A DNA stretch of 24,000 nucleotides, taken from Nitrososphaerota archaeon (GTDB lineage Archaea; Thermoproteota; Nitrososphaeria_A; Caldarchaeales; Calditenuaceae). The notes under the pieces are model-generated. The model searched no databases. It was given only the letters and a program-made list of their open reading frames with translations, and had not been told where the DNA came from. This document shows, piece by piece, positions 1 through 24,000 of this stretch (within the stretch, counting starts at the first letter, position 1; every line of letters begins with the position of its first letter). The position numbers were made by a program, and so were the translations under genes. Where the stretch lies: the NCBI GenBank assembly GCA_041641295.1, contig JBEPYO010000001.1:1102808-1126807 (forward strand), written 5' to 3'.

Positions 1-179
1 AAGGCTTCGACTCGGCAGAGTTCGCCCTAAACCTCCTAGAGACTGCCAAGGTCGCAGTTGCCCCAGGCACAGCATTCGGCGACTATCCAGAATACATCAG
101 AATATCTGTGGGGCTAGGCGACGAAGACCTTAGGAAAGGATTACAAGTGCTAGCTGAAAACCTCCAGAAAACCCGATAA
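1..179 (+). CDS. C-terminal end of a fold-type I (class I/II, aspartate-type) PLP aminotransferase; the 5' part lies outside the window
   Basis: Frame 3 (codons from nt 3) is open from the window edge to TAA at 177-179. The translation GFDSAEFALNLLETAKVAVAPGTAFGDYPEYIRISVGLGDEDLRKGLQVLAENLQKTR carries the typical C-terminal V-x-x-x-P-G-x-x-F-G ... Y-I-R-I-S block. It is absent from the ORF track because it has no start in the window. Confidence 0.7.
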   Translation, partial: GFDSAEFALNLLETAKVAVAPGTAFGDYPEYIRISVGLGDEDLRKGLQVLAENLQKTR

Positions 180-190
180 CAGAGCGGGAG

Positions 191-1282
191 CTAGACCAGC
201 AGCTGCTCTGTCTTCCCATCGTATATGTGTATCTTACTCTCCTCAAACCCGACCCAGACTTTCTGACCAATCTGCAGCGGTAGAGGAGATGTAACCGCCT
301 TGATAATCTCCGAGTCAATCTTAAGGTCTACAACTAAGTTTGCACCCTGATGCTCGACCACGTAAACCTCGCTCTGGAAGACTGAAGAGCTGACCCTCTC
401 GAAAGTTATCCGTATATCCTCGGGCCTAACTCCTAAGAAAGCCTCACTAGACTGCGCCCCCCTCAATATGGCTTCGGAATATTCTGGAGAGAGTGTGTAG
501 CTGAAAGAGCCCGCATCGAGAACTACACTACCTCCCACCTGCTTTATGACTGCCTTTATCATGTTCATCGGTGGGCTTCCGATGAATGTTGCGACGAAGG
601 CGTTCGCGGGCCTATTATAGATCGTGTTAGGGTCGTCGTACTGCTGCACCTTACCCCTGTTCATGACTGCAATCTTATCGGCCATAGCCATAGCCTCGGC
701 CTGATCATGGGTCACGTATACAGTGGTAGTCTTCAACTCCCTCTGAAGCCTCTTAAGCTCGGCTCTCATGAAGAGCCTCAGCTTAGCATCTAGGTTACTG
801 AGCGGCTCGTCCATGAGGAATACTCGAGGCCTCCTGATAATCGCCCTCCCGAGGGCGACACGCTGCTGCTCACCTCCGCTAAGCTGCCTAGGCTTCCTAT
901 CAAGGAGGTGCGAAATCCCTAGAAGATCCGCAACCTCTTTAACCCGCCGGTCGATCTCCGCCTTTTCAACCTTCCTCATCTTCAGCGGGAAGGCCAAGTT
1001 ATCGTAGACCTTCATGTGAGGATAGAGCGCATAATTCTGGAAGACCATCGCTACGTCCCTGTCTTTTGGCGGGAGGTCATTCACTATGCTATCGCCTATC
1101 CATATCTCACCCGCGTCGGGGGTCTCTAAGCCGGCGATACAGCGGAGGGTAGTTGTCTTTCCACACCCTGAAGGCCCCAGCAAGACCACGAAGTCTCCGT
1201 CAGGAATTTCCAGTGTGACACCATCAACCGCCACCACCCTGTCAAACTTCTTGTAAAGGTTCACCAGTCTGACAGAGGCCAT
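191..1282 (-). CDS. MalK/UgpC-type sugar ABC transporter ATP-binding protein with no adjacent permease or binding-protein genes
   Basis: Walker A GPSGCGKTT, signature LSGGEQQRV, Walker B VFLMDEPLS, H-loop YVTHD, and a C-terminal MalK/TOBE-like regulatory half. The ORF track extends to GTG at 1294. ATG at 1282 (MASVRLVNLYKKF) lies ~27 nt downstream of a TTATTAAA box, so 1282 is preferred. Confidence 0.9.
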   Translation of the reverse strand: MASVRLVNLYKKFDRVVAVDGVTLEIPDGDFVVLLGPSGCGKTTTLRCIAGLETPDAGEIWIGDSIVNDLPPKDRDVAMVFQNYALYPHMKVYDNLAFPLKMRKVEKAEIDRRVKEVADLLGISHLLDRKPRQLSGGEQQRVALGRAIIRRPRVFLMDEPLSNLDAKLRLFMRAELKRLQRELKTTTVYVTHDQAEAMAMADKIAVMNRGKVQQYDDPNTIYNRPANAFVATFIGSPPMNMIKAVIKQVGGSVVLDAGSFSYTLSPEYSEAILRGAQSSEAFLGVRPEDIRITFERVSSSVFQSEVYVVEHQGANLVVDLKIDSEIIKAVTSPLPLQIGQKVWVGFEESKIHIYDGKTEQLLV

Positions 1283-1304
1283 CCGAGAATCCACTCCTGA
1301 GACG

Positions 1305-1314
1305 CTTTAATAAG
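1305..1314 (-). promoter_or_regulatory. TATA box (CTTATTAAAG) for the ABC ATPase, ~27 nt before ATG 1282
   Basis: AT-rich octamer at the canonical archaeal distance from a start codon, which implies a leaderless or short-leader mRNA. Confidence 0.45.
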
Positions 1315-1331
1315 TTTTTTGAGCCTGAAAA

Positions 1332-2060
1332 TCAGGCTCGCAAAGTATTCAGGGATGTTAGAATGGATAGTGCGTCGCGGGTTGTTAGGTGATATATCCG
1401 CTTGTTCGCCAGCTCTTGTGGCGGCTCATACCCCATCCTCCTCAATACTTTCCCCACCACATGCCTTCTGTCTGTGAATATTTGTTTTAGGAGTCTGAGC
1501 TGGGTGGCTTCGAGTGGTGTTTGATCGTTTCTCAGCAGCCTTACTATGCTGGAAGCAACCCTTGGTCTTGGCCTAAAGGCGGATGGGGGTATCGTGTCTA
1601 GGACCTCAACCTTGTAGAAGAGCTGAGAGAGCAGGCTGATGTATAGATAATCTCTATAGCCGGGCGGGGAGGATAGTTTCCTAGCAAACTCTCTCTGAAG
1701 CGTCATGACCACCAAGCGTGGCGTTGGTCTCGAGGCTATCCATTCGATGAGTGGTCTGGATATGTGGTAGGGGGGATTGCCGACGATCATTGTGAAATTT
1801 TCGGGGTTGAGCTGTAGGACGTCACCCGTGACTACCTCGACGTTAGGCCAGCCCCTCAGCCTCTGCCGCGCCTCCGCCGCGAGCCTAGGGTCTATCTCCA
1901 CTGCTAGGACTCTGCATCCCCGCTCAGCTAGGAGCTCGGTAAGCCTTCCATCTCCACAGCCAGGCTCAAGTACTATGTCGTTTGCGGTAGGGTTGGCGAG
2001 TTCGACGAGCCTTTCGAGCACTCGTCTGCTTATGGTGAGGTGTTGGCTCAGTCTTGTCAT
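1332..2060 (-). CDS. ksgA: 16S rRNA (adenine-N6,N6)-dimethyltransferase KsgA/Dim1
   Basis: SAM-binding motif LEPGCGDGRLT and catalytic NPPY (GNPPYHIS). 242 aa. Last gene of the conserved archaeal L21e-RpoF-DUF655-KsgA cluster. Confidence 0.9.
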   Translation of the reverse strand: MTRLSQHLTISRRVLERLVELANPTANDIVLEPGCGDGRLTELLAERGCRVLAVEIDPRLAAEARQRLRGWPNVEVVTGDVLQLNPENFTMIVGNPPYHISRPLIEWIASRPTPRLVVMTLQREFARKLSSPPGYRDYLYISLLSQLFYKVEVLDTIPPSAFRPRPRVASSIVRLLRNDQTPLEATQLRLLKQIFTDRRHVVGKVLRRMGYEPPQELANKRIYHLTTRDALSILTSLNTLRA

Positions 2061-2644
2061 ATGCTCTGATGCGCTGGGGGTCGGGTGAATAGCCAGTGCT
2101 TAGTGTTGGGGTCGGATAGTTCTTGAATTATTCTCCTAATTATTATCTTGTCTACGTTCTGTATTCCTACCCTCTTCTCTATGTCTTCGAAGCTTTTGAA
2201 CGGCTCTTTGTTTCTCTCCTCGATAATGCGCATGGAGAGTTTTCTGCCTATTCCGGGGAGGGCCTCTAGTGCATGCAGCCTCGGGGTTAGTGGTCCACAG
2301 GTATTGATGAACTGGACGATCCTCTCTTCCCTCGACTTGACAAGCTCCTCGACTGCTCTCTCCAACTCGTATTTAGCGTTCTCTGTCAGCTCATGGTAGC
2401 CTATCCGCCTAACTATCCTGATAAGGGGGCGAGGCACATCTTTCCCAATGTATATCCGCATTCCCGGCCTTGGGTTTAGACTCTGATTGATAGCCGCCTC
2501 TAAGAGTGTGAAGTGTTCCACACCCAGTACCTGCGCCAGAAGCATGCCCTTCTCTATGTGCGAAGCCCTCTCAAGCCTCGTCGGTGGAAGTATATCAAGG
2601 ACAATTGCCTCATCCTCGTAAAGTTTTGGCTTGGCACTCCTCAT
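2057..2644 (-). CDS. DUF655/COG1491-type predicted RNA-binding protein (OB-like N-terminus plus helix-hairpin-helix C-terminus)
   Basis: 195 aa. The C-terminal LEALPGIGRKLSMRIIEER is HhH-like. There is a 4-nt ATGA overlap with ksgA. Its position between rpo4 and ksgA is the conserved archaeal neighbourhood. Confidence 0.75.
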   Translation of the reverse strand: MRSAKPKLYEDEAIVLDILPPTRLERASHIEKGMLLAQVLGVEHFTLLEAAINQSLNPRPGMRIYIGKDVPRPLIRIVRRIGYHELTENAKYELERAVEELVKSREERIVQFINTCGPLTPRLHALEALPGIGRKLSMRIIEERNKEPFKSFEDIEKRVGIQNVDKIIIRRIIQELSDPNTKHWLFTRPPAHQSI

Positions 2645-2652
2645 GACTCTTC

Positions 2653-3027
2653 CTATTCTTGGACTTGCTCTGCGTCAACACCCTCGCGGAGGTAAGACTC
2701 GATTGTCTGGACTATCTCGGAGAGTTTCTGGTCCGAAAAAAGGATGCTTGAGATGAGCCGCTTATAGCCTGAGAGGACAGCCCTAAGCTCGTTAACATCT
2801 CTAGGGCATATGTTCACTACTTGGCAGGCCTCCTCCGGCTCAAGCCCGAACTTCTCCTGAAGCTCCTGCACAAGCTTTTTAGCCCTCTCGGCGGGGAGCT
2901 TCGAAAACGTTGTGACATAGCTGTAGACCCTAAGCTGGAGGGGTGTGAGCTCATCTTTCTTGACGGAGAGTAGCTCCGCGACCTCTGGAATGGTTATGGG
3001 TGTGTAGGATAATATTTTCCTAGGCAC
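2653..3027 (-). CDS. rpo4: DNA-directed RNA polymerase subunit Rpo4 (RpoF)
   Basis: 124-aa acidic helical protein lying directly between rpl21e and DUF655, as in most archaea. The N-terminal ...ITIPEVAELL... stretch and overall size fit the Rpb4/RpoF family. Confidence 0.75.
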   Translation of the reverse strand: MPRKILSYTPITIPEVAELLSVKKDELTPLQLRVYSYVTTFSKLPAERAKKLVQELQEKFGLEPEEACQVVNICPRDVNELRAVLSGYKRLISSILFSDQKLSEIVQTIESYLREGVDAEQVQE

Positions 3028-3034
3028 CTCGCGC

Positions 3035-3349
3035 TCACCCTGTGGATAAAGGTTTAATATGCTCAGGCAGAACGTGTAGCTTCTTCAACTTACCTCCCAG
3101 CTCGACCTCTACCACATACCCTCTACCTCTCCGCTCCACGACACGACCTACCCTCCCTTGGTATCGCCTATGCGGCATCCCCTTATGAGTTGACGGGTCA
3201 ATATCTATGGCAACGGCCTGACCTATCTCGTACTCTTGGAGGTATACCTCTGGCCTCGGCCCACTTCTCGCACCTACCTCCCTAGTAAAGAGCCTCCTAG
3301 TCCTATGTCTATATCCGCTATGCCTAGTCAACCCTCCTCCTCTACCCAT
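3035..3349 (-). CDS. rpl21e: 50S ribosomal protein L21e
   Basis: 104 aa, very basic. SGYRHRTRRLF and ...GMPHRRYQGRVGRVV... are the hallmark L21e blocks. Confidence 0.92.
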   Translation of the reverse strand: MGRGGGLTRHSGYRHRTRRLFTREVGARSGPRPEVYLQEYEIGQAVAIDIDPSTHKGMPHRRYQGRVGRVVERRGRGYVVEVELGGKLKKLHVLPEHIKPLSTG

Positions 3350-3364
3350 GTAGCAGATGAAGCC

Positions 3365-3374
3365 CTATATAAAC
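3365..3374 (-). promoter_or_regulatory. TATA box (GTTTATATAG) upstream of the rpl21e operon
   Basis: TTTATATA lies ~20 nt before ATG 3349. The spacing is slightly short. Confidence 0.4.
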
Positions 3375-3469
3375 AAGGAGGACTTGTAATAGGGCCAAGG
3401 TGCAAAATCCTATTTTAGACCCAACTATGTTTGGGTTGTCTCAGCATTAGTAAGACCGATAGATGCTGG

Positions 3470-4834
3470 CTATTTTGAATGGTGTAGCGTCTTGAGTACG
3501 CCGAGGAATTTGAGCCTTATGCTGGTGGGTGGGTTATCTAGTATCTCTGCTATGCTGGGCCTGGTTCTGCCAGAGTCTCCGTGTATGAGTTCCTTAACGT
3601 ATAGTCCGCCGTCAGCTTCAACGTAGAACTCGACCGTGTATGAGTCTATGAGCCTTGACTCTATGTTGAGGATCCTCTTTCTCCTTAACTTCTCTCCCCT
3701 TCTCTTCAGGACTCGGGTGGGTGTTTGCTGCTCTATAACAGCTCCTCTGAGGGAGGCTTCAAGCCTAGCTAGGTCCTCACGGCTCACCGGCTTAGAAAAC
3801 TGGACGGTGGCCATGTAACGCTTGGTAGACCCCTCTATCGCCTCCTTAAGCATCTTTAGGTCGTTGTGTGTGGCGGGCTTAAGTCCCTCAACCTCCACCC
3901 GCCCCTCCGAGTAACTCTTTACCGCCTCTTTCAGGGCTTCGAGGGATACCTTCCTCCTCCGAGGCATTATCAACTCGACTATGAATGGGCGTCCCGTACC
4001 CTCTACTGTCACGTCAACATCCTCTCTCCCAGCGGCATGGAACTTGTATCCAATGGCGCCTGCCAGCCGCATGGCAGGCTCACCAACATACTCGGCCACC
4101 GAGTCCGGATACACTCTTCCGCGGCCTCCGCACCTATCACACCCAGCTCCCCAGCAGGCCGAGCAGTACCAAGGTGTCTGTGGGATGTCTGCCCTGCTCT
4201 TGAAGTAATGACCATAGATGTACAGTGGAGCGGGCTTGGCCTCGGCTGTCCCCGTAAATATGTCGACTAGTATGAGCATCTCAGGTGAGGTGAAGTTGGC
4301 CGGCTTCCCCAGCGCCACCTCCAGCTTCTTCCCCACCTCTCTCGCAACCTCTTTCCTCAGAGTCTCCGACTCGGTGAGACCGAACTCCGAGAATATCCGC
4401 TCCTCGATCGCGGCTATGTATTTGGGTACATATGCGCCGACAAGGAAGTCCTCAAACTCATAGCCTGAGACCTTCCTGACCGCCTCTGCCACGACTGTCT
4501 CGACCACCTCGTCTGTAAGCCTGTCTAAGCAGATTGGACATGTTTTCTTCTCGACCTCTAGTCCTCGGCCAAGCGCGACATCCAGCGCCGGCCCATACCC
4601 TGACTCTGATAGGGCTTTAACAAGAGTCTCGGCTTCTTCTGGGTTCTGGTCTAGCAGGGAGCGAGCCTCCTCCAAGAGCGCCGCCTTAATATCTTCACCT
4701 GTGTTGAGAAGTTCGGAGCTGGGCCGGTTTGAGGATAGGAGCCTACCTAGACATTTGCTGCAAAGCCGGTATTTTAGAAGGATCTGCTTAGCCTTTGAGA
4801 GCGTCTCGTTCAAATTCTTTACGCCCCAGCCCAA
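3470..4834 (-). CDS. pus10: tRNA pseudouridine(54/55) synthase Pus10
   Basis: N-terminal Zn-ribbon cysteines (CSKC, CPIC), a second Cys cluster YCSACWGAGCDRCGGRGRVY, catalytic block AAGREDVDV...GTGRPFIVEL, and C-terminal GGLYVKELIHGDSGRTRPSIAEIL. The start is TTG at 4834; an alternative TTG lies at 4813. Either overlaps the srp54 stop. Confidence 0.88.
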   Translation of the reverse strand: MGWGVKNLNETLSKAKQILLKYRLCSKCLGRLLSSNRPSSELLNTGEDIKAALLEEARSLLDQNPEEAETLVKALSESGYGPALDVALGRGLEVEKKTCPICLDRLTDEVVETVVAEAVRKVSGYEFEDFLVGAYVPKYIAAIEERIFSEFGLTESETLRKEVAREVGKKLEVALGKPANFTSPEMLILVDIFTGTAEAKPAPLYIYGHYFKSRADIPQTPWYCSACWGAGCDRCGGRGRVYPDSVAEYVGEPAMRLAGAIGYKFHAAGREDVDVTVEGTGRPFIVELIMPRRRKVSLEALKEAVKSYSEGRVEVEGLKPATHNDLKMLKEAIEGSTKRYMATVQFSKPVSREDLARLEASLRGAVIEQQTPTRVLKRRGEKLRRKRILNIESRLIDSYTVEFYVEADGGLYVKELIHGDSGRTRPSIAEILDNPPTSIRLKFLGVLKTLHHSK

Positions 4835-6137
4835 GGAGGAGGTCCCGCGGCATCCTGCCGGCGCTACGCTTCAGCGTCTTCATCAGCCGCCTAGTCTCGT
4901 TATACCTCTTGATTAGTTGTTTAACATCCCTTTCAGTCACGCCTGCGCCCCTCGCGATTCTTCTGGCCCTCGACGAGTCTATTATTGCAGGGTCTCGCCT
5001 CTCCTCGGGTGTCATAGAATTCACCACTGCCTCCCACTTCTTCACCTGCTCCTCAAGCCCCTCAATGTCTATCGACTTGGCCTTGGGGAGTGGGAGCATT
5101 GAGAGGAGTTTGTCGAGAGGCCCCATCTTGGCGACCTCTTTCAACTGGTTTATCATGTCGGTGAGCGTGAATCGCCCACTCATCATCTTCTCCGCCGCGT
5201 CCTCGGATATACTCACCTCTGCGAGCTTCACCCTCTCAACGAGGCCGGCTATGTCGGGCATGCCGAGGAGCCGCGCCAAATATCTGTCGGCTGAGAATGT
5301 CTCTATGTCTTCTAGGTGCTCTCCTGTCCCTATGAAGCGGATGGGTGCGCCTGTTGCAGCCACTGCCGAGAGCGCGCCGCCCGCCCTAGCTGATGTGTCC
5401 ATCTTCGTTAGCATAACCCAGCCAATCTTGGCTACGCGGTTGAACGCTTCGGCTTGGCTCCTCGCCCTCTGTCCGATGGTTGCGTCCAGTACGAGGACAA
5501 CCTCATCCGGACTCAGTACCTTTAGTATCTCTTCCATCTCCTTCATCAGCGAGTCTTGGTCTTTATGCCTGCCCGCCGTGTCGACTATTATTACGTCCAG
5601 ACCCATTGACTTTAGTTTCTCTATGCCCCGCCTCGCTATCGCGGTGGGGTCTGAGGAGTCTGCCTCCCCATAAACGGGGATGCCCTTGTCTTGGAGGAGT
5701 TGTTGGAGCTGTATGAAGGCTGCGGGCCTATAGGTGTCTGCGCAGACAACCCCTACCTTATACCCGTGCTTTGCCAAGTAGTATGAGAGCTTGGCGACGC
5801 TGGTTGTCTTCCCAGAGCCCTGTATGCCGACCGTCACCAGTACGTGCGGCTTGCCCCTAGGCTTGTAGGGGGGCTGGACACCCCCTAGAAGCCTCACTAG
5901 CTCTTCATAGAGTATCTTGAAGATGTGGTCCCTTCTTGAGACTCCCGGTGGCGGCCTAGTCTCGGCTGCTTTTCTCCTAATATTCTCCGAGAGCTCCATG
6001 ACCAGCTCAACACTCACGTCTGCGGAGAGCAGAGCCCTCTGAATATCCCTGATAAGCTCCTCGAGGGCCTCCTTATCATGTGAAGCCTGACCCATGAAAC
6101 GGGAGACCGCCTTTCTGAGAGCCTCACCTATATCCAT
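4788..6137 (-). CDS. srp54: Signal recognition particle protein SRP54
   Basis: N domain, then a G domain with GIQGSGKTT, DTAGR and TKMD, and a Met-rich C-terminal M domain (KMMSGRFTLTDMINQL...MGPLDKLLSMLP). Confidence 0.95.
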   Translation of the reverse strand: MDIGEALRKAVSRFMGQASHDKEALEELIRDIQRALLSADVSVELVMELSENIRRKAAETRPPPGVSRRDHIFKILYEELVRLLGGVQPPYKPRGKPHVLVTVGIQGSGKTTSVAKLSYYLAKHGYKVGVVCADTYRPAAFIQLQQLLQDKGIPVYGEADSSDPTAIARRGIEKLKSMGLDVIIVDTAGRHKDQDSLMKEMEEILKVLSPDEVVLVLDATIGQRARSQAEAFNRVAKIGWVMLTKMDTSARAGGALSAVAATGAPIRFIGTGEHLEDIETFSADRYLARLLGMPDIAGLVERVKLAEVSISEDAAEKMMSGRFTLTDMINQLKEVAKMGPLDKLLSMLPLPKAKSIDIEGLEEQVKKWEAVVNSMTPEERRDPAIIDSSRARRIARGAGVTERDVKQLIKRYNETRRLMKTLKRSAGRMPRDLLLGLGRKEFERDALKG

Positions 6138-6175
6138 CCCGCAGCCCCCACCCTACAAACTCAAGCCCCCACCCA

Positions 6176-6185
6176 GATTATAAAG
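6176..6185 (-). promoter_or_regulatory. TATA box (CTTTATAATC) upstream of srp54
   Basis: Lies ~44 nt before ATG 6137 and is followed by a G/T-rich leader. Confidence 0.4.
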
Positions 6186-6310
6186 CCAAACAACCCACAC
6201 AGCGCGCCACCACCAGCCAATAAACACGATGAGCTTTATCTCGGAGCACGTTAACTCATAAGACTAGGCGATGATGTGGGACTCAGGAAGGATAATACCT
6301 GATGAATTCT

Positions 6311-6330
6311 CCTGGGGTATCTGAGCCCTT
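6311..6330. repeat. Direct repeat copy 1, CCTGGGGTATCTGAGCCCTT (candidate attL)
   Basis: 19 of 20 nt identical to 7631-7650 in the same orientation (15 nt exact, 1 mismatch, 4 nt exact). Confidence 0.6.
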
Positions 6331-6368
6331 TTGGGATTAGTTCTCTTTTTCTCCATTATTATGAAGAC

Positions 6369-6378
6369 ATAAATAATA
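6369..6378 (+). promoter_or_regulatory. TATA box (ATAAATAATA) for the thermonuclease gene
   Basis: Centred ~24 nt before ATG 6397. Confidence 0.45.
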
Positions 6379-6396
6379 TGGGACTGGGTTATTGGT

Positions 6397-7029
6397 ATGC
6401 GGCCCCAGTTATTGCTGGTTGTTGGCTTGGTTGTCGGATTGCTTATTGGAGGGGCGGCGGGTGTAGGTGCGGGCGCTTCTAGGGCGACCACTGTTTTGAG
6501 CACAGTCGAGGTTGTTAAGACCCAGCCAATCACATTGACGACTGAGGTTGTCCGCATCTCTACGGTTTCTACAGAGGTTTTGAGGCCGACAACCATTCTA
6601 AGCACAGTAGTCCAGCAGACAACGGTTGTAAAGACTACCACTATCGGGGTAGTGGTCATAGGTGGGAAACCCGTGGACTTGGTGGCGAGGGCCTATCATG
6701 TGGTTGATGGGGATACTTTTGACACATTTCCATCCGGCCGGGTTAGGCTGGCTGATATAAACACTCCTGAACGGGGTCAGCCAGGATACTCGGAGGCCAC
6801 CAATGCCCTGCGCATACTTGTCTTAGATAAGACCGTCTACCTCGACGTAGATAATGTAGAAGTTATGGACAGCTACAATAGGCTCGTGGCCCTCGTATAT
6901 GTTGACTACAACTCAACACACGTCTTAAACGTAAACCTTTGGCTGGTTGTCAATGGGTATGCCGTATTCGCCGATTTCGCGAATGAGTTTAATCCGCAGG
7001 AGTGGAGCCTCTACGTGAGAAAAGACTAG
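6397..7029 (+). CDS. Membrane-anchored secreted thermonuclease (staphylococcal-nuclease/SNase fold) with a Thr/Val-rich stalk
   Basis: N-terminal TM or signal anchor MRPQLLLVVGLVVGLLIGGAAG, followed by ~60 aa of T/V-rich repeats. The SNase core reads VVDGDTFD...VRLADINTPE...YNRLVALVYVD...LNVNLWLVVNGYAV. Confidence 0.8.
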   Translation: MRPQLLLVVGLVVGLLIGGAAGVGAGASRATTVLSTVEVVKTQPITLTTEVVRISTVSTEVLRPTTILSTVVQQTTVVKTTTIGVVVIGGKPVDLVARAYHVVDGDTFDTFPSGRVRLADINTPERGQPGYSEATNALRILVLDKTVYLDVDNVEVMDSYNRLVALVYVDYNSTHVLNVNLWLVVNGYAVFADFANEFNPQEWSLYVRKD

Positions 7030-7165
7030 CCCTATTTCTTTAACAACTTCTGCAATAGCTCTGCAAGTCTCTCTCAGCCTTTATTTCGCTTGATAGCTCG
7101 CTTACCTGGGTTAAGGTTTCCCTTATGTCGACCAATATGTTGCGCCTCTCAGCTCCTCGTAGAGC

Positions 7166-7589
7166 TTATTCAATTCGTCCTCGTTCACTATTAGGCTGGC
7201 TTGAATCAATATTCTCCCGCTTAAGACTGAGGGCCTCTCCCACCCTCAGCCCCGTCACAGCAAAAAAAACAGACCAAGATCTTCATCCTACCCTTAGCCG
7301 CTATAACCATTCTCTTAAGCTCTTGGACTGACAGGGCCCTGTCAACTTTCGTCGCACGCCGACGAGGAATATCGACTTTAAGCTTGATACGCCTCCAATC
7401 AAAAGCCACGCCATAAAATAGTAGCAGATGCTTCAGGGTTGAGAGATAGGTGTTACTAGTCGCCGAAGAGCGGCCCCCACCCCTCTTAACCCGACCGACA
7501 ACCACCTCAACGTCATCAACCTCCAACAACCAAAGCAACTTCCTGAGGGTTGGTCTCCTAGTCGCGTGTAGTCTCTCATCAAATTCCAC
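7166..7589 (-). pseudogene. Tyrosine recombinase/integrase, frameshifted in an A8/T8 homopolymer and truncated after catalytic box I
   Basis: GTG start at 7589. The N-terminal SAM-like domain reads ...NTYLSTLKHLLLFYGVAFDW...ALSVQELKRM.... The frame breaks in the 8-nt run at 7262-7269. Removing 1 nt restores ILVCFFAVTGLRVGEALSLKRENID, the box I motif with the catalytic Arg. That frame then stops at 7166-7168, and no box II (HxLRH) or catalytic Tyr follows. Confidence 0.65.
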
Positions 7590-7630
7590 ACACCTACCAC
7601 TGCGAAATCTTGGGCAAATCTCTGGGTAGG

Positions 7631-7650
7631 CCTGGGGTATCTGAGTCCTT
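7631..7650. repeat. Direct repeat copy 2, CCTGGGGTATCTGAGTCCTT (candidate attR)
   Basis: 19 of 20 nt identical to 6311-6330. Lies 42 nt outside the start of the integrase pseudogene. Confidence 0.6.
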
Positions 7651-7668
7651 CTCTAGGGGACCCTCTGC

Positions 7669-8901
7669 CTATCTCGCTTTTACTGGGATCTTCCTCTCAG
7701 GCATCGCTGGCGGTTTGAGCAAGAGGTTTGAGACGGCTAGACCGAGGACGCTGAGAGCAGCTACTGTCATGAAGACTGGTGAATAGTGTCCAAGTAGTTC
7801 CCATAGGGATGCCGACAGTGTTGGGCCGGCTAGTGCTGAGGCGCCATAGGCTGTGAAGACGATCCCATAGTTTACCGACAGGTTTTGTATGCCGAAGAAG
7901 AGTGATGTGGCTTTGGGTGCTAGGGCGAGCCATCCGCCGAAGACGAGCCAGAGAATCGAGTAGGAGATGAGATAGATGGGGAGAGTGCTTGCCTGTGTCG
8001 CCAGCAGAGCCGCCACTATGGACAGTAGGAAGGATATGCTTGAGACGATGTTTATCTTCATCCTGTCGGCGAGGTATCCGAACAAGGGCCTCCCAAGCCC
8101 GTTGAATACCGCAAAGACTCCTGTGGCCGCAGCTGCCAGCTCAGGGCTTAGCCTAACAACCTCCTGCCCAAACTTGGCCGCTTGGCTTATCGCAATAAAT
8201 CCTCCCAGAGTTCCTAGCGCGTATGCGAGCCAGAGTCCCACAAAACTGCTCGTCCTCACCATTATGCCCGGTGTGAACTCTCTCGGCCCTACCGGCTGCT
8301 GTGTGCTGCCTCTCATCTGACCCCCACCCGTCTCGACCCTCGGAAGCATCATCAGTGGCGAGAGTGCTAGAAGTATGAGCCCATAGACTCCTCCAAGTAT
8401 GATGAATGAGTTCTTCACACCTTGGCTGGCTATCAGATAATTCGCGAGTGGGGCTGTTACGAGGGGTGAGATGCCGAAGCCCAAGACAGTCAAGCCTACC
8501 GCCAACCCTCTTCTCTCAGGGATCCAGTGGCTCGATACAGTGATCGTCGAGTTATAAATCAGCGCAACCCCAGACCCCGCCATGACACCATAGAAGAGAA
8601 TGACGTACAGCAACGGTGATTGCGTCTCCAGAGCAAAACCGGATAAAATCCAACCTCCACCCACTAGCAGTGCACCCAACAACGCGACACGCCTCGAACT
8701 ATAGGCCCTCAAAACCCTTCCACCAAGCGGCATGCAGGCCGCAAAGAAAAGGAGAAAGATAGAGAATGGTATGCCTGACTCGAAACTACCCCATCCGAGA
8801 AGAACCTCGAGTGGCTTCCTAAAGACACTCCAGCTATATATCGTCCCCAAAAGCAGATTGGCAACAAGACCCGCAAAGACGTAGACCCACCTATTCACCA
8901 T
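7669..8901 (-). CDS. MFS transporter, oxalate/formate-antiporter-like (OFA) family
   Basis: 410 aa, about 12 hydrophobic segments. OFA-like N-terminus NRWVYVFAGLVANLLLGTIYSWSVFRKPLE. MFS motif-A-like loops GGRVLRAYSSRRV and GYLADRMKINIV occur in the two halves. Confidence 0.8.
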   Translation of the reverse strand: MVNRWVYVFAGLVANLLLGTIYSWSVFRKPLEVLLGWGSFESGIPFSIFLLFFAACMPLGGRVLRAYSSRRVALLGALLVGGGWILSGFALETQSPLLYVILFYGVMAGSGVALIYNSTITVSSHWIPERRGLAVGLTVLGFGISPLVTAPLANYLIASQGVKNSFIILGGVYGLILLALSPLMMLPRVETGGGQMRGSTQQPVGPREFTPGIMVRTSSFVGLWLAYALGTLGGFIAISQAAKFGQEVVRLSPELAAAATGVFAVFNGLGRPLFGYLADRMKINIVSSISFLLSIVAALLATQASTLPIYLISYSILWLVFGGWLALAPKATSLFFGIQNLSVNYGIVFTAYGASALAGPTLSASLWELLGHYSPVFMTVAALSVLGLAVSNLLLKPPAMPERKIPVKAR

Positions 8902-9253
8902 TCGAGAACACCAGAACTTGTTGGCTGTAGTTTATATTTTAACTGTCTTTAAAAAATGCATACTATACTATAACCATGAATAATAAATAATGAAGATGAA
9001 TACGATGCATCTCTTCCCAAAGATATGTTCTCAATCAGCAAAATGGTCAGCTTGAGATGACTTTTAAACAGTGTTAAGGAGTGGCTAACGGGGAAACCAT
9101 CTGAATGTCCGCTTCAAATTGTGTGTGAGGCAGTGGTTAGACGCGGAGAGGGTTCTGTGAGCGGTTCCCCGCTCCTCCGGCCCAGAATCCCACTCAATTT
9201 GGATAATAACGGCGATAATAGGCCCTCTCACTTTCACCTAAGTCTACCAAAAG

Positions 9254-9262
9254 AAATATAAA
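9254..9262 (+). promoter_or_regulatory. TATA-like box (AAATATAAA) upstream of the LAGLIDADG locus
   Basis: The only strong TATA-like element in the + orientation before 9445. It would give a ~160-nt leader containing the GC-rich hairpin region. Confidence 0.3.
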
Positions 9263-9444
9263 CCATTCATATACGAACACGGCAATAGGTGTGATTAATT
9301 GAGTAGCAGCAACCACATATTATTGGTCCACACAGGATATCTTACTTACGCCGGAAAGTTGAAGGCTCTCCGGCAGGGGGAATCATTACACCTGCCGGGG
9401 AGTTGCGCCACCTTTAGAGAAACCGGGAGCCTCCCGGAAAGGCC

Positions 9445-10683
9445 ATGTCACGGGATGTGGCATCTAGGGTTCCCCAGCAGATTGCTGAGGCGGCTTGCTC
9501 CTTGGTCGCTACACCTATAGTTGGGCAGGGGGCGGGCGGAGGTCTGCAGCTGTCTCCATCCGATAAGGCCACTTGGCTGCAGGGGGAAGGTGGGGTAAAG
9601 AAAACTCAGCGAAGACTAACACTAGAGGAGAAGGCTAAAGTCTTAGAAGCCATTAAAATTGGAGTTGAGAGGGGCTATGGGTACGGACGGATTTGGAAGA
9701 CGTTGAAGGCGAGTGGGATGGATGTATCGAAGAGGACTGTCGAGTACTGGTATTACAAGAAATATCGGGGAAAGGTTGGAAGAAGAGGAGAATATCTCCC
9801 AAGAGAGCTGAGAATCAGGTTATATGAAGAAGCCCTGAAGATGAGAAAGGCAGGTCTTGGATACAAGAGGATTAGGAAGAGGATTGAAGAGCTGCATGGA
9901 GTCAAGCTTAGTCCTGCCGTGATTGCTGACTGGTGCAGTGGAGCACACAGCCCATACAACGGTGCAAGGATCCCCACGATAGACCATCTAAAACCATCCC
10001 CGGAGCTCGCCTACGTAATAGGCGTGGTCGCCGGTGATGGGTGGGCGGTCAAAACCAACGCAAGGAGTGGAGAGTATAGGGTCGGAGCTAGGGCAAAGGA
10101 CATTGAATTCATAGAGGAGTTCGCGAGATGCTTGGGAAAAGTTCTCGGCAGAGAGCCGCCGAGGCCGGTACCAGTGGAAGATGGGTTGCTTTTAGTATAT
10201 GTTAGATCGAGGGCGCTGTACCAACTTTTACAGAAACCCATAGACATAGACAGGATAAGACGCTTCATAGAGCACTGCGAAGACTGCAAAAGAAGTTTTC
10301 TTAGAGGATTCTATGATAGCGAGGGATCTGTAGATAATGAGGGGAAGATTCGCTGCTTAAATACAGATACTAGACTTCTCAGATATGTACAGAAACTTCT
10401 GAAGCTTCTAGGCATAGAGACAACAGGGCCAAAAATCAGTGCGAGGAAGGGAACCCTCCTATTCGACAAAAAGTTGGGGGAGGCATACAAAAAGAGAAAG
10501 AATGTATACTACATCTATGTCAAAGCGCGGGATAAATTGAAATTCTACAAACTAGTAGGGTTCACCATAAGGCGAAAGCAACAACGCCTCGAAGAATATG
10601 TAAGATGTCACGGACTTCTAGAGGACGAGCCACCCAACCAACTCTTCCCCAATTCTCTCTTCCATTCAATTCGCTCACATTAA
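9445..10683 (+). CDS. Free-standing double-motif LAGLIDADG (I-DmoI-like) homing-endonuclease homologue with two N-terminal helix-turn-helix modules
   Basis: Motif 1 LAYVIGVVAGDGW and motif 2 FLRGFYDSEGSV keep both acidic catalytic positions (D, E). These are preceded by two similar ~50-aa HTH-like modules (LTLEEKAKVLEAIKIGVERGYGYGRIWKTL... and LPRELRIRLYEEALKMRKAGLGYKRIRKRI...). The start is uncertain: ATG 9445 opens a GC-rich, low-complexity 50-aa extension. Confidence 0.8.
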   Translation: MSRDVASRVPQQIAEAACSLVATPIVGQGAGGGLQLSPSDKATWLQGEGGVKKTQRRLTLEEKAKVLEAIKIGVERGYGYGRIWKTLKASGMDVSKRTVEYWYYKKYRGKVGRRGEYLPRELRIRLYEEALKMRKAGLGYKRIRKRIEELHGVKLSPAVIADWCSGAHSPYNGARIPTIDHLKPSPELAYVIGVVAGDGWAVKTNARSGEYRVGARAKDIEFIEEFARCLGKVLGREPPRPVPVEDGLLLVYVRSRALYQLLQKPIDIDRIRRFIEHCEDCKRSFLRGFYDSEGSVDNEGKIRCLNTDTRLLRYVQKLLKLLGIETTGPKISARKGTLLFDKKLGEAYKKRKNVYYIYVKARDKLKFYKLVGFTIRRKQQRLEEYVRCHGLLEDEPPNQLFPNSLFHSIRSH

Positions 10684-10686
10684 CAG

Positions 10687-10779
10687 TGGGCCCGGAGGGA
10701 TTCGAACCCTCGACCTTCCGGTCTCTCCCGCCATACCTGTTATCAGCCGGACGCTCCAGCCAGGCTGAGCTACGGGCCC
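10687..10779 (-). tRNA. tRNA-Ile(GAU): tRNA-Ile (anticodon GAU) with an 18-nt intron at the canonical 37/38 position; CCA not encoded
   Basis: Hand-folded cloverleaf: acceptor GGGCCCG/CGGGCCC, D arm GCTC-AGCCTGGCTG-GAGC, anticodon stem TCCGG/CCGGA with loop CTGATA[intron]A, variable AGGTC, T arm GAGGG-TTCGAAT-CCCTC, discriminator A. 75 nt mature plus 18 nt intron. Confidence 0.9.
10723..10740 (-). other. tRNA intron (ACAGGTATGGCGGGAGAG) after position 37
   Basis: This insertion interrupts an otherwise perfect anticodon stem-loop. The boundary is ambiguous by 1 nt because of flanking A residues. Confidence 0.8.
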
Positions 10780-10804
10780 CTACGATATCCCACGTAATAT
10801 GGGC

Positions 10805-10822
10805 GCTATTTAGTATTTAATT
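10805..10822 (-). promoter_or_regulatory. TATA region (TTAAATACTAAATAGC) upstream of tRNA-Ile
   Basis: AT-rich box 26-43 nt upstream of the tRNA 5' end at 10779. Confidence 0.35.
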
Positions 10823-11040
10823 TCTTTGTCCTTGAAGTAGATCTGCCCTAGATTGCGGCCTTCTTGGGTTCTCTGCTGGAAATTTACTGTTATGGGATGA
10901 CTTGGGGGGAGGCTGGTTATTTGATTTGATGCGAGATGAATAGGTGGGTTCTGAAGGAAAGTGGAGGATTGGCAAACCAATGTTTTTTACAATGGCATTT
11001 GCCTTATCTCTGGGTGCCGGTCTTCAGGCTGGCGACGAGG

Positions 11041-11054
11041 TTAATACATATAGG
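11041..11054 (+). promoter_or_regulatory. TATA region (TTAATACATATAGG) for meaB and the mutase large subunit
   Basis: Lies 14-27 nt before ATG 11068. Confidence 0.4.
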
Positions 11055-11067
11055 ATAAAGAGTAGGC

Positions 11068-12033
11068 ATGTTTTTGCGGGAAATGTCTGATGTTGACCGT
11101 CTTGTCGGCGATGTTATAGCTGGAGATACCAGATCGCTTGCAAAGGCTATCAGTATTGTAGAGGCGGGTAGTAGTGAAGCAGGACATATACTGTCAAGGC
11201 TCGCGAAACATGTTAGGGGCAGGCCCGTCATAGGATTCTCCGGGCCACCGGGGTCGGGTAAAAGCACTCTCATAGGCAAATTTGGCGAGTATCTGAAAGG
11301 TAATGGTTTGAAGGTCGCTGTCTTGGCGATAGACCCTTCAAGCCCCTTCACAGGTGGAGCGGTTTTAGGCGATAGGGTTAGGATGGTGTCTATCGCGTCA
11401 GCGCCGGGTGTGTTCATCAGGAGTATGGCTACTCGCGGTGCGAGGGGTGGGGTTGTAGCCTATGTGAGGTCTGTTCTTCGCGTCCTCGATGCAGCTGGTT
11501 TTGACTTTATATTGGTGGAGACCGCAGGTGCTGGACAGACTGATGTATCCATCAACGATGTCGCAGATGTGGTGGCTATAGTTGTTACGCCCGACATGGG
11601 TGATAGCATCCAGGCCATAAAAGCAGGTCTTCTCGAGATAGGAGACGTCTATGTCGTTAACAAGGCGGACGACTCTAGAAGCTCGTATATTGCCTCGATG
11701 CTCGAGGCCATGCTTAGTAGGGGAGGGGCCAAGCCTGTTGTCTTGAAGACGGTTGCAACGAGGGGGGAGGGCGTGGTCGAACTGGCTGAAACATTGTTGA
11801 GGAAATGGGAGCAGCTTAAAACCGACGGCGAACTTCAAGCCAGGAGGAGGCGGCAGACCATCGCAGAGGTTGTGGCCCTAATCATGGAAGACTTTAGAAC
11901 AGCGATAGAGAGATTCTCCTCAGATAAGGAGTTTATAGCGGAGGTTGAGAGGCTGACAGCAGAGGGCCTCGACCCCAAGTCTGTCGCCCGGGAAATGAGG
12001 AGCAGGGTGCTGGAATGGGTGAATAGGCTATAG
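11068..12033 (+). CDS. meaB: Methylmalonyl-CoA mutase accessory GTPase (MeaB/ArgK, G3E family)
   Basis: P-loop GPPGSGKST, DPSSPFTGGAVLGDRVRM, ETAGAGQ, and NKAD. Confidence 0.9.
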   Translation: MFLREMSDVDRLVGDVIAGDTRSLAKAISIVEAGSSEAGHILSRLAKHVRGRPVIGFSGPPGSGKSTLIGKFGEYLKGNGLKVAVLAIDPSSPFTGGAVLGDRVRMVSIASAPGVFIRSMATRGARGGVVAYVRSVLRVLDAAGFDFILVETAGAGQTDVSINDVADVVAIVVTPDMGDSIQAIKAGLLEIGDVYVVNKADDSRSSYIASMLEAMLSRGGAKPVVLKTVATRGEGVVELAETLLRKWEQLKTDGELQARRRRQTIAEVVALIMEDFRTAIERFSSDKEFIAEVERLTAEGLDPKSVAREMRSRVLEWVNRL

Positions 12034-12065
12034 TGTTTATATGCGTCTGAGCAGTATATGGATTC

Positions 12066-13844
12066 GTGGTAGGAATATCTGAGCGCCTCAGCGAGTTTAG
12101 CGCGAGGCGCCTCCCCTACTGGAGGGATAAGCTTGAAGCCCTCAGCAAGAGGCGCCAGGCCTCTCCGATGTATAGGGCTGACTTTTTGGAGAGGCTTGAA
12201 CAGAGTTTTAAGGATTGGAGTAGGCGGTATGCTGAGGCAGCGGCAACCGGTGAGCGGAAGGCATTCTTTAAGACGACCTCAGGGTTTGAGGTCAAGCCCC
12301 TATACACCCCACTCGACGTTAAATGGCTCGACTATGAAAGTGACTTAGGATTTTCTGGCCAGTATCCATTCACACGCGGCGTCTACACCACAATGTATAG
12401 GGGCAAGCTATGGACTATGAGGCAGTTCGCAGGCTTTGGAACACCAGAGGACACTAACAGGCGTTTCCGCTTCCTCTTAGAGCATGGTGAGACCGGGCTA
12501 AGCATCGCCTTCGACACACCCACCCTCTATGGCTACGACCCCGACAACCCGAGATGTGAAGGAGAGGTTGGGAAGTGCGGAGTCTCTGTCGCCACTGTCA
12601 GGGACATGGAGATAATTTTCGATGGGATTCCGCTGGACAAGGTGAGTGTATCGATGACGATAAACGCGCCCGCTGCTGTGCTTTTGGCCATGCTGATAGT
12701 TGTCGCCGAGAAGCAGGGGGTTCCCATGAGGCTGCTCAGGGGGACAACCCAGACAGACATCCTAAAGGAGTTCATAGCACAGAAGGAGTGGGCCTTTACA
12801 CCTGAGGCACATCTCCGCATAATAAGAGACATGATGGAGTTTTGCACCCAGAACATGCCATACTGGCACTACATCAGCATCAGCGGCTACCACATCCGCG
12901 AGGCAGGGGCGACTGCATTGCAGGAACTCGCATTCACACTCATGGATGGATTCACCTACGTCGACCTAGGAGTCAGCTCTGGAATGAGTGTCGACCAGTT
13001 TGCCCCGCGATTCTCATTCTTCTTCAACTCGACGATCAACTTCTTCGAGGAGATAGCGAAGTTCAGGGCGGCGAGGAAGATATGGGCGACGGTTTTGAAG
13101 GAGTTTTACGGCGCGAAAGACCCTAGGTCTATGACGCTCAGGTTCCACACACAGACCTCTGGAGCATCGCTAACATGGCAGCAGCCACTCAACAACATAG
13201 TCAGGACAACTATAGAGGCGCTTGCGGCAGTGCTTGGGGGGACACAGTCGCTACACACAAACTCTTACGATGAGGCTTGGGCCCTTCCCACAGAGGAGGC
13301 GGTCCTCGTGGCTCTCAGAACACAGCAGATAATCGCTGAAGAGACTGGTGTTGCTGACACGATAGACCCGCTCGCTGGATCATACTATGTTGAGTGGCTG
13401 ACTGAGCAGTTGGTGGAGGGCGCGCTGAAGTATTTCGAGAGGATTGACGAGCTTGGGGGAATGCTTGAGGCCATAAAGGCCGGTTACCCCCAGAGGGAGA
13501 TACATGAGTCGGCCTACAGGACCCAGCTGGCCTTCGAGAGGGGAGAGGAGGTGCTGGTTGGCGTCAACAAATACACCATCCCCGACGAAAAGCCGATAAG
13601 GTATCTGGTAGTGGATGAAAAAGTTGTTAAACAGCAGGTTGAGAGGCTTCAGCAAGTGAAGAGGGAGAGAGACAATGAGAAGGTTCGAAAGGCTCTCGAA
13701 AACCTTCGGAGAGCATTTGAGGACGAAAGCGTCAACGTCATGCCCTACATAATAGAAGCAGTCAAGAGCTACGCAACGCTAGAGGAGATAATGAACGTTG
13801 GACGAGAAGTATTCGGGACCTGGAGCGAGCCCGTGATAATCTAG
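12066..13844 (+). CDS. Methylmalonyl-CoA mutase, large (catalytic, substrate-binding) subunit
   Basis: [57 protein letters not shown] and downstream MCM blocks. GTG start. There is no B12 domain, as in split archaeal enzymes. Confidence 0.92.
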
Positions 13845-13851
13845 CCGCCCC

Positions 13852-14286
13852 TCACACCGCCTCCTTCCACCTCTCCTTCCTCACCCTCTCGACGATATGG
13901 TCTATTATTGTTTGGAGAGGTGTGCCTGGTCCAAAGTTTCCCGTAATGCCCTCCTTCTCCAAGATTGGTTTATGCTCCGGCGGTATAATGCCTCCTCCCA
14001 CGACCAGTATGTCACCGGCATTCCTCTCCCTCAGGAGCCTAGCCACCTTAATGAAGTTCGGAATATGGTCTGCATTGTGAAGGCTAAGAGCCACCACATC
14101 AACATCCTCTTGGATTGCTGTCTCAACTACCTCTTCAGGACTCCTCAAAATCCCGCCATAAACCACCTCAAACCCCGCATCCCTGAACGCCCTAGCAAGA
14201 ATTAAGAGGCCCCGGTCATGCCCGTCCAGCCCGGGCTTAGCAAGCAAAATACGAATCTTCCTGTGACGCGTGGTCTGGCCCGCCAC
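13852..14286 (-). CDS. Methylmalonyl-CoA mutase, small cobalamin-binding subunit
   Basis: ILLAKPGLDGHDRG (the DxHxxG B12-binding motif) and RDAGFEVVYGG. 144 aa. Convergent with the large subunit. Confidence 0.9.
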   Translation of the reverse strand: MAGQTTRHRKIRILLAKPGLDGHDRGLLILARAFRDAGFEVVYGGILRSPEEVVETAIQEDVDVVALSLHNADHIPNFIKVARLLRERNAGDILVVGGGIIPPEHKPILEKEGITGNFGPGTPLQTIIDHIVERVRKERWKEAV

Positions 14287-14547
14287 ATATTATAAAATGC
14301 CTGCAGATGTAATTAAATTTTGGCTCTCACAATATTGTCGAAGATTGGCTCACCCTTTCTGCGTGTATCACCGAAATTAACGATGATGTTCGGACAGGAG
14401 GCATATTTAAAGGCTGGGGGCTTTAGCAATCCACTTGGATAAGCTCATGAAATTATAATCCGGACAACTGGCGAAATAAGATAAATCATCCATATCCATC
14501 ATTCTCCAACAACAGCTGTCTTTATTTCCAACTAGACTGGCTGGATT

Positions 14548-15534
14548 TTACTCATCATTCTCCTTCTTGACTTCTCCCCTTATCATTGAAAGTACAATAG
14601 CAGCAAACAGGATTGAGAATATAATTGATATTGACAACCATACTGGTATTTGGATGAACCGTGCTATGAGTATTTTTATTCCCAAGAAGAATAATATGCC
14701 AGCTAGGGCGGGCTCAACATACTTGAATCTAAACATTGTAATAGCTATTAGAGAGTAAAGGGCTCTCAGCCCCAGTATTGCGGAGATATTTGAAGTGTAT
14801 GCGAGGAAGAAGTTCGATGTAATAGCTATAACGGCGGGGATAGAATCGAACGCGAATATTATGTCTGATGTTTCAATTGCAAGTAGGGCTAGGAGGAGTG
14901 GAGTAAACATTAACCTATTATCCCCTTTTGAACGAACTATAAACTTGGCACCCTCATAATAGTCAGCTATTGGAAGAACCCTCTGAGCCATTTTTACTAC
15001 AGGGTTTCTTGAGGGATCTACTTTTACCTCTCCCACCCTCAGTAACTTATATCCCGCATACATCAATACAGCACCGAAGATGTATACGGTCCAGTGGAAT
15101 TGCTCTATCAGCCAAAGTCCTCCGGCTATGAATCCGGCTCTTAAGACGATTGCCGTAACTATTCCCGCATACAATACGATCGGCTGTACGCGTGGGAGGA
15201 CTGAGAAATAGCTGAAGATTAGTGCGAAGACAAACAGGTTATCCATGCTTAAACTCTTCTCTACTACGAATGCCGCATAGTACAATCCTAGAGAATGCAG
15301 CTTATCTTCTGGGGCTGCAAACCAGTATACAAACACGCCCCACATCAGGCCTACCGCTATCCATAAAGCAGACCAAGCTCCAGCCTCCTTATACGTCATC
15401 GCATGCTTTCTTCTAACACCTATAATCAGATCTATTGCTATGAAGACTAGTATGACTATGTGATATAGTTCCCAGAACCACGTGGGAACTTCTATCTGCA
15501 CCTGGGTTTGAAGCTCAGCGGGATCTAAGCCCAT
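14548..15534 (-). CDS. TerC-family integral membrane protein
   Basis: SLSMDNLFVFALIF and ETSDIIFAFDSIPAV, the paired TerC signature helices. Multi-pass and hydrophobic. Noticeably lower GC than its neighbours. Confidence 0.8.
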   Translation of the reverse strand: MGLDPAELQTQVQIEVPTWFWELYHIVILVFIAIDLIIGVRRKHAMTYKEAGAWSALWIAVGLMWGVFVYWFAAPEDKLHSLGLYYAAFVVEKSLSMDNLFVFALIFSYFSVLPRVQPIVLYAGIVTAIVLRAGFIAGGLWLIEQFHWTVYIFGAVLMYAGYKLLRVGEVKVDPSRNPVVKMAQRVLPIADYYEGAKFIVRSKGDNRLMFTPLLLALLAIETSDIIFAFDSIPAVIAITSNFFLAYTSNISAILGLRALYSLIAITMFRFKYVEPALAGILFFLGIKILIARFIQIPVWLSISIIFSILFAAIVLSMIRGEVKKENDE

Positions 15535-15557
15535 ATATTGTCAGCGGGGATGGTATG

Positions 15558-15578
15558 CTTTTAATTAATTTAAAAACC
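15558..15578 (-). promoter_or_regulatory. AT-rich TATA region for TerC
   Basis: The minus strand reads TTTTTAAATTAATTAAAAG, 25-45 nt before ATG 15534. This argues that TerC has its own promoter. Confidence 0.35.
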
Positions 15579-15592
15579 ATTCTTAATGGGCC

Positions 15593-16618
15593 CTAAAGTA
15601 TTCTGATATATTCCCTGCCAGCCCCCTCATATGAGCCTATAAGTATCTGTCTCCAAGCCTCCTCACCATTCCTCCGCGCCACCTCCAGCTTCCCATAAGC
15701 CTCGACAAGGTCACCCTCCCTCAAAACACCTGCCAACATCATGTCATAACACACAATCCTATCAATACTCCCACCCTCATCCTCCACGAAATACACCGCC
15801 GGCGTAAAGAGCGACTCCCGCACATCAACCACTCTGCCCCTCACCTTGGCCATCCCTAGAGTGGAGTAGACCACCTCGCCATACTTGTACACTGGAGCCT
15901 CGCGTACACCATGTACTGAGAAGGGCACTCCACTGAATACTCCCTTGTTTATGACGTTGGATGCGAGTCTGCGCAGGTCATGCGTTGATACCGGGTATCT
16001 TGACGAGGCCCGGATAACCCATCCCTCAGGATCGCTACCACCCAGTAAAGCCACCTCGCCCTCACGGTGCAGCTCCTTAAGCGCTTCAAGAACCCGCCAC
16101 AAATTATCCGTGCCATAGACCACCAAATCTATATCTGAATCCTGATGATGGATTGCGGGAAGGATCGACCCAGTAACGCCGAAGTGGTCTATAGGGACGC
16201 CGGAAACCTCTGTAAGCCTCTCAACGAGTGAGACTAGAAGTCTTTCAAGTCGATTGTTGGTGGGTCTGCTCAATAGCTCTTTGAGCCGCCTCTTAGAGCT
16301 GTATACTCTGGTAATGCTGCTGATGGGTGGTGCTATGACCTTAGCGCCGACGGTAGGATCGTGGAACACGTAGCCGGGCTGCCTCTCTTCTACGAAGTTG
16401 ATTATTTTTAGAAGCTCTGAAACCGTGTACTGTCGTATTACCCTGATGAATTTTTTCTCACCATTCCCCCAGATGCCATTACCTGGTACGTATTTGAGCA
16501 GGCTCCAAACCCGTCCCGCTGGATGAACGTCGCCTAAAACTAGGAAAATCCAGCCGTCAGTCGTCTCGAAATAGTCGTGGTCCCTTACTGACCCGTCGTG
16601 GCCTTCACTCTCCTGCAT
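15593..16618 (-). CDS. Pol-beta-superfamily nucleotidyltransferase with conserved N-terminal domain and C-terminal OB-like beta-rich domain (paralog 2), function unknown
   Basis: NTase signature GVTGS-x8-DSDIDLVV (G150-S151, D162, D164). Collinear similarity to the upstream paralog in at least 5 blocks. GGAGG sits immediately before the ATG, only 29 nt after the upstream gene. Confidence 0.65.
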   Translation of the reverse strand: MQESEGHDGSVRDHDYFETTDGWIFLVLGDVHPAGRVWSLLKYVPGNGIWGNGEKKFIRVIRQYTVSELLKIINFVEERQPGYVFHDPTVGAKVIAPPISSITRVYSSKRRLKELLSRPTNNRLERLLVSLVERLTEVSGVPIDHFGVTGSILPAIHHQDSDIDLVVYGTDNLWRVLEALKELHREGEVALLGGSDPEGWVIRASSRYPVSTHDLRRLASNVINKGVFSGVPFSVHGVREAPVYKYGEVVYSTLGMAKVRGRVVDVRESLFTPAVYFVEDEGGSIDRIVCYDMMLAGVLREGDLVEAYGKLEVARRNGEEAWRQILIGSYEGAGREYIRIL

Positions 16619-16647
16619 TCCTCCTTAAAACAGCTATCTTGGCGGAG

Positions 16648-17610
16648 TTATAACTGTATTTTACGCATAGCGTTTTCGGAGACGATATAATCGTCGGGTG
16701 TATTTCCGATGAATATTCTGAGCCTTCTCGTGACTAGGTCTATCTCTAGCCTTCCCCTCGCGGTGAAGCGTTCTCCAGCAAAAACCTGTTCTGCAAACCT
16801 CGACCGGTAGGACACCGCTTCTCCACACTTGTAGGCCTCTTCACCACCCTCAAGCACCTCTTCGACAGTGACCCGCAGCTTCATAGGCGTATAACAGCCG
16901 AGTGAGTCTTCCTCCACCACACCCCTCACCTTGACATATCCCAGCTCCCTCCACTTAGCCGTCCCCCATGGTTCCCAGAAATCCTCGGGCCGCTTCACAA
17001 TCTTGGCCGAATAGACCACTCCCCTGAAAAGACCGTACGTGGACTTCCTACCCTCGTGCACTAGCCAGACGTCGAGGCCAAGCTTAGAGTCTCTACGCTT
17101 TAAGGCCAGGTCTTGAGTGTGTTCCCGCGTCACGGCCCCTGTAACGCCACGGTCCCTGAGCTCTCTCAAGGCCTCTATGGCCCGAAGCCCCCTCGGCTCC
17201 ACCACGACTATGTCAATATCAGACCACCTCTTATGCGCCTTCAAGAGAATGGAGCCAGAGATTCCTATCGACTCGAGGGGAAGGCCACCTTCCTCCGAGA
17301 GGAGCCTCCCAAACTCCAAGGCCATGCTGGTCAACCGGTCAATTGGCTGAAGGTTTCTGAACCCCTCAAGCGAGGAGAGATACCTCTCCACACTCTCAAC
17401 AGGGATCTGGGGCAAAACCTGCCCCGAGTGGTCGTCGAAGATTAGCCAGCCCCGAACCCTGTCCTCTATGTAGGCATACACCTCCTCCAGAGTGGCCGCC
17501 CGTCCTAGACGGGGAAAAGCAACAACCTTTCCTGGAGGGTGTGAAACACCTTTAACAGCCATAAACCCCAGCTCGCCGACATAGATGTAGTCGCCTTCAA
17601 TCAAGCCCAA
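16648..17610 (-). CDS. Pol-beta-superfamily nucleotidyltransferase with conserved N-terminal domain and C-terminal OB-like beta-rich domain (paralog 1), function unknown
   Basis: NTase signature GISGS-x10-SDIDIVVV (G119-S120, D131, D133). The TTG start is supported by N-terminal similarity to paralog 2 (DYIYVGELGFMAVKGVSHPPGKV vs DYFETTDGWIFLVLGDVHPAGRV). Confidence 0.65.
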   Translation of the reverse strand: MGLIEGDYIYVGELGFMAVKGVSHPPGKVVAFPRLGRAATLEEVYAYIEDRVRGWLIFDDHSGQVLPQIPVESVERYLSSLEGFRNLQPIDRLTSMALEFGRLLSEEGGLPLESIGISGSILLKAHKRWSDIDIVVVEPRGLRAIEALRELRDRGVTGAVTREHTQDLALKRRDSKLGLDVWLVHEGRKSTYGLFRGVVYSAKIVKRPEDFWEPWGTAKWRELGYVKVRGVVEEDSLGCYTPMKLRVTVEEVLEGGEEAYKCGEAVSYRSRFAEQVFAGERFTARGRLEIDLVTRRLRIFIGNTPDDYIVSENAMRKIQL

Positions 17611-17629
17611 ATCCCATGATAGTGATGGG

Positions 17630-17638
17630 TTTTAAAAG
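17630..17638 (-). promoter_or_regulatory. TATA box (CTTTTAAAA) before NTase paralog 1
   Basis: Centred ~24 nt before the TTG start at 17610, inside the 62-nt gap after the kinase-like gene. Confidence 0.4.
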
Positions 17639-17672
17639 AGATAGTGTCGGAGCAATCACTCTATCCGCCCTC

Positions 17673-19283
17673 CTATCTTCTCAGCTCCCTCTCCACTGAC
17701 CTAAACATCCAGACCTGTGTCCAGATGGGTGTCCAAGGAAGCATGGTGAGCTGGTACTTGCTATCCAGGGCTCCCTCAACGACCTCGGGCCTGCCCTTCG
17801 ACAGATAACCCTTAGCAATTAGTGATGCATACCTCTCGGCATCTTCGGGGTCGAGATAGTGCCCCATATAGAGTATCAGTTCGGAGAGGTCCCAAGACTT
17901 GTTGCCCTTAAGAGAGGCCTGTTCTAAATCCACCAGCCACGTCTCGGATAAGGGCTGCGCAATCATGAAATTGTCGGGTTTACAGTCTCCAACCACTACA
18001 TCTCGCTCATGCACCTCAGCCAGCATTCTACCGACACCTATCGTTATCTCTTCTAGCCGTCTGTCTCCAATCCTTCCACGCTCACGAGTCCACGCCTCCG
18101 TCAAATTATATCCTCTGATTGCATTCTCAACTAGCACTTTATCACCCCAAGAGAGGTAAACAACACGTGGAACACGAAGCCCCTTCTCAGCCAAGTAGCT
18201 CAGGAAGAAGACCTCGTTACTCATCCTAGTCCCCGGTGAGAAGTAGAAGTTTCTCAGAGGCATGGCCCAAAGCTTGGCGGCGACCCATTTAATATCAGTC
18301 CAAGAGAAGTATCTCTTAACGAATAGAGCCTCTTTCGGGCTGCCGTCCACATATATTCGGAGGAGATAAGTCGAGTTTAGTATGGAGCCTTTCCTATCCA
18401 GCTTGACTTCGGCGTCCTCCAGTGAGAGGTGCTTTTTAATTGCCTCGATAAGCGGCTCGTCGCTTGAGATTGGTTGGAGGCCGTGGAAGGTCTTGATAAA
18501 GGCCCACTCCTCAGGCTCCATCTCAGCCAAGCTTGCAGGCGACTTTGGATAGGCCTCTGCGAGTAATAGCCTGAGCGCCCCGATCGCCACAGCAGGCTCC
18601 CTCACAACTCTTGTGACCTGGGGGTTGAATGGGAGCTTGAGTCTAGGCCTACTCCCGCCTAGGTGTCCCCGCATGACCTTTGAAGGGTTTAGGGCGTATA
18701 ATTCGCCGTCTTTCTGTAAGACCCCATCCTCCTCTCGGGATGACTCATCTAGGGCTGTCCTCAGCCGAGATATGACCGTGGATAGGTGTTTTTCGCGGAG
18801 GCCATTCTCGGCGTTTAGCCACCAGAAGAGCCGGGTCAGGCTCGGCATGAGCGCTAGTTTGGGTTTGATCCACCTCAACAGGAAGTAGAGGGGGTGTAGC
18901 CTCACGTGGATGGCGGCGAGCTCGTAGCTCTCGATGACTGTTTCTGTTACGCGCTTGATTACTCGCTTCAAGTAGTGGGACTGTAACTGGCTAATGACCT
19001 CTCCTCCTTGGACTACCTCGAAGGGTGTTAGGAGCCGTATCGCTAGGCTGTCGCCCAAGATGGAGGAGGAGACGTCTCTCTTCACAAACCCGAGTGGCGC
19101 TACTATCTCTCTGCGGCCGTCATCTACTGAGACTTCCAGTCCACGTCTCTCATCGCCGCTCATCGCCAACCGCTCAGCGATCACCGAGCCGTCGCTCTTG
19201 ACAGGATATTCAAGCACCGCGACTATTTTTTCTCCGGCAGAGCCTTCCCTTCTCCGCCGCGCCTCGCCATCCCGTTCCAGCAT
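17673..19283 (-). CDS. Atypical protein-kinase-like (ePK/RIO/Kdo-like fold) protein with ~290-aa uncharacterised N-terminal region
   Basis: The C-terminal ~200 aa carry beta3-Lys-like FVKRY, hinge LVENAIRGYNL, catalytic loop VVVGDCKPDNFMI (D433, K435, N438) and DFG-equivalent WLVDLEQAS. No classical GxGxxG loop. The N-terminal part includes a possible winged-helix segment (LSTVISRLRTAL...GVLQKDGELYALNP). Confidence 0.6.
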   Translation of the reverse strand: MLERDGEARRRREGSAGEKIVAVLEYPVKSDGSVIAERLAMSGDERRGLEVSVDDGRREIVAPLGFVKRDVSSSILGDSLAIRLLTPFEVVQGGEVISQLQSHYLKRVIKRVTETVIESYELAAIHVRLHPLYFLLRWIKPKLALMPSLTRLFWWLNAENGLREKHLSTVISRLRTALDESSREEDGVLQKDGELYALNPSKVMRGHLGGSRPRLKLPFNPQVTRVVREPAVAIGALRLLLAEAYPKSPASLAEMEPEEWAFIKTFHGLQPISSDEPLIEAIKKHLSLEDAEVKLDRKGSILNSTYLLRIYVDGSPKEALFVKRYFSWTDIKWVAAKLWAMPLRNFYFSPGTRMSNEVFFLSYLAEKGLRVPRVVYLSWGDKVLVENAIRGYNLTEAWTRERGRIGDRRLEEITIGVGRMLAEVHERDVVVGDCKPDNFMIAQPLSETWLVDLEQASLKGNKSWDLSELILYMGHYLDPEDAERYASLIAKGYLSKGRPEVVEGALDSKYQLTMLPWTPIWTQVWMFRSVERELRR

Positions 19284-19361
19284 CTTGCTATATCCATCAA
19301 TAGGGCTGCCGCATTACTAAATAAAGAGTCGCCGGCTCGTTAGCCTCTGTGGGGAGCGATT

Positions 19362-19370
19362 CTTTTTAAT
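19362..19370 (+). promoter_or_regulatory. TATA box (CTTTTTAAT) for the PmbA/TldE gene
   Basis: Centred ~29 nt before ATG 19395. Confidence 0.45.
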
Positions 19371-19394
19371 CTGGGCTGCTGGGATTTAGGGTGT

Positions 19395-20729
19395 ATGGTG
19401 GGGGCGCGGCGAGTGGCTTTAGAGGCTTTGAGAACGGCGAAGAGGCTGGGGGCTACTGACGCGGCGGTTGACTTGGCGGACGTGACCATCTACATGATAC
19501 GCTTCTCAAATAATGAGATAACGGTCTCGAAGGTGTTTGACGAGTATGAGGTCTCGGTTTATCTGGCTATAGGTGAGAGGCGGGGGGTGGCCTCAACCTC
19601 TGTCCGCAGCCTCTCTGAGATAAAGAGGTTGATTGCGGGTTTGGCGGAGACTACTCGGCTGGCGGGGCCGAGTGATGTCTATGCGCCGCTTCCAAGGGGG
19701 CCGTTCAAGTATGATAGGGGGCTTCTCTCGCGGGGGAGGAGGGCTCCTCCACCGGAAGACGTTGTTGGGTGGGTTGAGGAGGCTGTTTCGGGGGCTAGGA
19801 ATAGTGGTGCTGTTCGGGTTGCAGGGTCCCTCATAGTGAGTGAGGTTCGTAGGACTCTCTACACCTCTGGTGGGGTTAGGGTAGAGTCTAGCAGTGAGAG
19901 GATTGAGCTGTCGGTTAGGGCTTTTCTAAATGGGGCGTCGAGTGGGCAGTTCTCTACTGCCACGGCTAGTAGGGAGGAGTTTAACCCCTATAAGACTGGG
20001 GAGATGGCGGGTGAGGTTGCGCGTCTGGCGAAGAACCCGGTGAGCGGTGAGCCGGGCGTGTATGACGCTATACTAGGCCCCATGACCTTCGCCAACATTT
20101 TAGAGGAGGTGGGGAGGGCGGCTTCAGCCTACAGCGTTCTCACGGGGCTCTCATTCCTAGAGGGCAAGATTGGTGAGTTGGTTGCGTCTAAAATCCTCAC
20201 GCTCATAGACGACCCTACACTACCCACCGCGTATGGCTCAGAGGCCTTTGATGATGAGGGGCTTCCGACCAAGCGTAAGGCGATAATAGAGTCTGGGGAG
20301 CTTAAGACCTATCTACACAATAGTGCGACGGCGAAGAAGTTTGAGACTGAGAGCACGGCTAATGCTGGATGGATATCCCCCGAGCCTTTCAACCTAGTCG
20401 TGGAGGGTGGAAGCGCCACGCTTAACCAGCTGTTATCAAAGGTTGATAGGGGGATCTTCGTTACCAATGACTGGTACCTTAGGTATAGGAACTTCAGGAC
20501 TGGAGACTTCTCGACTATTCCGCGCGACGGTCTCTTCCTAGTTAAGAATGGGAGTATTGAGGCTGCGTTGAAGGATCTGAGGCTGAGTGATAATATTTTG
20601 AGGATTATGAGGAATTTGGAGGAGATGACGGCGGATAAATACTGGATAAAGTGGTGGGAGGTGGAGGTCCCGGTGAGGGCGCCTTATGCTCTTGTGAGGA
20701 ATGTGAACTTCACGAAGTCCACTATTTAG
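19395..20729 (+). CDS. PmbA/TldE-family protein (peptidase U62 family, non-HExxxH member)
   Basis: 444 aa. C-terminal family block GIFVTNDWYLRYRNFRTGDFSTIPRDGLFLVKNGSI. No HExxxH metal site was seen, so it is TldE/PmbA-like rather than TldD-like. Confidence 0.75.
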   Translation: MVGARRVALEALRTAKRLGATDAAVDLADVTIYMIRFSNNEITVSKVFDEYEVSVYLAIGERRGVASTSVRSLSEIKRLIAGLAETTRLAGPSDVYAPLPRGPFKYDRGLLSRGRRAPPPEDVVGWVEEAVSGARNSGAVRVAGSLIVSEVRRTLYTSGGVRVESSSERIELSVRAFLNGASSGQFSTATASREEFNPYKTGEMAGEVARLAKNPVSGEPGVYDAILGPMTFANILEEVGRAASAYSVLTGLSFLEGKIGELVASKILTLIDDPTLPTAYGSEAFDDEGLPTKRKAIIESGELKTYLHNSATAKKFETESTANAGWISPEPFNLVVEGGSATLNQLLSKVDRGIFVTNDWYLRYRNFRTGDFSTIPRDGLFLVKNGSIEAALKDLRLSDNILRIMRNLEEMTADKYWIKWWEVEVPVRAPYALVRNVNFTKSTI

Positions 20730-20738
20730 CTGGGGTGC

Positions 20739-20745
20739 TTTTTCT
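20739..20745 (+). terminator. Oligo-T stretch (TTTTTCT) after the PmbA/TldE stop
   Basis: A T5 run lies 10 nt after TAG 20727-20729. Archaeal terminators are oligo-T tracts. Confidence 0.3.
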
Positions 20746-20753
20746 CAGTTGGT

Positions 20754-21245
20754 TTAGAATTTGTAGCCTATTTTTCGGAGGAACTCTCTCCGCTCGCGTA
20801 TGTTTTGCTCGTTCTCGATTCCTTTGGGCTTGTAGCCGTCAACGACGCCTATTATTCCGCGGCCTTGGTCGGTCTCCGCTACTATTACTTGGAGTGGGTT
20901 TGCGGTTGCGCATAAGATGGTGCATACTTCGGGGACTTCTTTGAGTCTTCCAAGTATGTTGATTGGGTAGAGGTTGCGTGTGAATATTAGGAATGTGTGG
21001 CCGCATCCTATTTTGAGGAGGGTTTCGGCTGCGAGTTTTCTTAGTTCTTCGTCGGTTCCTTCGTGTCTGATGAGGCATGGGCCGCTGGCTTCGCTGAAGG
21101 CGAGGCCGAATTTTGCGCCGGGGACTGTGTTGACTATTGCTTCGTAGATGTCTTCGACGCTTTTTATGAAGTGGGTGATTCCGAGTATTGCGTTGCACCC
21201 CTCGGGAGTCTCGACTTTTATGACCTCGAGTTTGACGGTGCTCAC
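20754..21245 (-). CDS. Adenosine-specific kinase family protein (PF04008 / PAE2307-like)
   Basis: 163 aa, GTG start. Strongly resembles the conserved archaeal ~160-aa family (...[38 protein letters not shown]...A......GCGHTF.I......PIN.L..LK.VPEV..I.CATANP..V.VAET.QGRG..GV.DG...). Confidence 0.65.
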
Positions 21246-21310
21246 GGGGCTAGTAGTGTTGGGGGATTCTAAATAATCATTTGCGCCGGGGAGGGGCGGG
21301 GGTAGGGGTG

Positions 21311-21742
21311 TTAGCGGGATAGTAGGATGACTGCGCCTATGGCCATTGCTATTCCGAGGATTTTTGTCCAGGTGATTGATTCGCCTAGGAAGAGGAGGCT
21401 GAGGAAGGCGGCTAGTGCTAGGCCGAGTCTTGAGATGGGGATGATGGTGCTGCCTTCGCCTATTCGGAGGGCTGTCATGAGGGCTATTAGTGCTATGGAG
21501 ATGGTTACTCCTGAGATGAGGGCGTAGGGGATTAGTCTGGGGCCCATTTCTGGCATGTGGCCTTCGATTAGTAGGGCTGCTACTGGGAGGATTGCCAGCA
21601 GGGTGAGGGTTTCTAGGAGGAGGTATCCTGTTGGTGAGCCGCCCTCAATCATTCCTTTCCGTCTGATGAAGTCTGTTAGTCCTAGGCAGAGGAAGGCGAC
21701 GAGTGCTAGGGCTATGTCTAGTCTTGCTGCTTCTGCTGTCAT
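21311..21742 (-). CDS. Small single-EamA-domain (DMT superfamily) membrane protein
   Basis: 143 aa, 4-5 hydrophobic helices, and the typical EamA C-terminal pattern ...[24 protein letters not shown]. Confidence 0.55.
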
Positions 21743-21953
21743 GGGGTTTATTGTAGCTGTTCGGTGTCTTAAAGGCTTGTGCTGGGGGTGTCTTGGCCTT
21801 TGGGGTGTTTTGCTGGGTGGTTTGGGGGTTTATATAGTGTTGTTTTTCGGGGTTTTGGCGGGTTTCTGCGGGTTGTTCTAGGGTTTGGAGTTGTCCTAGA
21901 ATGGATGGGTCTTTATGGTTGGGTTTGGGTTGTTTGGGCTGCGTGATTGGGAA
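21743..21953 (+). repeat. Extreme G+T-rich low-complexity tract with many G3-G5 runs (GGGTTT-like degenerate repeats)
   Basis: Hand count of 21781-21840: G27 T25 C5 A3. G-runs lie at about 21784, 21802, 21815, 21824, 21850, 21860, 21870, 21881, 21907, 21921, 21927 and 21936. Confidence 0.85.
21829..21837 (+). promoter_or_regulatory. TATA box (TTTATATAG) inside the G+T-rich tract, candidate promoter of the surface-protein gene
   Basis: The only A-containing AT box in the tract. It would give a G/U-rich 5' leader of ~55-95 nt, depending on the start codon. Confidence 0.4.
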
Positions 21954-24000
21954 ATGCCCGATAATAGTGGGCATAGTAAGTTAGGTGCGTTGAATGCGGC
22001 GAAGGTTGCTCTGCTGGTAGCGATGCTGATAGTGCCTGCTGTGCTGGTTGCAGTGCCAGTGATTCAGGCACAGACAACATACTCGGCCTGGCTGAAGCTG
22101 GTGACGACAAGCTGGAACGGACAGCCCTGTATAGCTGGCGGTACTCCTGCATGTGTTGGTGCGACTACTGGTTTTGCCGACAGGTATAATCTGACGGCGA
22201 ATTGGTATTGGGTTGAGGTGTATCATGAGAAGAGGGGAGCGCCGTTTAACGATGTTGTCTTTGCTGGGAAGTTCTATCCGAACGGTACAGGCTTTGTGCT
22301 GATTAGCTGGCCTGTGGATTGGCCTAACGTTACTGTTGTTGTGAAGGCTAAGAGCTATGATGGGACAGAGATCGGTGCAGGGACACTCTACGATGGAATA
22401 ATCGTGTACATGCTAGTGATCAACCCGACAGATGTCTATCTGAATGCGAAAACAGGATCAGGCTGGGGTGGCTTCTATTCGAGAATCATTGACATGACAG
22501 GTACTATCACTTCCTACCCCTTCTATAGGCCGACTGCTGCTGGCCCGGTTAACTTTGTGAGGATCTGGCCAAAAAGCTTCGCAGGGAATCATAGCCACCC
22601 TACCGCTGCCGATGCTTGGGTCGCTAACTCTTCAGTCATCTTCAAGCCCTTCCACGTTCACACATGGTACAGCGTCCTTGACAACCTGAGCTACGCCCAG
22701 GTAAAGATCTATGATATTAACCACACGGCCGCCGATAGTAGCGCCTCACTGCTCAGGGCGTTCGTTACTAAGGGTGATGGTAGCGGAAATAGCTTATACG
22801 ACCCGAGGACTACTGGCGAGATGTTCCCGGTCTACGGGACTAGGTGGAGGGATAACGAGCTCGTACCAATACCACTCCAAGCAATAAACCTCAACGCCAA
22901 GAGACCCTACAGTCAGAATTTACCAAGAGGTGGTGTAACTACTTATGCCCACCTTAACGCCACTGTAAGAGTGTGGTGGGAATCAGTACTGGTAAACACG
23001 ACATTCTACGTAGGGCCAGACCTAGCACAACCCAACCAGCTGGTAACTGTCAACTCAGGGCCGCCTCCAGTGGTCTATCCAGGTAACGACTTCCAATCAG
23101 CACAATTACCAACTATGCAGTCCCTCAGCATATATTACAACCACACTACACCAGTAAATCCTGCGGCTAGGCTGTATGACTATCTTAACGCCACCGTCTT
23201 CTACTGGAGGTGCGGCGCACGGGACGACGACCTACTCGTAAACGGCACCGACACATCCATTGGATGGGTCGGTTCCGCCCTATTCGACGCCCAGTGCATC
23301 GTCAACCTCAGAGACAAGAACTCGAATGTCTATCACACGCTACATGAGAGGGGTTCAACAGGACAAAGATGGGAAGTATCATCCACGCAGCTCACAGACT
23401 ACTATGCCTTATCTGATGATCCGCACGATTGGTCCGGATATCTCTCAGCATTTAGAGGATATCTTAGGGCTCCAAACGCTACTATGTGGACAGGCCTTTA
23501 CACCAAGTTCGCTGGAGTTACGATTGATGGGACAAGCGCGGCGGGCCTCATCTATGTCTCCAAATACTACAGCGGTACAGCCGACCTCACCCAAGACCCA
23601 TCACTAGTAGCCGTCAACGACTACCTCAAGACTAGGAGTATTGCAGACGACCCAGGCCCCTACAGGGGCATAAGACTCGAAGTCCAGTACGCAGGAGGCT
23701 ACAAGAACCTTTACGGAGGCCTCAAACAAACAGTAGGAGTCTACACACTACAAAACATATACCTAATTGCACTAAAGGATACTACACCTGCACCCGGTTG
23801 GGTAGACCCATTCGCCACAGCCATATCAGGCAACTACCCAGAAATACTCACGCCCTCTCCACTACGACAGATTAGGCTGGGTACCTCCGAGAACGGTGGG
23901 CCAATAGCCGGAATAGTCGATAGCAATACAGTAGAAAATGTTCCTAACCCCCCCGGTTCAGATAGGACCTTCGAGCGGGATGGTAAGCTGCTTGTCGTTG
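21954..24000 (+). CDS. Large secreted surface glycoprotein, putative S-layer protein precursor (3' end outside the window)
   Basis: The frame (positions = 0 mod 3) is continuously open from the stop at 21897-21899 to the window end, so it is missing from the ORF track. Signal peptide ...KLGALNAAKVALLVAMLIVPAVLVAVPVIQA/QT. About 13 N-x-S/T sequons occur in ~670 aa (NLT, NGT, NVT, NHS, NSS, NLS, NHT, NAT, NTT, NHT, NAT, NGT, NAT). Rich in aromatics, Thr, Asn and Gly. Alternative starts are ATG 21915 and TTG 21990. Confidence 0.7.
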   Translation, partial: MPDNSGHSKLGALNAAKVALLVAMLIVPAVLVAVPVIQAQTTYSAWLKLVTTSWNGQPCIAGGTPACVGATTGFADRYNLTANWYWVEVYHEKRGAPFNDVVFAGKFYPNGTGFVLISWPVDWPNVTVVVKAKSYDGTEIGAGTLYDGIIVYMLVINPTDVYLNAKTGSGWGGFYSRIIDMTGTITSYPFYRPTAAGPVNFVRIWPKSFAGNHSHPTAADAWVANSSVIFKPFHVHTWYSVLDNLSYAQVKIYDINHTAADSSASLLRAFVTKGDGSGNSLYDPRTTGEMFPVYGTRWRDNELVPIPLQAINLNAKRPYSQNLPRGGVTTYAHLNATVRVWWESVLVNTTFYVGPDLAQPNQLVTVNSGPPPVVYPGNDFQSAQLPTMQSLSIYYNHTTPVNPAARLYDYLNATVFYWRCGARDDDLLVNGTDTSIGWVGSALFDAQCIVNLRDKNSNVYHTLHERGSTGQRWEVSSTQLTDYYALSDDPHDWSGYLSAFRGYLRAPNATMWTGLYTKFAGVTIDGTSAAGLIYVSKYYSGTADLTQDPSLVAVNDYLKTRSIADDPGPYRGIRLEVQYAGGYKNLYGGLKQTVGVYTLQNIYLIALKDTTPAPGWVDPFATAISGNYPEILTPSPLRQIRLGTSENGGPIAGIVDSNTVENVPNPPGSDRTFERDGKLLVV

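Follow-up and report, generated by a model that had tools for sequence, protein, structure and literature searches.

A 24,000-nt stretch of the chromosome of a Nitrososphaerota archaeon (Caldarchaeales, Calditenuaceae; hereafter the window) carries at 9017-10685 what is probably a mobile, selfish homing-endonuclease cassette that targets the 3′ ends of tRNA genes and is inserted at the 3′ terminus of a tRNA-Ile(GAU) gene. The sequence-only reading had proposed three interpretations of its single gene, namely a homing endonuclease that is free-standing and mobile, tRNA 3′ ends being its insertion hot spots, a domesticated DNA-binding regulator and the relic of a transposed intron. The first is borne out by empty sites, multiple copies and docking at tRNA ends, while the other two found no support. 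The features of the locus, with coordinates in the window, are the following.

9017-10685, + strand: whole inserted cassette, ~1.67 kb, delimited by alignment to the empty sites of genomes G005, G007, G004 and G002
9017-9344, no strand assigned: left arm, non-coding, unmatched in the paralogues and in 41 related genomes
9345-9444, + strand: conserved GC-rich leader just 5′ of the ATG, with a long imperfect hairpin possible
9445-10683, + strand: HTH-HTH-LAGLIDADG endonuclease gene, 412 aa counted from the conserved ATG
9607-9777, + strand: HTH module 1, a three-helix bundle (AlphaFold pLDDT ~90; weak Pfam HTH_21 match; hhalign to module 2)
9778-9957, + strand: HTH module 2, a three-helix bundle (AlphaFold; hhalign; weak Pfam HTH_32 match; weak transposase and paired-domain fold matches)
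10000-10608, + strand: double-motif LAGLIDADG core (Pfam, I-DmoI alignment, AlphaFold, Foldseek, family conservation)
10630-10685, + strand: C/T-rich right-end tail (CCACCCAACCAA...), ending in the stop codon and conserved family-wide as DNA
10686/10687-10779, − strand: tRNA-Ile(GAU), the docking site (ARAGORN and Rfam)
10722-10739, − strand: 18-nt intron of tRNA-Ile at about position 38/39, missing in six congeners with an intact tRNA-Ile

The cassette sits between the upstream flank, formed by an MFS gene, and the 3′ end of tRNA-Ile. Homology of the MFS flank stops near 9016, and the left limit of the cassette is uncertain (~9017 to ~9041). At the right end, only 2-3 nt separate the TAA stop codon of the endonuclease ORF from the 3′ end of the tRNA as placed by ARAGORN and Rfam, in line with the 3 nt first noted; gene and tRNA are convergent. 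Comparison of the locus among related genomes, as proposed in the sequence-only reading, identified four congeners (G005, G007, G004 and G002) in which the MFS gene directly adjoins an intron-less tRNA-Ile; the distance from the end of the flank to the tRNA 3′ end is 0-30 nt in G005, G007 and G004, and in G002 there is ~100 nt of extra sequence ahead of the tRNA 3′ end. In two other congeners (G003 and G001), the same tRNA-Ile is occupied by family members that are only ~48-49% identical to the copy in the window, and on this divergence their occupation of the site is judged to be independent of that seen here. Presence/absence polymorphism at an otherwise conserved site, a hallmark of mobile homing endonuclease genes, is therefore what these alleles display. 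Additionally, the number of matching pieces varies among six congener genomes from 58, 24 and 19 to 7, 4 and 1 (G006 and G007 being outside this count), many of them with stops or at contig ends. The empty sites and the range from 1 to 58 pieces per congener argue against a housekeeping family conserved in synteny, which the sequence-only reading had named as the contrary outcome.

The same placement recurs elsewhere in this genome (G000), which contains five full paralogues (51-63% identity) and one degraded copy. All five full copies abut a convergent tRNA, namely Ile-GAU, Pro-CGG, Arg-UCU, Arg-CCU and His-GUG. The genome has 48 predicted tRNAs over 1.56 Mb, and we estimate the probability of a tRNA-convergent placement by chance at ~1e-3 per gene. 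In other archaea, a convergent tRNA was detected by ARAGORN at 46 of 76 assessable loci, 30-175 nt past the end of the core (median 82), and antisense T-arm and acceptor sequence was judged by eye to be present at ~14 further loci. Family members are almost always convergent with a tRNA gene; the ~13 of 76 loci without a tRNA at the element end count against the cassette model. Adjacency to tRNAs as a family-wide rule had escaped the sequence-only reading. A tandem tRNA-Val behind a related copy (L100) was dismissed as a scaffold-gap artefact, the second tRNA copy running into Ns.

Related copies of the family sit at tRNAs of differing identity, and the 29 tree rows that bear a tRNA label include 18 different anticodons. 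In the tree, copies group with others from the same host genome (35 changes versus 47.1 in shuffles, with none of 500 shuffles as low) and show no grouping by tRNA identity (24 changes versus 23.4 in shuffles). Two G001 copies, one at tRNA-Ile and the other at tRNA-Ala, share 93% DNA identity over 880 nt, and their common sequence stops 2-4 nt from the tRNA, conserved element sequence reaching to this distance from each of the two; at this level of identity, the pair is taken as evidence of recent spread. The paralogues of G000 are old by the same measure and give no hint that the cassette has moved recently in this genome, a point against the model. Mobile homing endonuclease genes are characterized by high copy number, by decayed copies and by near-identical ones that have recently appeared at new sites, and the family shows all three. 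It comprises 352 clusters at 50% identity (E ≤1e-30) and is apparently a large, undescribed LAGLIDADG family docking at the ends of many different archaeal tRNA genes. Viral vectors were considered and rejected, as IMG/VR yielded only distant core-only LAGLIDADG matches (23-31% identity) and no close family relatives on viral contigs.

The product of 9445-10683 is apparently a LAGLIDADG DNA-cutting enzyme, predicted to be active. A profile search, suggested in the sequence-only reading, returned a Pfam LAGLIDADG_3 match (E=1e-16, two matched stretches) in the 412-aa protein, and the core is modelled by AlphaFold with pLDDT >90. Among solved relatives, I-DmoI comes closest in sequence (5ak9, E=1e-4) as well as in fold (E=1e-10 and TM 0.72 on the target with Foldseek), and the model shows the two-motif, single-chain alpha-beta-beta-alpha-beta-beta-alpha pseudo-dimer of monomeric LAGLIDADG enzymes. 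The catalytic Asp (motif VVAGDG, codon 10036-10038) and Glu (motif FLRGFYDSEG, codon 10321-10323) align with the catalytic residues of I-DmoI. The Asp is kept in all 56 family copies and the Glu in 54 of 56, the two others showing one Asp substitution and one alignment gap. Alignment and family conservation agree with the initial description of an I-DmoI-like core with both acidic residues retained, and the substitution of catalytic residues on proper alignment, which had been named as contrary evidence, was not observed.

This conservation bears on the reading of the protein as a domesticated LAGLIDADG and HTH DNA-binding protein, comparable to bacterial WhiA, that would regulate or mark tRNA loci and be immobile now. 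WhiA (3hyi) is among the Foldseek matches (E=6e-5) and likewise joins a LAGLIDADG scaffold to an HTH domain. Furthermore, the HTH modules suggest sequence-specific binding, the G000 paralogues are mostly intact as well as old, and some Nitrososphaerales copies at the same tRNA look orthologous across genomes. However, WhiA is conserved as a single-copy gene, its catalytic residues are gone and its HTH is C-terminal, whereas the cassette protein keeps both residues family-wide, has its HTH modules at the N-terminus and is encoded by a multi-copy, polymorphic gene; neither the catalytic loss nor the single syntenic copy of a WhiA-like protein is seen. Four congeners are empty and many pieces in the others are pseudogenes, while a protein regulating one tRNA would be needed in sister species too, and near-identical copies sit at different tRNAs. 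Domestication is consequently unlikely.

I-DmoI is the monomeric double-motif LAGLIDADG enzyme of the Desulfurococcus mobilis 23S rRNA intron, and a homing endonuclease ordinarily depends on a single target site within an intron or intein. The cassette enzyme shares with I-DmoI the core fold, the domain order, the two aligned acidic residues and an archaeal, thermophilic origin, but I-DmoI is rRNA-intron-encoded and lacks an extra DNA-binding domain, whereas the cassette enzyme is free-standing, has two N-terminal HTH modules and occurs beside tRNAs of many identities. In line with the first description of a free-standing ORF without rRNA exon or intein host, the gene is antisense to the tRNA, no Hint domain was found in the protein by Pfam search, and the upstream flank is non-coding, with no long ORF; the embedding in a self-splicing or BHB intron, or in frame in a Hint host protein, that marks intron- and intein-encoded enzymes is absent. 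These features weigh against the chance landing of an endonuclease gene that once belonged to an intron or intein and left its host, even though the nearest solved relatives (I-DmoI, PI-PfuI and I-Tsp061I) are intron- or intein-encoded. Such an origin is already contradicted by the family-wide pattern, since architecture, orientation and junction recur at five G000 tRNAs and at most of the 76 foreign loci, and it is considered highly improbable.

The start of the ORF is called in a public protein collection at TTG 9502 (393 aa). ATG 9445 is probably the true start, because six related copies have it unchanged, with an in-frame indel of 3 nt behind it. Residues 1-50 show no conservation and are disordered in the model. 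The coding region had been described as more AT- and purine-rich than its neighbours, with 35% GC over 10501-10560. The local value was confirmed (0.35), as was the purine richness, the coding strand with 0.60 purine ranking in the top 0.4% of genome windows, which is unusual. The AT-richness of the whole ORF is unremarkable (GC 0.484 versus 0.525 for the genome, 13th percentile); as this is only ~1 SD under the genome mean, lower GC was rejected as a sign of foreign origin.

N-terminal to the core, AlphaFold predicts two three-helix modules (residues 41-87 and 101-146 in the 393-aa numbering). No similarity between them is detected by BLASTP, while profile comparison finds them homologous (hhalign probability 94%, E=9e-8). 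Structure prediction, recommended in the sequence-only reading, and hhalign therefore agree with its description of two tandem, mutually similar HTH modules, although BLASTP is blind to it. Fold matches of the pair are weak (Pax6, E=0.15; Tc3, Mos1, SETMAR and TnsB, Z 5-6), and so are Pfam matches in this region (HTH_21, HTH_32 and IS3 N-terminal). A specific fold assignment was rejected, Foldseek and VIA-align giving only weak generic HTH matches (Z ≤6.7). The bipartite HTH of Tc1/mariner-type transposases and Pax paired domains likewise consists of two linker-joined tandem three-helix modules, but the DDE domain of such transposases is absent from the cassette protein, and kinship is not established because the scores are within the range of common helical arrangements. 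The combination of HTH and LAGLIDADG domains, which was not recognized as a described architecture at first reading, is labelled generically in databases ('LAGLIDADG family homing endonuclease'), and no paper describing it was found in a literature search.

The weak resemblance of these modules to transposase DNA-binding domains is one of the arguments for regarding the endonuclease as a passenger. In that view, the cassette would owe its mobility either to a site-specific recombinase, supplied by the host or by an element, or to general recombination among tRNA genes, and the tRNA 3′ end would serve as its attachment site, as it does for archaeal integrative plasmids and viruses. In addition, tRNA 3′ ends are classic attachment sites of integrases, and orphan tRNA 3′ fragments are still attached to the ends of two related elements (L047 and L046). 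Against this stand the content and the ends of the cassette. It consists of a single ORF, with no integrase; neither direct attachment-site repeats nor terminal inverted repeats were found at the tRNA-Ile locus, so that the recombinase and the direct tRNA 3′ repeats at both ends that define integrase-type elements are missing; and a nuclease with its catalytic residues is the only gene conserved across hundreds of copies. Carriage as a passenger is accordingly held to be improbable, and the preferred reading remains that of a cassette mobilized by its own endonuclease.

The non-coding parts of the cassette differ in conservation. The left arm gave no BLAST match among the paralogues or 41 related genomes and no Rfam match, and a permissive Rfam search over 8900-9650 was equally negative. 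A stranded old tRNA-Ile 3′ half was sought at the left junction, and no convincing direct repeat was seen; a T-arm-like hairpin at 9157-9183 has the wrong orientation and a differing sequence. The lack of a stranded tRNA 3′ half at this junction was counted as a point against the cassette model. The leader is 70-86% identical at the nucleotide level to the leaders of six related copies (L002, L008, L011, L013, L017 and L045). RNAalifold on six sequences folds it into a long hairpin whose structure is not proven, because only 2 pairs covary; a structured RNA was rejected on this ground and for want of an Rfam match. The motif of the right-end tail is translated here and untranslated past an early stop in other copies.

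According to the preferred reading, the enzyme would recognize a feature common to tRNA genes, the simplest candidate being the conserved DNA of T-arm and acceptor, which the HTH modules may read, and would then cut unoccupied tRNA genes at the 3′ boundary. The break would be repaired from an occupied tRNA gene, with tRNA sequence as homology arm, and repair would copy the cassette in, by homing or by ectopic homing between different tRNAs, and co-convert the 3′ part of the tRNA. The cassette would be harmless to the host because it lies outside the mature tRNA. No shared sequence was found downstream of the empty tRNA-Ile genes, which counts against the model as far as repair on the far side of the break is concerned.

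Co-conversion would explain two peculiarities found only in the occupied tRNA-Ile of the window. Seven genomes of the genus were compared, the intact congener genes being those of G001-G005 and G007; in G006 the tRNA-Ile gene is broken at the anticodon loop. The 3′ part of the G000 gene differs from all six intact congeners by its intron and by a compensatory swap in the T-stem (GAGGG/CCCTC versus GTGGG/CCCAC) that is unique among the seven genomes. Together, intron and swap suggest co-conversion; the points against it are that the T-stem difference amounts to just one compensatory pair and that no exact donor was found. The tRNA-Ile intron of G011, a member of another genus, also contains ATGGCGGGA and GGGAGAG. 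A chimeric origin from another tRNA of G000 was rejected in the absence of an exact donor, several tRNAs sharing the acceptor and the GAGGG T-stem. Similarly, an enrichment of introns among endonuclease-adjacent tRNAs of G000 (3/5 versus ~13/43 others) is not convincing, and most occupied tRNAs of G001 are intron-less.

For this family, the 3′ boundary of tRNA genes in general seems to provide a safe harbour, at least 18 anticodons being occupied among the examined loci. If true, a LAGLIDADG enzyme would here follow a new targeting logic, analogous to that by which eukaryotic retrotransposons, and also integrases, target tRNA genes. The cassette is also a concrete candidate source of tRNA gene disruption and of intron gain in archaeal tRNAs, which has long been debated. 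At the tRNA-Ile locus, intron and altered T-stem are confined to the one occupied allele of the G000 type. More tentatively, one may conceive of a 'tRNA-gene transposon' in which the bipartite HTH would read a universal T-arm box and the LAGLIDADG domain would cut the 3′ boundary, any tRNA gene being open to colonization; its repair-mediated spread, swapping tRNA 3′ parts, could possibly be a main route by which Caldarchaeales and related archaea gained tRNA fragments, chimeric tRNAs and non-canonical tRNA introns. On the practical side, thermostable enzymes recognizing a conserved feature of tRNA genes could serve as reagents.

Some known systems resemble the cassette in part. F-CphI, encoded beside the cyanophage psbA gene, practises 'collaborative homing' with an ORF-less intron in the neighbouring target gene, and an ORF-less intron is likewise present in the neighbouring target gene at the tRNA-Ile locus. 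T4 SegB is a free-standing phage homing endonuclease of a tRNA gene cluster (PMC13096335). In both systems, the endonuclease gene adjoins the target gene and is not within it, as here with the putative target, and flanking markers are co-converted, as is proposed for the cassette. However, SegB and F-CphI are of GIY-YIG or HNH type, phage-borne and restricted to one locus each, whereas the cassette encodes a LAGLIDADG enzyme, is found in the chromosomes of cellular archaea at up to dozens of different tRNA genes and has a precise junction at the tRNA 3′ terminus.

Closer in host is the 1.87-kb 'a+b' insertion element at tRNA-Thr of Caldiarchaeum subterraneum (Sugahara et al. 2012, PMC3293823), an element of the same order, small, multi-copy and linked to tRNA genes, tRNA fragments and intron gain. 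Its b4 ORF was located in composite genome G024, where tRNA-Thr(CGU) lies at 503441-503516, and has 7 strong homologues there, matching PMC3293823. It differs in being on the same strand as its tRNA. Homology with the present family was rejected: b4 has no Pfam match, its comparison with the LAGLIDADG family gives an hhalign probability of 0.7%, and a profile search of the C. subterraneum genome found no family member at the a3b4 site. The same genome contains only two full members of the LAGLIDADG family, one of which is convergent with tRNA-Gly(UCC).

The endonuclease gene and the tRNA gene that it faces are placed as follows:

9445-10683, + strand, endonuclease ORF (412 aa)
10686/10687-10779, - strand, tRNA-Ile(GAU) with an 18-nt intron (ARAGORN and Rfam)

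Because the tRNA is so placed, the stop codon TAA of the ORF lies 2-3 nt from its 3′ end, close to the spacing given by the sequence-only reading, which had also rightly noted the lack of an rRNA exon or intein host: the gene is free-standing and outside both. The same reading had proposed a double-motif, I-DmoI-like core with both acidic catalytic residues retained, and this is borne out. The ORF matches LAGLIDADG_3 (Pfam, E = 1e-16), its closest solved protein in sequence is I-DmoI, and the two catalytic residues of I-DmoI align with Asp in the motif VVAGDG and Glu in YDSEG, both of which are conserved in the family. An AlphaFold model built from a 77-sequence alignment (mean pLDDT 86.8) shows, in N-to-C order, a disordered terminus, then a pair of three-helix bundles and then a double α/β LAGLIDADG core; its top Foldseek match is again I-DmoI (E = 1e-10, TM 0.72 on the target), with PI-PfuI and I-Tsp061I next and WhiA lower in the list. 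Judged by modelled fold, motifs and catalytic residues, the core appears to belong to the monomeric LAGLIDADG homing endonucleases. The N-terminal third, read earlier as two tandem, mutually similar helix-turn-helix (HTH)-like modules, gives weak HTH_21 and HTH_32 matches (Pfam), and the similarity of the modules, not seen by BLASTP, emerges at the profile level (hhalign probability 94%, E = 9e-8), where they are homologous. The pair matches weakly in structure the bipartite transposase or paired-domain DNA-binding regions of Pax6, Tc3, Mos1, SETMAR and TnsB (Foldseek E no better than 0.15, VIA-align Z ≤6.7) and, as modelled, is best called a tandem HTH of generic type. As to composition, the 35% GC counted by hand over 10501-10560 is exact (0.35), and the purine bias of the ORF (0.60) is indeed unusual, more so than its GC content (0.484 versus a genome mean of 0.525), which is only ~1 standard deviation lower.

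Region 7600-12100 was searched against 41 related genomes. Four congeners (G005, G007, G004 and G002) have an empty site, in which the flank upstream of the MFS transporter gene leads to the 3′ end of a tRNA-Ile(GAU) gene that lacks an intron, with a gap of 0-30 nt in the first three and ~100 nt of additional sequence in G002. It follows from these empty sites that the extra DNA in the present genome (G000) measures ~1.67 kb and spans ~9017 to 10685, with an uncertainty of ~25 nt at its left limit. The site has been occupied independently elsewhere: next to the tRNA-Ile of G003 lies a family member other than that of G000, with 49% identity across the 160 residues that precede the end of its contig, and next to that of G001 lies yet another, compact one. 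Pieces matching at E ≤ 1e-10 number 58 in G001, 24 in G005, 19 in G003, 4 in G004 and 1, a pseudogene, in G002, G006 and G007 being outside the count; the 7 of G000 were obtained at a looser cut-off (E ≤ 0.01). Many of the pieces in congeners have stops inside them or sit at the end of a contig. Such a sequence pattern of invasion, proliferation and decay is that of a selfish element, contrary to what a syntenic housekeeping gene would show, and together with the copies at different tRNAs it favours the earlier suggestion of a mobile free-standing homing endonuclease.

The genome of G000 (1.56 Mb) contains five full-length paralogues (51-63% identity), one of them with an in-frame stop, and one degraded copy. 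Each full copy faces an opposite-strand tRNA gene (Ile-GAU, Pro-CGG, Arg-UCU, Arg-CCU or His-GUG), with no more than ~75 nt between the end of the ORF and the tRNA 3′ end, a placement with an estimated chance of ~1e-3 per gene given 48 predicted tRNAs. The family is large, with 352 clusters at 50% identity (E ≤ 1e-30, library of 1.84 billion proteins). A profile-guided search through one genome of each species yielded 80 more loci in Caldarchaeales (‘Aigarchaeota’), Nitrososphaerales, Bathyarchaeota and unclassified Thermoproteota, 76 with enough flank. At 46 of the 76, ARAGORN finds a convergent tRNA starting 30-175 nt (median 82) past the end of the conserved core; at 29 it finds none, and among these inspection by eye discerns an antisense T-arm and acceptor at ~14 (multi-intron tRNAs or orphan 3′ fragments) and nothing tRNA-like at ~13. 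The C-terminal tails of several database homologues are antisense tRNA read as protein. Adjacency to tRNAs is thus the rule for the family, not an accident. At two loci, L047 (~560-590) and L046 (~3915-3935), the right ends are followed only by a 14-23-nt tRNA 3′ fragment, with unrelated DNA beyond; these are acceptors with or without T-arm, orphan tRNA ends attached to the cassette. In Ca. Geocrenenecus dongiae (L012:1273-1371) a copy adjoins a co-directional tRNA-Ser(UGA) at the 5′ end of the tRNA, in place of a convergent 3′ end, the sole such case in the 76 loci.

Spread between tRNAs is recent in G001, whose copies at different tRNAs share 83-93% DNA identity (93% over 880 nt for those at tRNA-Ile and tRNA-Ala). 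In eight aligned junctions of this genome the conserved element sequence, …CCCCTCC.CCCAACCATTTCCC…AATAACTAAT, reaches 2-4 nt from the discriminator base, past which each junction has its own tRNA sequence. These near-identical copies and their shared end argue that the element spreads among tRNA genes that differ in identity, with exact docking at their 3′ ends. In a maximum-likelihood tree of 56 copies, clustering by host genome is strong (35 changes versus 47.1 in shuffles, 0 of the 500 shuffles reaching so few), and there is none by adjacent tRNA identity (24 changes versus 23.4), the latter test comprising only 29 labelled rows with labels common to related sequences. The DNA downstream of empty tRNA-Ile genes has nothing in common, and the recognised feature must therefore be within the tRNA gene, the conserved T-arm and acceptor DNA being the obvious candidate. 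We propose that the endonuclease itself would cut tRNA gene ends, that the HTH pair would read the T-arm, and that repair would copy the cassette in and convert the 3′ part of the tRNA.

Intact tRNA-Ile(GAU) genes of six congeners (G001-G005 and G007) are identical and intron-less with T-stem GTGGG/CCCAC, whether the site is empty or occupied. Among the genes compared, only that of G000 has its T-stem changed to GAGGG/CCCTC by a compensatory swap, and it alone contains an intron, of 18 nt at ~38/39; its 5′ half is the same as in congeners. The intron has ATGGCGGGA and GGGAGAG in common with the tRNA-Ile intron of G011, from a different genus, where the endonuclease gene is absent. These differences are suggestive of co-conversion of the tRNA 3′ part at cassette arrival, or of a cassette carrying a tRNA 3′ segment. 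Searches for a donor of this 3′ part and for a stranded old 3′ half found none, and intron enrichment among occupied tRNAs was unconvincing. In G006, of the same genus, the tRNA-Ile(GAU) gene beside the MeaB gene has kept nothing but its 5′ half, to ~nt 34 (G006:C51, L091:480-545), with unrelated sequence after it; this tRNA gene, broken or split, stands at the same locus that carries the cassette in G000.

Within the cassette, the GC-rich 100-nt leader (9345-9444) is 70-86% conserved in six copies, and 9445 is probably the real start, since the ATG is invariant and a subsequent indel is in-frame. The leader, kept among copies from several genomes, can fold as a long imperfect hairpin that stops immediately ahead of the ATG, with covariation too thin to call a structured RNA. 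The C/T-rich tail (10630-10685) is conserved whether translated (here …EPPNQLFPNS…) or after an early stop, which argues for action at the DNA or RNA level. Its C-rich tract, CCACCCAACCAA/CCCCTCCACCCAACCATTTCCC, recurs at the right ends of the window cassette (10630-10685), of loci L009, L013, L029 and L047 and of the G001 copies, and on the tRNA-sense strand forms G-runs 30-70 nt downstream of the tRNA. The left arm (9017-9344, 330 nt) had no match in searches of related genomes and family copies.

Elsewhere in G000, ARAGORN in intron mode predicts two interrupted tRNA genes: tRNA-Met(CAU), by 2.1 kb (G000:C1:446685-448875), and tRNA-Ser(GCU), by 298 nt (1318313-1318711); these may be spurious or disrupted tRNA genes, and neither holds a family member. 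Two weak CRISPR-repeat-like Rfam matches (E ~0.9) upstream of the degraded copy (L006:62-88 and 654-692; G000:C1, ~858.5-859.1 kb) are probably due to chance.

In function, the closest analogues are phage endonucleases that are free-standing and encoded next to their targets (SegB, F-CphI), together with integrases and retrotransposons that target tRNA genes. No description of a LAGLIDADG family associated with tRNA ends turned up in full-text literature searches. An element with a ‘b’ ORF is known at tRNA-Thr of C. subterraneum (Sugahara et al. 2012, PMC3293823), with seven homologues of the ORF. In the composite genome of this species (G024), tRNA-Thr(CGU) lies at 503441-503516, in agreement with that report, and the ‘b’ ORF is the 287-aa frame beside it (G024:C1:503729-504589; L106:3227-4090, minus strand), with 7 strong homologues, as reported, and 2 weak ones. 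As a relative of the endonuclease family the element was rejected (hhalign probability <1%); since the ‘b’ ORF has neither a Pfam match nor a detectable relation to the family, it is an analogue only. C. subterraneum also has two full members of the endonuclease family, one convergent with tRNA-Gly(UCC). The tRNA-Thr element is thus a second, uncharacterised multi-copy element associated with tRNAs in the same order, unrelated to LAGLIDADG.

Follow-up and report, generated by a model that had tools for sequence, protein, structure and literature searches.

The two tandem nucleotidyltransferase genes described here, A and B, appear on a modest balance of probability to encode paralogous transferases, perhaps working as a heteromer, that help to build the side chain of a methanopterin-type cofactor; the exact step is our inference. 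As their family sits within, or is fused to, C1-cofactor genes in many microbes, the pair probably represents a missing enzyme of the methanopterin pathway. A and B would constitute one transcription unit, and go back to an ancient duplication within an uncharacterised family. The predicted architecture of this family runs from a conserved beta domain at the N-terminus through a Pol-beta nucleotidyltransferase core to an OB fold at the C-terminus, and its putative role is in making pterin C1 cofactors of the methanopterin type (H4MPT-like). The adjoining kinase-like gene, a Bud32-fold paralog specific to Caldarchaeales, has a putative promoter of its own; a functional tie between it and A and B is possible.

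Gene Organisation and Inversion

The window is the whole stretch of DNA analysed, 24,000 nucleotides in length. The three minus-strand open reading frames of the original prediction (536, 320 and 341 aa) were found, separated by gaps of 62 and 29 nt. The features are as follows:

15593..16618, minus: nucleotidyltransferase-OB (NT-OB) paralog B, 341 aa, ATG start (open reading frame)
15593-15946, minus: OB barrel of B, aa ~225-341 (AF2 model and Foldseek matches)
16124..16180, minus: catalytic motif of B, G-V-T-G-S ... S-D-I-D-L, aa 147-165 (sequence and family alignments)
16620..16624, minus: GGAGG, 1 nt 5' of the B ATG, within the 29-nt A-B spacer (read from the sequence)
16648..17610, minus: NT-OB paralog A, 320 aa, TTG start (open reading frame)
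17206..17265, minus: catalytic motif of A, G-I-S-G-S ... S-D-I-D-I, aa 116-135 (sequence and family alignment)
17630..17637, minus: TATA-like box TTTTAAAA, ~24 nt 5' of the A start (read from the sequence; role putative)
15593..17673, no strand: 2.08-kb segment (B, A and the 62-nt spacer); in-place inversion with respect to all relatives (blastn)
17673..19283, minus: kinase-like gene, 536 aa, ATG start (open reading frame)
17673-18413, minus: Bud32/PRPK-like atypical kinase domain (Foldseek, Pfam)
17970..17990, minus: catalytic loop G-D-C-K-P-D-N, aa 432-438 (read from the sequence)
19318..19325, minus: TATA-like TTTATTTA, in the 111-nt spacer between the divergent kinase-like and PmbA/TldD genes, ~38 nt 5' of the kinase ATG (read from the sequence; role putative)
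19395..20729, plus: PmbA/TldD-family gene, divergent neighbour of the kinase-like gene (open reading frame; context, outside the nucleotidyltransferase unit)

In other assemblies, A is called from the next TTG and is 318 aa long. The kinase fold and the nucleotidyltransferase paralogs of the three-gene reading stood, but the conserved co-directional module did not; the kinase-like gene is convergent with B in 10/10 related loci that carry it. The two families also differ in distribution, the kinase family being restricted to Caldarchaeales/Nitrososphaerota (only 16 clusters), whereas the nucleotidyltransferase family is widespread.

The segment at 15593-17673 is a recent, lineage-specific in-place inversion, mapped by blastn against four related loci (L023, L042, L005 and L081). 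The flanks are collinear with the relatives (TerC at 14548-15582, and the kinase-like gene from 17668), and the sequence between them is reverse-complemented. The A-B pair is convergent with the kinase-like gene in every relative, including at ~85% identity at the DNA level; this is the ancestral order, and the kinase-like gene is co-directional with A and B here only because the segment was inverted. The same co-directional arrangement is present in two other independent assemblies, which excludes a misassembly. Inverted repeats flanking 15593-17673 were looked for and were not found.

Analysis of the Nucleotidyltransferase Pair

A and B are true diverged paralogs, as proposed, with 26% identity over ~313 aa (BLASTP E=4e-17), and the nucleotidyltransferase signature attributed to them is intact in both. 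All of the residues that are invariant in an alignment of 103 family sequences (G-x-x-G-S, S-D-x-D, D15/H32/P33, P273 and E312) are kept in A and B; an alignment of 54 sequences, like that of the 103, shows no variation at G147, G150, S151, D162 and D164 of B. Judged by sequence, both proteins look catalytically competent; no third catalytic carboxylate was recognised, a point against the preferred reading. The PF01909 score of A was 20.4 bits, just below the cut-off of 21, and the family HMM scored 220 bits. B (n=236 homologs) comprises, in order, an N-terminal beta-rich domain, the Pol-beta nucleotidyltransferase core, a helical linker and an OB barrel. The OB-like C-terminus suggested earlier was recovered in a high-confidence AF2 model of B (pLDDT 94.4, pTM 0.91), with RPA and LysRS OB domains as the best PDB matches; a search for a full-length PDB match to B returned none. 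Class I CCA-adding, poly(A) and TUTase enzymes, to which a likeness had been suggested, resemble A and B at the superfamily level only, through weak poly(A) polymerase matches.

The tandem A-to-B order, with a gap of 29-42 nt or an overlap, is kept across Caldarchaeales, and the two genes are therefore probably co-transcribed. The box TTTTAAAA probably serves as promoter for an A-B transcript, the leader of which would be very short or absent.

The A/B family comprises ~1,700 clusters, and neither a Pfam or NCBIfam model nor a solved structure was found for it. More generally, profile, sequence and structure searches placed the proteins in no characterised family, in agreement with the original prediction. 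The phylogenetic tree places A in clade A, with the Bathyarchaeia genes linked to CitG, DUF447 and RFAP synthase as its sister group, and B in clade B; the A/B split is older than the Bathyarchaeia-Caldarchaeales divergence, and the Caldarchaeales A sequences lie on long branches. A and B stay adjacent, in tandem in Caldarchaeales and at four further loci (L041, L055, L058 and L070), and convergent in most Bathyarchaeia. That both look competent and remain neighbours in two archaeal classes makes it probable that they work as a heteromer or carry out successive steps.

Genomic Context and Proposed Reaction

The A/B family recurs beside pterin/H4MPT biosynthesis genes in several phyla. The Bathyarchaeia neighbours include CitG-like, DUF447, beta-RFAP synthase and DHPS-like genes; in 31 loci, CitG (PF01874, E=1e-76) was present in the 8 kb sampled. 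Two arrangements of the CitG loci were seen: DUF447, CitG and A in one direction with B convergent, and CitG divergent from a run of A, DUF447, a GHMP/RFAP-synthase-like gene and a DHPS-like gene. In Methylomicrobium, a homolog of B (27% identity, E=4e-30) is the first gene of the classic H4MPT island, followed by an overlapping HAD gene, beta-RFAP synthase (162.7 bits with TIGR00144, cut-off 113.5), ATP-grasp, Mch, RimK-like, CitG and Fae genes. The gene content of this island matches the published one (PMC3615186). One protein (P0391) is a natural, clean fusion of HPPK with an NT-OB protein, and 3' of it lie an AfpA-like flavoprotein gene and then a DHPS-like gene, in two assemblies. An MptD-type DHNA gene (E=2e-34) lies immediately 5' of a tandem A-B pair (L041), and an Asgard family gene (L037) is divergent from GTP cyclohydrolase I, with a DHPS-like gene nearby. 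A RimK-like ATP-grasp gene adjoins the family member in Methanobacteriota and Altiarchaeota, and CofC is the divergent neighbour in Hadarchaeota (L031). Genomic context thus points to methanopterin-type pterin cofactor biosynthesis, and gave no support to the RNA-end repair, aminoglycoside-like modification or nucleotide signalling proposed earlier.

Several observations count against the methanopterin reading. Pterin/H4MPT genes are absent from the window and from every Caldarchaeales locus sampled, and the papers searched on Aigarchaeota/Calditenuaceae make no mention of a methanopterin-like cofactor. Some family members lie in contexts unrelated to pterin (L047, L088, L087 and L038), and those of actinobacteria are instead paired with an APH-like gene of kinase fold; to our knowledge, these actinobacterial lineages are not H4MPT users. 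An anticodon-binding-type OB fold would also be unusual for a small-molecule enzyme.

We know of no genes assigned to the later side-chain steps of methanopterin biosynthesis. The products of CitG and MdcB are consumed by the nucleotidyltransferase-fold transferases CitX and MdcG. By analogy, a CitG-like enzyme would place a 5-triphosphoribosyl group on the ribitol of the cofactor precursor, and the nucleotidyltransferase would then take this triphosphate as its "NTP" and join the alpha-phosphate to a hydroxyl acceptor, e.g., (S)-2-hydroxyglutarate, which would release pyrophosphate and form the side-chain phosphodiester. This CitX/MdcG-like reaction is the most likely specific reaction for A and B by that analogy; against it, the CitX and MdcG Pfam models matched neither protein.

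Analysis of the Kinase-like Gene

The kinase fold assigned to the 536-aa protein was supported by Foldseek, with PRPK/Bud32 as the best matches of the C-terminal ~250 residues (E=1.8e-7; AF2 pLDDT 84.3). The Pfam Kdo/WaaP model PF06293 scored 30 bits, above the cut-off of 21.3, and NCBIfam arch_bud32 scored 37.9 bits, far below the cut-off of 125. The N-terminal ~290 aa (aa 1-~290, nt 18414-19283) were without any match, as noted before. The GDCKPDN loop, the DLE motif and the VKRY lysine are all present and invariant in the 16 homologs (G432, D433, C434, K435, D437, N438, K323, E357 and D452-L453-E454). The canonical Gly-rich loop is indeed absent, and invariant G299...N303-S304-T305 stands in its place. 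The gene is a separate transcription unit, as had been suspected; it is convergent with A and B in relatives, and the inversion explains the co-direction here. The box TTTATTTA lies in the 111-nt spacer to the PmbA/TldD gene, which is kept beside the kinase-like gene in eight loci.

Alternative Explanations

A rather unlikely alternative is that the family is pterin-related in Bathyarchaeia, Asgard archaea and methanotrophs, and that the Caldarchaeales A and B were recruited to another small-molecule pathway, in which the Bud32-fold protein would phosphorylate and A and B would then nucleotidylate or transfer. The kinase-like gene adjoins B in 10/10 Caldarchaeales loci that have it, down to 31% kinase identity. 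In 9-10 actinobacterial loci, an unrelated APH kinase-fold gene (PF01636) shares a 4-nt overlap with the nucleotidyltransferase gene; a pairing of kinase fold and nucleotidyltransferase therefore arose twice. The sampled Caldarchaeales pairs without nearby pterin genes, and the long branches of A, fit this recruitment as well. However, the kinase-like gene is convergent, and not co-transcribed, with the pair everywhere but in this window, and the whole block of A-B, kinase, PmbA, PF04008 and EamA is syntenic, so that the adjacency may reflect simple inheritance. Between the window kinase and the APH-like protein of actinobacteria there is hardly any relationship (hhalign probability 29%), and neither A nor B has lost a family-invariant residue.

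We regard it as improbable that A and B are RNA- or tRNA-directed nucleotidyltransferases (3'-end tailing, repair or base modification), with the OB domain binding RNA and the Bud32-like protein acting as an RNA-directed kinase or ATPase. This is close to the first option of the original prediction. The OB domain is closest to LysRS anticodon-binding and RPA folds, the kinase domain is closest to Bud32/PRPK of the tRNA-modifying KEOPS complex, and weak poly(A) polymerase palm matches were obtained, but the accessory domains of CCA-adding enzymes, TUTases and TiaS were not matched. The phyletic spread, including Methylococcales, follows C1/H4MPT users, which we take these lineages to be, rather than a universal RNA function. 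No tRNA- or RNA-processing gene was found among the conserved neighbours in any lineage; the neighbours and the fusion partner are pterin/H4MPT enzymes. Archaeal RNA kinases with an ePK-like fold are known (ArkI; PMC9095486), which counts for an RNA-directed role, but the ArkI motifs HGQ/DFE are missing and ArkI was not matched by sequence. A defence, toxin-antitoxin or nucleotide-signalling module, with MNT-like or CD-NTase-like enzymes and a kinase effector or regulator, is disfavoured and very improbable. Pol-beta nucleotidyltransferases are common in such systems, and the kinase domain gave weak generic matches to PD-T4-6 kinase models. Against this, PADLOC was negative for both nucleotidyltransferases, a HEPN or effector partner is absent, and the N-domain plus OB architecture is unlike that of MNT or CD-NTases; inheritance is vertical with stable housekeeping neighbours across an order, and a mobile-element context is absent except for a TnpB fragment at one contig end (HR02).

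Comparison with Known Systems

A and B share the hG[GS] ... [DE]h[DE]h motif and PF01909/PF18765 similarity with minimal nucleotidyltransferases, class I CCA-adding enzymes and poly(A) polymerases. They are without the accessory domains of the CCA-adding and poly(A) enzymes, structural matches at the palm level are weak, and the N-terminal domain and OB fold are family-specific. In its C-terminal domain, the 536-aa protein adopts the fold of Bud32/PRPK (KEOPS) and of the Kdo/WaaP/RIO small kinases, and it passes the Pfam Kdo threshold. Unlike Bud32, the protein has an unmatched N-terminus and no Kae1 neighbour or fusion; it carries D-L-E in place of D-F-G and occurs in Caldarchaeales only. CofC/CofD of F420 biosynthesis offer an analogy only, in that a side-chain phosphodiester is formed via a nucleotidyl-type activated intermediate; CofC has a MobA-like NTP-transferase fold rather than a Pol-beta fold, and no sequence relation to A or B.

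The CitG-CitX and MdcB-MdcG systems (prosthetic groups of citrate lyase and malonate decarboxylase) are alike in the proximity of a CitG-family gene to a nucleotidyltransferase-fold gene, in the 31 Bathyarchaeia loci and the Methylomicrobium island, and in the proposed logic of a triphosphoribosyl donor and a pyrophosphate-releasing transferase. CitX and MdcG themselves have the nucleotidyltransferase fold. A and B differ from them in the extra conserved N-terminal domain and OB fold and the lack of a model match, in a likely small-molecule acceptor rather than an acyl-carrier-protein serine and, in the window, in having no CitG gene nearby.

The NT-OB gene is missing from the H4MPT-island genes given in PMC3615186, no paper was found that ties a nucleotidyltransferase to methanopterin synthesis, and the window is without any island gene. 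In Bathyarchaeia, Asgard archaea, Methylococcales and other lineages, the A/B family is operonic with, adjoins or is fused to genes of such islands (mptG, orf5, orf7/CitG-like, orf9, orf17, orf19/DUF447, DHPS-like, afpA, MptD and HPPK).

Gene Order and Inversion at the Locus

The analysis of the locus identified three minus-strand open reading frames (ORFs), comprising a kinase-like gene and two nucleotidyltransferase (NTase) paralogs, with two sequence elements at the starts of the latter:

17673-19283, minus strand: ORF of 536 amino acids, the kinase-like gene
16648-17610, minus strand: ORF of 320 amino acids with a TTG start, the first NTase paralog (A)
15593-16618, minus strand: ORF of 341 amino acids, the second NTase paralog (B)
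About 24 nt upstream of the A start, minus strand: TTTTAAAA box, read from the sequence
1 nt upstream of the B ATG, minus strand: GGAGG, read from the sequence

The positions of these ORFs and their spacers of 62 nt (kinase-like gene to A) and 29 nt (A to B) were as originally predicted, and the TATA-like box before A and the GGAGG before the ATG of B were both present. The same order of the three genes was found in two further independent assemblies, and the arrangement is therefore no misassembly. By its best protein matches, the organism belongs to Caldarchaeales/Calditenuaceae, the former 'Aigarchaeota'; a Calditenuis member has since been brought into culture (PMC12979851). The kinase-like gene is flanked by PmbA/TldD and the NTases, and TerC also adjoins the cluster.

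The proposal of a conserved three-gene module was not borne out in the relatives. The A-B tandem was kept in Caldarchaeum, HR02 and several other Caldarchaeales metagenome-assembled genomes (MAGs), with a gap of 29-42 nt or an overlap. However, in every relative locus carrying a kinase homolog, this homolog was encoded on the other strand, tail to tail with B and head to head with a PmbA/TldD gene. In DNA alignments with four relatives, the flanks (TerC on one side and the kinase gene from 17668 on the other) are collinear, and between them the window has 15593-17673 as the reverse complement. Given the convergent kinase gene in the relatives and the reverse-complemented segment, the co-directional trio arose by a recent, lineage-specific inversion. 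A search for inverted repeats at the borders of the segment found none of note. The conserved unit is the A-B pair, and the promoter region of the kinase-like gene has been separate throughout. The kinase family is restricted to the order Caldarchaeales, whereas that of the NTases has a much wider distribution.

In six Caldarchaeales loci, PmbA/TldD and the kinase-like gene are accompanied by a conserved PF04008 'adenosine-specific kinase' gene (in the window 20754-21245, minus strand; E = 5e-74), which is part of the syntenic block A-B, kinase, PmbA, PF04008 and EamA. In archaeon HR02, the A-B pair borders at a contig end on a TnpB/Cas12f1-like fragment (L005, 8009-8263), where other relatives have the kinase gene; the HR02 kinase gene sits on another contig. 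One Calditenuaceae/Nitrososphaerota subclade (L067 1966-3441, L021 3774-5249 and L071 2448-3923) was without paralog A. The 492-aa gene directly upstream of B in these loci, and co-directional with it, was considered as a divergent A and rejected, being LeuA/citramalate-synthase-like (HMGL-like and LeuA_dimer domains). A similar gene was present near the NTase family member of a further locus, L087.

Elsewhere in the window, a 412-aa ORF (9445-10683, plus strand) carries a LAGLIDADG_3 homing-endonuclease-like domain. A 93-nt tRNA gene (10687-10779, minus strand) lies on the opposite strand, 4 nt from the end of this ORF; its length is above the norm, and an intron may be present. The stretch 21900-23999 seems devoid of listed ORFs because a 700-codon open frame on the plus strand runs off the window end. 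The idea that 22-24 kb holds a CRISPR array or is non-coding was rejected, as this open frame occupies the region and neither repeats nor an array were found.

Sequence and Predicted Fold of the Nucleotidyltransferases

A and B were significant paralogs by BLASTP (E = 4e-17, 26% identity over ~313 residues), in agreement with their predicted divergence from a common ancestor. The Pol-beta signature hG[GS] x9-13 [DE]h[DE]h, also anticipated, was present in both (GISGS...SDIDI in A and GVTGS...SDIDL in B), and its G, S, D and D were invariant in 103 family members. The two proteins were recognised weakly, and only by the generic NTP_transf_2 and Polbeta models. The PF01909 (NTP_transf_2) scores were 20.4 bits for A and 15.1 bits for B, both below the cut-off of 21. 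At E<=0.1, however, this model matched 52 of 54 family members, the best at 5e-7. Neither protein had a match among the NCBIfam models or, whether by sequence or by profile, in the PDB.

The AlphaFold model of B (pLDDT 94.4, pTM 0.91) showed a beta-rich N-terminal domain, an NTase core, a helical linker and an OB barrel; in the AF2 model, the core comprises a helix (123-139) and two strands (146-148 and 163-168). Foldseek matches of B were at the domain level only and included the OB folds of RPA and LysRS, and a weak match to the poly(A) polymerase palm (1q78, E = 0.012, TM 0.18). The OB fold in this family, here termed NT-OB (NTase core with a C-terminal OB fold), is of the anticodon-binding type, which is odd for a small-molecule enzyme.

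Residues invariant in the 103 members were D15, H32 and P33 in the N-domain; G147, G150, S151, S161, D162 and D164 in the core; and P273, E312 and G328 in the OB domain. Window A keeps all of them. No conserved acidic residue was found in the family on the strand after the core, where a third catalytic carboxylate was sought; this carboxylate may be provided by the invariant D15 or E312. A and B are members of the Pol-beta NTase superfamily and are outside the CitX/MdcG, CCA-adding/PAP, MNT and TiaS families.

The Kinase-Like Protein

The Kdo/WaaP model (PF06293) covers residues 328-466 of the 536-aa protein at 30 bits, above the gathering cut-off of 21.3, and the match was precomputed in all 16 homologs. 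The match reflects the fold alone and gives no reason to assume a role in LPS, the organism being an archaeon. The APH, RIO and Pkinase matches in Pfam were all sub-threshold. The homologs (n = 16) were all from Caldarchaeales/Nitrososphaerota, and their invariant features were K323, E357, an ePK-like loop (G-D-C-K-x-D-N), D-L-E replacing DFG, and a G...N-S-T motif occupying the place of the Gly-rich loop.

The AlphaFold model (pLDDT 84.3) was closest to PRPK/Bud32 in Foldseek (E = 1.8e-7), over the C-terminal ~250 residues only; the best 19 matches were all PRPK, Bud32 or MJ1130 (E from 1.8e-7 to 3e-5). The first ~290 residues gave no match. On the basis of the model, the protein has an atypical kinase fold of the Bud32/PRPK type, but is not Bud32. 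The kinase-like assignment of the original prediction stands; the co-directional cluster exists here only by inversion.

Distribution of the NT-OB Family

An exhaustive profile search among 1.84 billion representatives returned 1,725 clusters at E<=1e-3, 612 of them at <=1e-30. A hand-designed degenerate DNA motif, scanned over reference genomes, gave 77 loci; the scan was specific and not exhaustive, so that the absence of cultured methanogens from its output means nothing. The loci were mostly from Bathyarchaeia and Nitrososphaerota, with others from Hadarchaeota, Methanobacteriota, Altiarchaeota, one Asgard archaeon, one Methylothermaceae bacterium and several Actinobacteria. All but one held a family member by HMM, most with two adjacent paralogs. 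An apparent fusion of the NTase with DUF447 in L017 (441 aa) was rejected, as the ORF reads through a masked run of N (X in the translation).

A rough neighbour-joining tree separated two deep archaeal clades. Window B clustered with the B-type genes of Bathyarchaeia, and window A was sister to the A-like genes of the same lineage. Four clustered paralogs were observed in L004 (2852-7047) and three in L014 (1714-4873), both from Bathyarchaeia, including two extra deep clades.

Genomic Context in Other Lineages

The NT-OB family was repeatedly operonic with, adjacent to or fused with pterin/methanopterin biosynthesis enzymes, in at least six phyla. Neighbour clustering identified a CitG-family gene (PF01874, E = 1e-76) near NT-OB in 31 loci of Bathyarchaeia, in two arrangements: DUF447, CitG and A co-directional and convergent with B, or CitG divergent from A, which is followed by DUF447, a GHMP/RFAP-synthase-like gene and a DHPS-like gene (Pterin_bind and PterinBD-DUF4346). 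Genes for Mch and formylmethanofuran dehydrogenase were often near NT-OB/CitG loci. In Methylomicrobium, the NT-OB homolog is first in a classic island for H4MPT, the methanopterin-type C1 cofactor, followed by an overlapping HAD phosphatase, beta-RFAP synthase (TIGR00144, above cut-off), ATP-grasp, Mch, RimK-like, CitG and Fae genes; the published make-up of the H4MPT island (PMC3615186) matches this one.

Further pterin-related neighbours were found. In the Asgard locus (L037), the NT-OB gene and that for GTP cyclohydrolase I are divergently oriented, and a DHPS-like gene is close by. In L041, an MptD-type dihydroneopterin aldolase gene is directly upstream of a window-like A-B tandem. One protein (P0391) joins HPPK (E = 3e-40) and a full-length NT-OB module in a clean natural fusion, and its gene is followed in two assemblies by an AfpA-like flavoprotein gene and a DHPS-like gene. 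The divergent neighbour of NT-OB was a RimK-like ATP-grasp gene in Methanobacteriota and Altiarchaeota, and CofC in Hadarchaeota. A Methylococcales MAG (L090, 1-5165) carries a tight six-gene operon encoding RibD_C-like, Iso_dh (isocitrate/isopropylmalate-dehydrogenase-like), 5-formyl-THF (5-FTHF)-cyclo-ligase-like, Orn/DAP/Arg decarboxylase, flavin reductase and, last, NT-OB proteins, which may represent another uncharacterised cofactor sub-pathway.

Some family members were in unrelated contexts. In Actinobacteria, the NT-OB gene shows translational coupling, by a 4-nt overlap, with a kinase-fold gene of the APH family; to our knowledge, those actinobacteria do not use methanopterin. A conserved three-gene unit (APH-family kinase-fold, NT-OB and zinc-ribbon) was observed in Thermobifida cellulosilytica (L059, 4255-7436) and 8-9 other actinobacterial loci. 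Its third protein (386 aa, CxxC...CxxC zinc ribbon) had no Pfam or NCBIfam match. This unit is a second, independent kinase-fold pairing of the family. The orthology of the window kinase with the APH-like partner was rejected (hhalign probability 29%). In Caldarchaeales the pairing is no more than convergent; the coupled partner in Actinobacteria is from an unrelated kinase family. With kinase-fold partners recurring in this way, the Bud32-like protein may have a real functional link with A/B.

In the window and in every sampled Caldarchaeales locus, no pterin/H4MPT gene was found, nor a CitG/MdcB gene beside NT-OB, and the Aigarchaeota/Calditenuaceae papers searched made no mention of methanopterin. 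No RNA-processing or defence context was found for the family.

Proposed Role and Significance

From the context of their homologs, we infer that window A and B take part in making a methanopterin-type cofactor and, by analogy, that their reaction would be a CitX-like transfer. The side chain of methanopterin has an alpha-ribosyl-5-phosphate joined via a phosphodiester to hydroxyglutarate. As far as we know, no genes have been assigned to the ribitol formation, the ribose-phosphate addition or the hydroxyglutarate attachment since the biochemistry of the 1990s, and the only known consumers of 5-triphosphoribosyl glycosides from CitG/MdcB are the NTase-fold enzymes CitX/MdcG. In the proposed scheme, a CitG-like enzyme would make a 5-triphosphoribosyl intermediate, which the NTase would join to a hydroxyl acceptor, yielding a phosphodiester and PPi. 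Such a reaction would fit the CitG, HAD, DUF447 and RimK-like neighbours. A and B are an ancient duplication, are always adjacent and each have an intact active site, which suggests that they form a heteromer or carry out two transfers in succession.

In its most specific form, the proposal is that NT-OB is the missing enzyme of the methanopterin side-chain phosphodiester, a CitX analogue joining a CitG-made 5-triphosphoribosyl-ribitol to (S)-2-hydroxyglutarate, with A/B as its heteromeric form. In that case, Caldarchaeales would produce an unsought methanopterin-like cofactor, possibly with the Bud32-fold kinase involved. We offer this full version tentatively and consider it rather improbable as a whole. 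The literature searched contained no publication linking the family with methanopterin synthesis, and searches on COG1665, CitG and methanopterin, NTase and methanopterin, and Caldarchaeales and methanopterin gave nothing relevant.

H4MPT is central to methanogenesis, anaerobic methane oxidation, the archaeal Wood-Ljungdahl pathway and formaldehyde oxidation in methylotrophs; Methylobacterium and Methylosinus make dephospho-H4MPT. Through its operons with CitG-like, DUF447, beta-RFAP synthase, DHPS-like and MptD genes and its fusion to HPPK, the NT-OB family, with ~1,700 clusters and no name, is a concrete and testable candidate for one methanopterin side-chain step and a possible target for inhibitors of methanogenesis. 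The annotation 'Predicted nucleotidyltransferase' can be refined, and the 536-aa protein should not carry the name of the KEOPS subunit Bud32. An apparent three-gene operon that results from a recent inversion also advises caution in inferring function from the gene order of a single genome. The original prediction held in its observations and in part of its interpretation.

Comparison with Known Systems

Bud32 is a small protein (~200-230 aa) fused or adjacent to Kae1. One source labels the window protein Bud32; however, it has 536 aa, there is no Kae1 in the window, and the NCBIfam archaeal Bud32 model TIGR03724, whose cut-off is 125, gave 37.9 bits, with other Bud32 models also far below their cut-offs. 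It is, on the basis of the TIGR03724 score, not a KEOPS subunit. An ArkI-like RNA kinase was likewise rejected. ArkI, the archaeal tRNA 2'-kinase, has the motifs HGQ in the catalytic loop and DFE in the metal loop (PMC9095486), whereas the window protein has V-G-D-C-K-P-D-N and D-L-E. ArkI is, moreover, a ~200-aa COG2112 protein, compared to the 536 aa found here, and TkArkI was absent among the PDB sequence matches at E<=10.

The suggested resemblance of A and B to known RNA-end enzymes held at the superfamily level only. Class I CCA-adding, poly(A) and TUTase enzymes combine the palm with family-specific central or RNA-binding domains, whereas A and B are without these Pfam accessory domains, and NT-OB showed weak palm-level matches only and no PDB profile match. 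MNT-HEPN toxin-antitoxin and other defence NTases differ in the partner gene: no HEPN or effector was present, the neighbours being TerC and the kinase gene, and PADLOC gave no match for A or B and no defence assignment. Neither A nor B matched a CitX or MdcG family in Pfam, searched at E<=1, or in NCBIfam; the CitG-CitX type of adjacency is seen for NT-OB in the 31 Bathyarchaeia loci and the Methylomicrobium island, but not in the window or in any Caldarchaeales locus. As proposed, the NT-OB proteins would be NTase-fold transferases that act in the assembly of a cofactor or prosthetic group.
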